From Rhodothermales bacterium (GTDB lineage Bacteria; Bacteroidota; Rhodothermia; Rhodothermales; Bin80), in the NCBI GenBank assembly GCA_951812585.1, contig OX638318.1, positions 1,501,058-1,565,057 of the forward strand: DNA of 64,000 bases, read 5' to 3'. The notes beneath the pieces were generated by a model, which was not told the DNA's origin, searched no databases, and worked only from the letters and a program-made list of their open reading frames with translations. Position 1 is the first letter of the stretch. Each line of letters begins with the position of its first letter. Both the position numbers and the translations under genes were made by a program. Positions 1 through 64,000 of this stretch are shown piece by piece.

Positions 1-106
1 AAAAGGTCCATCCAAGCCGCCCGTTGATGAACACGCAAGATACCGGTGCGGACCGCCGCGATTCAAGGGTCACACAAGGCGACTTATGAGCTAAATATCC
101 ACAATG

Positions 107-1339
107 TTATGCACACGGTTCGCTACGTTCGGCCCCGGACGCGGGCAGGATGCGCTCCAGGAGCGCTTCCGCTACCGCTCGCTTCGGCATACGCGCGAGG
201 CGCTCTTCGGAGCCATCGCGCCCGAGCAGCGTTACGCGGTTGGTGCCCGTGCCAAAGCCTGCACCAGCCTCGTTCACGTAGTTGAGCACAACCCAGTCCA
301 GGTTCTTGGCCTTAAGCTTCTGCCGCGCATTGGCGACGCCGTCGTGGGTTTCCATGGCGAAGCCGATGAGCACCTGTCCAGGTCGCTTGTCCGCCCCAAG
401 CGCCTGAAGAATGTCTTTGGTAGGTGCAAGCGCGATCGCGCGCACAGCATCGCGATCGCGCTTCTTGAGCTTCCGAGCCGAGGGTGCGGCAGGTGCATAG
501 TCCGCTACTGCGGCCGCCATGAACACGTAATCCGCCGAGCCGTGTGCGGCGACCGCGCTGGCCATCTCCGCGGCCGTTTCCACATCCACCCGGGACACGC
601 CTGCGGGCGTCTTCAGGTGCGAGGGGCCACTTACGAGCGTCACCTGTGCACCGCGGCGCGCGAGCGCGTCGGCTAGTGCGAACCCCATCGTACCCGTAGA
701 GCGATTGGTCACAACACGCACGGCGTCCACAGGCTCGCGGGTCGGACCGGCGGTGACCAGCGCATGGGTTCCTGCAAGGGTGGTGGCGCGGCGCACAAGA
801 GCTTTGATGCGGGTCACGATGGCATGAGGCTCCGGCATGCGCCCGTAACCTGTCAAGCCGCTGGCCAGCTCGCCAAGTTCTGCGTCCATGACGTGGTATC
901 CATAGGCTGCTAGCTGCGCCAAGTTGGCGCGAACAGCGCGGTGCATGTACATGTCATGGTCCATGGCCGGGCACACCAGGACGGGGCACTGCGCAGCAAG
1001 TACCGTCGCTGCAAGCATGGAGTCGGCAAACCCATGGGACAGTTTCGCCAAGGTTTGGGCCGACAGCGGCGCGATGATGCACAGGTCCGCCCACCGGCCG
1101 AGCGCAACGTGCTGGGTCCAAGTCTTATGATCGGCGAACATGTCCGTCAGCACCGGACGTCTGGATACGGTCGCCAACGTCTCGGCCGTAACAAAACGGG
1201 TCGCCGTAGGCGAAGCCAGCACCTGAACTTCGGCTCCTTCGCGCACAAGCAGCCGCACGAGCTCCGGCGTCTTATAGGCAGCGATGCTGCCGGTGACCCC
1301 CAGGATCAGTTTGCATCCGCGCAACAAGCAGTCCTTCAT
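107..1339 (-). CDS. coaBC: bifunctional phosphopantothenoylcysteine decarboxylase / phosphopantothenate-cysteine ligase
   Basis: 410-aa ORF. N-terminal flavoprotein motif ILGVTGSIAAYKTPELVRLL and a C-terminal CoaB-type half. Start overlaps the gmk stop by 4 nt. Confidence 0.9.
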   Translation of the reverse strand: MKDCLLRGCKLILGVTGSIAAYKTPELVRLLVREGAEVQVLASPTATRFVTAETLATVSRRPVLTDMFADHKTWTQHVALGRWADLCIIAPLSAQTLAKLSHGFADSMLAATVLAAQCPVLVCPAMDHDMYMHRAVRANLAQLAAYGYHVMDAELGELASGLTGYGRMPEPHAIVTRIKALVRRATTLAGTHALVTAGPTREPVDAVRVVTNRSTGTMGFALADALARRGAQVTLVSGPSHLKTPAGVSRVDVETAAEMASAVAAHGSADYVFMAAAVADYAPAAPSARKLKKRDRDAVRAIALAPTKDILQALGADKRPGQVLIGFAMETHDGVANARQKLKAKNLDWVVLNYVNEAGAGFGTGTNRVTLLGRDGSEERLARMPKRAVAEALLERILPASGAERSEPCA

Positions 1340-1905
1340 GGCGCATCCAGAACGTGGCGGATCAGCGCAACCGCCCGGGCGACCGCCGCGTCAAGGTCGT
1401 GATTTACGATGGCGGCATCGAATGTGTTGGCATGCTGCATCTCTTCCGCGGCCCGCCGAAGCCGCACCTGGAGGGTGCGGCTGGATTCGGTAGCGCGCTT
1501 ACGGAGCCGTTCTTTTAGCGCGTTCATATTCGGGGGCTTGATGAAGATAACGAATGCCTCGTCCTGATAGTCCTTCTTGAGGCGCAGCGCACCCTTTACG
1601 TCGATGTCCAGCAGCACCGGCTCCGCCTTGGACGCTTGTGCAATCTCCGCGCGGAGCGTACCGTAGAATGTTCCGGGGTAGACTTCCTCAAACTCGGCGA
1701 GATGATCCTCGTGAATGAGTCGCTCGAACTCTTGTCTGGACACAAAGAAGTAGTCTTTGCCGTGCGTTTCTGTACGCCGAGGCGGTCGGGTGGTGGCCGA
1801 CACCGAGAAGCGAAGCTGCGGAAACTGTGCCAGAAGCCGCCGGGCAACGGTGGTTTTCCCCGCACCGCTGGGGGCGGTTACTGCGATGATTCTGTGGCAA
1901 GCCAT
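1336..1905 (-). CDS. gmk: guanylate kinase
   Basis: 189 aa. P-loop APSGAGKTT followed by SATTRPPR..E..GKDYFFVSRQEFE, typical of guanylate kinase. Confidence 0.9.
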   Translation of the reverse strand: MACHRIIAVTAPSGAGKTTVARRLLAQFPQLRFSVSATTRPPRRTETHGKDYFFVSRQEFERLIHEDHLAEFEEVYPGTFYGTLRAEIAQASKAEPVLLDIDVKGALRLKKDYQDEAFVIFIKPPNMNALKERLRKRATESSRTLQVRLRRAAEEMQHANTFDAAIVNHDLDAAVARAVALIRHVLDAP

Positions 1906-2404
1906 ACGCTTCCTACGCCGAAAGGCGATGCTGGATCAACAGGCCGAGGAATAATCATGGGCGCCGGGCCCGCTAGCCTTTGCGGTAGTGTGCCAATCCA
2001 GGGGATGGCGAACCACCGCAGTATGCGGCACGAACGGCCATATCGTCGGCCATGCGCGGAAAAGATCGGCCGCGTCCATCACCCGTCCGACAAAGGAAGC
2101 CTGCCATACACATGGAACAGCTCGCTGCGCCCGCAGGCGCGCCTCCGACAGTCAGCGATTAGCGCAGCGCAGCCATGGCTCATCAAGGGCTCATCATTTG
2201 CGCAGAATCAGTATATTCAGCAACAATCCAAAGTAAATCTTGCTCCTCTTCCCTTCAAGCCTGAAGGCGAAGGATCGCGGCGTGCATAGAAGGCAGCGAA
2301 ATGCAGGGAGTGGCCAGTGCCGACGGACAACAGGGCTGGCCAGCGCCGTATTCGTGATTTTGAAAACAGGCCTTTAAGTAAGGCTCACCGATGCTATTTG
2401 CGCC

Positions 2405-5400
2405 ATGAGAGTGTCCAAACCAGCACGCGTCGCCCTGGTGGCGGCGCTGATTTTGCCCCTGGCAGCGGTGCTTCTGCCACAAGCGCCAGCACGCGTGCAG
2501 GGCCCTGAAGGCCTGTTCCTGGCGTCGGAAAAAGCCAAACAGCTTAAGACCGAACAGGGGTACCCGGACCTTTTCATGCAGTATCACCACCAGATCCGAT
2601 CATCAGCAAGCGGCGTAAACGACTACACGACGGGCTATCGGGTCAAGGAGCTGAATACGGCGCTGGCCGCCGCCAAGACGGCCACCAGACTGGGGTGGAT
2701 CGAGCGCGGCCCGGGCAATGTCGGTGGTCGTACGCGCCCGCTGCTGGTGGATCCGGATGATCCGCTGCAGCATACCTGGTGGGCGGGGTCGGTCGGCGGC
2801 GGGCTGTGGAAGACGATCAACGGCGGGTTGAACTGGCAGTATCAGACGGACCACCTACCCAACCTGTCGGTAACGGCATTAGCCATGGCCGAAAGCGACC
2901 ACGATGTCTTATACATGGGGACCGGCGAGGGTTTTGGCAACATCGACCGCGTGGGCGGCAGCGGCATGTTCAGGTCTAGAGATCGCGGCCAGAGTTGGGA
3001 GCATCTGATGGTCACGACCGTGGGGACGGATTTCGCCTATGTGAACCGACTGGCGGTCCATCCCACCAATGCGGATGTGGTGCTCGCGGCGACCAACGAG
3101 GGCCTCTTTCGCACCACCGATGGCGGAGATTCCTGGACGGCGGTGTACAGGGGTTCCGGGCGCATTCAGGATCTCCGGGCCCAGCCGGGCAACTTTGACG
3201 TGCTGGTTGCGACCGAAAACGGCCGCGGCATCTTGCGCTCTTCGGACGCAGGCCGTTCGTGGGTGCACGCCGATGTGCTCTGGCAGGATGGGCCCGGGCG
3301 CATCGAAGTGGCCTATTCGCCCTCCGACCCAGCGGTGGCCTATGCCGCCGCCAACACAGCAGCGCAAGGCGGTCAGTTGTACAGGTCCGAGGATGGCGGT
3401 GCGACATGGCTGCCCACCTTCGAGCCAACAAACACCAACTGGCTGGGGTCTCAGGGCTGGTACGACAACACACTGGCGGTCCACCCGTTCGATCCTGATA
3501 TAGTATTTCTGGGGGGCATTCAGCTGTGGCGGACGGTTCTTTCAGGGGAGACAAGGGATGTATCGGGTCCTTCCAGTCTCGACCGCGGCGGCACGGATCA
3601 GTGGCTCGTCCTGCGAGACATTGGGGGAGGCGCGCACTTCGGCATCCTGCACTATTTCGGTGACGAAGGAGGCGATGTGACGCCGGCCGACTACGGGACC
3701 GTGGAGATTCGATTTGGGCAGGGAACGCAGAGGGCGCATCGCTACTGGGTGCCAGAAGACGCCGGGTCCGATGGCGATGGTACGTCGGGCGTGCCGGACT
3801 CTCTCTATATCTGGGGCGGTTATGTGGAGGTGCCCTTCCAGGTTTGGGATACGGACAACAACAAGCAGCTGGCTGTTTCCTTCAGAGACCAGGCGGACGA
3901 TGGCGAGTGGACGCTCACCCACAGGAACTTCAGCGGGGGGCGCGATGGCCACAGCCGCGAGTACACGTTCATAAACAAGTATGAATACGACCCCAACGCG
4001 GCGCAGCCCGAGATGGCGCGCAGCGGCGGCCACGCCGTAGGGCGTCTGTACTATTTCTGGCCTATTCTGCGAGACGGAGCCTCCTTCGATCCCGAAAATC
4101 TTCCGGCGCAAACCATAACGATTACCTTTGCCAGAGGGACTGCCGTGGTGCGGTCTATCGACCGCCGGATCGATGCCAGCGGGCTGGCACATGTGGACCA
4201 TCACAACATTGTGCCCGTTCCCGTGGATCCGGCCAGTGAAACGTTCTGGGTACTCAATGCCAATGATGGCGGTGTGGCCGTGTCCAAGAACGGCGGCGAG
4301 TTGTTCCGGGAGGTGGACCGTGCGTTTGCAGGCTACAACACGGCTCAGTTCTACGGTGTCTCCAAGAGACCGGGCGTCAGCATGTACCTGGCGGGCACGC
4401 AGGACAACGGGACCTGGCGGTCCTTTCCGAATGCCAACAGCCAGCGCGGGTGGCAGCGTCAGTTAGGAGGCGATGGCTTTGAAACGGTGTGGCACAGCAA
4501 GGACGACAAGAAGATGCTGGGGTCCATCCAGTTCAATCTGATCTACCGGTCACTCAACGGGGGCACGAGCTGGGCGAGCGCTCTGCCGGGCGAAACGGGC
4601 GACAATGGACAATTCATCACCACGCTCGCCAGCTCCGATGCTGCGCCGGACGAGGTCTACACCTCAGGCAGGTCGGGCGTCTGGCGTTCTACGGATTTTG
4701 CCGGATCTTGGACTCTTACGCCGATCTCTTCGCACTGGGGCTTCTGGCACGGTGGCAAGGTCCGCGTATCGCTGGCGGATTCGACGGTGGTTTGGGCAGG
4801 CCATGGCATGGATGACGGGCGCAGAATGCACATCTCGAGAAACCGCGGCGAGTCATTCAGAGCCACGGAGCTGCCCGTGATGAGCCCGACCCCGTCGGCG
4901 CGCCTTTCGGGCCTCGCAACGCACCCGACGGAGGCGGGCACCGCATACGCACTGTTCTCACGACGCAGCCGGCCCAAGGTGCTGGAAACCAAGAACTACG
5001 GCGAGACATGGAGCGATCTGTCCGGTTTTGCCGGTTCGTCGAGCGGCGAAAGCAGCAACGGTTTTCCCAACGTAGCCGTGCACGATCTGGTGGTGATGCC
5101 GCATTCGACGAACGTCATCTGGGTAGGGACAGACATTGGACTGTTCAAGTCCAAGAGCTATGGCGCTGAGTGGAACTACGCGCACAACGGGTTGCCTGCG
5201 GTGTCCATATGGCGGATGAAGGTGCGAGACGATGAGGTCGTCGTTGCAACGCATGGCCGCGGCATATGGACGGTGCCGACAGGCGATGTTGATGTTGCGA
5301 TAGAAGAGGACCCGGCCGACGTGCCTACAGGGTTCGGCTTGCACCCGAACTATCCCAACCCGTTCAACGCGTCGACCATCCTGCGCTTTACCGTGCCGGA

Positions 5401-5593
5401 AGCGGTCGATGTCTGTGTGACCATCTTTGATGCACAGGGCCGCAAGGTTCGTGTGCTCACGGATCGCCGGTACGAGGCGGGGACGCACGCCTTGACCTGG
5501 GATGCCGGCGCTGAGGCCAGCGGCGTCTACTTCGCTCGCCTGGAGTCGGATGGCAAGCTTGTGCGGATCCGACAGATGACGCTCGTCAAGTAG
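2405..5593 (+). CDS. secreted BNR/Asp-box repeat (sortilin/VPS10-like beta-propeller) protein with T9SS C-terminal sorting domain
   Basis: 1062 aa with an N-terminal signal peptide. Repeated Asp-box motifs (SRDRGQSW, TTDGGDSW, SSDAGRSW, SEDGGATW). The last ~80 aa (NYPNPFNASTILRF...GVYFARLESDGKLVRIRQMTLVK) match the T9SS type-A CTD pattern. Confidence 0.75.
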   Translation: MRVSKPARVALVAALILPLAAVLLPQAPARVQGPEGLFLASEKAKQLKTEQGYPDLFMQYHHQIRSSASGVNDYTTGYRVKELNTALAAAKTATRLGWIERGPGNVGGRTRPLLVDPDDPLQHTWWAGSVGGGLWKTINGGLNWQYQTDHLPNLSVTALAMAESDHDVLYMGTGEGFGNIDRVGGSGMFRSRDRGQSWEHLMVTTVGTDFAYVNRLAVHPTNADVVLAATNEGLFRTTDGGDSWTAVYRGSGRIQDLRAQPGNFDVLVATENGRGILRSSDAGRSWVHADVLWQDGPGRIEVAYSPSDPAVAYAAANTAAQGGQLYRSEDGGATWLPTFEPTNTNWLGSQGWYDNTLAVHPFDPDIVFLGGIQLWRTVLSGETRDVSGPSSLDRGGTDQWLVLRDIGGGAHFGILHYFGDEGGDVTPADYGTVEIRFGQGTQRAHRYWVPEDAGSDGDGTSGVPDSLYIWGGYVEVPFQVWDTDNNKQLAVSFRDQADDGEWTLTHRNFSGGRDGHSREYTFINKYEYDPNAAQPEMARSGGHAVGRLYYFWPILRDGASFDPENLPAQTITITFARGTAVVRSIDRRIDASGLAHVDHHNIVPVPVDPASETFWVLNANDGGVAVSKNGGELFREVDRAFAGYNTAQFYGVSKRPGVSMYLAGTQDNGTWRSFPNANSQRGWQRQLGGDGFETVWHSKDDKKMLGSIQFNLIYRSLNGGTSWASALPGETGDNGQFITTLASSDAAPDEVYTSGRSGVWRSTDFAGSWTLTPISSHWGFWHGGKVRVSLADSTVVWAGHGMDDGRRMHISRNRGESFRATELPVMSPTPSARLSGLATHPTEAGTAYALFSRRSRPKVLETKNYGETWSDLSGFAGSSSGESSNGFPNVAVHDLVVMPHSTNVIWVGTDIGLFKSKSYGAEWNYAHNGLPAVSIWRMKVRDDEVVVATHGRGIWTVPTGDVDVAIEEDPADVPTGFGLHPNYPNPFNASTILRFTVPEAVDVCVTIFDAQGRKVRVLTDRRYEAGTHALTWDAGAEASGVYFARLESDGKLVRIRQMTLVK

Positions 5594-5675
5594 GAACGGC
5601 TTTCAGCAGGGCGCGCCCTGCACGCAGGTGGGGCGCAGCACCGCGCGGCATAGGTGCCGCCTGCTCGCGCCTGTG

Positions 5676-5763
5676 CGGAGAGGGAGGGATTCGAACCCTC
5701 GGTACCCGTCTAGAGTACACTCGCTTTCCAGGCGAGCCCGTTCGGCCGCTCCGGCACCTCTCC
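5676..5763 (-). tRNA. tRNA-Ser (anticodon GGA)
   Basis: Reverse complement folds by hand: acceptor GGAGAGG/CCTCTCC, anticodon stem CTCGC/GCGAG with loop CTGGAAA, long variable arm, T-arm GAGGG-TTCGAAT-CCCTC. No encoded CCA. Confidence 0.9.
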
Positions 5764-5765
5764 GT

Positions 5766-6335
5766 CTAGATCTCCATGATGGCGTGCTCCTTGACGCGGA
5801 GGATGTCGTCAATCTTTCGGACGAACGAGTTCGTTTCGTCCTGCAGTCGACCCTCCGCCAGGTAGCGCATGTCTTCCGACAGCTTTTCCTCCTCCTGCGT
5901 AGCCTTCACATCGTCCTTGGCATGCCGGCGAATGTTGCGGATGGCGATCTTGGCTTCCTCGCCCAAGCGGCGTGCGCTCCTTACGAGCGCCCGCCGGCGT
6001 TCTTCGGTGAGCGGCGGCACGGGCACGCGAATCAGGGCCCCGTCGTTGGAAGGATTCAGTCCCAAATCTGAAGACATGATCGCGCGCTCTACGCTGCGAA
6101 AGGTGGCGCGGTCCCAAGGCTGGACGATGATGAGGTCAGGCTGTGGCGCGGTAACGGAGGCCAAATGGTTGAGCGGCATCATTTTGCCGTACGCATTCAC
6201 TTTGACATCCTGCAGCATCATCGGTGTGGCGCGCCCTGCACGGATGCCTTGCAACTTGCCCCTGAAGTCCGCAATGGTCTTGTCCATGCGCTCCAGGGCA
6301 TCCTCCAGGATCATTTCCAGGATCTCATCAAGCAT
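5766..6335 (-). CDS. frr: ribosome recycling factor
   Basis: ORF 5766..6386. I place the start at the ATG giving MLDEILEMILEDALERMDKT (189 aa). Full-length RRF-like sequence; conserved pyrH-frr order. Confidence 0.9.
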   Translation of the reverse strand: MLDEILEMILEDALERMDKTIADFRGKLQGIRAGRATPMMLQDVKVNAYGKMMPLNHLASVTAPQPDLIIVQPWDRATFRSVERAIMSSDLGLNPSNDGALIRVPVPPLTEERRRALVRSARRLGEEAKIAIRNIRRHAKDDVKATQEEEKLSEDMRYLAEGRLQDETNSFVRKIDDILRVKEHAIMEI

Positions 6336-7071
6336 CCGCGTGCCCCTCCCAGTGCACCAGCGTGCCCACGCGCTCTCCCTGCACAATGCGGAGCAGGCTG
6401 CCCGTGGTGTTCACGTCAAAAACGATGATGGGCAGTTTGGACTCCCTGCAGAGCGTGAACGCCGTCATGTCCATTACACGCAAACCGCGCTGAATAACCG
6501 CTTCCCCGGCGATGCGGTGGTAGCGCGTAGCATCGGGGTGCTCCTCCGGATCCTTGGAGAAGATGCCATCCACACGCGTACCCTTGATGAGCACTTCCGC
6601 ATCAATCTCCAGGGCTCGCAGCGCCGCGGCGGTATCCGTCGTAAAGTACGGACTGCCAGTCCCGCTGCCAAAGATGACCACGCGGCCCTTCTCCAGATGC
6701 CGAAGCGCCCGGCGCCGAATAAACGGCTCAGCAATCTCCTCCATGGCAATGCTGGACTGGAGCCGGGTTTCCAGGCCGCGCTGCTCCAACGCGTCCTGCA
6801 GGGCCATCGCGTTGATCATGGTGGACAGCATGCCCATGTAGTCGCTCATGGCGCGCGTCATGCCGGCGGATGCGTCCCGCACGCCGCGGTAGATGTTGCC
6901 GCCGCCAATGACCAGCGCGACAGACACGCCTGCCTGCGCCACGCTGTCGATCTCGCGCGCGTAGCGCGTGAGGACATCTTTATCGATGCCGAACGACTGT
7001 CGGCCCAAGAGGGCTGAACCACTCAGCTTGACCAGGACGCGGCGGTATACTGGGCAAGGCTTGGGTTCCAC
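6328..7071 (-). CDS. pyrH: UMP kinase
   Basis: YRRVLVKLSGSALLG...VALVIGGGNIYRG matches the UMP kinase N-terminal pattern. The ORF is open to a TTG at 7128, but that overlaps tsf. I prefer the GTG at 7071; the start is uncertain. Confidence 0.85.
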   Translation of the reverse strand: MEPKPCPVYRRVLVKLSGSALLGRQSFGIDKDVLTRYAREIDSVAQAGVSVALVIGGGNIYRGVRDASAGMTRAMSDYMGMLSTMINAMALQDALEQRGLETRLQSSIAMEEIAEPFIRRRALRHLEKGRVVIFGSGTGSPYFTTDTAAALRALEIDAEVLIKGTRVDGIFSKDPEEHPDATRYHRIAGEAVIQRGLRVMDMTAFTLCRESKLPIIVFDVNTTGSLLRIVQGERVGTLVHWEGHADA

Positions 7072-7102
7072 CAGGAAGCGGTTCTGAAACAGCGCGGCAG
7101 CG

Positions 7103-7933
7103 CTAGTTTCCCAGCTGGTACCGCACAAAGCGGTGTAGCTCCGCCCCTGCGCGCGTAAGGATGTCGCGCACGCTTACCGAGGCGTCCTTGACAAACGGTT
7201 GATCCACCAGCACATGGTCCTTGAAATACTTTTCCAGATACCCGCGGGCAATGCGATCCAAGACATGGGCCGGCCTGCCGGCGCTGCGGGCCGCCTCACG
7301 ACCGATCTCTATCTCCCGGGCCTGCACCGCTTCCGGAACCTCCGTGCGAAAAGCCGCCACGGGGTTGAGTGCGGCTACCTGCATGGCCACATCCCGGCCG
7401 GTGTCTTCTATCTGGCCGTTGCCTGACAAAGCCACCAGCACACCGAGCTGCGCGCCTGGGTGCACGTACGCGACTACATGCCCCGACGGGCTGCTTAACA
7501 CTGCGCAGCGGCGAATGCCCATGTTTTCGCCAATCTTGCCGGTAAGCGCAATTAGCGCCTGCCCTACGGTCTGGCCGCCGCTGATCTCGCAGGCCAGAAG
7601 GGCCTCCACATCCGCGGGTGTGTGCGTCAGGAGCGTGCGGGCGACGGAATCCGCAAAGGAAACAAATTCGTCATTGCGAGCCACGAAATCGGTCTCGCAG
7701 TTCACTTCGGCGATCACGCCGGTACGTCCGTCCGCGCTGACCCGCGCCACGATCAGGCCCTGAAGAGTCTCCTTGTGTGCGCGCTTCGCGGCAACCTTCC
7801 GGCCCTTCTTGCGCAACAGGTCCACGGCTGCATCCACATCGCCTTTTGCCTCGGTGAGGGCGCGTTTGCAGTCCATAATGCCAGCCCCCGTCTTGTCCCG
7901 GAGCTGTTTCACGTCTTTTGCAGTAATCGCCAT
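7103..7933 (-). CDS. tsf: translation elongation factor Ts
   Basis: 276 aa. N-terminal UBA-like MAITAKDVKQLRDKTGAGIMDCKRALTEA. Conserved rpsB-tsf order. Confidence 0.92.
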   Translation of the reverse strand: MAITAKDVKQLRDKTGAGIMDCKRALTEAKGDVDAAVDLLRKKGRKVAAKRAHKETLQGLIVARVSADGRTGVIAEVNCETDFVARNDEFVSFADSVARTLLTHTPADVEALLACEISGGQTVGQALIALTGKIGENMGIRRCAVLSSPSGHVVAYVHPGAQLGVLVALSGNGQIEDTGRDVAMQVAALNPVAAFRTEVPEAVQAREIEIGREAARSAGRPAHVLDRIARGYLEKYFKDHVLVDQPFVKDASVSVRDILTRAGAELHRFVRYQLGN

Positions 7934-7938
7934 AGTTA

Positions 7939-8787
7939 CTAGGATTGAGCCGCTGTGGTGCGCCTGCGCTCCCGACGCGTCTTGTGTCCTTGCTTTGTCT
8001 CTGTCCGAGCAGCAGCCCGCTGATCCCGCTCTCGCTTCTCCTTCTCCAGCCTGCGCGTTTTGGTTTCAATATCGTGCTGCTTCTTGCCTTCGCTGACCGC
8101 GCTCGCGATAACAGAAGTGATCAGCGCGATGGACTTGTTAGCATCGTCATTGCAGGGGATCACATGATCCACCAGGTCGGGGTCGCAGTTGCTGTCAACC
8201 ATGGCGATGATCGGGATGCCCAACTTGCGCGCTTCCGCCACTGCGATATGCTCGCGGTTGATGTCGACGATGAACAGTGCCCCCGGCATCCGCGCCATGT
8301 TGGCAATCCCGCTCAGGTTGCGCTCCAGCTTTAAGCGCTCGCGGGCCTTCATGAGGCGCTCTTTCTTCTTGAGCTGCTCCATTGTGCCGTCCATCTCCAT
8401 CTTGCCGAGGTCTTCCATGCGCCGGATACTCTTGCGTATTGTCTGGAAGTTGGTCAGCGTGCCCCCCAGCCAACGCTCCACCACAAACGGTGCCCCGCAC
8501 ACCAGGGCGCTGTCGCGCACCGACTTCTGGGCTTGCTTTTTGGTGCCGACAAAAAGCACGGCCTTGCCCTGCTTGGCGAAGCGCGCAGCAGCGTCCGCGG
8601 CCTTTTCAAGCAGCCGCTGCGTCTGGACCAGATCAATGATGTGAATGCTGTTGCGCTGCATAAAGATGTAGGGACGCATCTTCGGATTCCACCGGCTGGT
8701 AAGGTGGCCAAAGTGCGTGCCGGCGCGCAAGAGTTCTTCAATCTGAACCCGGAATGCGGGCTCCGTGCTGGTCTGATTCGCCATCAA
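7939..8787 (-). CDS. rpsB: 30S ribosomal protein S2
   Basis: 282 aa, LLRAGTHFGHLTSRWNPKM signature. Carries a ~45-aa basic C-terminal extension. Confidence 0.92.
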   Translation of the reverse strand: MMANQTSTEPAFRVQIEELLRAGTHFGHLTSRWNPKMRPYIFMQRNSIHIIDLVQTQRLLEKAADAAARFAKQGKAVLFVGTKKQAQKSVRDSALVCGAPFVVERWLGGTLTNFQTIRKSIRRMEDLGKMEMDGTMEQLKKKERLMKARERLKLERNLSGIANMARMPGALFIVDINREHIAVAEARKLGIPIIAMVDSNCDPDLVDHVIPCNDDANKSIALITSVIASAVSEGKKQHDIETKTRRLEKEKRERDQRAAARTETKQGHKTRRERRRTTAAQS

Positions 8788-8878
8788 GTCGTTGGGTTAA
8801 TCCGCTACTGTCGTCACGTGCACTGGCAAAACCGTTCGGTCACCCTGACAGGCATCAGACAGTATGAGAAGTAAGGTT

Positions 8879-9274
8879 TTATCGTTTAGAGAACTGGAAT
8901 CGTTTGCGAGCCTTGGGTCGGCCGTACTTCTTGCGTTCCACCATGCGCGGATCGCGCGTCAACAGCCCCGCGTCACGCAGCGGCTTACGAAAGTCATCGC
9001 CTGCTTTCACGAGCGCCCGCGCAATGCCCAGCCGAATGGCTTCGCATTGTCCGGTCAGTCCGCCGCCGTGCACATTGATGACGATGTCGTAGCTGCCCAG
9101 GGCACCCGTAATCGAAAGGGGCATAAGCAGCGTATTTTGCCGGACTTCCGTGGAAAAGTACTCCTTCAGCGGGCGGCGATTGATCTTCACATCGCCACTG
9201 CCGGGGCGCAGGTAGACCCGCGCCGTCGCGGTCTTGCGCCGGCCAACGGCGTTGTACTGCGTGGGAGTTGCCAT
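8879..9274 (-). CDS. rpsI: 30S ribosomal protein S9
   Basis: 131 aa, ends ...ARKRFQFSKR; GRRKTATARV motif. Confidence 0.92.
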   Translation of the reverse strand: MATPTQYNAVGRRKTATARVYLRPGSGDVKINRRPLKEYFSTEVRQNTLLMPLSITGALGSYDIVINVHGGGLTGQCEAIRLGIARALVKAGDDFRKPLRDAGLLTRDPRMVERKKYGRPKARKRFQFSKR

Positions 9275-9280
9275 CAGTTG

Positions 9281-9724
9281 TTAAAGAGCCAGTAGTTGCG
9301 GCCGTTGGGCCTGGTGCGGATGTTCGCTTCCCACATACACCTTGAGCTTTTTCAGCATCTGCCGACCCAGCGGCCCTTTCGGCATCATGCCCTTTACGGC
9401 ATGCCGCACTAAGTGCTCCGCGCGGCGCTGGCGCATCTCGTGCACGGTCAGGGAACGCAAACCGCCCGGATAACCGCTGTAGCGGTAGTAGCGCTTGCCA
9501 TTCTCTTTGTTGCCCGTAAAGCGTACGCACTCCGCATTGATCACGATAACGTAGTCGCCCGTGTCCACATGCGGCGTATACGCAGGTTTGTGCTTGCCGC
9601 GCAAGATGGCTGCGACCGTTGAAGCCAGCCGCCCAACGACCTGGTGCCTGGCGTCGACCACATACCAAGTGCGGACGATGTCCTGCACCCGGGCACTACG
9701 AGTCTTGAAGCTCAGCGTATCCAT
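9281..9724 (-). CDS. rplM: 50S ribosomal protein L13
   Basis: ORF 9281..9784. Start placed at the ATG giving [25 protein letters not shown] (147 aa). rplM-rpsI order. Confidence 0.88.
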
Positions 9725-9814
9725 TGATTGCATGCGCATCCGTGGGAAGCACACTGAAACGTCGCCCACCAGGCGAATGTTCACATGCCAATCGGATTCT
9801 TTACGCGATCTTGA

Positions 9815-10969
9815 TCACGCGTAACGGTTCAGCGCAATAGGCATGACCAGCATAAAGAGATCAGCACCCGGGATCTGCTCCGTCGGGTGCACGATACCGG
9901 CCTTGTCCGCCTTGCCCCACAAAATGATGACATCGTCGCTATCGATGTTCTGGAGGACGCCGGCAAGGTAGCGGGCGTTGAAAGCCAGCGTCAACTTGCC
10001 GGTTTCCTCCGGGCTGTCCTCAAACTCGCAAGGGATCGTTTCAAAAGCGGAGTGGGAGCGCTCAAGGTCCTCGGCACTGACCTTCATGGAGTCAGGCGAC
10101 ACATCCACGCGGATCTGTTGAATGGTCGTCCCCGCGAAGAGCGCCGTGCGCTGTACGGCGGCAAGGAAATCCATGCGATTGACCGTAAGCCGCCGCTCGT
10201 TTTTCAGCAAGGACACAACGCGCTCGTATTTGGGAAAGGGCGCATCGATCCGGGCGGCGGTCAGGCTGGCCGTGCCAAAGTCAAAGCACACATGGTGTTT
10301 GCTCACTTTCAGCGTGCAGGTGTCCTGGCCGGACAGACGGCCCAAGGTCTTGAGCGGGGCGCCGGGGACCACCACATCAGCAGTGCCCTCGCATTTGGCA
10401 GTGGTCACCTTGAAGCGCACCAGGCGATGGCTGTCGGTGGCAACGATATACAGGCCATCTTCACGAAGCTGGAAAAGGAACCCTGTCATGGCCAGCCGTG
10501 CCGGCTCCTGCCCGATGGCGAAGCTGCTCGTAGCGATAGCCTTCAGCAAGAGATCCCGTTCAATCTCGACCTTATGCAGCGGATCCACGCCCGGGATCGC
10601 AGGAAAGTCTCCCCCGTCAAACCCGGATACGACGTACTGGCCGCGTTCGGTTGTGATGGTGAGCCGGAAACTATCCGAGTATTCAAAAGTGACCGACTCA
10701 TCCCCCAAGCTTCGCATTGTCTTAAGCAAATACGAGGCAGGAACAGCGATGCGTGCCGGGCGCTCCGGAGGCGGGCCTGCAAACTGGACCTTGAGGTGCT
10801 CCACGATGGAGTGAAGATGAAGGTTAGTCGCCGCCAGACGAAGGTGGTCATCCTCGTCACGTTCAAGCAGTATGCAGGTTGCAATAGGCAGCGTCGTCTT
10901 TTGCTTGATGGCTGCCTCTACGCTTTCCAAGGCCCGTGTCAGGACCTTGCTGTTGGTGGTGAATTTCAT
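9815..10969 (-). CDS. dnaN: DNA polymerase III beta sliding clamp
   Basis: 384 aa starting MKFTTNSKVLTRALESV. Immediately downstream of dnaA. Confidence 0.9.
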   Translation of the reverse strand: MKFTTNSKVLTRALESVEAAIKQKTTLPIATCILLERDEDDHLRLAATNLHLHSIVEHLKVQFAGPPPERPARIAVPASYLLKTMRSLGDESVTFEYSDSFRLTITTERGQYVVSGFDGGDFPAIPGVDPLHKVEIERDLLLKAIATSSFAIGQEPARLAMTGFLFQLREDGLYIVATDSHRLVRFKVTTAKCEGTADVVVPGAPLKTLGRLSGQDTCTLKVSKHHVCFDFGTASLTAARIDAPFPKYERVVSLLKNERRLTVNRMDFLAAVQRTALFAGTTIQQIRVDVSPDSMKVSAEDLERSHSAFETIPCEFEDSPEETGKLTLAFNARYLAGVLQNIDSDDVIILWGKADKAGIVHPTEQIPGADLFMLVMPIALNRYA

Positions 10970-11060
10970 GGAACTCTTGAGAGGTTGGTAACGAATCTAC
11001 GCAAAAACGACGGCCTTGTGCCCACAGTTAAGGGCCTCCGGCGGCGCGAGGAGTGGCGCC

Positions 11061-12491
11061 TCAGGGAGGGTTCGCAATGAGCGAACGCCGGATGTGCACC
11101 ATCATTTCGCGGTACTGCGAATTCGTTTCCATCTGGTTGTTCACGCTTCGCTCCGAATGCACTACCGTGGAGTGGTCGCGTCCGCCAAACTGCAGCCCAA
11201 TGGTCTTCAGCGAATTCTGAGTAAGCTCCCTCGCAAAGAACATTGCGATCTGGCGCGCCTGTACGACCTCTCTTTTTCGCGTCTTTGCACGGACGAGGTC
11301 TGGATTCAGCTTGAAGTAGTCGCAGACGATCTTCACGATATAGTCGATCGTTACGTGGGTGGGCTGATCGTGGATGAAGTCTTTGAGTGCCTGTCGCGCC
11401 ATGGCGGCGTTGATTTCGTCATGGAGCAGCGTGGCATGGGTCATCAGGCGCACAAGCGCCCCCTCCAGCTCTCGGATGTTGCTCTTGATGTTGCGGGCAA
11501 TAAAGTCAGTGACGTCCTGCGGCAGATCAAGGCCCTCGTCTGCAGCCTTTCGGTTCAGGATGGCCATACGTGTTTCCAGGTCAGGGATCTGCACGTCCGC
11601 CGCCAAGCCCCACTGAAAACGGGACAAGAGTCGCTCTTCGATGCCCTTGATGTCCTTCGGCGGCCGGTCAGCCGACAGAATGATCTGCTTCCTGAGGTGG
11701 TGCAGCTCGTTGAAGACATGGAAGAACATTTCCTGGATCTTCTCCTTCTTGCCGAAGAACTGCACGTCGTCCACAATGAGCACATCGATGCTCCGGTAGT
11801 ACGCCGAAAACTGACCGATCCTGTGCTGCTCAATGGACTGCACGAATTCGTTCAAGAAGTGTTCGCTGGTCACATACCGGACACGCTTGCGTGTGTGATT
11901 GGCCAAGACATGGTTGCCGATTGCCTGGATGAGATGCGTCTTGCCCAGGCCCACGCCCCCGTAGACAAGGAAGGGGCTGAACGAATTGTCTTCGGGGTCT
12001 TGTGCGATGGCCAAAGCCGCACTGCGGGCCAGGCGGTTGCAGTCTCCTTCAACAAAGTTGTCAAACGTATTGCACCTGGAAAGACGGCTTTCTGAGGCCG
12101 GAAGCGGCACGGGAGCATTTGGCACGACCAGGTCTGGCGCTGGCCGTTTGATCACGGTCTGCGGCTGGGCGCGCAGCAAACTCGATTCACTGGGGGCGCT
12201 TTCTGCTGGCTGCGCAATGATAATCTTGTAGTACAGCCGGGCGTCCGGTCCCAGCACGCGCGTGACAGTCTCGCGGATCAGGTGATAGAAGTGCTCCTCC
12301 AGCCATTCGTAGAAGAAGTGGCTGGGAAGCTCGACTGTCAGCCGAACCTCTGAATCAACCTGGTCCAGCTCTAATGGCTTGATGGGCTCGAACCACGTAA
12401 CGAAGGTGGTGGGGTTGTCTGAGCTGCTCTCAATGTTGTCCCGGATCACCTTGAGGCAGGCATTCCAGGCTTCTTTAGCGGTGGGTTGCAT
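11061..12491 (-). CDS. dnaA: chromosomal replication initiator protein DnaA
   Basis: 476 aa. AAA+ Walker [11 protein letters not shown], box VII/sensor region, and C-terminal DNA-binding domain ([12 protein letters not shown]). Confidence 0.95.
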
Positions 12492-12545
12492 TCAGTCGGC
12501 AGGCATTCAATCAGACACAGGTACAATGGTACAATTCGGGGTGCG

Positions 12546-12776
12546 TCAGGCTGCTGCGTCGATATGAAAATCATGCAGCACCGTCGTACCAGCACAGTCG
12601 TACGTCAGACTCCGGCACGCGCGAGACAGTCTCGCAGAGCGGCGATAGCAGCGCGCTCCTTGCCACCCGTTAAGGACAGGGCTGGAAAGCGCGGCCATCA
12701 GCCGCGCCACGCGCTCAATATTGTACAGGTCCGCCTTGAGGCAGGCGTCCCATGCTTCGGCTGCTGCTGCGTGCAT
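12546..12776 (-). other. partial duplicate of the dnaA start region (76-aa ORF of doubtful coding status)
   Basis: ORF begins MHAAAAEAWDACLKADLYNIE, against Dna[22 protein letters not shown]. The DNA of 12711-12785 aligns to 12428-12500 at about 74% by hand, including the CATTCAGTCG just 5' of both ATGs. Confidence 0.5.
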
Positions 12777-12981
12777 TCAGTCGACTGAAGCTTGTGCGGA
12801 TAGAGCGGTGTGGGTGTGAAACAAGATACGACGGCTTCGGGATCGATGGTGCGGTCCATGCAACTGGCTGCTCATGGACGGTACCGCCAAGGGCCTTCTG
12901 CGCGGCCCACAGCCTCCTGAACACATTCGTTCGGATACATGGTGGGAAAGTAAGGCATGCGTTCAAGAGTCCGGCGACGAC

Positions 12982-12990
12982 TTATCCACA
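12982..12990 (+). promoter_or_regulatory. DnaA box, perfect consensus TTATCCACA
   Basis: Exact 9-mer read in the sequence. Confidence 0.7.
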
Positions 12991-13040
12991 ATGCATTGCT
13001 GCGCGTGCCCTTCGCCGCTCGCTGCAGCCCGCAGAATCAA

Positions 13041-13140
13041 TGCCCGCTATATGATAAAGACATAGAGCACTAAGATTCAGATAGACAGTAATTTGGATTG
13101 CATCCAGAATTGGTTGATATTTGTTCGCATAACGGTAACA
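13041..13140. other. AT-rich stretch (candidate DNA unwinding element)
   Basis: 37 G+C in 100 nt by hand count, against clearly above 60% in flanking genes. Lies between the DnaA boxes. Confidence 0.5.
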
Positions 13141-13175
13141 TTGATTTGCGGGCCCAGTCGGACGCAACTTTTGAG

Positions 13176-13184
13176 TTACCCACA
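13176..13184 (+). promoter_or_regulatory. DnaA box, one mismatch (TTACCCACA)
   Basis: Read in the sequence. Tandem with the next box, 2 nt apart. Confidence 0.5.
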
Positions 13185-13186
13185 AC

Positions 13187-13195
13187 TTATCCACT
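13187..13195 (+). promoter_or_regulatory. DnaA box, one mismatch (TTATCCACT)
   Basis: Read in the sequence. Confidence 0.5.
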
Positions 13196-13280
13196 ACATG
13201 AAAAATCCAAGATTGCGGCACGGCGTGTTGCGCGGTCAGGGTCGGAACCCGTGCGGTCAGGTACCGTTTACTGGTGCGCA

Positions 13281-13754
13281 ATGTACATGGGAGAGGTTGC
13301 ACTGGTTGCGGGCACGCGGTGCCGCTTGATGCCCGGGCCTCAGGACCTGGAGCTAGATCCTGAGGCGTTCACGGGCATACAGATAGTTGTTGAATTGTCA
13401 CGAGAGGGTAAGGACCTGATGCTCACGCTGGAGGCATCGGCGGATGCACATTTGCTTTGTGATCGCACCCTGGATCCATTCACCGTGCGGGTGTCGGGGT
13501 GCTGCAGGATTCTGCTGCAGGAAGGCGGCAATCCGGCGTGCCGGGAGCCTTTTGATGAGACGATCAGTGTGGTGCCGCAGCAGCAGGTGATCGACGTTGC
13601 ACCGCTGGCGCGCGATACACTGGTGTTAGCGGTTCCCGCCCGCAAGGTAGCGCCGCATGCAGTGGGCATTGAGCTGCCCCGCGTCTTTGGTGCGCCAGCG
13701 CCTGCAATCGCACCGCACTTGGCACCGTTGCTACCACAACAGACCGATTATTGA
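13281..13754 (+). CDS. yceD: YceD/DUF177-family protein (large ribosomal RNA/L32-associated)
   Basis: Central LCDRTLDPF...DVAPLARDTLVLAVPARKV pattern and position immediately upstream of rpmF. The ORF is open from 13098, but that part covers the AT-rich origin region. Start placed at the ATG at 13281 (uncertain). Confidence 0.7.
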   Translation: MYMGEVALVAGTRCRLMPGPQDLELDPEAFTGIQIVVELSREGKDLMLTLEASADAHLLCDRTLDPFTVRVSGCCRILLQEGGNPACREPFDETISVVPQQQVIDVAPLARDTLVLAVPARKVAPHAVGIELPRVFGAPAPAIAPHLAPLLPQQTDY

Positions 13755-13760
13755 CAGCCT

Positions 13761-13952
13761 ATGGCTAATCCCAAGCGCAAGCATTCGAAGGCACGCACCC
13801 GCAAGCGCCGCAGCGGATATTATGGTGGCCTTGGCCGCCCGGACACGATGGCATGCGAACGGTGCGGCACGGCGAAGCTGCGACATAGGGTATGTCCGAG
13901 CTGCGGCACGTATCGCGGTCGGCAGATCATTGAAGTTGAGGATGCTGTATAG
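13761..13952 (+). CDS. rpmF: 50S ribosomal protein L32
   Basis: 63 aa, MANPKRKHSKARTRKRR..., with a CxxC...CxxC zinc ribbon. Confidence 0.92.
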   Translation: MANPKRKHSKARTRKRRSGYYGGLGRPDTMACERCGTAKLRHRVCPSCGTYRGRQIIEVEDAV

Positions 13953-14010
13953 TGTCCGCTTGTTGCCTAGGTAGCGGGCCGACGGCTTGGCACAGGGTAG
14001 TCTCGGCCAT

Positions 14011-15027
14011 ATGAAGACTGCAAGCGTTGCAGTTGACGCAATGGGCGGCGACCACGCGCCGGGGGTCGTCATTGAAGGGGCGCTTCGCGTGGTGCGCCAG
14101 GCCGACTGCAACCTGCACCTGGTGCTGTTTGGGCCGATGCCGGTGCTTAAGAAGGAGATGGCCCGCCAGGCACCCGATGGTCATCCGTGCATAGAGCTCA
14201 GGCACGCGCCTGAAGTGATCGGCATGGGCGAGATACCGGTTGCTGCGGTGCGTGCCAAGCCGCGATCTTCCATGCACCTCGGCCTCCGGTATCACCGGGA
14301 CGGCAAGGCGGATGCGTTTGTCAGTGCGGGCAACACGGGTGCCATTGCCGCGGCTTCCCTGTTTGTACTGGGGCGTCTCTCCGGGGTGACGCGGCCCTCC
14401 CTCTCGTCCTACTATCCCACCACGGAAGGTGTTTGCCTGGTTCTGGATGTTGGCTCCAACATGGACTCCAAGCCGGAGCATTTGCTCCAGTTTGCACTGA
14501 TGGGAACGGCCTACGCGCGCTGCTTACTGGGCATTGCAGAGCCACGCGTCAGCCTTTTGAGCGTGGGCGAGGAGCCGCAAAAGGGCAATGAGCTGGTGCG
14601 TGCTGCGTATAAGCTGCTGGCGGCAGCGACCAATCTCCACTTTAGAGGAAACATTGAGGGGCGTGATATTTTGCACCACGCCGCGGATGTCGTCGTGTGC
14701 GATGGCTTTGTGGGCAACGTGGTACTGAAGCTCGCCGAGAGCGTCATGACGGTCCTGCCAAAGATGATCAGCCAGGAGGTTGCCACACAAGGACTGGACC
14801 CAACCGCCGTAGAGAGCTTTGCAACTATTCTGCAGGGACTTAAGCGGCGGTTCGATCCAGAGACCTACGGGGGCGGTGCGCCCTTGCTAGGGGTTAACGG
14901 GACCGTGCTGGTGCTGCACGGTAGCTCTCCGGCGCGCGCCTTCGAAAAAGCATATTTCATGGCTGCACAGACTGCCTCCGCCGACCTGACCGGCACCATC
15001 CTGCGCCTGATCAAAGGAGCCGATTGA
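14011..15027 (+). CDS. plsX: phosphate acyltransferase PlsX
   Basis: VAVDAMGGDHAPG motif. The ORF opens at a TTG at 13987; I prefer the ATG at 14011. rpmF-plsX-fabH order. Confidence 0.9.
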   Translation: MKTASVAVDAMGGDHAPGVVIEGALRVVRQADCNLHLVLFGPMPVLKKEMARQAPDGHPCIELRHAPEVIGMGEIPVAAVRAKPRSSMHLGLRYHRDGKADAFVSAGNTGAIAAASLFVLGRLSGVTRPSLSSYYPTTEGVCLVLDVGSNMDSKPEHLLQFALMGTAYARCLLGIAEPRVSLLSVGEEPQKGNELVRAAYKLLAAATNLHFRGNIEGRDILHHAADVVVCDGFVGNVVLKLAESVMTVLPKMISQEVATQGLDPTAVESFATILQGLKRRFDPETYGGGAPLLGVNGTVLVLHGSSPARAFEKAYFMAAQTASADLTGTILRLIKGAD

Positions 15028-15037
15028 ATGTGTCAAT

Positions 15038-16072
15038 ATGATTAGAGCAGCGATTACGTCCGTAGGCCACTTCCTGCCGGAGGAGCGGCTTACCAACGCG
15101 GACTTTGAGCAGATGGTGGACACCACGGACGAGTGGATACGGTCGCGTACGGGCATCCGTGAGCGCCGCATCCTGCGAGACAAGGACAAAGCGACCACCT
15201 ACATGGCCATCAAGGCGGCTAAGGAGGCACTCAAGAAACGCGGCATGAGCGGTCCCGATGTGGATGTGATCATTGTGGCTACCGTAACGCCGGACATGTT
15301 CTTTCCGGCGAACGCCTGCCAGGTGCAAGCCGCTTTGGGCGCGACGAAGGCCTGGGGATTTGACCTTTCGGCCGCGTGCAGCGGGTTTGTGTTTGGGCTA
15401 AGCACCGCGGCATGCCTTATAGAAAGCGGGCGCTACAGGAATGTGCTGCTGATCGGCAGCGACAAGATGAGCAGCATAACCGACTACACTGATCGCGAAA
15501 CGTGCGTCCTCTTCGGCGATGCGGCGGGCGCCGTGCTCCTGGAGCCCAACGCCGATGGCAACGGCATCGTGGACTCCGTGCTGCGCACCAAGGGCGAAGG
15601 CTGGGAAGCGTTGTGCATGCTGGGTGGCGGGAGCCTTAATCCGCCGACCCACCAGACAGTGGACCGGAAGATGCACTACATTCATCAGGATGGGCGCACG
15701 GTATTTCGTTTCGCTGTGAATGCCTTTGCGGACATAGCCGCCGAAGTGATGCAGCGCAATGGGCTTACCAGCGACGATGTGCGCTTTTTTGTGCCGCACC
15801 AGGCGAATCAGCGCATCATTGATGCGGCGGCGCGGCGCATGGGCCTGGCGTCTGACCGCGTTATGATCAACATCAGTCGCTACGGCAATACGACGGCTGC
15901 GACCATTCCGCTCTGTCTCTACGACTGGGAGCACGCGCTGCGCAAGGACGACAACATTGTGCTGGCGGCCTTTGGGGGTGGATACACATGGGGTGCCACC
16001 TACGTCAGGTGGGCCTACACCGGCGTTGCCCAGCCGAGAGCGACGGCGCGGGCGATGGAAGCGGTAGGCTAA
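15038..16072 (+). CDS. fabH: 3-oxoacyl-ACP synthase III
   Basis: 344 aa. Active-site context FDLSAACSGF, plus HQAN and GNTTAATIP motifs. Confidence 0.92.
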   Translation: MIRAAITSVGHFLPEERLTNADFEQMVDTTDEWIRSRTGIRERRILRDKDKATTYMAIKAAKEALKKRGMSGPDVDVIIVATVTPDMFFPANACQVQAALGATKAWGFDLSAACSGFVFGLSTAACLIESGRYRNVLLIGSDKMSSITDYTDRETCVLFGDAAGAVLLEPNADGNGIVDSVLRTKGEGWEALCMLGGGSLNPPTHQTVDRKMHYIHQDGRTVFRFAVNAFADIAAEVMQRNGLTSDDVRFFVPHQANQRIIDAAARRMGLASDRVMINISRYGNTTAATIPLCLYDWEHALRKDDNIVLAAFGGGYTWGATYVRWAYTGVAQPRATARAMEAVG

Positions 16073-16088
16073 CCGGAGGGTCATCATC

Positions 16089-17027
16089 GTGCGCACCGCA
16101 TACCTGTTTCCGGGTCAGGGATCGCAGCTTCCGGGCATGGGGAGCGACCTGTACGACACGTATGCAGAGGCGCGTGCGGTCTTTGATGAGGCAGACCGTG
16201 TGCTGGAGTTTTCGCTGACGTCGCACTGCTTCGCGCACGGTCAAGAGGCGATGGCGGCGCTAACCCGGACTGATGTTTGCCAGCCGGCGATCTTTGCGCA
16301 TTCCGTGGCCGCATTCAGGGTCCTGGAATGCGCACCGGACATGGTGGCCGGCCACAGTGTAGGAGAATACAGCGCACTCGCGGCCTGCGGTGCCATCAGC
16401 CTCGCTGATGGACTGCGCACCGTGCGGCAGCGCGCGCGGCTGATGGCACAGGCGGGTCAGGCGCGCCCCGGCACCATGTGCGCGGTGCTGGGGCTGGACG
16501 AGGACAGTGTCCGGGACGTGTGCCGGGCTGCCTCGGATGCGGAAGGGCATGTCCAGCCGGCCAACTTCAATGCACCGGGGCAAGTCGTAATCTCGGGTGA
16601 CAGGCAAGCGGTGGCGCATGCGGGAGAGTTGGCCAAGGCGCGCGGCGCGCGGCGCGTAATACCGCTGAAGGTCAGCGGCGCATTTCATTCCATGCTGATG
16701 CAAGCGGTTCACCACCGCTTTGCGCGCACGGTCGAGGCCCTGGACATCAGAAGGCCCCGGTGTCCGATTTACTTGAACGCTACTGCGGAGCCGACCACTG
16801 ATCCCCGGGAGATACGGCTGCGGATGCTTCAGCAGCTGACTGCTCCGGTGCGCTGGATGCAGTCATTGCATGCAATGCAGGCGGACGGGGCCGCGCGCTT
16901 TGTGGAAGTCGGGCCAGGCCGCATCTTGTCGGGGCTGGTGCGCCGCACACTGGGGCGCAAGACTTTGGCCACTCAGGTGAGCACGAGGAGGCACGTTGAA
17001 CAAATGCATGCAAGCCATGAACTTTGA
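16089..17027 (+). CDS. fabD: malonyl-CoA:ACP transacylase
   Basis: 312 aa with GTG start. FPGQGSQ and GHSVGEYSAL motifs. Confidence 0.92.
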   Translation: MRTAYLFPGQGSQLPGMGSDLYDTYAEARAVFDEADRVLEFSLTSHCFAHGQEAMAALTRTDVCQPAIFAHSVAAFRVLECAPDMVAGHSVGEYSALAACGAISLADGLRTVRQRARLMAQAGQARPGTMCAVLGLDEDSVRDVCRAASDAEGHVQPANFNAPGQVVISGDRQAVAHAGELAKARGARRVIPLKVSGAFHSMLMQAVHHRFARTVEALDIRRPRCPIYLNATAEPTTDPREIRLRMLQQLTAPVRWMQSLHAMQADGAARFVEVGPGRILSGLVRRTLGRKTLATQVSTRRHVEQMHASHEL

Positions 17028-17751
17028 AGGGAGGACGGTTCTGGTCACGGGCGGCACGCGCGGCATTGGCCACGCCATCGTACGGGCCTTCGCGGGAGCG
17101 GGTGCTCGTGTAGCCTTCACCTACCGCAGTTCGGCCGCGGCTGCGGCGGCGCTTGAGGAGGAATGGGGCGCAGCGGTGCGGTCCTTTCAGGGAGATGGGG
17201 CCGAGATGGTGGCTGCAACAGCGGCCGTGGACGGCGTACTGCGCGCATGGGAGCGCCTGGATATCCTTGTGAACAATGCCGGCATCACCCGTGACAACCT
17301 GCTCTTGCGCATGAGCGAAAGCGATTGGGATACGGTGCTGGCGGCAAACCTGCGCAGCATGTTCAACTTTAGCAAGGCGGCCTGCCGGACCATGATGCGG
17401 CAGCGCAGCGGGCGCATCATAAACGTTTCGTCCATCGTCGGCATCAGCGGCAATGCCGGACAGGCCAACTACGCAGCATCCAAGGCGGGTGTCTTTGGCT
17501 TCACCAAGAGCCTGGCCAAGGAACTGGGCGCTCGCAAGATTACAGTGAACGCGGTGGCTCCGGGCTATGTCGTCACCGACATGACGCGCGCGTTGCCGGA
17601 TAAGGTGCGCAGCGATCTTGTGCGCCGGATTCCTTTGCGCCGTGAGGCTACGCCGGACGAAATCGCACAGCCGGTGCTGTTTCTGGCCTCTGAAGCAGCC
17701 GCATACATCACCGGCCATACGCTGGTGGTTGACGGAGGCATGGCAATGTGA
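17017..17751 (+). CDS. fabG: 3-oxoacyl-ACP reductase (SDR family)
   Basis: TGGTRGIG cofactor motif, NNAG, and YAASKAG catalytic motif. Start at the ATG at 17017 (MNFEGRTVLVTGG), overlapping the fabD end by 11 nt. Confidence 0.88.
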   Translation: MNFEGRTVLVTGGTRGIGHAIVRAFAGAGARVAFTYRSSAAAAAALEEEWGAAVRSFQGDGAEMVAATAAVDGVLRAWERLDILVNNAGITRDNLLLRMSESDWDTVLAANLRSMFNFSKAACRTMMRQRSGRIINVSSIVGISGNAGQANYAASKAGVFGFTKSLAKELGARKITVNAVAPGYVVTDMTRALPDKVRSDLVRRIPLRREATPDEIAQPVLFLASEAAAYITGHTLVVDGGMAM

Positions 17752-17756
17752 TGTAG

Positions 17757-19211
17757 ATGCAGAATCGATTTAAGACGACCATAGATCTGACGGCACGAGC
17801 GCGTCGCACCGAAAAAGAGCACGAAGCGCGTACTCACTTTCCCCCGCCGGACCCGCCTCTTCCCAACGCGACCAAGGACACGTTGTCGCCTGCGGTGAGG
17901 TCAGCCTGCGACGCCGCCGGCTGGCCCGCGCTGATGCCGGTCCAGTCAACGGCCATCCCGTACGTGTTGGACGGACGGGACCTCATCGTGCAGTCGCGCA
18001 CGGGCAGCGGAAAGACGGGGGCGTTTATCCTGCCGTTTTTCGACCTTCTGGATGCTTCGCAATCAGTGACGCAGGCCTTGGTGTTAACGCCAACGCGCGA
18101 ACTGGCACGGCAGATTTTCGAGGAGTTCGTGCGCATGAACGCGCAGGGCACGCTGACGGGCGCACTGGTCTATGGTGGCGTGGGTTATGAGGAGCAGATC
18201 AAGCAGCTCCGGGCGGGTGCTCATCTGGTCGTCGGCACGCCTGGACGGATTCTGGACCACCTGCAGCGGCGAACGTTCACCTTGTCCCGTCTGTCGGTCC
18301 TGGTCCTGGACGAGGCGGACGAGATGCTGTCCTTGGGCTTTATGCCCGATATGCAAGTGCTCCAGCGTTATTTGCCTCCGGCTCGGCAATCATACATGTT
18401 CAGTGCGACCATGCCACCGAAGGTGCGGGTGCTGGGGCGCATGTTTCTGAACGCGCCGGCCTTTCTGGGCCTCAGCGAGGATCAGATCAGCGTAGAAACC
18501 ATACGGCACTGGTACTGTCGCGTGGACCAGATTGGCAAATCCCGTGCGCTGATACGGCTGTTGGAGGTGGAAGACCCGTCGTCGGCTATCGTCTTTGCGA
18601 ACACGCGCACGGAAGTGTCCTTTGTGGCCTCCTTCCTGCGCAATTACGGCTTTGCTGCGGCGGCCATGTCCGGCAAGTTGACGCAGCAGATGCGCGAGCG
18701 GGCCATGCAGCGGCTAAAGACGGGCCGGCTCCGCATCCTTGTGGCCACCGATGTGGCCGCACGGGGCATCGACATCAGCCAACTGAGCCATGTGATTCAG
18801 TATGATGTGCCCCAGAACATGGAAATGTATATTCATCGCACGGGGCGCACTGCACGGGCGGGCCGGACCGGGACCGCCATAACGCTGGCCACGTTTGACG
18901 ATGTACAACACCTTGGCGCCATAGCGCGCTACTATGCATTGGATATGGAAAAGCGCCCACTGCCCACGGAAAGAGAGGCTACGGAACGCATCGTGGAACG
19001 TACGACGGAAGCCCTGGAGGGTGTGCTTGCAAACAAGACCCGTCTGGATCGGGAGCGTCTGACGCGCTTCATCCCTTTGGTGCAGTCGCTTGCGCAGGAG
19101 AAGCCCGCCCTTTTGGCCATGCTTCTGGATGAGCTGCATCAGCGGCACAGCCGTGGCGCGCGAAACACGGGCCAAAAGGGTCGGCATGGCCGCCGCAAAG
19201 CACAGTCATGA
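17757..19211 (+). CDS. DEAD-box ATP-dependent RNA helicase
   Basis: Q-motif region, SRTGSGKTGAF (motif I), VLDEADEML (DEAD), SAT, and HRTGRTARAGRTG (motif VI). The exact start is uncertain. Confidence 0.88.
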   Translation: MQNRFKTTIDLTARARRTEKEHEARTHFPPPDPPLPNATKDTLSPAVRSACDAAGWPALMPVQSTAIPYVLDGRDLIVQSRTGSGKTGAFILPFFDLLDASQSVTQALVLTPTRELARQIFEEFVRMNAQGTLTGALVYGGVGYEEQIKQLRAGAHLVVGTPGRILDHLQRRTFTLSRLSVLVLDEADEMLSLGFMPDMQVLQRYLPPARQSYMFSATMPPKVRVLGRMFLNAPAFLGLSEDQISVETIRHWYCRVDQIGKSRALIRLLEVEDPSSAIVFANTRTEVSFVASFLRNYGFAAAAMSGKLTQQMRERAMQRLKTGRLRILVATDVAARGIDISQLSHVIQYDVPQNMEMYIHRTGRTARAGRTGTAITLATFDDVQHLGAIARYYALDMEKRPLPTEREATERIVERTTEALEGVLANKTRLDRERLTRFIPLVQSLAQEKPALLAMLLDELHQRHSRGARNTGQKGRHGRRKAQS

Positions 19212-19687
19212 AGCGCAGCACGCTGGTGGCCGGCCTGACCTTGGCGGCGCTGAGCGGAGCGAGTGGCGGCTGTACGCAGTCCGATCAGTACCTGCAGTTC
19301 GCCGCACCGGTGGATGTGGCCGGCTTTGTAGAGGCGGCTACGCGCGGAGAGCGGATGTGGACGCGCGCGGCGCTCACACTGCGATTTGGCGATCCGATCA
19401 CGGAAACGCAGGAAGGCGACCGCGTGTTGCTCGCGTATTACGGCTTCGAGCTCGGCATCGAGGCGGATTCACTCATCCATATTGCCTTCACAGACAGTCG
19501 GCATACGGCGCCAGAGGGCATTCGCGTGGGCTATGCCGCGACACAGGTCCGCCGGCTGTGGGGGCCGCCAAAGGAGCAAACGTGGGACCTGTGGACGTAT
19601 GAGACCCAAGGTGCCGACCTGATCCTCACGATAACCGAAGGCGTGGTAAGCCGCATCGCGTGGCACCTGCGGTCCGCGGAGCGGTAG
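19208..19687 (+). CDS. hypothetical lipoprotein
   Basis: 159 aa. Signal peptide with a lipobox-like LSGASGGC. The ATGA overlaps the helicase stop. No family recognised. Confidence 0.5.
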   Translation: MKRSTLVAGLTLAALSGASGGCTQSDQYLQFAAPVDVAGFVEAATRGERMWTRAALTLRFGDPITETQEGDRVLLAYYGFELGIEADSLIHIAFTDSRHTAPEGIRVGYAATQVRRLWGPPKEQTWDLWTYETQGADLILTITEGVVSRIAWHLRSAER

Positions 19688-19782
19688 GCTGCATCGCCGG
19701 AAGAGTCCGCGCCGGTATGCGCTCCACCAGCGCGGCGCGCTGTATGGATGCGCGACACGGGCACGGGAGGATGATGATGACG

Positions 19783-19858
19783 TGGGCGGTGAGGGATTCG
19801 AACCCCCGACCTCCTGCTTGTAAGGCAGGCGCTCTAAACCTACTGAGCTAACCGCCCC
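19783..19858 (-). tRNA. tRNA-Val (anticodon TAC)
   Basis: Reverse complement GGGGCGGTTAGCTCAGTAGG...CCTGC-CTTACAA-GCAGG...GGTTCGAATCC...CACCGCCCA folds as a 76-nt cloverleaf by hand. Confidence 0.88.
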
Positions 19859-19869
19859 AGCGAGCGGGG

Positions 19870-19942
19870 AGCGGGAAACGGGGCTCGAACCCGCGACCCT
19901 CAGCTTGGGAAGCTGATGCTCTACCGACTGAGCTATTCCCGC
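19870..19942 (-). tRNA. tRNA-Gly (anticodon CCC)
   Basis: Reverse complement GCGGGAATAGCTCAGTCGGTAGAGCA-TCAGC-TTCCCAA-GCTGA...GGGTTCGAGCCCCGTTTCCCGCT; 73 nt. Confidence 0.88.
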
Positions 19943-20053
19943 TGACGGTTGTCCAATACGCATATTCACGCCAAAAGTTTGGGCACGGTCTGGGGACATT
20001 TGTGTCTGCTGTGCGTTGGAAGGCAGTTCACGGCTAACGTCTCGCCCTAATCA

Positions 20054-20209
20054 ATGAAACGTACATACCAGCCCAGCCGGCGTAAGCGCAGAAACAAGCA
20101 TGGTTTCCGGCTGCGCATGAGCGACCGGAATGGGCGCAAGCTCCTGGCCCGACGCCGCAAGAAAGGGCGCCGCTCGTTGACGGTGAGTGATCGTTACGTG
20201 GGCAAGTAG
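20054..20209 (+). CDS. rpmH: 50S ribosomal protein L34
   Basis: Translated by hand (below the ORF-track length cut-off): [51 protein letters not shown], 51 aa. Classic L34 sequence upstream of rnpA. Confidence 0.9.
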
Positions 20210-20210
20210 G

Positions 20211-20630
20211 GTGATCTCTGCGCGTGAAGCGTGGCCGCGTGAAGCGCGCCTTAAACGCCGCCGGCTCATTCGCCCGCTCTTCGCACATGGGCGCAAGAGT
20301 CAGATCTCGATAGGCACGGTACGGCTCCTGTATCGCATCGTGCCGCAATCTCTGACAGGAACCAGCAGTCCGATCCAAGTAGGCTTTGCGGTCCGGCCTC
20401 AGCGAACGGCAGTGCGCCGCAACGCCATCCGACGCGTGCTGCGCGAAGCCTTTCGGACCAGTGCACAGCGTGCAGTGCTGCCCGTCATGCCCGGATACAC
20501 GCTTACGCTCATGGTGCTCTGCCGCAGCCCGGTCCGGAACAGGGTGCTGCGGTCAGATCTGGCCAAGGCTCTGGACATTCTCGTGGCAGCCCTAACTGGA
20601 AGCCAGTTTAGCATGAGCAGTGGATCGTAG
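20211..20630 (+). CDS. rnpA: ribonuclease P protein component
   Basis: LKRRRLIRPLF... basic N-terminus, in the rpmH-rnpA-yidC order. GTG at 20211 directly after the rpmH stop is the likely start. Confidence 0.75.
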   Translation: MISAREAWPREARLKRRRLIRPLFAHGRKSQISIGTVRLLYRIVPQSLTGTSSPIQVGFAVRPQRTAVRRNAIRRVLREAFRTSAQRAVLPVMPGYTLTLMVLCRSPVRNRVLRSDLAKALDILVAALTGSQFSMSSGS

Positions 20631-22374
20631 CACTGTCATAGGAATGCTCCTGATGGTGGCGGTGCTCATCGTCTGGATGTATCTGTTGCCCACGCCGCCG
20701 CCGCCCGCGGAGATCGTGCCGGACACGACCATTACGGAGCAGGAAACACCCGTTTTGGCCGCACCGGAGGCGCAGCCTGCGCCGATGCAGGATTCCACTG
20801 TGGTGCTGACAGGCGAAGCGCGCACGATCACCGTGGTGACGCAGCGCTATGAGGCGGAGCTCTCCACCAAGGGGGGCACCCTTACGCGCATGTCTCTGCG
20901 CGAGTATAGGAAGTTCGACCAGGTCACGCCGGTGCAGCTGATCGGGGAAGTGCCTCCATTGGGGTTGCGGTTTCAGTCGCCGGGCGGGCGCAATCGCGAC
21001 ACCCGTGATCTGTACTTCGAGTCCAGCTTTGCGGGCGACCGTATAAACGTGGTGGACGCACCGCAGTCGCTGACTTTCACCACGCTTGCCAGCAGCGGTA
21101 CGATCCGCAAGACGTACACCTTCAACCCCGATTCCTACGAAGTAGGGCTCGAAGTTGAAATGATCAATGCGTCTTCGTTCCAGACCAGCGATGGTTACGA
21201 CCTGGTATGGGATTCGGCCTTGCCTTTCAGCGAGGATCCGCAGAACCGCAAGGAAGAGTCGCGCCAGGTGGGGGCCTGGGCGCGAAGCGGCGGCGAGGTG
21301 GAAGGGATCACGCTGGGCCGCAATGAAGCAGATGAAGCCACGCTGCGGGGGGATGTGTCGTGGATCGGCGTCAAGAACAAGTATTTCGCCGCTGTGGTGA
21401 TTCCCGATGCGCCGGCGCTGGAGGCCTATCTGGAGGGAGAGCGCTTCGGCGATGTAGATGATCCGGCCGTGCTCATGGACCTTTCGGCCAGCCTGTACAT
21501 GGGTGCGCCGCGTGCGGGCGGCGACGCATTCCGGCTGTACCTGGGCCCCTTGGATTACGGCAACATCCGGCACTATGACGGGCTGTACGGCATGGTGGAC
21601 TACGGCTGGGACGCATTCGAGTGGGTCGCGCGGCCCTTGGCGCGCATCGTCTTTATTCCGGCTTTTTCGCTGCTGAGCTCCTTCATTGCCAGTTACGGAC
21701 TGGTGATCATCGTCTTTTGCATGCTCATCAAGCTGCTGCTTTTCCCGATCACGCGCGTCTCTTACAAGTCCATGGCGGGCATGCGTGAGCTTGCCCCGCA
21801 GCTGCAAAAGATCAAAGAGAAGTACAAAGACAACCCGCAGAAGCAGCAGCAGGCGACCATGAAGCTGTACAAGGAAACGGGCATGAACCCGCTCAGCAGC
21901 TGCCTGCCGATGCTGCTTCAGTACCCCATCATCCTTGCGCTGTGGCAGTTTCTGCAGCAGTCCATTGAGATACGTCAGCAGAGCTTCTTGTGGGCACCGG
22001 ACCTGTCGGCACCCGACGCCATCTTGCAGCTGCCGTTCAGCATTCCTTTCTACGGAGACTATGTGGCGGGCTTCACGGTCCTGATGGGTCTGTCGCTGGT
22101 CGTCCAGATGCGCATCCAGTCCACGCCATCGAGCGGCATGCAGCAAAAGATCATGATGTACGGCATGCCGATCTTCATCTTTGTCATATTCAACAGGTTG
22201 CCGTCCGGGCTGAGCTTGTACTACCTTTGCTACAACGTATTTACGGCGATCCAGCAGCAGCTCATCAACAGGGGACAGAAGAAGAAAGCAGAAGCCCCCC
22301 GCAAAGGCGTGATCAAGAGCGCGCCAGCTTCAGCCAGGAAGGCTTCCAGGAAAGCCAAGCCGCGGCGGCGGTAG
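20620..22374 (+). CDS. yidC: membrane protein insertase YidC
   Basis: 584 aa. N-terminal TM segment, large periplasmic domain, and C-terminal 5-TM core with LLPMLLQYPIILALW and a basic tail. Confidence 0.9.
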   Translation: MDRSTVIGMLLMVAVLIVWMYLLPTPPPPAEIVPDTTITEQETPVLAAPEAQPAPMQDSTVVLTGEARTITVVTQRYEAELSTKGGTLTRMSLREYRKFDQVTPVQLIGEVPPLGLRFQSPGGRNRDTRDLYFESSFAGDRINVVDAPQSLTFTTLASSGTIRKTYTFNPDSYEVGLEVEMINASSFQTSDGYDLVWDSALPFSEDPQNRKEESRQVGAWARSGGEVEGITLGRNEADEATLRGDVSWIGVKNKYFAAVVIPDAPALEAYLEGERFGDVDDPAVLMDLSASLYMGAPRAGGDAFRLYLGPLDYGNIRHYDGLYGMVDYGWDAFEWVARPLARIVFIPAFSLLSSFIASYGLVIIVFCMLIKLLLFPITRVSYKSMAGMRELAPQLQKIKEKYKDNPQKQQQATMKLYKETGMNPLSSCLPMLLQYPIILALWQFLQQSIEIRQQSFLWAPDLSAPDAILQLPFSIPFYGDYVAGFTVLMGLSLVVQMRIQSTPSSGMQQKIMMYGMPIFIFVIFNRLPSGLSLYYLCYNVFTAIQQQLINRGQKKKAEAPRKGVIKSAPASARKASRKAKPRRR

Positions 22375-22385
22375 CGCGCAGTGCC

Positions 22386-23729
22386 ATGACCGCTTCGGAT
22401 ACGATTGCGGCAATTGCCACGGCCCGCGGGAAAGCTGCTTTGGCCATCGTGCGCACCAGCGGCTCTCGGGCCCTTGCCATAGCATCGAAATGCTTCCAGG
22501 GCCAGGACCTGACACAGGCGACATCGCATACGCTTCATGTCGGCCTGTGGCAAGACAAAGCAGGCCGCACGGTTGACCAGGTCGTTTGTGCGGTGTACAG
22601 GGCCCCGCGCTCTTATACCGGCGAAGACATGGTGGAGGTGTCGTGTCACGGCGGCGACTATGTGGTGGCGCTCGTCCTCCAGAGCCTCTTGGCTGCGGGG
22701 GCGCGGCTGGCGGCTCCAGGCGAGTTTACGAAGCGCGCCTTCGTCAACGGGAAGCTGGACCTGGTGCAGGCCGAAGCGGTTGCCGACCTTATCCATGCCT
22801 CCTCTGCGCGTGCGCACCGGGCCTCGGTGGACAGCCTGCGGGGCCGCTACTCCCAAACGATAGAAGCGCTCCGCACGGCCCTGGTGGACATCTGTGCCCT
22901 GGCGGAACTGGAGATTGACTTCTCTGATGAAGACGTAGCATTTGCCGACCGCGAGACGCTTCGCCGGCTGCTGCAGGACACGCAGCGCCTTTTGGCGGAA
23001 GCCTTGGCCTCGTATGCCCTCGGTGAACTGGTTCGAGAAGGCGTACGTGTGGTGATCGCCGGACGCCCCAATGCCGGCAAGTCCACGCTATTGAATGCGA
23101 TACTGGGTGAGGACCGCGCCATCGTCAGTAGTGCGCCGGGGACCACGCGCGACACGGTGACGGCAGACAAAGAGATCGGAGGGCTATTATTTCGATTTAT
23201 TGATACGGCCGGCTTGCACAACACCACGGATGTTATCGAGGCCGAGGGCGTGCGTCGTTCGCGCGGTGCCATTAGGCGGGCCGACCTGGTGCTGTATGTC
23301 TACGACGTTACTGTGGGGTTTTCAGCGGGTGAGCGCGCGTTTGTTGATACCATCACGGATGCCCGGACGCTGGTGGTGGGCAACAAGGTGGATCTCGCAG
23401 GGTCTTGCGATGGCCTGGCCGTGTCCGCGCTCAAAGGACTCCGCGATGCGCAGGCCCTCGAGGTGCTGCGCGCAGCCATTGTCCGGGCCGTTGTGCAAGA
23501 CGATGTCGATGCGGTGCGCCTGGTGACGAGTGCGCGACACCATCAGCATCTCCGCAGCGCTTACGAGGCTGCCGGCCGCGCACTGGATGCACTGGACGCC
23601 GGTACGCCGGTCGATGTCTTCACGCTGGACCTTCGGGCCGCCTTGCACGAACTGGGCTGCATCACGGGGGCGATATCGAACGAGGAGGTGCTCGGCGCAA
23701 TCTTTTCGCGATTCTGCATCGGCAAGTAG
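22386..23729 (+). CDS. mnmE: tRNA modification GTPase MnmE
   Basis: Start at MTASDTIAAIATARGKAALAIVR. G domain GRPNAGKSTLLN, and the C-terminal FCIGK motif. The 21990 ORF start is an artefact overlapping yidC. Confidence 0.92.
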   Translation: MTASDTIAAIATARGKAALAIVRTSGSRALAIASKCFQGQDLTQATSHTLHVGLWQDKAGRTVDQVVCAVYRAPRSYTGEDMVEVSCHGGDYVVALVLQSLLAAGARLAAPGEFTKRAFVNGKLDLVQAEAVADLIHASSARAHRASVDSLRGRYSQTIEALRTALVDICALAELEIDFSDEDVAFADRETLRRLLQDTQRLLAEALASYALGELVREGVRVVIAGRPNAGKSTLLNAILGEDRAIVSSAPGTTRDTVTADKEIGGLLFRFIDTAGLHNTTDVIEAEGVRRSRGAIRRADLVLYVYDVTVGFSAGERAFVDTITDARTLVVGNKVDLAGSCDGLAVSALKGLRDAQALEVLRAAIVRAVVQDDVDAVRLVTSARHHQHLRSAYEAAGRALDALDAGTPVDVFTLDLRAALHELGCITGAISNEEVLGAIFSRFCIGK

Positions 23730-23816
23730 GGTGCAAGTAAGGTGCGGATCCGGTGCGAAGCCGGCGCGGAACCGCCGAGCATTCGTACGGATATATGTAG
23801 GCTTGGGCAAGGGCAT

Positions 23817-25703
23817 ATGACCGGTTATGACGTAGTGGTTGTAGGTGGCGGGCACGCCGGCACCGAAGCCGCCGCCGCGGCGGCGCGTATGGGAGCGAGC
23901 ACGCTGCTGATCACCATGAGCCTGGAGGCGTTGGGCCGCATGTCGTGCAACCCGGCAATCGGCGGCATCGGCAAGGGGCATATTGCCCGGGAGATCGACG
24001 CGCTGGGGGGTGTGATGGGGCTGGCCACGGACGCGGCAGGGATCCAGTTCAGGATGCTGAACCGTCGCAAGGGTCCAGCGGTGTGGGGGCCCCGGGCTCA
24101 ATGTGATCGCGTGGCCTACGCCAATGCGGTGCGCCAGGCGCTCGAGTCCGAGGAGCGGCTGCAGTTCAGGGCGGATGTGGTCACCCGCCTTGCCACAAGC
24201 GGTGGAAGCATCACGGGCGTAGAGACGCAGCTGGGTCAGCACATACCAGCGCGCGCCGTCATCTTGACCAGCGGCACCTTCATGAACGGCGTGGTGCATG
24301 TGGGCGAGAAGCAGTTCGGCGGCGGCCGTATGGGCGAGCGCGCCACGCGCGGCCTCACCGGAGATTTGCACCGTTTGGGGTTTGTGTCCGGCAGGCTGAA
24401 GACCGGCACGCCGCCGCGCATAGACGGACGCTCCCTGGACTACAGCCTGCTCAAGGAGCAGCCCGGGGACAAAGATCCCAGTCCGTTTTCCTATATGACG
24501 GACCGCTTGACTGACGATCAGCTTAGCTGCTGGCTTGCCTACACATCACCCGCGGTGCACGCCACGCTGCGCACGGGCTTTGATCGGAGCCCGATGTTTA
24601 TGGGTCGCATTGCGGGACGGGGGCCGCGCTACTGTCCATCGATAGAGGACAAGATTGACCGTTTTGCGGATAAGGACAGGCACCAGTTGTTCTTGGAGCC
24701 GGAGGGACGCCATACGTACGAGGTGTACGTCAATGGTTTTTCGACCAGCCTGCCTGAGTCTGTACAGCGCCGGGCGCTCCGGCAGGTGCCGGGGCTGGAA
24801 AAGTCACACATGCTGCGCCCTGGCTACGCCATAGAGTATGACTACTTTCCACCACACCAGCTGCAGTATTCCCTCGCAACCAAGCGGGTTGCGGGCCTGT
24901 TCTTTGCCGGTCAGATCAACGGCACTACAGGGTACGAGGAAGCGGCGGCTCAAGGGCTGATTGCTGGTATCAACGCTGTGCATTACCTGGATGCGCGGGA
25001 TCCGGTGGTCTTGCAACGTGCGCAGGCGTACATCGGCGTGCTCGTGGATGACCTCATCGCGAAAGGCACCGATGAGCCCTACCGTATGTTCACGTCGCGG
25101 GCGGAGCATCGCATACTGCTGCGGCAGGACAATGCGGACCTCCGCCTGACCGCGCTCGGCCGGTCACTGGGATTGGTGCGCGAGGCGCGCTATGCACGGA
25201 TGTGTGCCAAGCGGCGGGCGATAGCAGCCATGCAGCGTGCGCTGAAGCAGATCACGGTGCGGCCCGCGCAGGTCAACGAATACCTGGCGTCGGTAGGTAC
25301 GCGTCCGCTCAGTCAGCCGTTGCCGCTGGCCAAGGTCGCACTACGCCCGGAGGTTCGGCTCACAGAGCTTCTTAAGGCTGCCAATCAGTCCGCGCCGTTG
25401 CAGGCGTCCGGTATGGAGTGCGTGGAGGACCTGGTGGAGATCGATCTCAAGTACGCGGGCTATCTGCACCGCCAGGAGGAGGAGGCAAAGAAGGTGGCGC
25501 GTTTGGAGTCGTGGCGCATTCCGCGTGACTTTGACTACAACGGCACCTCCAATCTGAGCATGGAGGCGCGCGAAAAGCTTAGCCTGATACAGCCGCAAAC
25601 GTTAGGGCAGGCCTCGCGCATCAGCGGCGTAAGCCCGGCAGACGTTTCGGTGCTGATGGTCGTCTTGACAGCGGCGCGTGCGCATGAAGTGGCTCGCGCT
25701 TGA
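23817..25703 (+). CDS. mnmG: tRNA uridine 5-carboxymethylaminomethyl modification enzyme MnmG
   Basis: MTGYDVVVVGGGHAGTEAA FAD-binding N-terminus. Full-length GidA-like sequence. Confidence 0.92.
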   Translation: MTGYDVVVVGGGHAGTEAAAAAARMGASTLLITMSLEALGRMSCNPAIGGIGKGHIAREIDALGGVMGLATDAAGIQFRMLNRRKGPAVWGPRAQCDRVAYANAVRQALESEERLQFRADVVTRLATSGGSITGVETQLGQHIPARAVILTSGTFMNGVVHVGEKQFGGGRMGERATRGLTGDLHRLGFVSGRLKTGTPPRIDGRSLDYSLLKEQPGDKDPSPFSYMTDRLTDDQLSCWLAYTSPAVHATLRTGFDRSPMFMGRIAGRGPRYCPSIEDKIDRFADKDRHQLFLEPEGRHTYEVYVNGFSTSLPESVQRRALRQVPGLEKSHMLRPGYAIEYDYFPPHQLQYSLATKRVAGLFFAGQINGTTGYEEAAAQGLIAGINAVHYLDARDPVVLQRAQAYIGVLVDDLIAKGTDEPYRMFTSRAEHRILLRQDNADLRLTALGRSLGLVREARYARMCAKRRAIAAMQRALKQITVRPAQVNEYLASVGTRPLSQPLPLAKVALRPEVRLTELLKAANQSAPLQASGMECVEDLVEIDLKYAGYLHRQEEEAKKVARLESWRIPRDFDYNGTSNLSMEAREKLSLIQPQTLGQASRISGVSPADVSVLMVVLTAARAHEVARA

Positions 25704-26394
25704 CGCATACGCAGAGGACCGGCTGCGAGCCTTCGAGGCGGCCTTCTGCAAGCTGAACCGCTATCACAACCTGGTGGCGCGTGGGGACGCTGTGCACTTC
25801 TGGGAGCGGCACATCATGCACTGTCTGGCACTCACGCGACGGCGCTTTGCGGCGGGTGCGCACATTGTGGACTGGGGTACCGGGGGCGGCTTGCCGGCGG
25901 TGCCGCTAGCCATTGTGCTGCCAGAGAACACCCTCACCGCGGTGGATTCGGTGCAAAGAAAGATCTGGGCCGTGCATCGCATACGGCGCGAACTCAGCTT
26001 GACCAATCTGCATACGTGGTGTGGCCGCGCAGAAGCGTGGACCGGGGAGGCTGCGTACAGTATCAGTCGGGCTGTTGCCCCGCTGGAGACGCTTTGGCGG
26101 TGGCATGCGCGCGTAGCCATTATGGCGCGCAGCAGTCGTGCGAACGTCAGCACGCGCGTGGATAAAGCGCAAAGCACGAGCCTTAGGCCCGCAGCTTCGC
26201 AAAGCGTAAATCGCGCCGACACATGGGAGCCAGGCCTGATCTGCCTTAAGGGTGGTGACTTATCTTCCGAAATAGCGGCGCTGCGCAGGGCCGACGCCGC
26301 GCTAATCATAGAGGTCTTGGCACTGGACGATTTAGGTCCCTGGTTCAGCCGCAAGGCTATCGTGCATGTTGCTTCACCGCGCGCGTTCTCATGA
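25684..26394 (+). CDS. rsmG: 16S rRNA (guanine527-N7)-methyltransferase RsmG
   Basis: DWGTGGGLPAVPLAI SAM-binding motif and position after mnmG. The start could instead be the GTG at 25678. Confidence 0.8.
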   Translation: MKWLALDAYAEDRLRAFEAAFCKLNRYHNLVARGDAVHFWERHIMHCLALTRRRFAAGAHIVDWGTGGGLPAVPLAIVLPENTLTAVDSVQRKIWAVHRIRRELSLTNLHTWCGRAEAWTGEAAYSISRAVAPLETLWRWHARVAIMARSSRANVSTRVDKAQSTSLRPAASQSVNRADTWEPGLICLKGGDLSSEIAALRRADAALIIEVLALDDLGPWFSRKAIVHVASPRAFS

Positions 26395-27368
26395 TCCAGG
26401 AAAGACGCCTCCTTAAGCGCGCCGAACGGCTCTTTGCCTTGGCGATGTATCTGAAGGGCAGCCGGACGGCGACCGCGGCGGTCCTGGCCGAACACTTTGG
26501 TGTCAGCGAGCGCACAATTTACCGAGACTTGCAAGCGCTAAGCAAGATCGGAGTCCCGCTAATACATGGGGACAAGACAGGCTACGCGATCCTTAAGGGC
26601 TACAGGCTGCCGCCCCTGATCCTCACGGCGCACCAGGCCGCCGCGGTGCTGATGGGCACGGAGTTTATCAAGCTGCGGTCGGATAAGGCAATGATCCAGG
26701 AAGCGGAAGAGGTCGCAGAAAAGATCCGCACCATACTGCCGCAGTCCATCAGGGAGTACATTGACAAACTGAACGAAGGCACGGCGCTGGATCCATACTG
26801 GCTGCACAAGGCGCCGGTGCACGGGTACTGGTCGATCCTCAGCGAAGCCATTGCGAAGCGTCGCGTGGTATGGATGGAGTATTTCGTACGCAGCCGCAAG
26901 GAGCGCACAGAGCGACAGGTCGATCCGCTGGGGTTGGTGTTCTACACCGATCACTGGAATCTGATTGCGTACGATCACCTCCGGCGCGAAATTCGGCAGT
27001 TTGCATTGGCGCACATACAGGACTTGAGCATGCTGTCAAGGCGTTTCACGCCGCCGGAAGGCTTTGAGCTCAAGCAGTACCTGAAGGAGCGCAGCGCTGA
27101 TCCGGCAGGCGAGCGGATTGAGATATGTTTTGCCGCTTCCGTCTACGACGAGGCGCGCAGCAGCATTCCCGCAATGCTGGAGCAGGAATGGGCCGATGAT
27201 GGCAGCGTCACGGTCGTATTCAGGTTTGACAACATGGCGTATCTCGCACAGCTTGTGCTGCGCTACGGTCTGCACGCCAGGGTGGTCGCTCCGGTGCACT
27301 TGCGGAAGCGTGTCCGTGCGCTGGCGTTGCGGGTGGCAGCCCAGTATGAGACAGACGAGGGCGAATAG
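26391..27368 (+). CDS. HTH + WYL-domain transcriptional regulator
   Basis: N-terminal wHTH (LAEHFGVSERTIYRDLQAL) and a central WYL-type region (VVWMEYFVRSRKERTERQVDPLGLVFYTDHWNLIAYD). Confidence 0.75.
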   Translation: MIQERRLLKRAERLFALAMYLKGSRTATAAVLAEHFGVSERTIYRDLQALSKIGVPLIHGDKTGYAILKGYRLPPLILTAHQAAAVLMGTEFIKLRSDKAMIQEAEEVAEKIRTILPQSIREYIDKLNEGTALDPYWLHKAPVHGYWSILSEAIAKRRVVWMEYFVRSRKERTERQVDPLGLVFYTDHWNLIAYDHLRREIRQFALAHIQDLSMLSRRFTPPEGFELKQYLKERSADPAGERIEICFAASVYDEARSSIPAMLEQEWADDGSVTVVFRFDNMAYLAQLVLRYGLHARVVAPVHLRKRVRALALRVAAQYETDEGE

Positions 27369-27396
27369 GAGCCGCGCCGCGCATGCCTGCGGCTGC

Positions 27397-30300
27397 TCAT
27401 GCGTTAAGCTTTTCGAGCACCGCTACAGCATCGGCCAGTCTCGGCACCTCTTGCACGATCACGCGGGGCACCCCGCGCTTGGACTCTCTGAGGAAGTAGC
27501 GCAGGCCCAGGGCGCTTAATCGCTCCAGCAGGGGCTGGAAGCAGTGCTCCTTGAACTTGGGATCGTCCAGTGCCAGGTGCAGGAAGAGCCGCTGCTTGCG
27601 GTGCACTACGCGCGGCAGATGCAGCTGCTGCGCATAATGCCGCATCAGCATGACCCCAAACAGGTTGCGTGCTTCGCGCGGCCGCGGCCCAAAACGGTCC
27701 TTGATCTCCGCGCGAAGCTCCAGGATTGCTTCTTTCGAGGGCGCTTCGCTGAGCCGGCGATACAGTCCCAGCCGCTCCAGGTCGCTCTCGACATAGTGGC
27801 GTGGCAGTGAAGCTTCCGCTGCAGCGTCGGCCGTGGTATCGGTCGCCGCCGGCGCAGGGGCTTCCACCGCAAGTGACGGAAACTCGTCAGCCCGCAGCTC
27901 TCGCACCGCGTCGTCGAGAACCTTCTGGTACGTGTCATAGCCCAGATCGGCGATGAAGCCGCTCTGTTCGCCTCCCAGAACGTTGCCCGCGCCGCGAATG
28001 TCCAGGTCGCGCATGGCAATCTGAAAACCGCTGCCCAGTTCATTCAGTTGTTCCACGGCGCGTAACCGCTGACGTGCTTCACGTGTCAGCGCGTGGATGG
28101 ACGGCACCAGCAGATAGCAGAACGCCTTGCGATCACTCCGGCCCACGCGTCCCCGAAGCTGATGCAGTTCTGCGAGTCCGAACCGTTGCGCGTGGTGAAT
28201 GATCATCGTGTTGACGTTCGGAATGTCCAGGCCATTCTCAATGATTGTAGTGGACACCAGGACATCACACTTGTGATCGATGAACCCGGTCATCACGCGT
28301 TCCATGTCCGCCGCTTTCATCTGACCATGCGCAACCTGAAAGCGTACTCCCGGCACCAGATCGCGCAGCATGCCGGCGATGTCACCGATGGATCGCACGC
28401 GGTTGTGCACAAAGAAGACCTGGCCACCCCGGCTCACTTCGTACAGGATGGCGTCGCGGATGAGTCCAGTATCAAAGGAATGGATCTCGGTCTCAATGGA
28501 CTGCCGGTTGGGCGGAGCCGTATCAATGATGGACAAATCCCGCGCACCCATCAGGGAAAACTGCAGTGTGCGCGGGATCGGCGTCGCCGTCAGCGTGAGC
28601 GTGTCGACGTTTACGCGGAGCTGGCGCAGCCGCTCTTTGACGCCTACACCGAAGCGTTGCTCTTCATCTACGATGAGCAGTCCCAAGTCATTGAAATGAA
28701 CATCTTTAGATATGATGCGATGGGTGCCGATGAGAATGTCTACGGTGCCTTTTTTTAGTTGGTCCAGCAGGTCCCTCACGGCCTTGCCCGTCCGGTGGCG
28801 GGTGAGTACTTCAACCTTGACTGGAAACGGTTCCAGTCGCCGTGCAAACGTTTCCTGATGCTGTCGGGCCAGGACGGTGGTGGGCACGAGCACCGCCACC
28901 TGCTTTCCGTCCTGTACAGCCTTGAAGGCCGCGCGCACCGCAACCTCCGTCTTGCCGAAGCCTACATCGCCACAGAGCAGGCGGTCCATAGGCGCGGTCA
29001 TTTCCATGTCGCGCTTGACCACTTCCGTTGCAGCGAACTGGTCAGGGGTGTCTTCAAACGCAAACGAGGCTTCCATCTCGCGTTGCCAGATGGTATCAGC
29101 CGGGAAGCTGTGTCCTTTCGAGGCCTTTCGCTGGGCATAGAGCTTTATGAGGTCTCGGGCGATGTCCTTTATGCGTTTCTTGGTCTTGCGCTTTGACCGT
29201 TCCCACTGACCGGACCCGAGCTTGGTCAGTTTGGGCGTGTGGCCCTCTTTTCCGCTGTACTTGTGGAGCTTGTAGAGGGCGTTCACGTTGATGTAGAGCA
29301 CGTCGCCCTCTGCATAGTGCAGGCGGACTGCTTCCTGCTTTTTCCCGCGGACGGTAATGTTTCGGAAGCCTGCAAACTTTCCGACGCCGTAGTCGGTGTG
29401 CACGACGAAGTCTCCCGGCTGCAGGCGGCGGAGCTCGTGCAGCCGGATGCCGCCGTGTCTTTTGCGTTTGCGCGTAACAGGCCGGTGGTAGCGCCCGAAG
29501 ATTTGATGATCGGTATAGACCGCAAGTCGCGCCGCGGGGAGTTCAAAGCCTTCGTGCAAGGACTGCACGGAGAGCTTCAGGTGGCCGCGTGCCAGTGCTG
29601 ACTCCAAAAGGTCCGCCAGGCGATCTTTTTGCCCGCTGCTGTCGCAAAGGATGTGGGTGAAGACCGACTGCGCCGCGCTGTCGGCCAGGTGGCTGCGGAG
29701 GATTTTCATTTGCCGGTTGAAGGCCGGCTGCGGTCGGCTTGCGGCGGAGCATTGCGAAGCGCGCGAGGAGTCGACGAACGCACCGAAATGCAGTTGGGGC
29801 CGCTGCTCGAATGCAGCCTGCAAGGTATCGCCCGTGAGGTAGCGCAGCGCGGGTTGGGCAAGCGTGTCGGGCGACGCTAGTGCAGCGAAGCGGTCCTCAG
29901 CGGCGCTGAACCGTTCGTCCGCAAGGGCTGCATGGCGCAGGCTGTCGAAGTGCGCTATCAGCGTATTGTCCGCAAGGAAGTCAAACAGGGAGGAGTAGGC
30001 TGTGTCCGTTGCTGCGAAGCGTTCCAGGCGCGGCGCTATGCGCACAGCCTCCAGGTTACTGACAGACCGCTGAGAGGACGGGTCAAACTCGCGCAGTGAT
30101 TCTATTTCGTCTCCAAAAAACTCTATGCGGAAGGGATAGTCCCCAGAGAAGGAAAAGATATCCACGATGCCGCCGCGCCAGGCGATGTCCCCCGGCTGTT
30201 CGACAAACCGCACGCGCTCAAATCCCTGACCCATCAGGCTGTCGACGAGTTCGTGGGGCGCGGCCGTGTCGCCGACCTTTAGCGTACGCGACGCGCGGCG

Positions 30301-30729
30301 CAGGCTTGACCGCGTGGGGGTTCGCTCCACCAGCGCTGCAACACTGGTAACGATGATGCCGACAAAGCCTTCGCCTAGCTGCTGCAGCACATCGGCTCGC
30401 TGAACCAGGGTATAGATATGCGTGTCCTGCTCCTGATCATACGGCGTGCGGCCGCTGGGAGGGAAAAGCAGCAGGTGCCCGGTATCTCCGGCTATTTGCG
30501 CGAGGTCGCTGTGGAGATAGCGCGCACGATCCGCGTCCGGCAGTACGCAGAGCATGGTGCGACGCGTTGCGCTCCAGAGATGGTGCAGGATAAAGGCAGG
30601 CAGCGAGCCCGCGGCGTCGGCTATGTGGAGGGGTGCGGGCGATGCCTGTCGGCACCACTGGAGTGCCGCGCCGCAGAACGGCGCGGATGCAATGGCTTTA
30701 AGAACAGCGTTGAGCGGTGCGTCGTGCAC
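27397..30729 (-). CDS. mfd: transcription-repair coupling factor
   Basis: 1110 aa. CarD-like region (GDFVVHTDYGVGKF), superfamily-2 helicase motifs (GDVGFGKTEVA, DEEQRFG), and a TRCF C-terminal domain. Confidence 0.93.
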   Translation of the reverse strand: MHDAPLNAVLKAIASAPFCGAALQWCRQASPAPLHIADAAGSLPAFILHHLWSATRRTMLCVLPDADRARYLHSDLAQIAGDTGHLLLFPPSGRTPYDQEQDTHIYTLVQRADVLQQLGEGFVGIIVTSVAALVERTPTRSSLRRASRTLKVGDTAAPHELVDSLMGQGFERVRFVEQPGDIAWRGGIVDIFSFSGDYPFRIEFFGDEIESLREFDPSSQRSVSNLEAVRIAPRLERFAATDTAYSSLFDFLADNTLIAHFDSLRHAALADERFSAAEDRFAALASPDTLAQPALRYLTGDTLQAAFEQRPQLHFGAFVDSSRASQCSAASRPQPAFNRQMKILRSHLADSAAQSVFTHILCDSSGQKDRLADLLESALARGHLKLSVQSLHEGFELPAARLAVYTDHQIFGRYHRPVTRKRKRHGGIRLHELRRLQPGDFVVHTDYGVGKFAGFRNITVRGKKQEAVRLHYAEGDVLYINVNALYKLHKYSGKEGHTPKLTKLGSGQWERSKRKTKKRIKDIARDLIKLYAQRKASKGHSFPADTIWQREMEASFAFEDTPDQFAATEVVKRDMEMTAPMDRLLCGDVGFGKTEVAVRAAFKAVQDGKQVAVLVPTTVLARQHQETFARRLEPFPVKVEVLTRHRTGKAVRDLLDQLKKGTVDILIGTHRIISKDVHFNDLGLLIVDEEQRFGVGVKERLRQLRVNVDTLTLTATPIPRTLQFSLMGARDLSIIDTAPPNRQSIETEIHSFDTGLIRDAILYEVSRGGQVFFVHNRVRSIGDIAGMLRDLVPGVRFQVAHGQMKAADMERVMTGFIDHKCDVLVSTTIIENGLDIPNVNTMIIHHAQRFGLAELHQLRGRVGRSDRKAFCYLLVPSIHALTREARQRLRAVEQLNELGSGFQIAMRDLDIRGAGNVLGGEQSGFIADLGYDTYQKVLDDAVRELRADEFPSLAVEAPAPAATDTTADAAAEASLPRHYVESDLERLGLYRRLSEAPSKEAILELRAEIKDRFGPRPREARNLFGVMLMRHYAQQLHLPRVVHRKQRLFLHLALDDPKFKEHCFQPLLERLSALGLRYFLRESKRGVPRVIVQEVPRLADAVAVLEKLNA

Positions 30730-30755
30730 GGCAAGGGATCGTTGCAGATTCGTAT

Positions 30756-30771
30756 GGTTTCACGTGAAACA
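30756..30771. promoter_or_regulatory. parS-like site (GGTTTCACGTGAAACA, 15/16 to consensus TGTTTCACGTGAAACA)
   Basis: Read directly. Contains the 14-bp perfect palindrome GTTTCACGTGAAAC. Sits 27 nt upstream of the mfd start. Confidence 0.7.
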
Positions 30772-31251
30772 TATTGGCGCAGCGCGCCGGGAAAACGGTC
30801 CGTCCGCGCGTGCCATCCGGTTGTACGCTGTAGCAGTACAAACGGAGTCCTGCAGTGCAGTGATGGGAGGAATTGGCACCTGCTTCGACTTTGACAGAGT
30901 GCAGTGCGCACGAAAGGCACCGGCCGAATGCGCTGAGGCCGAATATGCTGGCGCGGCGTGAACGTACGAATCTCCTTGTTTGCAAACAGAGCATTATATG
31001 CTAAAGTGTCGGGCAGTCATAGGCACGGTGGCCCATGGGCCGCGAACGCCAAGAGGCAGATGCGCAAGAGAATCAGCTCGCAGCGAACGACCGCCGTGCG
31101 TTGGGTGTGCGTACTGCCAGGCATCTTGAAGCGATGCGCACCAGGCCGGTCGCTGGCAACGAACCAGAATTCGAACCGCGGGCCGTGTGCCTTGGCGTTG
31201 GCAACCGGGGGCGGTGGCATGCGCGGAAGCTGTGTCCAGGCGATTACAGAG

Positions 31252-31440
31252 TTAACTGAAGCTTACTTCGTCCTGGGCGGCGGGCTTGGCCTTCGGTGCC
31301 TCCGGCCTCCCGCCCTTCAAGAACTGCCGTGTAGCTTCCTGTATCGTTAGCCCGCCGTAGCGCGGATTCGCCGCTGGCGTGTTACCCCACGTGCCCTGCA
31401 AGCGCTTACGCTTGCGCTCCTGCCGGTCGCCTTTTGTCAT
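31252..31440 (-). CDS. small IS-encoded accessory ORF (62 aa), copy A homolog
   Basis: MTKGDRQERKRKRLQGTWGNTPAANPRYGGLTIQEATRQFLKGGRPEAPKAKPAAQDEVSFS. Shares a TP..NPRY.GLTIQ.A.RQ..K core with the 63-aa ORFs of copies B, D and E. Confidence 0.55.
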   Translation of the reverse strand: MTKGDRQERKRKRLQGTWGNTPAANPRYGGLTIQEATRQFLKGGRPEAPKAKPAAQDEVSFS

Positions 31441-31490
31441 TTCAGTGTCCTGTGTCCGTATGGATTGATCTACTGAGTTGGTGCACAACG

Positions 31491-32428
31491 CTACGCTGTC
31501 AGCGTAGCGTACATGAGCCGTTTGCCCACCATACCAGCCACAACGTGCTGCCTTTGCTCCAGCGTATCCATTGTGCGTACGTTGTGCTTGCCCGCAAACT
31601 GGTGCCCGTAGCGGTGCACGTGCTTCTTGCTCCAGTGGTGGTACGTACCATGATACGCCCGCTTGAACATGCTCCAGAATGATTCCAGCCCGTTCGTGTG
31701 CGCCATGCCATTGACCCACCCGCCGACCGAGTGCTTGACGGTTTCGTGCTGCACCCCAGTCATGCCCTTGTAGACGTGCGCCTCATCGGTGTAGACCGTT
31801 GTGCCGAGGTGTTATCGTAAACGAACGGCTGTAAGGTCGCTGCATTCGTGCTCTCCACCACTTCGGCCCGAATCTGCCCGCTTGCACGGTCTTTCAGGCC
31901 GGCCACCGCCGTCTTGACTACCGGGCCGCGTCCGGCTTTCTGCTTCCTGTGCTCGTGCTTGTTTTTCTCCAAGCCACCCCCGTACGTTTCGTCGGCCTCC
32001 ACCGGTCCCTCGAACGCAGCGGCCAGCAGGAGCGCAAAGGCGGCCCGTACGCGCTGCAACATGAACCAGGCCGTAGTCTGCGTCCCATCGAGGTCGCGGT
32101 GGAGCTTCATGCTGGAGACGCCCTTCAGGGAGGTCATTTCAAGATAAATGGCCCATACCCACTTCTTCAACGGCAGCCGGCTACTGGCCAATGCGGTACC
32201 TGTGCGCACCGAGAAGAACCGCTTGCACGGACGGCATCGGTACGGCATTGGCCTGTGTGTGCCCGCATACGTGTCTGTGCCCTTGCAGCGCGGGCACAGA
32301 CGACCGTCCGGCCAAATCACAGCCTCGAGCCACAGGACGGCCGCCTGCTCATTCGGAAACATTTCGGCCAGTTTGGCCATGCTGATTCCCTTGCGATACC
32401 TGCGCCCAGGCCCCGATTTAACCGCCAT
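31491..32428 (-). pseudogene. IS1595-family transposase, frameshifted
   Basis: ORFs 31760..32428 (Zn ribbon CPRCKGTDTY...YRCRPCKRFF; EADETYGGG) and 31491..31763 (HETVKHSVGGWVNGMAHTNGLESFW) are consecutive parts in different frames. The break lies near 31800, apparently a 1-nt loss in ...VYDNTS|GTTVYTDEA... Confidence 0.8.
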
Positions 32429-32800
32429 GAATTCCCCGATCTGGTGTACCCCCTCTATGCGCCGATCGGGAAGAAGTTTTCAGTTAATTATATAACCACC
32501 TCCCGATAAGTACCTCTATGGTCAGCCCGGTCCCTACACCCCACCCCCTACCCAGCACTGCTGCCAGCCGCTTTTGATGTGGAGGATGCGCTTGCACTCT
32601 AGCACCTACCGTTGTCATCCAGGCGTTGTTGGGAAGTCATGCCTCCCATCATCCAGCATACCCGCAACCGGACGGAGTGAGGCACAAGGGGCAGTGACCA
32701 GGTATTGTGAAGGCGCAGATCAAGGAAAAAAATCCTGGAGGTCTTGCGTCGCATAGCAGCGTGACAGTATATTTGACCCGATCATCGTTCACCTTACGAC

Positions 32801-34021
32801 ATGCCTATTATTATGAACGTCCGCTCTTGCCCGCTCACCACTGACGACTCAGCCGGAAATCCCGGTGCCACTGAGCGACTCGTACATCTCAGGCGCCGCA
32901 CGATCCGTCATTGCCGCTTGCCAATGGTGTTTGTATTTGTTCTTGCTATCGTTGCGCCCCAAACTGCCGCGCCAGCGTTTTCCCAGGTACCCTACATTAC
33001 GATAAGTATGACAGGGCCCAATGGTAACGAGATTAGTCACAATTCGGAAGTTGTACTTTCCCTAGGGGAGAACAGCTATCCGGTAGATGTAGAATATTCT
33101 CTACATAACGTACTCGACGAGTCTGAGGTTGACACTTGGATTGGCGACTCGCTGATTGCATACGCGTGCACACGCATGATCAGTGGGTTTACCTGCGAAG
33201 GCACTCCATCCAGACATGACTTGGGCTTGGGCACCCATACATTCGACGCTAACCTGTTCCTTTACCCTCCGAAGCCTGGACCTCGCATTTATATAGGTGG
33301 GACAACCCATATCGTTACGGTGGTTGCGGCTGGCCCTCCTGACCCTCCGGGTCTGCTCGTTTTGGACAATGCCGGTGAGATCGGCGAGTCACCGTCCCTG
33401 TCTTGGGGTCCCAGTCCAACCCCCGACGTATCCTACAACGTTTACCGCTGTTTTAGCGAAACGGACGCTTGCGCATCTGGAGGAGGGGTCTCCGGTATCA
33501 TCGCTACTACTAACTCAACCAATTATACGGATTCTTACGTCGACATCTCGACACAGGACAATGCCATCGGACAGTACAGCTACTGGGTCACGGCAACCAA
33601 TGATGACCTAGAAGAGTCTGAAGCCACGAACACTGTTTCTACTTGGGGCAATCCCATTTGGGTCGGCAGTTTCCCTTACTTTGGATCGGAGGTGCCAGTA
33701 ACGGAAGTAACGGAGTCGGCTACGGCTACACTGCAAGTAGATACGCCCAGTCCCGAAACGTATACGCTGCATCAAAACTACCCAAATCCGTTTAATCCTG
33801 ACACCGAGATACGCTTTGACTTACCGGAGGCCGCCGAGGTGACACTGATCGTGTATGATATGATGGGGCGTGAGGTGGACCGACCGCTCGGTCGGTACTT
33901 GAATGCAGGCTCGCACAGCGTAAAGTGGCAGGCTGCCTCTCGTCTTCCCAGTGGCATGTACCTGTACCATCTTCGGGCAGGACTCTTCAGCGAAACAAGA
34001 AAGATGACCCTCGTCAAGTAA
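32801..34021 (+). CDS. secreted protein with Fn3-like region and T9SS C-terminal sorting domain
   Basis: The C-terminal ~85 aa (NYPNPFNPDTEIRFDLPEAAEVTLIVYDMMGREV...GMYLYHLRAGLFSETRKMTLVK) parallel the CTD of the 2405..5593 protein. A hydrophobic signal segment follows the ATG at 32924, which is an alternative start. Markedly lower G+C than the core genes. Confidence 0.7.
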   Translation: MPIIMNVRSCPLTTDDSAGNPGATERLVHLRRRTIRHCRLPMVFVFVLAIVAPQTAAPAFSQVPYITISMTGPNGNEISHNSEVVLSLGENSYPVDVEYSLHNVLDESEVDTWIGDSLIAYACTRMISGFTCEGTPSRHDLGLGTHTFDANLFLYPPKPGPRIYIGGTTHIVTVVAAGPPDPPGLLVLDNAGEIGESPSLSWGPSPTPDVSYNVYRCFSETDACASGGGVSGIIATTNSTNYTDSYVDISTQDNAIGQYSYWVTATNDDLEESEATNTVSTWGNPIWVGSFPYFGSEVPVTEVTESATATLQVDTPSPETYTLHQNYPNPFNPDTEIRFDLPEAAEVTLIVYDMMGREVDRPLGRYLNAGSHSVKWQAASRLPSGMYLYHLRAGLFSETRKMTLVK

Positions 34022-34584
34022 AACAGTAAGCGACACTCGGCCAAGAAAAAAGGGGATGTCCTGTAGCCTGCCGTGATTGCCGGTTTTCTGTATGCGTGCG
34101 GTGGTGTACACCCCGTCTCGCTGAGAGTGCCTCGTAGGCCGGGCGGGACGTGGAGGATAGGCCTGCCTTGTTGTCGTAGTTGTGCCCCCGCTGGGGAGTG
34201 CGCTATCTGACCAGGTCATACGTCATCCACTTCCTGTCTGGTTGATGGAGTAGGTACCGAGTGTACCACGGAGCCGCAGGGGTCAGGCGACCGCACAAGC
34301 TACCATGTGGCAGGCCACCTCGGGGTTTTCCGCTGCGGACCGGCAGGTGCCGTGTTCCTCTTTGTCGCTGGCCGCTATCTCACGTATGCGGTCTGTCGAC
34401 GTGGTACGCTGCGCGATGAAGACGCTGGCGATTCCTGGAACAGGCGATGTTGCATTCCGCCGCGGTGGCCCCGCTACCGATGCGGGAGCGGCTTACGCGG
34501 TAAGCATGCGGTCAACTACATATTGCGTGGAGGCATAGTCAGGTCGGAACTTGTGGTCCACACTTAAGGACTCAAGAACGACCT

Positions 34585-34899
34585 ATGCGTAAGCCAAGAC
34601 GTACGGCGGAGGAGATGTTTCCGCTGGTAGAGCAATATCTTCAAAGTGGCCAGACCCGGAAGGTCTTCTGTGCAGCGCACGGGATATCCTTGTCACAACT
34701 GCACTACTGGCAGGGCAAGTATCCACGTAAGGGCGCTGTTTCGCAAGGCACGGCATTCCTGGAGATTAGTGCGCCTGCTGCGGGAGAGCGCGCGGCATTG
34801 GAGGTGGTCTACCTTGGTGGGGTGCGTCTGCGTCTATTCGTGCCGGCCTCTGCCATGTTTCTTCGGTCTCTGCTCCCGTCGGAGGTAGCCCCGGCATGA
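34585..34899 (+). CDS. IS66-family accessory protein TnpA-like (HTH)
   Basis: 104 aa with HTH-like FCAAHGISLSQLHYWQGKY. Its stop overlaps (ATGA) the start of an IS66 Orf2-like frame. Confidence 0.55.
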   Translation: MRKPRRTAEEMFPLVEQYLQSGQTRKVFCAAHGISLSQLHYWQGKYPRKGAVSQGTAFLEISAPAAGERAALEVVYLGGVRLRLFVPASAMFLRSLLPSEVAPA

Positions 34900-35060
34900 T
34901 TCCGCTGGGTCCTCTCACCGCTCCTGCCTCTATTGCGAGCCGGCCGACATGCGCAAGAGCTTTGACGGGCTCTGCGGTCTGGTGCGCTCGGGTCTGAACC
35001 GGGATCCGCTCTCGGGGGAGGTATTCGTTTTCACGTTTTCATCAACCGGCAGCGAACGCA
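34896..35060 (+). pseudogene. IS66-family TnpB (Orf2) fragment, frameshifted and truncated
   Basis: Hallmark DMRKSFDGLCGLVRSGLNRDPLSGEVFVF is present, but out of frame with the MIPLGPL start. A second shift is needed for ...FINRQRTHIK. No tnpC follows. Confidence 0.6.
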
Positions 35061-35683
35061 CATCAAGTCTCGTGTTCCATACTGCGACCTGTTGGGTTTA
35101 TGGCGCCGGGCTCGTGTTATTTGCAATAATGCGGCTATTCTGTGATACCCGGCGCGGTTCGGTACATAGTAAAGGTGCGTCCACCAACGACAAATCGGCG
35201 CGCGTCGATCGTGCCTGTCAGTCCTCGTGTCCGTACGGCACCCGCACTGATCCCCAGCGTGGCAGCCAGTTCAGCGGCAGTCGCGTAGCCTTCCTCGCGG
35301 ACTTTGGCGCGTTGCCGTTGGCTGCAGTTGACTATGCCCAGGCGCAACCGTATGCCTCGAAAGCTCTTGCTGGTGAAGGGTCGAGTAGCCCGGGAAATTC
35401 ACCCCCAGGCCCTCACGGGTAGGGTCGGGGCCTGGCGCGCCAATCCGTAGGGTCCGGTGGCTTGTCCGTCGCTTTCGCTCCGGGCCTCAGTCCGGCTCCC
35501 GCGAATCATGTTTCTAGGTCCCGCCTTGTCAAACCACGGCATGCGGTTTTCCCGCACCGGGCCTCCTGCCTCCAGGTGCAGCTACGATGCACCTGAGCGC
35601 GTCTGCGTCACAGGTCAGCATCTGAAGAGGCACGCAGCTGCAAGACAGTCAGCCCGTTTGCGCCACATGTGCGCCGCAAACGA

Positions 35684-35699
35684 TGTTTCACGTGAAACA
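35684..35699. promoter_or_regulatory. parS site, perfect 16-bp consensus TGTTTCACGTGAAACA
   Basis: Read directly. Part of the 18-bp perfect palindrome ATGTTTCACGTGAAACAT, just downstream of the murQ stop. Confidence 0.8.
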
Positions 35700-35727
35700 T
35701 GTCATTTTCCAACAAGATCTGCGGTCC

Positions 35728-36669
35728 TCATGGCGTATCGGGCTGCGCTGTCTCTCCCCGAATGGCGCGGCGCACAAAGCCGTCTGCTTGTGCAAGGCGT
35801 GCTTGCGCCTCGGGCTTGTCTACGTCAGCGAGGACCATCACCAACGCAGTCTTGACATGGCCATCGGCTGCCTCCAGCACTTTAGAAGCAGCGACGTAGT
35901 CTAAGCCCGCAACAATCATCATGGTCCGTCGGGAACGCTCCACGAGCTTCTGCGCGCTCATCTGAAGGTCCACCATCATGTTTTCGTAAACCTTGCCCAT
36001 ACGCACCATCGCAGCTGTCGTGAGCATGTTGAGCACGAGCTTTTGGGCCGTGCCGCTCTTCATGCGCGTGGAGCCCATGATTACTTCCGGTCCGACCACG
36101 ACGCAGATGGCGACATCCACAGGCAGCGTGAAGGTGGCCCGTGGATTGCAGGTAACGAACAGTGTTTTGCACCCTATGGCACGCGCGGCCCTGGTCGCGC
36201 CGACCACGTATGGCGTGCGCCGACTGGCAGCAATGCCGCAGACTATATCTTGCGGCGTCACGCCGTGAATGCGCAGGGCCTCCGCACCGTCCGCTTCACT
36301 GTCTTCGGCCCCTTCCTGGGACCTGAACACTGCTGCCGGTCCGCCTGCAATGATGCCCTGGACCATCTCCGGCGGCGTACCGAAGGTTGGCGGGCATTCC
36401 GATGCATCCAGGATTCCCAGGCGGCCGCTGGTGCCGGCCCCTACATAAAACAATCGACCTCCGGCCCGAAAGGTATCCACAATGAGCTGGACAGCTTCTG
36501 CTATGTAAGCGGACTCTGCGCGTACGGCATGGGCTACACGCTGGTCCTCGTCATTGATGATGCGAAGGATTTCCGCGATGCTGCTCGTATCGATATGCTG
36601 CGAGCGCGGGTTGCGTTGCTCAGTGACGAGGGTACTAAGCTGGTGGTACAGCCGGGAAGCTTTGGACAT
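35728..36669 (-). CDS. murQ: N-acetylmuramic acid 6-phosphate etherase
   Basis: SIS-domain protein with TEQRNP, GRLFYVGAGTSGRLG and SRRTPYV motifs. Start placed at the ATG giving MSKASRLYHQL (the ORF track opens at a TTG at 36681). Confidence 0.88.
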   Translation of the reverse strand: MSKASRLYHQLSTLVTEQRNPRSQHIDTSSIAEILRIINDEDQRVAHAVRAESAYIAEAVQLIVDTFRAGGRLFYVGAGTSGRLGILDASECPPTFGTPPEMVQGIIAGGPAAVFRSQEGAEDSEADGAEALRIHGVTPQDIVCGIAASRRTPYVVGATRAARAIGCKTLFVTCNPRATFTLPVDVAICVVVGPEVIMGSTRMKSGTAQKLVLNMLTTAAMVRMGKVYENMMVDLQMSAQKLVERSRRTMMIVAGLDYVAASKVLEAADGHVKTALVMVLADVDKPEAQARLAQADGFVRRAIRGETAQPDTP

Positions 36670-36722
36670 AGCAAAATGCAACTTGGAGAATGATACACAC
36701 TGAACTGTACACTACTTGGGGC

Positions 36723-36914
36723 TTAGACGAGCCGAAGCTCGTCGTTTCTTGCCCTCAAATCTGCCGCTTGCTTCGGTTTTGGCCTGGCCTTCTCCAGTTG
36801 CCTTACCGCCTTCTGGATCGTTAGTCCGCGATAGCGCGGATTCGGACTGGGCGTGTTGTCGATCCGCTCAAACTCAGCGTGTAACGCGTCCTTCGTATCG
36901 TTGACCCTTCTCAT
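36723..36914 (-). CDS. small IS-encoded accessory ORF (63 aa)
   Basis: MRRVNDTKDALHAEFERIDNTPSPNPRYRGLTIQKAVRQLEKARPKPKQAADLRARNDELRLV. Its ATG overlaps the transposase TGA (CAATGA). Intact in all copies. Confidence 0.6.
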   Translation of the reverse strand: MRRVNDTKDALHAEFERIDNTPSPNPRYRGLTIQKAVRQLEKARPKPKQAADLRARNDELRLV

Positions 36915-37847
36915 TGCGCAATCAGATCTTTGTACATAAGCCGCCGCCCTGCCCGTGCGGCCACTACGTGCTGCATTTGTTCGAGCGTGTCCATGTCCCG
37001 GACGTTGTGCTTTTGCGCAAACTGGTGCACGTACCGCTGCAAGTGCTTGGCACTCATTTTGTGGTACACGCCATGGTACGCCCGCTTCAGCGTGGCCCAG
37101 AACGACTCCAGCCCGTTCGTGTGAGCCATGCCGTTGACCCATTCGCCCACGCTGTGTTTGACCGTCTCATGCTCCCTACCGATCATGCCCTTGTAAGCGG
37201 TGGCGTCGTCCGTGTAGACCGTTGCGCCGATTTCGGTGGGGTTATACACGAACTGCTTCAACGTCGGGCCGCTTGTGTCCTCAACGACCGTGGCCCGAAT
37301 CTGGCCGGTACCGCGGTCTTTCAGCCCCGCTACCGCCGTCTTGCCAACCGTTCCGCGTCCCGCTTTCAGCTTCTTGTGCGCGTGCTTGTTGGCCTCCTTG
37401 CCCCCAACCATACGTCTCGTCGGCTTCAACCGGGCCTTCAAACGCGGCGGCGGCTAACGGCGCGAACGCCTCCCGAATCCGTTGCAGCATGAACCACGCC
37501 AACTTTTGCGTGATGCCCAGGTCGCGGTGAAGCTTCATGCTGGATACGCCCTTGAGCGCGGTCATTTCAAGATAAATGGCGTAGGTCCACTGGAGCAAGG
37601 GCAACCGTGAGGCTTGCAGCACCGTGCCCGTCCGAACACTGAACCGCTTGCGGCACATGCGGCAACGGTACGGCATGGTCTGTTGTGGGCAAGCATAGGT
37701 ATAGGTGCCCCTGCACTGCGGGCAAAAGCGGCCTTCCGGCCAAAAGATGGCCTCAAACCACTCCCGGGCGGCCTCCTCGCTCGGATACCGCCGTGCCAAC
37801 GCCAAGAGTGTGAGTCCCTTGCGGTGTGATCTGCCTGGCCCTGTCAT
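36911..37847 (-). pseudogene. IS1595-family transposase with a single frameshift
   Basis: ORFs 37281..37847 (Zn ribbon + HTH, ...EADETYG) and 36911..37441 (VGGKEANKH...DDE region...MYKDLIAQ). The expected ETYVGGK is read as GAG ACG TAT GGT TGG GGG, i.e. one extra G at 37408-37409. Confidence 0.85.
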
Positions 37848-38163
37848 GATTCCCCCGATCTGGTTTAGTCCTCATACGGCCCCAATCGAAGAAAAATTAC
37901 AGTTAAGTATATAAACCCCTTTCTGATCTGGCATTGCGCCGCCACAGCAAACGGATGCGTAGCACGTCCGATGCCACGCATTGATCCTTGCGGTGCTCGC
38001 CGCAGGATATGTGCAAGCGCGGTCCTTCATGTAGAGCCAGTAATCTGCGGATAGTTTGGCAAAAGAGGTGCGCATTTGTGTTGCAATACGCCGTGCGCCT
38101 TAGTTTGCTCTTGATTAAGGGCTTCGTGCGCGCGGTGCACAGGGCCAGAATGCCGTTGGCAGT

Positions 38164-39309
38164 ATGATTGTGCACTCACTTCGACTGCGTCATTTTCGCG
38201 CGCACAACGATTCTCGGATGACGTTTGCTCCCAAAGTCAACGTGCTGCACGGCCAGAACGGGGCGGGCAAGACGAACATTCTGGAGGCGATTCACTACTT
38301 GTGTCTCAGCAAGAGCTTTCTGACGACGCAGGACCGATTGGTCCTGCGCGTGGGGGCACCCTTCTTTGAGCTAACGGGCGCATTTGGCGGCCAGCGGCGA
38401 AGCGCAGTAGAAGTACGCCTGCATTTCGATCCGAAAAAGGGGAAACACCTCTTTACCAATGGGGCGCCGATAGAACGCGTGGCCGACCATGTAGGCATGC
38501 TGCCCGTGGTATCGTTTGAGCCCGGGGACATTACCATCACCGCGGGAATGCCAGGTGAGCGGCGGCGTTTCGTGAACAACATCCTGTGCCAGGCGAAGCC
38601 CGCGTACCTGGAAGCGCTCACCCGCTACCGGCGGGTGCTGCGTCAGCGCAACCGCTTGCTGATGATGGCCAAGCGGCAAGGGGCAGCCCCGGACAAGGCG
38701 ACGCTCGCGTCGTGGGATGATGCGCTGGTGCAGCATGGAAGTCGAGTTATCGGAATCCGGGCGCAGTTTCTGACTGATTTCGCGTCATTTTTGCACGACG
38801 CGTACCGACACCTGGCAGCCATGGAGAAGAACCCCGCCATGTCGTACAGCGGCAGCGTTTCGGCGGCGCGCAGTTGGAAGGTGGGCGCTATTGAACAAGC
38901 CTTTCGAAAGCAATTGGCAGCAGCCGTAAAACGCGAGCATGCACGCGGGCAGACGCTCGTAGGACCGCACCGGGACGAGGTTAAGCTCACGGTTGATGGT
39001 CTGGAGCTGCGCCGGTACGGATCGCAAGGCCAGCATCGCACCTTCGGCATCGCCATAAAGCTGGCGCAGTATTTCTATCTGAATGATCGGCTAGGAGAGC
39101 CGCCCGTGTTGCTTCTCGACGATGTGTGTGATTCGCTGGACAGCAGGCGCGCGGAAGCGCTGCTCTTGCTGTTGCAGAGCGACCTGGTGGGCCAAAGCCT
39201 GATCACCGCAGCGGGATTGGAAACCATTCGGCGCTTTGTGCCCTTTGAAGCGGGGCCAAACCAGCGCTTGCGCGTACACGCGGGGGCCGTATCAGTGCCC
39301 GACGCGTAA
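38164..39309 (+). CDS. recF: DNA replication and repair protein RecF
   Basis: 381 aa. LRLRHFRAH...LHGQNGAGKTNILEAI Walker A, and a C-terminal signature/Walker B region (LLLDDV). Confidence 0.9.
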   Translation: MIVHSLRLRHFRAHNDSRMTFAPKVNVLHGQNGAGKTNILEAIHYLCLSKSFLTTQDRLVLRVGAPFFELTGAFGGQRRSAVEVRLHFDPKKGKHLFTNGAPIERVADHVGMLPVVSFEPGDITITAGMPGERRRFVNNILCQAKPAYLEALTRYRRVLRQRNRLLMMAKRQGAAPDKATLASWDDALVQHGSRVIGIRAQFLTDFASFLHDAYRHLAAMEKNPAMSYSGSVSAARSWKVGAIEQAFRKQLAAAVKREHARGQTLVGPHRDEVKLTVDGLELRRYGSQGQHRTFGIAIKLAQYFYLNDRLGEPPVLLLDDVCDSLDSRRAEALLLLLQSDLVGQSLITAAGLETIRRFVPFEAGPNQRLRVHAGAVSVPDA

Positions 39310-39339
39310 TGCCGAGGCACGACCTGCGGCAAGCGTTGG

Positions 39340-39783
39340 CTACTCGGGAGCGATGAAGAGCACTTCCCCTGAAGCAGCCATCTTGTTAGCGTCGTTGTAG
39401 ATATAGGTTCTTGCCATGATGCGCCGACCCTTTTTTTTCTTCTCGGAAATCTTGATCTCAACCCGCAGCATGGAATTGACAGGGACAGGGCGCAAAAAAC
39501 GGCACGAGATGCTCACCGCGATGCTGCCCCGGCCCGGAAAGTCATGCCCGATAATCTTGGAGAAGAGCGACAACAGGAAGACGCCGTGGACAATCCTGCC
39601 GCCAAAGCTGGTTTGGGCGGCGTACTCTGCGTCCACATGAATGGGATTGTCGTCGCCGGTGATCTCGGCGAAGGCTATGACGTCCGCTTCGCTCAGGTAG
39701 CGGTAGGAGGTATGCAACTGTCCGACCTCAATTGTGTCGAACGTGTGCGCTTCCTGGGCTTCAGCCACGGGATCTGAACTCAT
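39340..39783 (-). CDS. MaoC-like (R)-specific enoyl-CoA hydratase / hot-dog fold dehydratase
   Basis: FAEITGDDNPIHVDAEYAAQTSFGGRIVHG motif. Start at the ATG at 39783 (MSSDPVAEAQ), 147 aa. Confidence 0.8.
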   Translation of the reverse strand: MSSDPVAEAQEAHTFDTIEVGQLHTSYRYLSEADVIAFAEITGDDNPIHVDAEYAAQTSFGGRIVHGVFLLSLFSKIIGHDFPGRGSIAVSISCRFLRPVPVNSMLRVEIKISEKKKKGRRIMARTYIYNDANKMAASGEVLFIAPE

Positions 39784-40112
39784 AATCGTAGATTGGACTG
39801 CGCGCCAGACACAGGCACCTAGTAACATACAACTCTCCGGTGTGTTTCTTTTGAGCGTATGCAACGGTGCGTGCAAGAGCATTCAGATGGCATCATTCCA
39901 AGCGGGGCACTTGCCCCTCGGGCAGCACCGACACTAATGCGGGTCAGAGCCTTGGGCCGGAGAAAGCGGCGGGCAGCTGCGCATTCCCGCCAGCATATCA
40001 GCGCTGGCGCGGTGGCGGCGCGCGGCATATGTCGAACCGCAGGCACACCCGGTCAACGCGACTTGCGGCACCGGTTGGTGTGGGCGCTCGGTTCGCCTGG
40101 ACTCATTGAGCG

Positions 40113-41063
40113 GTGAAGCGACTCTCGATTGAGTCTCTGGAGCAACGCTGGAGAGGCTTTGCCCGCTCCAAGCGCGGCCAGCGCATTACGCGCACGGCCC
40201 GCACGGTGTTTATCGGCGGCATCATTGCATACCTGGCCTGGAAGCTTCGAGACGTTGGATTGGCCGAGGTGGCCCGCGGCTTGCCGCTGAAGCCGCACTT
40301 TTATGCACTCCTCTTGGTGGTGTACTTCATCTTGCCGGCTTCCCAGATCCTGGCATACCGTGTTACTTGGGCCTTCGAGCTGAAGCAGGGCATCCCGGCA
40401 TTCATCCAGAAGCGGATACTAAACAAGGATGTACTGGGTTACTCGGGCGAGGTATTTCTCTTTACCTGGGCAAGCTCGCATGTCCAGGCCCCGTCTGTGG
40501 AGCTGATGAAAACCATTCGCGATCAGAACATTCTGTCATCAGCCGCTTCCACTCTGGTGGTCATCATACTGGTGGTCGTATTCAACTTTACAGGGCAAGT
40601 TACGCTGACAGATCTGGTCGGAGAAAGGGAAACCGGGACCATGGTGGCGGGCGGCGCCGTCCTCGTCATTGTGCTGGCGATCATGCTGCGCATCTGGAAA
40701 TACCTGTTCGCCATGCCCTGGCGACCTGCGTCCATGGTGTTCAGTGTGCATGTGGCACGTGTCTTGCTAAGGCAAGCGGCAGAGATCGCCATGTGGCATA
40801 TTGCAATGCCGGAGGTGCCGATCACGGTCTGGTTCACCTACGCGGCGTTGACGCTCATTGTGACGCGTATTCCCTTTGTACCGGCTGCAGATCTTTTGGT
40901 AATGAGTATAGCGGTTGGACTTTCTAGTGTGGTAGGCGTCTCGGAAGCACAGATCTACGCGCTGTTTGGCGCGGTCGCGGTGGTGCACCGGGGCATCAAT
41001 TTGCTGTTCTTTGCGACCTTGCCGGCACTTGACCGTGGCGCAAGGAAGGCAGCGTCCCAGTGA
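40113..41063 (+). CDS. polytopic membrane protein (possibly flippase-like / lysyl-PG-synthase TM-region family)
   Basis: 316 aa with about 8 hydrophobic segments and a GTG start. The family assignment is from general resemblance only. Confidence 0.4.
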   Translation: MKRLSIESLEQRWRGFARSKRGQRITRTARTVFIGGIIAYLAWKLRDVGLAEVARGLPLKPHFYALLLVVYFILPASQILAYRVTWAFELKQGIPAFIQKRILNKDVLGYSGEVFLFTWASSHVQAPSVELMKTIRDQNILSSAASTLVVIILVVVFNFTGQVTLTDLVGERETGTMVAGGAVLVIVLAIMLRIWKYLFAMPWRPASMVFSVHVARVLLRQAAEIAMWHIAMPEVPITVWFTYAALTLIVTRIPFVPAADLLVMSIAVGLSSVVGVSEAQIYALFGAVAVVHRGINLLFFATLPALDRGARKAASQ

Positions 41064-41097
41064 CTAATCGCGCGCCCGGCGCGGCCAAGTAGAGAAG

Positions 41098-41841
41098 ATG
41101 CGGAGATTATTGCAGAGATGCGAGGATAGCGTCGTCAGGCGCCTGCGTCAGGCGGCGCTTGTCGGCATGCTTTGCGCCATAAGCGCAGCGTACGCGCCGG
41201 CCCAGCCCATAATCGTGGAAGACTTTTCGTACGATGAGGCGGTTCCGACGCATTGGCGCACCTTGTCGCGAATCAGCCGCTCGGCGCAGCCGCTGCCGAC
41301 CGTGCTGCAGCGTGACGACGACTATGTGGAGGTGGTCACATTGCAGGGAGAGAAGGTGCTGCGCGTATACACGCGCGACGAGACGGTGCAAGTGGCGCGC
41401 GTGAACGGCGAGGAGGGATTCGACTGGGATATCAGCGTGCACCCGGTGCTCTCCTGGCGCTGGCGCGCGGATCGGCTACCGAGCGGCGCACGTGAAACCA
41501 AAAAAGACCTGAACGATACGGGCGCCGCCGTCTACGTATCGTTCAACTGCAATGACTGGCTAGGACGCCTTTGCACCCTCAAGTATACATACAGCTCGAC
41601 GCTTCCGGTAGGCACAACCGCACGCTATGGACCGCTACGCGTTTTGGTTGTGTCGAGTGCCATGGATGGGCTGGGGCGCTGGCTGAACATCGAGCGAAAC
41701 GTGCGCAAGGACTTCAAGGCACTGTTCGGCAAGGAGGCACCTGACAGGCCCCTGTTCATCATGGTCTGGGGGGACACTGATAACACCCACGGAGTGTCGG
41801 ATGCGTACTTTGACACCATTGCGATAAGCCCAGGCAGCTGA
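41098..41841 (+). CDS. DUF3047-like secreted protein
   Basis: 247 aa with a signal peptide. LSWRWRADRLPSGARETKKDLNDTGAAVYVSF resembles the DUF3047 core as I recall it. Confidence 0.5.
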   Translation: MRRLLQRCEDSVVRRLRQAALVGMLCAISAAYAPAQPIIVEDFSYDEAVPTHWRTLSRISRSAQPLPTVLQRDDDYVEVVTLQGEKVLRVYTRDETVQVARVNGEEGFDWDISVHPVLSWRWRADRLPSGARETKKDLNDTGAAVYVSFNCNDWLGRLCTLKYTYSSTLPVGTTARYGPLRVLVVSSAMDGLGRWLNIERNVRKDFKALFGKEAPDRPLFIMVWGDTDNTHGVSDAYFDTIAISPGS

Positions 41842-41843
41842 CC

Positions 41844-44369
41844 ATGGAGCACATCTTCAGGTCGTTGCGGCCCATGTTCGTGGCGGTGACGCGCCGGCCC
41901 CTCATGGTAATCGGCATCGCTGTCGTGATGACCGTCGTGAGTCTGATGCTGGCGCGCAATCTCGTCATCGATCCTGACTTCGCAAATCTCCTGCCAGGGC
42001 ATTACCCCAGCGTGCAGGCCCTGGAGCGCATGCGGACGACCGTGGGGGGAGGCGATGTATCGGTAGATCTGGCTATCGAAAGCCCGTCTTTTGAGGCCAA
42101 TGTCGCCTTTGGAGAAGCGCTGGTGCCGGAAGCCTTGGCACTGCGCGAACCCAAGAGCGGCGAGCCCTTCTTTGTGCGCGCGGAGCTTCGACGCGACACG
42201 GAGTTCTTGCGGGACAACGGTCTCTACTTTGCAACAGCGCAGGAGCTCGATGAGGTGGTGTCCGGCCTGGAGGACGCGATTTACGAGGCCAAGCTGGAAG
42301 CCAATCCGTTCTTCTTTGACTTGGAGGAGGATTTGGAGGAGGAAGAAGAAGCGCAGGATGGCGCCGAGCTGCGTACCACCTTTGAGCGGATAGTGGGCAA
42401 GGAATACTACGTCTCGGAAGACAGCACCGTGCTGGTTGTACGCTTCTTTACAGCCGGCTCACTAACGGATGTCGGATACATAGAAACGCTCTACGGTGCA
42501 CTGGAGCAAACAATTGCCCAGCTGAATCCAACCTCATACCATGCACAGCTCAGTACGGTGCTAGGTGGGCGCCTTTGGCGTCATCGTGTGGAGGTGAGGA
42601 CGATCACGGATGATGTGCTTGGGTCTTTTGGTGCAGGGCTATTGGCGGTGCTCTTCACCATCATGGCCTACTTCTTCTACAAGGCATGCCAGACGCGGGG
42701 TCGCCAGTTTCTCACGCGGCGCGTGGTTCTGCTTGAGCTTGCCCGCGCACCGCTGACGGCACTCCTTATTGGCATTCCGCTTTTTGCTAGCCTGACATGG
42801 ACAGCAGCGGTGGCGTATCTGTCCTTCGACACGTTGAATCTGCTCAGCTCTACACTGGGCCTGGTGCTTTTTGGCCTAGGCATAGACTACGGCATCCATT
42901 TCTATGCGCGCTACATCGAGGAGCGGGTGGCGCATGATCCCGGCGAAGCGGCAGTGCGTACCGTGATGAGCACCGGACAGGCCATTGCAGTAGGCGCGCT
43001 GACTACGGCAGCGGCCCTCTACGCGCTTGTTATAGCAGACTTCAAGGGATTCAGCCAGTTTGGATTCATCGCCGGCTGTGGTGTGCTCTTGGCGCTTCTG
43101 GCGATGCTCATGGTGCTTCCCGCGCTGCTCTTAACCCTTGAGCGTGCCGGTCTTGTGGCGTATGCGCGGACCGGAGCACCGCTGGCAAGCCGCCGGGGCC
43201 GATTGCCCGGCGCGCGCGGCATGCTGGCAGGCTGCGTAGTCGCAGTGGTGCTGGCGCTGACCCAGGCGCCCGGCGTGACGTTCGAATACCGGTTCGGAGA
43301 ACTGGAACCGACCTACAAGGACTGGATACAGATTGCTACCAAGGTGCAGCGGGCTTTCTACGAGCAAGGGCGACGCAACCCAGCGTATATCGTGGTAGAT
43401 GATCCAACACAGACCCAGGCGGTTGTCGCAGCGCTGCGCAGCAAGATGGAGAACGACACAATGGTACATGTGGTCGACACGGATACCTTCACCACCACCA
43501 TACAATCTGTAGAATCGCTGCAGGAGCGGTTTCCTGTGGAAGCCGAGGAGCAGCACAGAAAGCTGCTCCGTATCGCCTACATCCGTGATACACTCCTGGC
43601 GGATCCGCTGATAGGCACCAGCGATGACATTCAAGCCCTGCGCCGGGCAGCGCAAACGCGCATGCCGATCGCCTTGGATCACATACCAGACCTTCTGCGT
43701 CAGCGGTTTACGTCGAAGTCGGGCGAGATCGGCAACTTTGTGACGATATACCCGGCCATCGGCCTGTCCGACGGGCGTAAGTCTATCGCCTTCGCAGAAG
43801 ACATAGGCGAGGTCACGACGGCGGATGGCGCGAAATTCTATGCGGGATCGTCGTCAATTGTGGCCGCTGATATGCTTCGCCTGATGCAGAAGGAAGCGCC
43901 GTACATGGTACTTGTTGCGCTCGTCATGGTCATGCTACTCATGTGGGCCAACTTTCTGCGTGTGCGCCTGGCACTGTTGGCGCTATTGCCGCTCTTGGTG
44001 GGTGTGCTGTGGATGCTACTGGCCATGAAGGTGATAGGCCTGAGCTTGAATTTCTACAACCTGGTGGTGATACCCGCGGTGATCGGCATCGGGAACGATG
44101 CCGGGGCCCATCTGGTGCATCGCTACCAGGAAGAGGGGCGTGTCCTAAAGGTGCTGCGATCTACGGGGGAGCATGTAACCATGGGTGCTCTGACGACGAT
44201 GGTGGGCTTTTCCGGGTTGCTCTTGAGCTTCCACCCTGGGCTGAATACGGTCGGGGCGCTGGCGCTGGTAGGCATCGGTACAACGCTGCTGGCCGCCCTT
44301 CTGCTCTTGCCGGCAATGCTGCAGGTGTTGGAAGACCGGCGCACAGAGAAGCAGGCCGCAGTGGGTTAG
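41844..44369 (+). CDS. RND-superfamily exporter, MMPL/HpnN-like
   Basis: 841 aa with two-fold architecture: a TM segment plus soluble loop plus 5 TM, twice. Glycine-rich LGIDYGIHF and GIGNDAGAHLVHRY segments. Starts 3 nt after the previous gene. Confidence 0.7.
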   Translation: MEHIFRSLRPMFVAVTRRPLMVIGIAVVMTVVSLMLARNLVIDPDFANLLPGHYPSVQALERMRTTVGGGDVSVDLAIESPSFEANVAFGEALVPEALALREPKSGEPFFVRAELRRDTEFLRDNGLYFATAQELDEVVSGLEDAIYEAKLEANPFFFDLEEDLEEEEEAQDGAELRTTFERIVGKEYYVSEDSTVLVVRFFTAGSLTDVGYIETLYGALEQTIAQLNPTSYHAQLSTVLGGRLWRHRVEVRTITDDVLGSFGAGLLAVLFTIMAYFFYKACQTRGRQFLTRRVVLLELARAPLTALLIGIPLFASLTWTAAVAYLSFDTLNLLSSTLGLVLFGLGIDYGIHFYARYIEERVAHDPGEAAVRTVMSTGQAIAVGALTTAAALYALVIADFKGFSQFGFIAGCGVLLALLAMLMVLPALLLTLERAGLVAYARTGAPLASRRGRLPGARGMLAGCVVAVVLALTQAPGVTFEYRFGELEPTYKDWIQIATKVQRAFYEQGRRNPAYIVVDDPTQTQAVVAALRSKMENDTMVHVVDTDTFTTTIQSVESLQERFPVEAEEQHRKLLRIAYIRDTLLADPLIGTSDDIQALRRAAQTRMPIALDHIPDLLRQRFTSKSGEIGNFVTIYPAIGLSDGRKSIAFAEDIGEVTTADGAKFYAGSSSIVAADMLRLMQKEAPYMVLVALVMVMLLMWANFLRVRLALLALLPLLVGVLWMLLAMKVIGLSLNFYNLVVIPAVIGIGNDAGAHLVHRYQEEGRVLKVLRSTGEHVTMGALTTMVGFSGLLLSFHPGLNTVGALALVGIGTTLLAALLLLPAMLQVLEDRRTEKQAAVG

Positions 44370-44550
44370 TCGCCCGGTTCAGTTTAGCAGCCGGGCGAGT
44401 CGCCAAAGGCGGCGGCCTTGCCTCCGCGGCATGGTGGATGTTTCCGCAGCACCACTACCAGCGCAGCTGGCTGCAGATTTGCGGAACGCCCGAAAAAAGC
44501 GTATGTATTATGCAATGTCCCTGCCACCTGCGAATTACACAGTGATCGCC

Positions 44551-45750
44551 ATGAAACGGATCACCTTACTAGTTGCCCTCTTTGTGATGGTTGCTGCCGT
44601 TGCGCCTGCGGCCTCGGCGCAGCTGCGCAGGGCCGAACGTGCGCTCAGTGACCTGAATTACGAAGAGGCCCATGCCATCGTCGAGGCGTACATAGCAGAG
44701 AAGCCGGAGGAACACAGAGCCTATGAACTGCTCGCGAGGCTGCACAAGGCGCAGGCTGACACCACGGACTGGGAGGTATACCTGGTGCACACGGAGGGCA
44801 TGGCAGCGGCCTATCGCAAGGTGCTGGAATTGCGTCCCCGCGATCCGGGCCAGGTAGGTCGGGAGCTGCTGCTGGCGTATCAAAACGCCTTCATGGGTGG
44901 CGTGGATGCGTTTAACGAAGCGCAAGCAGTGGCCGATGATGCATCGCGGGAGATGCTTTTCATGCAGGCAAGCTATCAGTTCCAGGCAGCCGCGCTGGTG
45001 ATGCCGGACTCTCTTGATCCGCATCTGAATTGGGCTTTTGCAGCCATTAGCGGCGGAGACCAGGAGCGTGCTATTGGTCCGCTCAAGAAAGCGCTGGAAA
45101 TGGGCCAGCCGGAGATAGACTGGTACGTCTATCTCGGGCGGATATACATTACCAGCGAGCGTGTGGAGGAAGCCGTGGACGTGCTGGAGGAAGGCGTTGA
45201 AACGTTTGGTGACAACGAGGATCTGCAAAGCCTGCTGCTGGCAGCGTACGCTGAGACGGGCCAGCACGACCGTGCTATTGAGCGCTACCGCGACCGAGCG
45301 GTAGCTATGCCCGATGACAGGATTACGCGCTACAATCTGGGCTCTCTCCTTTTGCAATCCGAGCAGTACGACGAAGCCATAGAGCATCTGCAGGCAGCAG
45401 TCGGCATTGATAGCACACACATCGATTCGCACTACAATCTGGGCGCGGCCTATATCAACAAGGCTACGGAGGTACAGGAAGAAGCTGTCGCGCTTGACGA
45501 GGCCTTGCGCGCGCAGCGCGATTCCCTTTCACAGGAAGAAATTGACGCGCGCCAGGAGGAAATCTTCGCGGTCGAAGACATCAAACGCGGGCTGATGGCC
45601 GAGGCCATCCCGTATCTTGAACGTGCCCGGGAGCTGGCAGTCGCGACAGGCAACGATCCTTCGGCCACCTGTCGGGCACTTTACCAGGCATACGCCCAGA
45701 CGGATCAGATGGAGAAGCTAGCGGGTGTCGAAGCCTGTGCAGGCTACTAG
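44551..45750 (+). CDS. TPR-repeat protein with signal peptide
   Basis: Start at MKRITLLVALFVMVAAVAPAASAQ. Multiple TPR-like repeats (YNLGSLLLQSEQYDEAIEHLQAAV, HYNLGAAYINKA). Confidence 0.7.
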   Translation: MKRITLLVALFVMVAAVAPAASAQLRRAERALSDLNYEEAHAIVEAYIAEKPEEHRAYELLARLHKAQADTTDWEVYLVHTEGMAAAYRKVLELRPRDPGQVGRELLLAYQNAFMGGVDAFNEAQAVADDASREMLFMQASYQFQAAALVMPDSLDPHLNWAFAAISGGDQERAIGPLKKALEMGQPEIDWYVYLGRIYITSERVEEAVDVLEEGVETFGDNEDLQSLLLAAYAETGQHDRAIERYRDRAVAMPDDRITRYNLGSLLLQSEQYDEAIEHLQAAVGIDSTHIDSHYNLGAAYINKATEVQEEAVALDEALRAQRDSLSQEEIDARQEEIFAVEDIKRGLMAEAIPYLERARELAVATGNDPSATCRALYQAYAQTDQMEKLAGVEACAGY

Positions 45751-45902
45751 TCTGCCGGCTGCACAGCAGCACTGACCAGACGCTGTCCCGCGGGATCCTG
45801 CAACAGGGTTCCTGCCATGTATCCGCGTTTCTGATTTTCGCGCCGCAGGCCGCTTAGCGTGTAGACGTTGCTTTTGAGCCTGTTGCATGGGCCAAGTATG
45901 AA

Positions 45903-47042
45903 CTAGGGCGCGGTGGCGTTTTTTGGAGGATGCGAAGGCAGCGCAGCATCCATGCGGTACGACCGCAGACTACTCAGCGTCCGCACGAAGCGGGCGGCAA
46001 TGGCGTCCCATCGGTACAGCGCAAGCGTATGCTGGCGTGCCTGAATCCGCAGTGAGCGAAGGGTAGACGGGTTATCCAACAGGTGTGTAATGATGTGCAC
46101 AAATCCATCCGCGTCGCCGCTCTCGACCAAGTGGCCGTTCACGCCTTCCGAGATAACATCCCTGATGCCCTCCAGCCGTGCCGCAACGGCGGGCAGGCCG
46201 CAAGCTCCAGCCTCCAGCATCACAATGCCGAAGCCCTCCATGTCGCCGGGCACCGGGATGTTCGGCACCACCAGTAGGTCTGCCTGGGCATAAAGGCGCT
46301 GCAATGCTGCGTCAGAGAGCCGCCCCAAAAGACGTACACGATCTGCAACCCGTGCGTGGCGGATCGCTTGCATGATGCGTTGCCGCTCCGGTCCGTCTCC
46401 GCCGACATGGTAATGTACACAGGCAGGCAGGCGCGGCATCACGGTGCGGATAAACCATTCAAAACCCTTGCGGCGCACCAGGCGCCCAACGCTGCAAAGG
46501 AGCAGAGTGTTCGAAGCGGAACCTTGATGTTCACGCATAGCAAATCGCTTCACATTGACACCGTTGGGAATAACGTGAATTCGGGACTCGGGCATGCCGC
46601 GCAAAGCACACGCCGCGCCCGTGGCACGGCTTACGGGCAGGACCGCATCAAGCGCACGCAGCGTGCGCCGAACAACAAGCCCCTGGTACGGGCCTTTCTG
46701 GGTGACATCTTTGCCGTGGGCGATGGCCGCCAGGACGACGCCGCGCCGCGCCGCTGCGCGCCGCACAAATGGGCTCAAAGCGGCGGTTACCATCGAAGAA
46801 AAGAGCACGGCGTCCACCTCGCCGCGCCGGACCTTCCGCCAGATGTGCACCATGGTGGGGCCGAGCCAAAGCGCACATTGGAGGTGATGCCATCGCCAGG
46901 CCGAGCGCAGCACCAGGCGGCTGACCAATACGTGCGCGGGGAGCGCATCCGACAGCTCTACGGCGACGCGCTGCATGCCGCCGATGCTGGCCAAGGGGCG
47001 GTCTCTGGGCGGAAAGGAATGCGATACGAACAGCAGCCGCAC
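45903..47042 (-). CDS. glycosyltransferase family 4 (GT-B, Glycos_transf_1)
   Basis: 379 aa. C-terminal EGFGIVMLEAGACGLPAVAARLEGIRDVI motif. Confidence 0.8.
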   Translation of the reverse strand: MRLLFVSHSFPPRDRPLASIGGMQRVAVELSDALPAHVLVSRLVLRSAWRWHHLQCALWLGPTMVHIWRKVRRGEVDAVLFSSMVTAALSPFVRRAAARRGVVLAAIAHGKDVTQKGPYQGLVVRRTLRALDAVLPVSRATGAACALRGMPESRIHVIPNGVNVKRFAMREHQGSASNTLLLCSVGRLVRRKGFEWFIRTVMPRLPACVHYHVGGDGPERQRIMQAIRHARVADRVRLLGRLSDAALQRLYAQADLLVVPNIPVPGDMEGFGIVMLEAGACGLPAVAARLEGIRDVISEGVNGHLVESGDADGFVHIITHLLDNPSTLRSLRIQARQHTLALYRWDAIAARFVRTLSSLRSYRMDAALPSHPPKNATAP

Positions 47043-47048
47043 GTCAGC

Positions 47049-48344
47049 CTAAGCCGCTGCACCGGCAGCGATGCGCTTGGGTACTGCGTGGCCAGCGCCA
47101 TTATGCTGGGGGTGCCAGATATCGTGGTAGAATGCCGCCATGCGGGCCATCACCTGGTCCCAGTCAAATAGCAAGGCGCGTGCACGCGCACGGGATCCCA
47201 TGGTCTGCCGGAGCATGGGGCTGGACAATAGGCGCGCAACCTTTTCTACGAAATCGCTGCTGTCGCCGGGCGTAGCAAGAAAACCCGTGTCGCCCTCCAC
47301 CACGAGTGCGTCGCTGCCCGCAGCATTGGCGCAAACCGCAGGAAGTCCCGAGGCCATGGCCTCCAGCGTCACATTGCCGAAGGTCTCAGTGTCGCTGGGA
47401 AACAGAAACACATCGGAAGACGCATATGCCGTCGGAAGATGATCCCTGGCAATCGTGCCCGTGAAAATAGTGTTGGGCAAGCGTTCAGCAAGCCGCTTGT
47501 AGGCGGGACCGTCTCCCACTATCATGCTGCGGTGCGAGATGCCGCGGGCCTCCAGGCCGCGGATCGTATCCGCAAACACCGCCAGGCCTTTCTCCCAGAC
47601 CAGGCGGCCTACGTAGGTCACCACGACCTCATGGTCCTGGATACCTGCAGTGCTTCTCCAGGTCGCGCTTCGACGCGCCGGATTGAATTGCTCCGGATCG
47701 ACTCCGCGCGGCCACAAACGAAGGCCGTTGGAGATGCCGCGTGCACGGAGTTCGTCCGCGATGGATTCCGAAGGGACATAGATGTGCTGACATTTAGGGT
47801 AGAACCACCGGCCATATCGCCATGCCGTCGTTTCCAGCAGATCTATCCGGTAGAAACGATGGTACGAAGGGAAGTATTTCAGGTAAGCACTAAAGTGCGT
47901 GTGAAACGACGCCACCACGGGAATCTTGTGCGTGCCGGCCCACTGCAACGCCTGCGCGCCCAGGTAGTCGGGCGAAGCAATGTGAACCAGATCGGGCGCG
48001 AAAGCCTCCAGGCGTGTGCGCCCTTTGCGTGGAAGCCCGAGCGACAATCGGTAGTCACTGCGACCAGGCCAAGGCACCGAAGGCACAGACACCAGCGTGC
48101 CGGCGTGCTTAAATGGCGGGGGTTCCTTGGATGTTGGGGCGAAAATCAGAACATCCGCTCCTTGTCCCTCGAGGTAGGAGACCAAACGGTTCAGCGTGAG
48201 CGTAACCCCGTCAGAGATGTGGTTGTAGGCACCAGCAAACAGGGCGATGTGCCTGCCCGCTATGCTTCCCGCGTTGCCCGTGATGTCCGGCCGGGTCATG
48301 GTGCCCAAATCCAACGGCGTTTTACTCGGCGCAGTCCTATGCAT
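47049..48344 (-). CDS. glycosyltransferase family 4, SqdX/MgtA-like
   Basis: HIALFAGAYNHISDGVTLTLNRLVSYLEGQG N-terminal pattern and ETFGNVTLEAMASGLPAV. Alternative start ATG at 48299. Confidence 0.78.
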   Translation of the reverse strand: MHRTAPSKTPLDLGTMTRPDITGNAGSIAGRHIALFAGAYNHISDGVTLTLNRLVSYLEGQGADVLIFAPTSKEPPPFKHAGTLVSVPSVPWPGRSDYRLSLGLPRKGRTRLEAFAPDLVHIASPDYLGAQALQWAGTHKIPVVASFHTHFSAYLKYFPSYHRFYRIDLLETTAWRYGRWFYPKCQHIYVPSESIADELRARGISNGLRLWPRGVDPEQFNPARRSATWRSTAGIQDHEVVVTYVGRLVWEKGLAVFADTIRGLEARGISHRSMIVGDGPAYKRLAERLPNTIFTGTIARDHLPTAYASSDVFLFPSDTETFGNVTLEAMASGLPAVCANAAGSDALVVEGDTGFLATPGDSSDFVEKVARLLSSPMLRQTMGSRARARALLFDWDQVMARMAAFYHDIWHPQHNGAGHAVPKRIAAGAAA

Positions 48345-48402
48345 TGAACGCCGCCGAACAGGTGTATACCTCTCCCAGTGCTCCTCTAGCCGCCGTAAGC
48401 CA

Positions 48403-51240
48403 CTAGAAAGTAACAGCGTGGTATGGGTTTTCTTTTGTTAGCGCCTCGCGGAGGAACCGCGCCGTATGGCTCTCTTCATGTTTCGCTACTTCTTCCGGTG
48501 TGCCGGTGACTACCACACACCCCCCGGCGAAACCGCCCTCCGGTCCCAGGTCAATAATCCAGTCGGCTGCCTTGATGATATCCATGTTGTGCTCAATCAC
48601 CACGACGGAATGGCCTTGCTCCATCAGGCGGTTCAATGCCGCCAGCAGCTTCCGGATATCGTCAAAGTGCAGTCCGGTCGTGGGTTCATCAAAGATATAG
48701 AGCACCTGCTCTTTGAGACTGCTGCCCAGATGCGTGGCAAGCTTGACGCGCTGCGCCTCGCCCCCGGACAAGGTAGTCGCCGGCTGCCCAAGCTTCAGAT
48801 AACCTAGCCCGATGGTGCTTAGGGTCTTAAGGCGTGACACTACAGACCGCTTCCCCGAAAAAAAGTCGATGGCTTCATCGACAGTAAGCTGCAGCACATC
48901 GTCAATGTTCTTGCCCTTGTAGCAAATCTCAAGGACTTCGTCCTTGAATCGCCTTCCTCGGCATTCTTCGCATTCCAGGTAGAGGTCGGCTAAAAACTGC
49001 ATCTCTACCCGGATGGCGCCATCGCCGGCACAGACTTCGCAGCGTCCTCCGTCCACATTGAATGAGAAAACACCGGGCTTGTAGCCGCGCAGCTTGGCAT
49101 GATGGGTGCCTGCAAAAATCTTCCGGATACCATCAAAAGCGCCGGAATACGTGGCCGCATTGGAACGGGAAGAACGGCCTATGGGGCTCTGGTCCACCAT
49201 TTCAACGCGGTCAACAAGTTCGTGTCCGAGGATTCTGTCATGCAGACCGACCGCTTTGCGCAAAACAAACTGTCCCTTGAGCGCGCGCAAGCCCTGATAT
49301 AACGTGTCGCAAACCAGCGTGGACTTGCCCGAGCCGCTGACACCTGTCACTACCGTCAGGCAGCCGAGCGGAAAGGCCACATCAATGCGCTTGAGATTGT
49401 GCGATCGCGCACGCTCGATCACCACGGCACGGGACGGGTGGGGCCGATGCCGCCGGGCGAGGACCGGAATGCGCTTGCGAAGGCTGAGGTAGTCACCTGT
49501 CAAAGAGGCGCTGCTCTGAAGCATTTCCTCGAAACTGCCCTGGAAGGTAATGCGGCCGCCCTTGTGCCCGGAGCCTGGCCCAAGATCAACGATCTCGTCT
49601 GCGTGCTGCATCACCAAGGCATCATGCTCCACCACGATCACGGTATTGCCCAAATCGCGCAGGCGCTGCAGGATGCGGATCAGGCGCGAAGTGTCGCGCG
49701 GATGCAACCCGATGGTGGGCTCGTCCAGGACGTAGAGCGATCCCACCAAGGAGCTGCCTAGCGATGCCGCCAGGTTGATTCGCTGGCTTTCACCCCCGGA
49801 AAGCGTTTGCGACAGGCGATCCAATGTGAGATAGCCCAGACCTACCTCAACCAGAAAGCGCAGCCGGTTGCGAAGCTCTCCCAGCAGCACGGCAGCCACT
49901 TCCTGCTCGAACGGTGTAAGCTTTAGCTCGGCGAAGAATGTGCGCGCATCGCGCGTGGTCAGCTCCAGAACCTGTCCAATATGGAGGCCGCCGATCTGGA
50001 CATGCCGCGCTTCGCGCCGAAGACGGGATCCGCCGCAGTGACTGCAAACGTCATAGCCCACATACCGATTGTACAAGGCGCGCTTGGCCTTAGATGCCGA
50101 TGGCGCGCCCATGTCCTCCAGTAGGGCGCGAATGCCAGGGTATGTTCCGAAGCCCTCCCAAAGCATCATCTTGTCGGACTCACGCAAGTGCTTGTACGGG
50201 CGATTGACGTTTATACGCGCCCATTGCGCAATGTGCAAGAGCTCTGTATGCATGGACCTTAGATCGGGGGGCGGCACTGCAAAGCAGCGCGCAGCGCCTT
50301 CTCGCAAGGAAAGCCACGGCTTGCTGAAGACCAGATCCGCCCTCAGTTCCTTTCTGCGTCCGAAACCCTTGCATGCGGCACAGGCACCCATCGGACTGTT
50401 GAAAGAAAACAGGTGCGCCGTGGGCTCCTCAAACGTCATGCCGTCCCGCTCGAAATGCTGGCTGAACGCAAGCAGCGCGTATTCGCCCATGGCTTGCACC
50501 GCTACGCAGCGGCCTCCGCCCGCCTTGAATGCATGCTCAACAGAATCCGCTATGCGCGTGGCGTTACCTTCGTCGCCCCTGCGGACAACAAGGCGGTCCT
50601 GAACAACATAAGCGGTCCTGAACGGCATTCCGGGCGAGACCTGGTCCAGCGCCATCACCGCAGGGGGTCCCTTTGCTGCCGTGGACAACAGGCGGGTATA
50701 GCCGCGCTGCAGCAAAGCGTCCACCGTAGCGGTGTCATCTAACGGAAACGCCAGATAGAATCGGGTGCCCTCCTCCCAGCACCGGGCCAGCTGCGTGGCT
50801 ACGGAGCGCGGGGTGTCCCGGGTCACGACCTCGCCGCTTACCGGCGAGATGGTTTGGCCTATCTGCGCATACAAAAGGCGGAGGTAGTCATAGATTTCGG
50901 TCTGGGTTGCAACCGTTGAGCGCGGGTTTCGGGAAAGCGCCTTCTGCTCGATGGCGATAGCCGGCGCAAGCCCGCCGAGATAGTCGACATCCGGCTTGTC
51001 CATCCGCACCAGGAATTGCCGTGCATATGCACTGAGGCTTTCCATATACCGCCGCTGGCCTTCGGCAAAGATCGTATTGAATGCCAGTGAGGACTTGCCT
51101 GAGCCCGACGGTCCGGTGATGACGTTGATCTTTCGCTTCGGAAGATCGAGGCTGATATTCTTCAGATTATGCTGTCGGGCGCCGCGGATGATGATGTATT
51201 GCCTTGGGTCCACACCGTGAGTAAAACCTGATAAGTCCAT
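48403..51240 (-). CDS. uvrA: excinuclease ABC subunit A
   Basis: 945 aa. Two ABC ATPase modules (GPSGSGKSSLAF, GVSGSGKSTL), zinc-finger cysteines, and LSGGE signatures. Confidence 0.95.
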   Translation of the reverse strand: MDLSGFTHGVDPRQYIIIRGARQHNLKNISLDLPKRKINVITGPSGSGKSSLAFNTIFAEGQRRYMESLSAYARQFLVRMDKPDVDYLGGLAPAIAIEQKALSRNPRSTVATQTEIYDYLRLLYAQIGQTISPVSGEVVTRDTPRSVATQLARCWEEGTRFYLAFPLDDTATVDALLQRGYTRLLSTAAKGPPAVMALDQVSPGMPFRTAYVVQDRLVVRRGDEGNATRIADSVEHAFKAGGGRCVAVQAMGEYALLAFSQHFERDGMTFEEPTAHLFSFNSPMGACAACKGFGRRKELRADLVFSKPWLSLREGAARCFAVPPPDLRSMHTELLHIAQWARINVNRPYKHLRESDKMMLWEGFGTYPGIRALLEDMGAPSASKAKRALYNRYVGYDVCSHCGGSRLRREARHVQIGGLHIGQVLELTTRDARTFFAELKLTPFEQEVAAVLLGELRNRLRFLVEVGLGYLTLDRLSQTLSGGESQRINLAASLGSSLVGSLYVLDEPTIGLHPRDTSRLIRILQRLRDLGNTVIVVEHDALVMQHADEIVDLGPGSGHKGGRITFQGSFEEMLQSSASLTGDYLSLRKRIPVLARRHRPHPSRAVVIERARSHNLKRIDVAFPLGCLTVVTGVSGSGKSTLVCDTLYQGLRALKGQFVLRKAVGLHDRILGHELVDRVEMVDQSPIGRSSRSNAATYSGAFDGIRKIFAGTHHAKLRGYKPGVFSFNVDGGRCEVCAGDGAIRVEMQFLADLYLECEECRGRRFKDEVLEICYKGKNIDDVLQLTVDEAIDFFSGKRSVVSRLKTLSTIGLGYLKLGQPATTLSGGEAQRVKLATHLGSSLKEQVLYIFDEPTTGLHFDDIRKLLAALNRLMEQGHSVVVIEHNMDIIKAADWIIDLGPEGGFAGGCVVVTGTPEEVAKHEESHTARFLREALTKENPYHAVTF

Positions 51241-51775
51241 GCAAATCAGAGGTTAAGGGCCCGTAGATACGCTTCCGGATAAGTATGAGGCAAAAGCTTG
51301 GATTTGGCAATTGGATGGACGCGGAGCAGGGCTTCGGTGCAGCTTGCCAGCCGTTGCGCGTCTACGCAGCCTTCCATGCATTGGGATGTCATTCCCTTTG
51401 CCAGCGACTTGGCAATAGTGCAGTGATGCGCCCCCAAGGGGTGCGTCAAAACGCGACTCAGCATGTCAATCAGCCAACAGCCAACCTCCAAGATGCGCCG
51501 CAGGCCGCTTGTACGCGCCAAAGAGCGAAATGGCCGCGGCTGCCGCGGCGCTGCGGTACGCGATGGGCAAGCAAGAGGTACTTCGGATACAGTACCGACG
51601 GCCGCAGCGCAATCCCGACCAGGTTGTTGTGCCGCTTATGCAGACACCTTCCAGGCAGTGGGTCAGCTGTCGGAATTGTCCAGCAATGTAATGAAATAGA
51701 TTCATCTTGTTATATAAGCAATTCAGTTCATGTTTATTTAGGGGCTTGTATACTTAACTGTACACTGCTTGGGGC

Positions 51776-51967
51776 TTAGACGAGCCGAAGTTCGTCGTTT
51801 CTTGCCCTCGATTCTGCCGCTTGCTTCGGTTTCGGCCTGGCCTTCACCAGTTGCCTTACCGCCTGCTGGATCGTCAATCCGCGATAGCGCGGATTCGGAC
51901 TGGGCGTGGTGTCGATCCGCTCAAACTCAGCGTGTAACGCGTCCTTCGTATCCTTGACCCTTCTCAT
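51776..51967 (-). CDS. small IS-encoded accessory ORF (63 aa)
   Basis: MRRVKDTKDALHAEFERIDTTPSPNPRYRGLTIQQAVRQLVKARPKPKQAAESRARNDELRLV. Intact although the adjacent transposase gene is heavily damaged. Confidence 0.6.
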   Translation of the reverse strand: MRRVKDTKDALHAEFERIDTTPSPNPRYRGLTIQQAVRQLVKARPKPKQAAESRARNDELRLV

Positions 51968-52878
51968 TGCGCAATCAGATCCTTGTACATAAGCCGCCGC
52001 CCTGCCCGTGCGGACACCACGTGCTGCATTTGTTCGAGCGTGTCCATGTCCCGGACGTTGTGCTTTTACGCAAGCTGCTGCACGTACCGTTGCAAGTGCT
52101 TGGCGCTCATTTTGTGGTACACACCAAGGTACGCCCGCTTCAGCGTGGCCCAGAACGACGCCAGCCCGCTTGTGTGGGCCATGCCGTTGACCTATTCGCC
52201 CCCGCTGTGTTTGACCGTCTCACGCTCCATACCGATCATGCCCTTGTAAGCGGTGGCGTCGTCCGTGTAGACCGTTGCGCCGATTTCGGTGGGGTTATAC
52301 ACGAACTGCTTCAACGTCGGGCCGCTTTGTATCCTCAACGACCTTGGCCGAATCTGGCCGGTACCGCCGTCTTGCCAACCGTTCCGCGTCCCGCTTTCAG
52401 CTTCTTGTGCGCGTGCTTGTTGGCCTCCTTGCCTCCAACCATACGTCTCGTCGGCTTCAACCGGGCCTTCAAACGCGGCGGCGGCTAACGGCGCGAACGC
52501 CTCCCGAATCCGTTGCTGCATGAACCACGCCGACTTTTACGTGATGCCCAGGTCGCGGTGAAGCTTCATGCTGGATACGCCCTTGAGCGCGGTCATTTCA
52601 AGATAAATGGCGTAGGTCCACTGGAGCAAGGGCAACCGAGAGGCTTGCAGCACCGTGCCCGTCCGAACACTGAACCGCTTGCGGCACGTGCGGCAACGGT
52701 ACGGCATGGTCTGTTGCGGGCAAGCATAGGTATCGGTGCCCCTGCACTGCGGACAAAAGCGGCCTTCCGGCCAATAGATGGCCTCAAACCATTCCCGGGC
52801 GGCTTCCTCGTTCGGATACCGCCGTGCCAACGCTAAAAGTGTGATTCCCTTGCGGTGTGATCTGCCTGGCCCTGTCAT
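51964..52878 (-). pseudogene. IS1595-family transposase, multiple lesions
   Basis: Same extra G as copy B (52437-52443 context) and the same TGG-to-TAG stop as copy E. Also two CAA-to-TAA stops (after ...DLGIT and ...QQLA) and an internal deletion. Confidence 0.85.
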
Positions 52879-52948
52879 GATTCCCCCGATCTGGTCTAAT
52901 CCTCATACGGCCCAATCGAAGAAAGTTACAGTTAAGTATATAAGCCCC

Positions 52949-53287
52949 TTTTGTATCCCAGTCTATGGCTATACCCATTGCCGAAAACGACGCACCGCGT
53001 ACTGCGGCGTGCTCACGCACGGCAACCTTAGCACTATCAATCACGCCAGGAAGACCGGGATCGTTACACCACCCACAGGCTGCAGAACCGAAGTACACCA
53101 GCACAAGTTCACGTTCCAGCGGCTCCGTGAATGATGGTGTATATCGCGTCGAGTCGTCGTGATACGCATTCGGCCATTCGACCGTGATGGCCGGGAAAGG
53201 CAGGACGCCCGAGGCTGCCAATACAAACGTCGCGGACAACACCATTACGAATGCTGCTCTCCCCCAGCCTTTCCGATGTGCGTCCAC
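52949..53287 (-). pseudogene. thioredoxin-fold protein (CGWC motif), 3'-truncated by IS copy D
   Basis: GTG start, signal/TM segment, and LVLVYFGSAACGWCND. The reading frame runs straight into the IS inverted repeat after ...GIAIDWDTK (113 aa of native sequence). Confidence 0.6.
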
Positions 53288-53298
53288 TGTCGTGTCGG

Positions 53299-54465
53299 TT
53301 ACCGTGTGGTGATCGGTATAGGATGGATCCCCAGTTGAGGATAAGGTGTGGATTGGGCAGTGTAAAGACGCTCCTGGTCTATGGCCCGCACAATCCTTCC
53401 GGTAAAAGACGAATTGATCGGGCGTACCCCCAGATACTCGCCCTGCCCAGATAGCACATTCACTTTGTAAAAGTGATTCATCCAGCGGTCCCGTTCCACG
53501 GAGCGAATTTCACGGCGTATCAGCCAGAACGACTCTCCGCGTGCTCCTCCGAGGATTTCGATGTCCCAAGACTCGCCAACAACTTGCGGCGGAGCAACAA
53601 AAATCCCCCAGTTCCCGTCCTCAACAACCACCTTCGGTCTGCGTGTCATCCGGGCATCTGAAAACCTGACCTGCCAGATCATATCACCCGACTCGGTGAA
53701 CGCGGTTGCTATGGGAGCACTCGGCTGTGTATACAGAAGAGTGTGATGGGTCGCGTTGCACTCCAGGCTGCCCCCTTCCGCCATTGTATGACGAACAATT
53801 CGATGCGGGCTATTGTAGCGCGCGCCAATCGATAAGACATATTCCCCTTCCAGGGTGTGTTTGTGGATCACACCATCGAGGTCATCGGAGTATCCTGTGG
53901 TGTAAACGTGCCCATGCATCGCGCACATTTCGCCATTAAAGAATGACGCGACAGCACTGAACGAATTCTGGAATTCATGGCTGCCGTCCCGATTCTTTCT
54001 GAACACCGACACCCTTCCTCTTCCGGATCCGACCACCACGTACAAGTCGTCTCCAGTACCCGTAACGGAAACCTTTCTCACAAGGCCAAATTCGCCCGGT
54101 CCTGCCCCGGGGCCTCCGATGATGTCTGCCAGATGGCCTTCAAAATCGTAGGCGCGGACATGACTGAAACTCCCATCCACATAGTATACAAGGCTGTCAC
54201 TAACCGCCACATCCCGTATTTGGCCGATCATGTCGTTTGGACCCCCCTCCTCGTCGCCGACCATGTGACCCTCACGGAGTGCATCCTGCATCCAAAACAA
54301 CGTGTCCTGTGGCTCATCAAAGATGATGAACCTCGGATCTGTGACCGTCGGAATGTTGTCCGGCGTTGGGTGGAAAAGAGCAACGTCCCTGTCTGTCCCT
54401 CCTTGGCAGGACGCGAGTAGCGTCAGTGCCAGCAGGAACAGCAGTGGCTTCCGAGTCGGCCTCAT
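53299..54465 (-). CDS. lipoprotein, probable 6-bladed beta-propeller (NHL-like, GPGEF motif)
   Basis: 388 aa. Lipobox LTLLASC. GGPGAGPGEFGLVRKVSV and repeated beta-strand-rich units. Lower G+C than the core genes. Confidence 0.5.
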   Translation of the reverse strand: MRPTRKPLLFLLALTLLASCQGGTDRDVALFHPTPDNIPTVTDPRFIIFDEPQDTLFWMQDALREGHMVGDEEGGPNDMIGQIRDVAVSDSLVYYVDGSFSHVRAYDFEGHLADIIGGPGAGPGEFGLVRKVSVTGTGDDLYVVVGSGRGRVSVFRKNRDGSHEFQNSFSAVASFFNGEMCAMHGHVYTTGYSDDLDGVIHKHTLEGEYVLSIGARYNSPHRIVRHTMAEGGSLECNATHHTLLYTQPSAPIATAFTESGDMIWQVRFSDARMTRRPKVVVEDGNWGIFVAPPQVVGESWDIEILGGARGESFWLIRREIRSVERDRWMNHFYKVNVLSGQGEYLGVRPINSSFTGRIVRAIDQERLYTAQSTPYPQLGIHPIPITTR

Positions 54466-54583
54466 CCTCTATTGCTCCTCTTGCTCAAACCAAGGGATAC
54501 ATGGCCATTGAATACAGCTAGTCACAAGCCCAACATCCCAAATATAGCATTTCGTAAACCGTGGGTAGTCACCGTCTATAAAT

Positions 54584-54605
54584 GGGGCTTATATACTTAA
54601 CTGTA
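54584..54605 (+). repeat. terminal inverted repeat of copy E (GGGGCTTATATACTTAACTGTA)
   Basis: Exact reverse complement of 55793-55814. Confidence 0.9.
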
Positions 54606-54618
54606 CACTGCTTGGAGC

Positions 54619-54810
54619 TTAGACGTGCCGAAGTTCGTCGTTTCTTGCCCTCGAAGCTGCCGCTTGCTTCGGTTTCGGACTGGCCTTCACCAGTTGCCTT
54701 ACCGCCTGCTGGATCGTCAATCCGCGATAGCGCGGATTCGGACTGGGCGTGGTGTCGATCCGCTCAAACTCAGCGTGCAACGCGCCCTTCGTATCCTTGA
54801 CCCTTCTCAT
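54619..54810 (-). CDS. small IS-encoded accessory ORF (63 aa)
   Basis: MRRVKDTKGALHAEFERIDTTPSPNPRYRGLTIQQAVRQLVKASPKPKQAAASRARNDELRHV. Its ATG overlaps the transposase stop. It ends 35 nt from the IS terminus. Confidence 0.6.
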   Translation of the reverse strand: MRRVKDTKGALHAEFERIDTTPSPNPRYRGLTIQQAVRQLVKASPKPKQAAASRARNDELRHV

Positions 54811-55743
54811 TGCGCAATCAGATCCTTGTACATAAGCCGCCGCCCTGCCCGTGCGGACACCACATGCTGCATTTGTTCGAGCGTGTCCATGTCCCGGACG
54901 TTGTGCTTTTGCGCAAACTGGTGCACGTACCGTTGTAAGTGCTTGGCGCTCATTTTGTGGTACACGCCATGGTGCGCCCGCTTCAGCGTGGCCCAGAACG
55001 ACTTCAGCCCGCTTGTGTGGGCCATGCCGTTGACCTATTCGCCCACGCTGTGTTTGACCGTCTCATGCTCCATACCGATCATGCCCTTGTAAGCGGTGGC
55101 GTCGTCCGTGTAGACCGTTGCGCCGATTTCGGTGGGGTTATACACGAACTGCTTCAACGTCGGGCCGCTTGTGTCCTCAACGACCGTGGCCCGAATCTGG
55201 CCGGTACCGCGGTCTTTCAGCCCCGCTACCGCCGTCTTGCCAACCGTTCCGCGTCCCGCTTTCAGCTTCTTGTGCGCGTGCTTGTTGGCCTCCTTGCCCC
55301 CAACCATACGTCTCGTCGGCTTCAACCGGGCCTTCAAACGCGGCGGCGGCTAACGGCGCGAACGCCTCCCGAATCCGTTGCAGCATGAACCACGCCAACT
55401 TTTGCGTGATGCCCAGGTCGCGGTGAAGCTTCATGCTGGATACGCCCTTGAGCGCGGTCATTTCAAGATAAATGGCGTAGGTCCACTGGAGCAAGGGCAA
55501 CCGTGAGGCTTGCAGCACCGTGCCCGTCCGAACACTGAACCGCTTGCGGCACGTGCGGCAACGGTACGGCATGGTCTGTTGCGGGCAAGCATAGGTATCG
55601 GTGCCCCTGCACTGCGGACAAAAGCGGCCTTCCGGCCAAAAGATGGCCTCAAACCACTCCCGGGCGGCCTCCTCGCTCGGATACCGCCGTGCCAACGCCA
55701 AGAGTGTGAGTCCCTTGCGGTGTGATCTGCCTGGCCCTGTCAT
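54807..55743 (-). pseudogene. IS1595-family transposase, frameshift plus premature stop
   Basis: Extra G at the ETY|VGGK site (55302-55308 context), and GAA TAG GTC where copy B has GAA TGG GTC (W to amber) after ...HSVGE. Confidence 0.85.
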
Positions 55744-55792
55744 GATTCCCCCGATCTGGTTTAATCCTCATACGGCCCAATCGAAGAAAAGT

Positions 55793-55814
55793 TACAGTTA
55801 AGTATATAAGCCCC
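55793..55814 (-). repeat. terminal inverted repeat of copy E
   Basis: TACAGTTAAGTATATAAGCCCC, the exact reverse complement of 54584-54605. Confidence 0.9.
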
Positions 55815-56176
55815 TTATTTAATGTATAACACTATCCGCACCCTTATGCTCCACAGCCAAAGGGTCACAAAGGCGCATCATTAGAAGCTGGATGTTCTCT
55901 CCCGGCACCTGGCCTGACAGCGGAACCAACAGCTGAATGTCTGGGGACGTTTTTTCGTCAACCGGAGGCGGAGCTACCTGAGGTTTTCGCCGTGGAAAAG
56001 CGTTCGGTTCTCCTGGTTGGGTTGGGATATACTACGGGCAGGTGAGCACCTTCTGGCCATCATGGTTTCAGTGCTTCAAAGGTTGGTCCAGTGGTCTGCG
56101 CAGTCAGGTCATGATGCAGGACAGGACACCACCTCCCTGCAATCAACTCAGGAATACGGTGCCCAATCGAATGGCC

Positions 56177-58294
56177 CTAGCCTTCGGCTTCCTTGGCCGC
56201 TTCGGCCACCACCTTGTCTTGGACATTGCGCGGCATGGCCTCGTAGTTGCTGAATGAGGACGTATGTATGCCACGCCCCTGGGTTATCGAGCGCAGGGCG
56301 GTGGAATAGCGGTACAGCTCTGCCTCGGGGACCAGGGCCTTGATCTTTTGCATCATGCCTTCGGCTTCAATGCCCTGGATGCGGGCCCGCCGCGTGTTCA
56401 TGTCTCCCATGACATCGCCCGTGTAGGACTCGGGCACCGTCACCTCCACATTGTGAATCGGCTCGAGGATCACCGGTCGAGCCTGCCTGAAAGCCGCTCG
56501 AAAACACATGCGCGCCGCTGTCTTGAATGCCGCCTCATTGGAGTCCACCGAATGCATGCCCCCGTCAAAGATGACCAGCCGGAGGTTGCCGACAGGGTAC
56601 TTCGCCAGCGGACCCCACTGCATTGCTTCCAGCACCCCCTTCTGAATCGCGCCGAAGAAGCGGCGCATGTCTATCACACCCCCAACGATGCCGTCAATGA
56701 ACTCAATAGTGGAACCCCAGCCCGTCGACACCTGGACCGTCTTGCGCACCGAGATATCGGGACGCTTCTTGAATTCGCCATCCAAGGGTTCTATCAGCAC
56801 GGATATATCCGCGAACTGACCCGCCCCGCCGGTCTGCTTCTTGTGTCGGTAGGAGGCACGCGCTTCGGTCGTTACCGTTTCGCGATACGCAATGCGGGGA
56901 CGTCCAAACTCCACATCCACATTGACCTTGGCCTTGAGCCGGTATTGGGCGACGCGTAGGTGTAATTCGCCTTGGCCGCCGAGGGTCACCTGGCTCAGAT
57001 GCGGATCATGCGCAACGACCAGCGAAGGGTCCTCGGCCGTGATCTGATGCAAGCCCTGCGCCAACTTGTCCTCTTCTCCCTCGTTCGCAGGGCGGATGGA
57101 AGAACGGTAGCGCGGCGCGGGAAACTGGATCGGCGTGATCACGGTGGCGCTGCCCTTGATGCGAAGCGTATTGTTGGTGTGCGTACTGCGAAGCTTGACG
57201 AGAGCACCCAGGTCGCCGGCCACCATCCTGGGCACGGTCTCACGCTCCCGGCCGTTAAGCACATAGAGCTGTCCAAGACGCTCCATGGTGCCCGTCTGCG
57301 CATTCTCGAGGTCCATGCCGTGTTCAATCGTACCTCCATAGGTGCGAAAGAACGAGTAGTCCCCGACATGCTGTTCAGCCATCGTGCGATACACAAAGGC
57401 GACCGGGCTTCCGGACGCGCTCGCTGTGACCGGATCTCCTGAATCTGTCGGCGCTGCGGGCATGTCTATCGGCGAGGGGCAGACGTGCTCAATGAAGCTC
57501 ATCAGTCGCGTCGTGCCCGCATTGGCCGTTGCGACCGTGCAAAATATGGGGAACAGCTCCCGCTCAATCATCGCCGCGCGCAGGCCCCGCCGCATCTCTT
57601 CCTCCGTCAACTCTCCCTCCTCGAAATAACGCTCCATCAGCTCCTCGTCGTTGACCGCAATGTCTTCCACGAGTTTGCTGTGCAGCGCTTCTGCGCGCTC
57701 CATAAACGGCGCAGGTATATCTCCCGCGGTCTGCTTGCCGTCCGCATCATAGGACAGCTGCTTCATTTGCAGGACATCAATGATGACGTTGGTGCCCTGA
57801 CCCGGGAACTGCACGATAGAAGCGCTCGCTCCGAAGCGCCCCATGATCTGTCCGGTCAGCCGGTCCACATCCGCATGCCGGCGGTCGACCTGGTTGATCA
57901 CAAACATGGCGGGGCGCTTGCTGTCGGCGGCGCAGTTCCACGCGAGCTCTGCGCCCACCTCGATGCCATCCTGCGCATTCATGACGAACACCGCCGTGTC
58001 TACCACGCGCATGGCGGCCACGACTTCGCCAATGAAGTCAGGGTAGCCCGGCGTATCAATGATGTTGATCTTGTGCTTTTGCCACTTCGCGTGCAGCAGC
58101 GAGGAGAAGATGGACATCTGCCGCTCCTTTTCGCTAGGGTGGTAATCGCTTACCGTATTTCCCTCGCCGACGGAGCCTAACCGATGCGTGGTGCCGCTGA
58201 CAAACAGCATCGATTCTGCAAGCGAGGTCTTGCCGCTGCCCTGGTGTCCCACCAGTCCGATGTTGCGAATGAATGTCGAGTCAGATCGATTCAT
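56177..58294 (-). CDS. elongation factor G paralog (EF-G2-like GTPase)
   Basis: Start at the ATG at 58294 (MNRSDSTFIRNIGLVGHQGSGKTS). Full five-domain EF-G length (705 aa). Not in an rpsL-rpsG-fusA context, and the G1 motif differs from the canonical AHIDAGKTT. Confidence 0.8.
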   Translation of the reverse strand: MNRSDSTFIRNIGLVGHQGSGKTSLAESMLFVSGTTHRLGSVGEGNTVSDYHPSEKERQMSIFSSLLHAKWQKHKINIIDTPGYPDFIGEVVAAMRVVDTAVFVMNAQDGIEVGAELAWNCAADSKRPAMFVINQVDRRHADVDRLTGQIMGRFGASASIVQFPGQGTNVIIDVLQMKQLSYDADGKQTAGDIPAPFMERAEALHSKLVEDIAVNDEELMERYFEEGELTEEEMRRGLRAAMIERELFPIFCTVATANAGTTRLMSFIEHVCPSPIDMPAAPTDSGDPVTASASGSPVAFVYRTMAEQHVGDYSFFRTYGGTIEHGMDLENAQTGTMERLGQLYVLNGRERETVPRMVAGDLGALVKLRSTHTNNTLRIKGSATVITPIQFPAPRYRSSIRPANEGEEDKLAQGLHQITAEDPSLVVAHDPHLSQVTLGGQGELHLRVAQYRLKAKVNVDVEFGRPRIAYRETVTTEARASYRHKKQTGGAGQFADISVLIEPLDGEFKKRPDISVRKTVQVSTGWGSTIEFIDGIVGGVIDMRRFFGAIQKGVLEAMQWGPLAKYPVGNLRLVIFDGGMHSVDSNEAAFKTAARMCFRAAFRQARPVILEPIHNVEVTVPESYTGDVMGDMNTRRARIQGIEAEGMMQKIKALVPEAELYRYSTALRSITQGRGIHTSSFSNYEAMPRNVQDKVVAEAAKEAEG

Positions 58295-58465
58295 GGTTAC
58301 AGGAGCACCGTAGTTTGAAGCGTGAAAATAGCGCACATTGCCCTAATGCTGACGCGCAGAGGGGTATTTTTGTAGATTATGCACGCTAGCCAACGCCATC
58401 GCCATCTGCGAACCCATCGTTCCCTTGCGGCTTAAAGCGTCGCTGGGTCTATCCCTCACGATCTC

Positions 58466-59314
58466 ATGGCGTGGTTTCAGCGCAAGAAGAAGGGCATCCT
58501 TACCACGCGGAACGATCAAAACAATATTCCAGAGGGTCATTGGGTCAAGTGTCCCAAGTGTGCGTTGATCAACAACCATAGGGAGCTGGATGGCAATGCC
58601 TGGGTCTGCGTAAAGTGCGACTACCACTACCGATTCGGGGCCGGCCGGTACTTTGACCTGCTCTTCGACAACGCAACGTACACGCTGCATGATGCAGATC
58701 TGGTTCCGCAGGATCCATTGTCATTTACGGACCGCAAAGCGTACGCTGACCGTCTGCGGACGGCGGCACAGGAGACCGGCATGAACGACGCTGTGCGTGC
58801 CGCGACCGGCAATGTCGGCGGACATCCCGTCTCCATGGCGGCGATGGATTTCAGCTTCATCGGCGGCTCGATGGGTTCAGTCGTGGGCGAAATTGTTACC
58901 CGCGCCATCAAGCGGGCCGCCGCGCAGCAGATGCCGCTGATCGTGATTTCGCAAAGCGGCGGCGCGCGCATGATGGAGGGCGCGTTAAGCCTCATGCAGA
59001 TGGCCAAGACCAGTGCAAACCTTACGCGGCTGGATCAGATGCGGCTTCCGTACATCTCCGTGCTGACCAATCCGACCACCGGCGGCGTGACCGCTTCGTT
59101 TGCGATGCTGGGCGATATCAACATTGCAGAGCCGGGGGCGCTCATCGGCTTTGCCGGTCCGCGCGTCATCCGCGAAACGATCGGCCAAGATCTGCCGCCC
59201 GGTTTCCAGAGCGCTGAATTCTTGCAAGATCACGGATTTGTTGACATGATCGTGGATCGCCGACAGCTTCGCAGCAGGATTGTTCACCTCTTGGATCTCA
59301 TTCTCGAGCCGTAA
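58466..59314 (+). CDS. accD: acetyl-CoA carboxylase carboxyltransferase beta subunit
   Basis: 282 aa. N-terminal zinc ribbon CPKC...CVKC, then the carboxyltransferase domain (GGSMGSVVGE, SGGARMMEG). Confidence 0.92.
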   Translation: MAWFQRKKKGILTTRNDQNNIPEGHWVKCPKCALINNHRELDGNAWVCVKCDYHYRFGAGRYFDLLFDNATYTLHDADLVPQDPLSFTDRKAYADRLRTAAQETGMNDAVRAATGNVGGHPVSMAAMDFSFIGGSMGSVVGEIVTRAIKRAAAQQMPLIVISQSGGARMMEGALSLMQMAKTSANLTRLDQMRLPYISVLTNPTTGGVTASFAMLGDINIAEPGALIGFAGPRVIRETIGQDLPPGFQSAEFLQDHGFVDMIVDRRQLRSRIVHLLDLILEP

Positions 59315-59328
59315 GCACATCCTTTCCC

Positions 59329-60048
59329 ATGGTTGTCGAGGTGCTGTCCTCGTACGAGGCAGTCAGTGATCGCGCATTTGAAATCTTGGCCACGCGCATT
59401 TGCACGGTGCCGGGCTCTGTCCTAGGTCTGGCAACCGGAAGCACGCCCATAGGTCTGTACCAGCGGCTTGCCGCCGCTGACCTGAACTGGTCGCAAGTGA
59501 AGTCTTTTAATCTGGACGAATACGTCGGGCTCGCGCCCGATCACCCAAAGAGCTATCACCATTTCATGTGGACGCACCTGTTCAGCCAGGTGAACATTCC
59601 GCCAGCCCATGTCTTTATCCCCGATGCTGATGAGGGCGGCGGCGCCTTCGAATCACGCATTGCGGCCGCGGGCGGCATTGATCTGCAGGTACTAGGCCTC
59701 GGCACCAACGGGCATATCGGTTTCAACGAGCCTGGCTCGCGCTTGGACTCGCGCACGCGCCGGGTAGCGCTCTCCGCGCGCACCATCGCCGACAATGCTC
59801 GCTTTTTCGATTCCGTGGCCGATGTGCCCCGGCATGCCCTCACCATGGGCATCGGCACGATTATGCAGGCGCGCGCCATCTTGCTCATGGCATGCGGAGC
59901 GGGCAAGGCCGCTGCCGCGGCGGGCGCACTGGAAGGGCCGGTCACGACCGACCTGCCTGCCTCAGTGCTGCAGCGCCACGCTGAGGTCCATGTGCTCCTT
60001 GACGAGGCTGCCGCCTCACAACTTGGAAGTAATCCACCACCACAGTGA
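59329..60048 (+). CDS. nagB: glucosamine-6-phosphate deaminase
   Basis: 239 aa. LATGSTP, FNLDEY and LGLGTNGHIGFNEPGS motifs. Confidence 0.85.
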   Translation: MVVEVLSSYEAVSDRAFEILATRICTVPGSVLGLATGSTPIGLYQRLAAADLNWSQVKSFNLDEYVGLAPDHPKSYHHFMWTHLFSQVNIPPAHVFIPDADEGGGAFESRIAAAGGIDLQVLGLGTNGHIGFNEPGSRLDSRTRRVALSARTIADNARFFDSVADVPRHALTMGIGTIMQARAILLMACGAGKAAAAAGALEGPVTTDLPASVLQRHAEVHVLLDEAAASQLGSNPPPQ

Positions 60049-61178
60049 TACTGATTCTCAAGCCCAACACGAATCCTGCTTCGGAAGAATACCAGCTGCT
60101 TTTGCGATACCTGGATGCACTCAATGGCGTAGCGCACGAAGTACGCCACATCCAGGGTGCAGAGCAGCGTCTGACAGAGATTTACCTCATTGGGGACACC
60201 AAGCCTCTCTTGATACAGTTCATGCGCGGGCTGCCGTGCGTGCAGCGTGTGGTGCGTGTGCAGGAGGCGTACCGGTTCCTCGGCCGGCATGGCGACGAAG
60301 CCCTGCAGCATGGCTTCACCTACAATGGCGTCACATTCGATCAGGACTGTCTGCATGTATTCGCCGGACTCTGCGCCGTCGACACGCGCAGCAATGTGGA
60401 GGCGATGATGCGGGCCCTGCAGGCAAACAACCAGCAGTGTACGCGCATGGGCGCGTACAAGCCGCGGACTAATCCGTATTCGTTTCAGGGTCATGGGGCC
60501 GCTTGTCTGCCGTACGTCTTTGAGCTCGCAGGCAAGTACGGCATCAAGGTCATCGCCATGGAGGTCACGCACGAATCCCACATCGAGGAAATCAATGAAG
60601 CGCTGGAGCTGACTGGGCAGCCTACCGGCATCATGCTGCAGATAGGCACGCGCAATACGCAGAACTTTGAACTGCTCAAGGCAGCGGGGCGGCAAGAGAC
60701 GCATCCGGTGCTGCTCAAGCGCGGGTTTGGCATCACGCTGAACGAGTCACTCAACGCTGCCGAATACCTGGCCAGCGAGGGCAATCGCAATGTGGTTTTT
60801 GCGCTCCGCGGCATGAAGACGAACCTGGGCGATCCGCATCGCAACTTTGTGGACTTTTCGCATGTGCCGGTGATTCACCGGCTGACGCGCATGCCCGTAT
60901 GCGTGGATCCCTCGCACGCCGTGGGCAGTCGCCACCGCACCCCTGACGGGGTCCTGGACCTGTTGCATGCAACCGCGCAGGGCGTCATTGCCGGTGCCAA
61001 CATCGTGCTGGTGGATTTTCATCCAAGGCCAAGTCAGGCCCTTGTGGATGGCCCCCAAGCTTTGTTGATGTCAGAGCTGCCCACCTTCCTGGAAGATGTG
61101 CACATCGCTCGCAGCGCCTATGAGAAGCGCGTTTCCCTCGTCAAATCGTACCGGCAAGGTCAGGCCGTCGCAGCGTAG
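60045..61178 (+). CDS. 3-deoxy-7-phosphoheptulonate (DAHP) synthase, type I-beta with N-terminal regulatory domain
   Basis: 377 aa with GTG start. GAYKPRTNPYSFQG, LLKRG and VDPSH motifs of the KDO8P/DAHP synthase I-beta family, preceded by a ~90-aa ferredoxin-like domain. Confidence 0.82.
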   Translation: MILILKPNTNPASEEYQLLLRYLDALNGVAHEVRHIQGAEQRLTEIYLIGDTKPLLIQFMRGLPCVQRVVRVQEAYRFLGRHGDEALQHGFTYNGVTFDQDCLHVFAGLCAVDTRSNVEAMMRALQANNQQCTRMGAYKPRTNPYSFQGHGAACLPYVFELAGKYGIKVIAMEVTHESHIEEINEALELTGQPTGIMLQIGTRNTQNFELLKAAGRQETHPVLLKRGFGITLNESLNAAEYLASEGNRNVVFALRGMKTNLGDPHRNFVDFSHVPVIHRLTRMPVCVDPSHAVGSRHRTPDGVLDLLHATAQGVIAGANIVLVDFHPRPSQALVDGPQALLMSELPTFLEDVHIARSAYEKRVSLVKSYRQGQAVAA

Positions 61179-61489
61179 CCCACGATCCATCCGCGTCTCA
61201 GCCCAACTAATTTTGACACCATGCCCCGGTGTACAACCGCAATTGCAAGGAGCGGCGGTTATGAGTCGGTGCCAGCAGCTTCGAGTTGAGCGCCTGCCGC
61301 TCGGCCTGTGCGTGGCGCAAAAGCGCGGCGTTCACGCGATCGGCTGCGTGCGTGGGTCCCTGATGCCCCCGGAGGAGCGCCCGCCAGCATGCCCGGGAGC
61401 AGCAGGATGATTGTGCGGGCGCCATCGCGCGGATGCTGGAACCAGCACGCGTGTCCGGGTGCACGTTGCACCAGCGTGACGCGGGGGTC

Positions 61490-63280
61490 CTATCGCGCCC
61501 GTGAGCATGCATCATGAAGCGCTTCGGCGCGCACGATGAGCGCCTCGATGGCGCGCAGGCCTTGTTGCCAGAAGGCTTTGTCCTGCAAATCGATCCCCAG
61601 CCTGCCGACCAGGACATGCGGCCAGTCGCTGCCGCCTGCCGCCAACAGATCCAGATACCTTGATGGAAAGCCCGCGGGATCTGCCTCGTATAGCGCGTGC
61701 AGCGATAGCACCAAGAGCTCTCCAAAGGCGTAGGCGTAGACGTATCCGGGCGTGTGGAGAAAGTGCGGGATGTAGCTCCACCAGTGGCGGTAGTGATCTC
61801 CCAGTGCAACGCTCCCCTGAAACATCGCCGCCTGCGTCTCCATCCACAGCGCAGCAAACTGATCTGCAGACAACTCGCCCGATTCGCGGCGTGCCGTATG
61901 GATGCGGTCCTCAAAGCGATTCAGCGCCACCTGCCTGAACACCGTCGCGATCGTGTCGTCAACCCTGGACACCAGGAGCGCGAGCTGCGTGCGTGGATCC
62001 GATTCACGCCGCAAAAGCTCCTTGAAGACCACCAGTTCCCCAAAGATCGACGCCGTCTCTGCCGTTGTCAGGGGCGTACGCGCCTGCAACACCCCATGGT
62101 CACGCGACAGGTACTGATGCACGCCATGCCCAAGTTCATGCGCCAGTGTCTGAACGTCGCGGGCCTTGCCGGTGTAGTTCAACAGCACATAGGGATGTGC
62201 GCTCGGCACCGCTCCGTGGCTGTATGCACCGCCCTGCTTTCCAGCCACCACAGGCGCGTCTATCCACTGTCCCGCAAAGAAGCGTTCTGCCACCTGCCCC
62301 ATCCGTGGATGAAAACTGCTGTAGGATTCCAGCACGAGTGCCTTGGCTTCCTCCCAGTGATAGAACGTGTCAGCTTCGGGCAAGGGTGCATAGCGGTCGT
62401 AGTCCTGCAGCGGCGAGTGTCCCAAGAGACGTCCCTTGAGCGCATAGTAGCGGGCCACAAGGTCGTAGCGTTGCGTGACGGCTTCAACAAGGGCATCCGC
62501 CATGTCGTCGCTGATCTCATTGGCCAGGTTGCGGCTTCTGATCCAGTGCGGATAGGCGCGCAGCCGATCACTGGTGGCTTTGTCGGCCAAAAGCGTGTTG
62601 AAAACAAAGGCCAGCGTGTGCGACCGCGCCTTGAGTCCCTCTGTGAAGGCCAAGGCTGCACGCTGGCGCAGATCGCGGTCCGACTCATGGAGTTTCGCCA
62701 GTATGTGCTGCTGCGTCAGCGACGCACCATCGAGCGTGAACCGCAGCCCGCCCATCGTTTCTGTGAAGTACCGCACCCAAGCGCTTCGCCCTGTTACGTC
62801 TCTCTCCACCAGGACCTTCTCCTCAGGTTCTGACAGCACATGGTCCCGATAAAGCCGCTCACGCTCCAGGTAATGCCTGTACCGGTGCAGCGCGGGCGAC
62901 ACCATGAGCGCCTCGGCGCGCGCTTCGTCTATGTGCACCCACTCCAACTCAAAGAACAGCACCGAGCGTGTGATGCGCGTGTAGCTCTCCCTGACCCGCT
63001 GCAACAGCGCACCGCGCTCTGCATCCAGCGTAGCGGTGGACCAGTTCAAATAGGCATAGGTGTGCGCGCGTCCTGCAGTGTCGAGGAGTGATTCCAGCGT
63101 CGCCAGCGCGGCTGCCAAGGAAGCGGCATCAAGCGCCTCGATGCGACCGAGATAGGCTGTGGAAAAGTCCTCCGCAGCCTTCTCCGCCAGGTCCAGGTCT
63201 GCCTGCAACGCCCCCGTATCCGGATAGAGATCGGTCAGGTGCCAGCGAATGTCTTCCGCGCCCGTCTTCGGCTGTACCAT
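61490..63280 (-). CDS. pepF: oligoendopeptidase F (M3B metallopeptidase)
   Basis: Start at the ATG at 63280 (MVQPKTGAEDIRWHLTDLY), 596 aa. Zinc motif HELGHGVH. The longer ORF to 63643 is an upstream artefact. Confidence 0.85.
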   Translation of the reverse strand: MVQPKTGAEDIRWHLTDLYPDTGALQADLDLAEKAAEDFSTAYLGRIEALDAASLAAALATLESLLDTAGRAHTYAYLNWSTATLDAERGALLQRVRESYTRITRSVLFFELEWVHIDEARAEALMVSPALHRYRHYLERERLYRDHVLSEPEEKVLVERDVTGRSAWVRYFTETMGGLRFTLDGASLTQQHILAKLHESDRDLRQRAALAFTEGLKARSHTLAFVFNTLLADKATSDRLRAYPHWIRSRNLANEISDDMADALVEAVTQRYDLVARYYALKGRLLGHSPLQDYDRYAPLPEADTFYHWEEAKALVLESYSSFHPRMGQVAERFFAGQWIDAPVVAGKQGGAYSHGAVPSAHPYVLLNYTGKARDVQTLAHELGHGVHQYLSRDHGVLQARTPLTTAETASIFGELVVFKELLRRESDPRTQLALLVSRVDDTIATVFRQVALNRFEDRIHTARRESGELSADQFAALWMETQAAMFQGSVALGDHYRHWWSYIPHFLHTPGYVYAYAFGELLVLSLHALYEADPAGFPSRYLDLLAAGGSDWPHVLVGRLGIDLQDKAFWQQGLRAIEALIVRAEALHDACSRAR

Positions 63281-63716
63281 ACTCCTCCGTGAAATGTGCC
63301 ACGTAAAACCATAGCGGTCAGGATTTGTTGTCGGGCAGATGGTTGCCCTGGCCGCTTTGAGCGCGCACGGCACCGTGCGCGAAATGGCCGCGCACGCGTC
63401 CAGACCACATTGCCTGAGTCCTGTTGTCGACAGCCCCTGTGCACAGGACAGCACCGAGGGGCTGCTTCCAACAGCGAGTTCGCCGGAACACCTGCCCGGC
63501 ATGAAGGCACACGCATGCACAGCATAATGGCATGGCTGCCATGAATGGTTCGCCTTGGGCAAATGGCCGTAAGCCCGTCTGCGCGGTGGGGGCGCAAAGC
63601 ACGCGGGTGCCTGACCTGCATAGCGCCAAACGATCCCATTCAAAGATTCCCTTCATTGATGTATGTTTGTCCTCGACACCTTCCAGCGCGGCTTGCGCCC
63701 CCAAATAAAAACTTCC

Positions 63717-64000
63717 ATGAAGCTACTCCAGCTGGCATGTCTGGCACTTCTCGCCCCCTCAACGGCCGTGCTGCCGGCTTCAGCCCAGAACGATGTAGCA
63801 CCGAAACCGATCAGTGATTTCACGCTGCAAACGCTGCAAGGCGATTCTTTGCAGCTTTATTCGCTTCGCGGAAACGTGGTGCTGCTCAACCTCTGGGCTA
63901 CGTGGTGTACCCCCTGCCTTGAAGAAATGCCTGACCTCAACACGCTGCACGAGGACCTTGGTGCGGACGGCCTGGTCGTGGTGGGCCTTTCAGTCGACAA
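63717..64000 (+). CDS. TlpA/ResA-like thiol:disulfide oxidoreductase (partial, runs off the window)
   Basis: Translated by hand: MKLLQLACLALLAPSTAVLPASAQ... then VVLLNLWATWCTPCLEEMP (WCxxC thioredoxin-fold motif). Confidence 0.75.
   Translation, partial: MKLLQLACLALLAPSTAVLPASAQNDVAPKPISDFTLQTLQGDSLQLYSLRGNVVLLNLWATWCTPCLEEMPDLNTLHEDLGADGLVVVGLSVD

Follow-up and report, generated by a model that had tools for sequence, protein, structure and literature searches.

Tn7560 of Actinobacillus pleuropneumoniae is a pseudo-compound transposon with directly oriented copies of ISApl4, an element of the IS1595 family, IS1016 group (PMC12561309). ISApl4 is 712 bp long and active, the two arms are identical, and transfer of Tn7560 has been demonstrated (PMC12561309). 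Pseudo-compound transposons and translocatable units are also described for the IS26 type (Harmer, Pong and Hall 2020, as cited in PMC12561309). In the account given there, IS26-type structures are bounded by direct IS copies, and a circle of one IS plus cargo can enter a resident IS, so that the resident's duplication stays outside the pair.

The locus described here belongs to an uncultured Rhodothermales bacterium and has the gene order uvrA, IS-bounded segment, EF-G2-like gene. It lies in a 64-kb window, the whole stretch of DNA that was analyzed (Table 1). As in Tn7560, two direct IS1595-family copies, named D and E, surround passenger genes, and like ISApl4, the D/E-type IS prefers AT-rich targets and makes 8-bp duplications. 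The D/E unit differs from Tn7560 in the length of its IS (1231 bp) and in its arms, which are 5% diverged and dead; it is known from sequence alone, and its cargo has no assigned function. With the IS26-type structures it shares the bounding direct IS copies. As far as the account in PMC12561309 goes, IS26-type units differ in belonging to the IS6/IS26 family and in using a dedicated conservative reaction, of which the D/E-type IS shows no sign.

Table 1 Features of the uvrA/EF-G2 locus and further IS copies, in window positions
Feature	Position	Strand	Remarks
Copy A, other IS1595-family element	31239..32500	-	~72% identical to E; broken; no duplication
IS copy B, same IS as D/E	36688..37919	-	+1 frameshift only; left terminal 11 nt replaced; no duplication
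uvrA, left neighbor	48403..51240	-	500-bp upstream region extends to left repeat
Left outer direct repeat TTATTTA	51734..51740	.	one more T before: TTTATTTA
IS copy D, IS1595 family, defective	51741..52948	-	1208 bp
CxxC protein gene, 5' part (about 99-113 codons)	52949..53287	-	cut exactly at IS D terminus
Lipoprotein gene, predicted, 388 aa	53299..54465	-	weak NHL/beta-propeller signal
Region upstream of lipoprotein gene	54466..54583	.	adjoins IS E at its left end
IS copy E, IS1595 family, defective	54584..55814	-	1231 bp, perfect 22-bp inverted repeats
Right outer direct repeat TTATTTA	55815..55821	.	TATTTA in most population contigs
EF-G2-like gene (705 aa), right neighbor	56177..58294	-	stop codon 362 bp from IS E

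IS copies and their transposase

From D to E, the unit measures 4,074 bp, of which the 1635 bp that separate the two copies are non-IS DNA. This is two copies of one IS around passenger DNA, the arrangement of a composite or pseudo-compound transposon. D and E are 95% identical, lie in direct orientation and have 22-bp terminal inverted repeats (GGGGCTTATATACTTAACTGTA), of which the left one of D carries one mismatch (GGGGCTTGTATAC). The inner flanks, TTTTGTAT (from 52949) and CTATAAAT (up to 54583), are unrelated. Both transposase genes are broken. E has a +1 frameshift and a TAG stop, and D has these two lesions plus a 22-bp internal deletion and three 1-nt indels. The frameshift is common to B, D and E and is absent from a further copy in a related genome (L003:20-1241); the TGG>TAG change at E position 453 is found in D and E only. 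A programmed +1 frameshift was considered and rejected, as the extra base is missing from the L003 copy, whose reading frame continues without it.

These observations agree with the first-pass annotation, which had given the positions and direct orientation of D and E, their unrelated inner flanks, the broken transposases in both arms and the shared lesions, one of them missing from B. It had also taken the lesions as consistent with D and E being sister arms. Such a relationship holds for the left ~450 nt, in which D and E are closest relatives, but not of the right ~650 nt, in which E groups with B. From such mosaic relationships among the IS copies it is clear that recombination between copies happens.

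After correction of the frameshift, a transposase of 311 aa is obtained, with an N-terminal zinc ribbon (PF12760, 29.9 bits vs a cut-off of 25.4) and an ISXO2-like DDE domain. The matches to PF12762 (E 7.8e-36) and NF033547 (E 7.9e-49) are both above the cut-offs. The zinc ribbon, DDE domain, inverted repeats and 8-bp duplication are those of the IS1595 family (PF12762, PF12760, NF033547), and the length of 1231 bp with 22-bp repeats fits the family's size range (~0.7-1.2 kb) and terminal inverted repeats.

No intact transposase of the D/E-type IS was found among 5.8 billion proteins, where the best full-length homologue is 74% identical, and all known copies, including B and the L003 copy, are defective. 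Both points count against the deletion at D that is discussed below. A functional transposase was detected neither in an arm nor in trans, and the plasmid-borne IS1595-family relatives found are at most 47% identical to the D/E-type transposase. Genome contigs were scanned with a 25-nt left-end pattern including CAC, which can match left ends only, and two loci were returned, one of them with the 8-bp duplication described below. The 22-mer of the IS end gave only contigs of the same population and a solo 31-nt end in metagenome contigs, and no more complete copies. The D/E-type IS is apparently an extinct, unnamed IS1595-family lineage, known from defective copies only.

The direct repeat outside D and E

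TTATTTA has two occurrences in the window, both at the outer IS junctions. The first-pass annotation had noticed this repeat directly outside the two outer ends, had proposed that the joined flanks make an AT-rich target, and had asked for a statistical test of the 7-bp match. The repeat is as described, and the joined outer flanks form one AT-rich trough of 34-38% GC. No ORF with a family match is regained by rejoining, no Rfam family matches the junction, and neither a terminator nor a promoter is convincing there. In the test, two 7-mers coincide with a probability of 1.1e-4 if 7-mers of the whole window are used. The value is ~7e-4 if the composition is that of five other IS-adjacent flanks, and 1.1e-2 when both are limited to pure A/T 7-mers. 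The probability of a chance match goes up to ~1e-2 because the IS-adjacent flanks are all AT-rich and the right flanks all start with TT; the IS favors AT-rich targets with TT at their start. When the left and right ends of the four IS copies are paired in all 16 ways, only D-left/E-right matches over more than 1 nt. Chance, at about 1e-4 to 1e-2, explains the outer repeat poorly, with room left for a match at the level of ~1%.

The IS1595 family makes 8-bp target duplications, with 7-9 bp in the IS1016 group. For the D/E-type IS, the duplication length was taken from one clean example, the single L003 copy of the related genome, which has a perfect 8-bp duplication (TTCCGAAA) on its two sides. 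A, B, D and E all lack a target duplication of their own. Five population contigs share the left junction, CATGTTTATTTA/GGGGCTTG, without differences. At the right junction, the T run is TT or T depending on the contig, and the repeat is therefore demonstrably eroding; of the 11 distinct EF-G-side metagenome contigs, 8 have a right repeat with one T less (TATTTA), which makes a 6-bp repeat. Compared with the expected 8 bp, the outer repeat is thus 7 bp long in the window and 6 bp long in most contigs, which is compatible with an eroded TTTATTTA. Probably, the repeat outside D and E is such an eroded 8-bp duplication.

Population contigs, related genomes and the longer allele

Three population contigs (L007, L011 and L012) have the same E/cargo junction as the window and lack D. 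They are collinear with the window to exactly 52948/52949 and continue into the rest of the CxxC gene, which is intact there with 185 aa. Two small genes and a Mu-like transposase follow. The population is polymorphic at the D/cargo junction. The outer junctions are fixed: all five uvrA-side contigs fetched end within D, and the EF-G-side contigs fetched, 11 distinct ones, all run into E with the same junction. In the two samples that yielded D-less contigs, the EF-G contigs also end in E, and full-length EF-G2 at ≥90% identity exists as a single variant.

Cargo haplotypes are common to D-bearing and D-less contigs, and two haplotype groups hold both types. The lipoprotein gene shows no fixed differences between D-bearing and D-less contigs; L010 (D-bearing) and L011 (D-less) differ at 2 of 1167 nt. 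One scaffold joins EF-G2, E and cargo, and its lipoprotein sequence is that of a D-less contig. From this population logic, we infer that the long allele occupies the same uvrA/EF-G2 locus. No fetched short-read contig physically joins the long allele to uvrA or EF-G2 because the contigs break in the IS. The source contig (3,198,349 bp) encodes no member of the 185-aa CxxC and 260-aa protein clusters and not the single recorded 105-aa protein; hence, no donor copy was kept on it. A 107-kb contig has only an 806-bp gene fragment in common with the long allele.

The D terminus meets the cargo precisely, as in junctions made by transposases. In IS-mediated adjacent deletion, one IS end undergoes intramolecular transposition, as described for IS1, IS10, IS903 and IS26. 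The D locus is alike in that an IS terminus is precisely joined to a truncated gene and no duplication surrounds that IS. DNA is also missing in between relative to a longer allele, which L007, L011 and L012 carry with the intact 185-aa gene and further genes. An adjacent deletion would account for this junction, and an insertion followed by IS-IS recombination would yield the identical product.

As for the cargo, the CxxC protein has no match in Pfam or NCBIfam. The lipoprotein family is small, with 31 homologues found, and the named or located ones are from Rhodothermales/Bacteroidota. The junction of the lipoprotein upstream region with E shows a ±1-nt polymorphism in the population. In Rhodothermaceae bin80, a solo IS end lies beside a lipoprotein homologue; a conserved IS-cargo geometry was rejected because the gene there lies inward of the IS end and has an identity of only 30%.

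An empty site (...CATGTTTATTTAATGTATAAC...) was found in none of the uvrA-side or EF-G-side contigs fetched, and the empty-site 29-mer has no match in JGI metagenome contigs. The protein collection lacks the 172-aa ORF predicted for the rejoined site, and the junction-spanning 164-aa ORF clusters with IS-bearing forms only. Neither a second locus with the 4,074-bp unit nor a plasmid DNA match to it was found. In the two nearest available genomes, whose EF-G2 genes are 84% and 79% identical, PSP1, holB and others come after EF-G2, and uvrA does not. The window flanks have no homology to the genes downstream of EF-G2 in these relatives, and the synteny breakpoint against both coincides exactly with the D/E unit. 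As the relatives lack uvrA beside EF-G2, contiguity of uvrA and EF-G2 before an insertion needs an earlier, separate rearrangement here.

Origin of the IS-bounded unit

Tentatively, we favor an old IS-bounded accessory segment that was later shortened by a deletion mediated by an IS end, with the repeat as a probable decayed 8-bp duplication. A single IS, or a longer IS-bounded segment, would first have entered the AT-rich spacer and generated the 8-bp duplication TTTATTTA. The original segment would have contained the lipoprotein gene, the intact 185-aa CxxC gene, the two small genes, the Mu-like transposase and more. In the window lineage, an event at the inner D terminus would then have removed the DNA from this terminus to CxxC codon ~113, either by intramolecular transposition (adjacent deletion) or by a third IS insertion and recombination with D. 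The short 4,074-bp unit would be the product, and the duplication would afterwards have eroded to the repeat of 6-7 bp. One inner junction is still segregating in the population contigs, which we read as this later deletion. Against this reading stand the repeat length of 7 or 6 bp instead of 8 bp, the ~1% level of a chance match, contigs that break in the IS before they join the long allele to uvrA or EF-G2, and the earlier rearrangement that the gene order of the relatives calls for. The locus is an ordinary mobile-DNA scar, which most likely lost part of its length to a later deletion and did not arrive in one piece as a 4-kb transposon.

It is unlikely, though still worth weighing, that the repeat arose by chance. 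In that case, D and E would be independent old insertions into AT-rich DNA, IS-mediated rearrangements would have split their duplications and brought uvrA here, and D would subsequently have deleted into the CxxC gene. The synteny breakpoint exactly at the unit agrees with this, as do the misfit of a 7- or 6-bp repeat with the 8-bp duplication of L003, the AT-rich flanks with TT-starting right sides that raise the chance to ~1e-2, and the failure to see an empty site in population contigs and the JGI metagenome. However, the heptamer is confined to the two junctions in 64 kb, the other end pairings match over at most 1 nt, and the joined flanks make one AT-rich trough. Extra, unexplained events are also required, given that no contig shows E with a duplication of its own. 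Another possibility, raised by the first-pass annotation as its alternative and in our view quite improbable, is a circle of one IS with lipoprotein/CxxC' cargo, excised from a donor locus by IS-IS recombination and integrated by homologous recombination into a resident IS with its own duplication, similar to an IS26-like translocatable unit. The direct orientation of D and E, the outer repeat around unrelated inner flanks, the IS junctions at both uvrA and EF-G2 in all strains, and the recombination seen in the mosaic copies all suit a circle. Its last step needs no active transposase, which fits the dead arms, and ISApl4/Tn7560 is a precedent in the IS1595 family (PMC12561309). It demands, however, that an IS entered the CxxC gene of the donor, that the circle was excised and integrated, and that the rest of the donor, not present in the source genome, was lost. 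Two haplotype groups, each with D-bearing and D-less contigs, imply repeated events or inter-locus recombination, and the scaffold that joins EF-G2, E and cargo has the lipoprotein sequence of a D-less contig.

The first-pass annotation had preferred insertion of the 4,074-bp unit in one piece, that is, transposition of D, cargo and E as a composite element into an empty uvrA/EF-G2 spacer with formation of the flanking duplication. The outer repeat with unrelated inner flanks and the derived lesions common to the left parts of D and E speak for it, and the D-less contigs could be the donor locus. We nevertheless regard it as very unlikely. The two checks proposed with it, for empty-site alleles and for the same IS-cargo-IS unit at other loci or on plasmids, returned nothing from the population contigs, the JGI metagenome or plasmid DNA, so that no trace of movement as a unit was obtained. 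The D/cargo junction is polymorphic and cuts a gene that is intact in D-less contigs, cargo haplotypes are shared by both contig types, and samples dominated by D-less contigs still have the EF-G2/IS junction. The arms are 5% diverged vs 0.2% between D-bearing and D-less cargo, and the repeat of 7 bp has the wrong length for an IS with an 8-bp duplication in L003. Both arms share their frameshift with copy B, no intact enzyme is known, and uvrA does not adjoin this EF-G gene in related genomes. As a lesson of method, a direct repeat outside two IS copies is no proof of one-piece movement.

The value of the locus is mainly in annotation, as it provides an unnamed IS1595-family element from an uncultured Rhodothermales bacterium and a lipoprotein gene enclosed in a pseudo-compound-like structure. 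A long shot concerns how a frameshifted IS lineage without an intact copy could have reached at least three loci (B, D and E) and built and remodeled an IS-bounded unit. The transposase of a 72-74% identical sister of the copy A type might have cross-mobilized it, and the ±1-nt polymorphisms at both E termini would reflect continuing end processing, not slippage. If true, cross-mobilization would be a modest case of one IS sustaining a defective relative.

Anatomy of the unit and of its IS copies

Copies D and E form the two ends of a unit of 4,074 bp. Both end in a 22-bp inverted repeat, GGGGCTTATATACTTAACTGTA, with one mismatch in the left repeat of D. The first-pass annotation had described direct orientation of the two copies, identical outer 7-mers, unrelated inner flanks and an AT-rich target. 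All of this was confirmed: both transposases read from the minus strand, TTATTTA stands at either outer end, the inner flanks TTTTGTAT and CTATAAAT bear no resemblance to each other, and the joined outer flanks form a single trough of 34–38% GC. The cargo consists of the gene of a predicted lipoprotein, which has only weak NHL/beta-propeller similarity, and downstream of it the first ~113 codons of a small CxxC protein gene, cut exactly at the D terminus.

Features of the IS-cargo-IS locus and related IS copies
Feature	Position	Strand	Description
Copy A	31239-32500		Different IS1595-family element, ~72% identical to E; broken
Copy B	36688-37919		Same IS as D and E; left 11 nt replaced
Left outer repeat	51734-51740		TTATTTA, outside left end of D
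Copy D	51741-52948	minus (transposase)	IS copy, 1208 bp
Lipoprotein gene	53299-54465	minus	Predicted 388-aa lipoprotein
Copy E	54584-55814	minus (transposase)	IS copy, 1231 bp
Right outer repeat	55815-55821		TTATTTA, outside right end of E

After frameshift correction, the transposase falls into the IS1595 family (PF12762, E 7.8e-36; PF12760, 29.9 bits; NF033547, E 7.9e-49). The earlier statement that D and E share two lesions, one of them missing from B, holds. An extra base in the ETYG(W)G/KEANK region is common to B, D and E, and TGG>TAG is found in D and E alone. A programmed frameshift was rejected, as the clean single copy in the Rhodothermales MAG OZ244626.1 (L003:20-1241, 95% identical) lacks the extra base and reads through. 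Hence, the frameshift is a true shared lesion. A search of 5.8 billion proteins gave no full-length transposase above 74% identity; the IS lineage of B, D and E is known only from broken copies.

With the L003 copy as outgroup, D and E have 13 derived sites in common, 12 of them in positions 51–453, and B and E have seven, all in positions 603–1127. Thus, the IS copies are mosaics. Pairwise identity is 95.1% for D and E and 96.3% for B and E; B and E diverge by ~6% in the left 490 nt and by only ~1.2% in the right 650 nt, and E has no unique change beyond position 421. Read from the aligned copies, the B/E pattern indicates gene conversion between dispersed IS copies. The proposal that D and E are sister arms is therefore sound for their left part and fails for the right part, where E groups with B.

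The left terminal 11 nt of copy B (36688-36698, GAATGATACAC) differ from the inverted repeat, and no duplication flanks this copy. Its left end adjoins the start of a 317-aa ORF (35728-36681, minus strand). A 94% identical copy of copy A lies in a 107-kb metagenome contig (L030:11344-12177 and 18751-19185), interrupted by an insert of ~6.5 kb with two IS4-type transposases. MAG OZ244626.1 has an intact 313-aa relative (P0204).

Junctions in population contigs

Metagenome contigs 99.4–99.9% identical to the window were recovered by exact-protein look-ups. On the uvrA side, all five fetched contigs end 31–250 nt inside D, at CATGTTTATTTA/GGGGCTTG, and the sizes of the remaining uvrA contigs are compatible with IS-bounded pieces. 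On the EF-G2 side, 10 of 11 distinct fetched contigs end 27–159 nt inside E; the remaining one, a scaffold of 95 kb (L010/L016), carries EF-G2, E, the lipoprotein gene and the cut CxxC gene followed by 60 nt of D. An empty uvrA/EF-G2 site was present in none of these contigs, the empty-site 29-mer had no match in JGI metagenome contigs, and the ORF that gene callers place over the left junction is known only in the 164-aa form that contains part of the IS. This ORF (51285-51779, plus strand) runs from the region upstream of uvrA 39 nt into D; it matches no family and is probably not a real gene. No recognisable gene lies in the 500 bp (53–66% GC) that precede uvrA. A strain-variable boundary lies at ~45769, some 6 kb to the left of the unit: the 108-kb population contig L009 follows the window leftwards from 51990 to 45769 at 99.55% identity, beyond which nothing in the window matches it, and several 6-kb contigs break there too.

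Three contigs without D (L007, L011 and L012) share the IS-end/cargo junction, with cargo 98.2% identical. The samples behind the D-less contigs are ERZ23495240, ERZ23495298 and ERZ6126388. Their homology to the window ends exactly at 52948/52949. Where the window has D, they carry the remainder of the CxxC gene, which is 185 aa when complete, and after it two small genes and one for a Mu-like transposase. Hence, D cuts short a gene that is whole elsewhere, and the D-less state is the ancestral one.

Whether these contigs represent an allele of the uvrA/EF-G2 locus or another, donor locus was weighed, and the evidence favours an allele. Neither the 185-aa CxxC cluster nor the 260-aa protein cluster has a member in the source genome, which hence retains no donor copy; a 105-aa protein is recorded on two short contigs only. 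Full-length EF-G2 at ≥90% identity occurs as a single variant, and the EF-G2 contigs of two of the samples with D-less contigs, ERZ23495240 and ERZ23495298, likewise end in E. Since the D-less contigs cross the D-junction position unbranched, the D-less form predominates in such samples. Between L010, which has D, and L011, which lacks it, the lipoprotein gene differs at 2 of 1167 nt, and no position in this gene separates D-bearing from D-less contigs. Both types occur in each of two haplotype groups, which each have rare junction variants. As short-read contigs break in the IS, this evidence is indirect, and no molecule joins the long allele, with its intact CxxC gene, to uvrA.

Origin of the locus

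The locus is an ordinary decayed mobile-element scar. For its history, our tentative preference, held at a little under even confidence, starts with the entry of an IS or IS-bounded segment into the AT-rich uvrA/EF-G2 spacer, which would have created the 8-bp duplication TTTATTTA. The two IS copies would have enclosed a longer accessory segment. A later event at the inner D terminus, either intramolecular strand transfer (adjacent deletion) or a third insertion with recombination with D, would have removed the DNA between this terminus and the CxxC gene, leaving an exact IS-end/gene junction and no duplication around D. The long and short alleles would still segregate and recombine, and the IS copies would have decayed and swapped segments. 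The same history with a chance match as the outer repeat is unlikely, though it deserves attention. TTATTTA occurs in the 64-kb window only at the two outer junctions, and when each left flank of the four copies is paired with each right flank (16 pairings), D-left/E-right alone matches over more than 1 nt. The test proposed in the first-pass annotation put the probability of a match between two 7-mers at 1.1e-4 for 7-mers drawn from the whole window, ~7e-4 when the composition is that of five other flanks next to IS copies, and 1.1e-2 when only pure A/T 7-mers are allowed on both sides. The one clean copy recovered, L003, on which the duplication length rests, has a perfect 8-bp duplication, TTCCGAAA, so a 7-bp repeat requires loss of 1 nt from TTTATTTA. 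The right junction reads CCCC/TTATTTAATG in the window and three EF-G2-side contigs and CCCC/TATTTAATG in the remaining eight distinct ones, and the outer repeat is just 6 bp in most of the population. Both lengths weaken the duplication reading; the T run at the right junction is eroding, as predicted for a decayed duplication. Synteny with the two closest genomes for which gene context was available (EF-G2 84% and 79% identical) also leaves the chance match alive. On one side of EF-G2, both share accD, glucosamine isomerase, DAHP synthase, peptidase M3 and redoxin genes with the window. Downstream of EF-G2 they have an amidase or a 168-aa gene, followed by PSP1, holB, an AMP-binding enzyme and Cpn10 (L004:12115-22118, L006:12042-22118, compared with window 55815-56176); none of these genes is in the window, and uvrA follows EF-G2 in neither genome. 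The synteny breakpoint therefore lies exactly at the unit, which counts against uvrA/EF-G2 contiguity. If the repeat is a true duplication, a separate event had made uvrA and EF-G2 neighbours earlier.

That a circle of IS plus cargo integrated into an IS already resident at the site, which the first-pass annotation also raised, is improbable. One-piece composite transposition, its main interpretation, is quite improbable and ranks last: no empty site was found in the contigs searched, and the D junction cuts a CxxC gene that is intact in D-less contigs. The observation of the first-pass annotation stands, and its interpretation is supported in part. Direct IS copies around cargo are an architecture shared with the pseudo-compound transposon, a structure bounded by directly oriented IS copies. 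Tn7560 with ISApl4 is an IS1595-family example with AT-rich 8-bp duplications and demonstrated transfer (PMC12561309), whereas for the D-cargo-E unit the tests of movement as a whole and of transposase function were both negative. The identity of the D/E transposase to plasmid-borne relatives in the IS1595 family does not exceed 47%, and the proposed search for the unit on plasmids gave no match.

Variation at the E termini and in the lipoprotein family

Both E termini (54583/54584 and 55814/55815) show 1-nt length polymorphisms (L010, L011, L012, L016-L026): an additional A before GGGG, and either TT or T after CCCC. Across samples, each of the four possible combinations is found, and neither site is a long homopolymer.

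The window lipoprotein allele differs from each metagenome allele by 22–28 nt in three short tracts, with 13–15 nonsynonymous versus 4–9 synonymous codon changes; the flanking core DNA is 99.4–99.9% identical. Mosaic protein alleles exist as well (P0155, P0157, P0160 and P0161). From sequence comparison, this pattern suggests gene conversion, recombination or diversifying selection. The family is small (31 homologues), and the few members with a source name or identified genome are from Rhodothermales/Bacteroidota. It seems to dwell in paralogue clusters near mobile elements: the related L006 genome (2.88-Mb contig) has four paralogues, 65–67% identical, and at L008 an 87% homologue has an IS4 transposase and a further DUF5128/TolB-like gene as neighbours. 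A solo 31-nt IS end, 100% identical to E positions 1–31 (L002:1387-1417 = L027:3789-3819; L029:5860-5891), is found in the Rhodothermaceae bin80 lineage, ~240 bp upstream of a homologue of the cargo lipoprotein with 30% identity. Its geometry is unlike that in the window, and it may be coincidental or the relic of an old copy.
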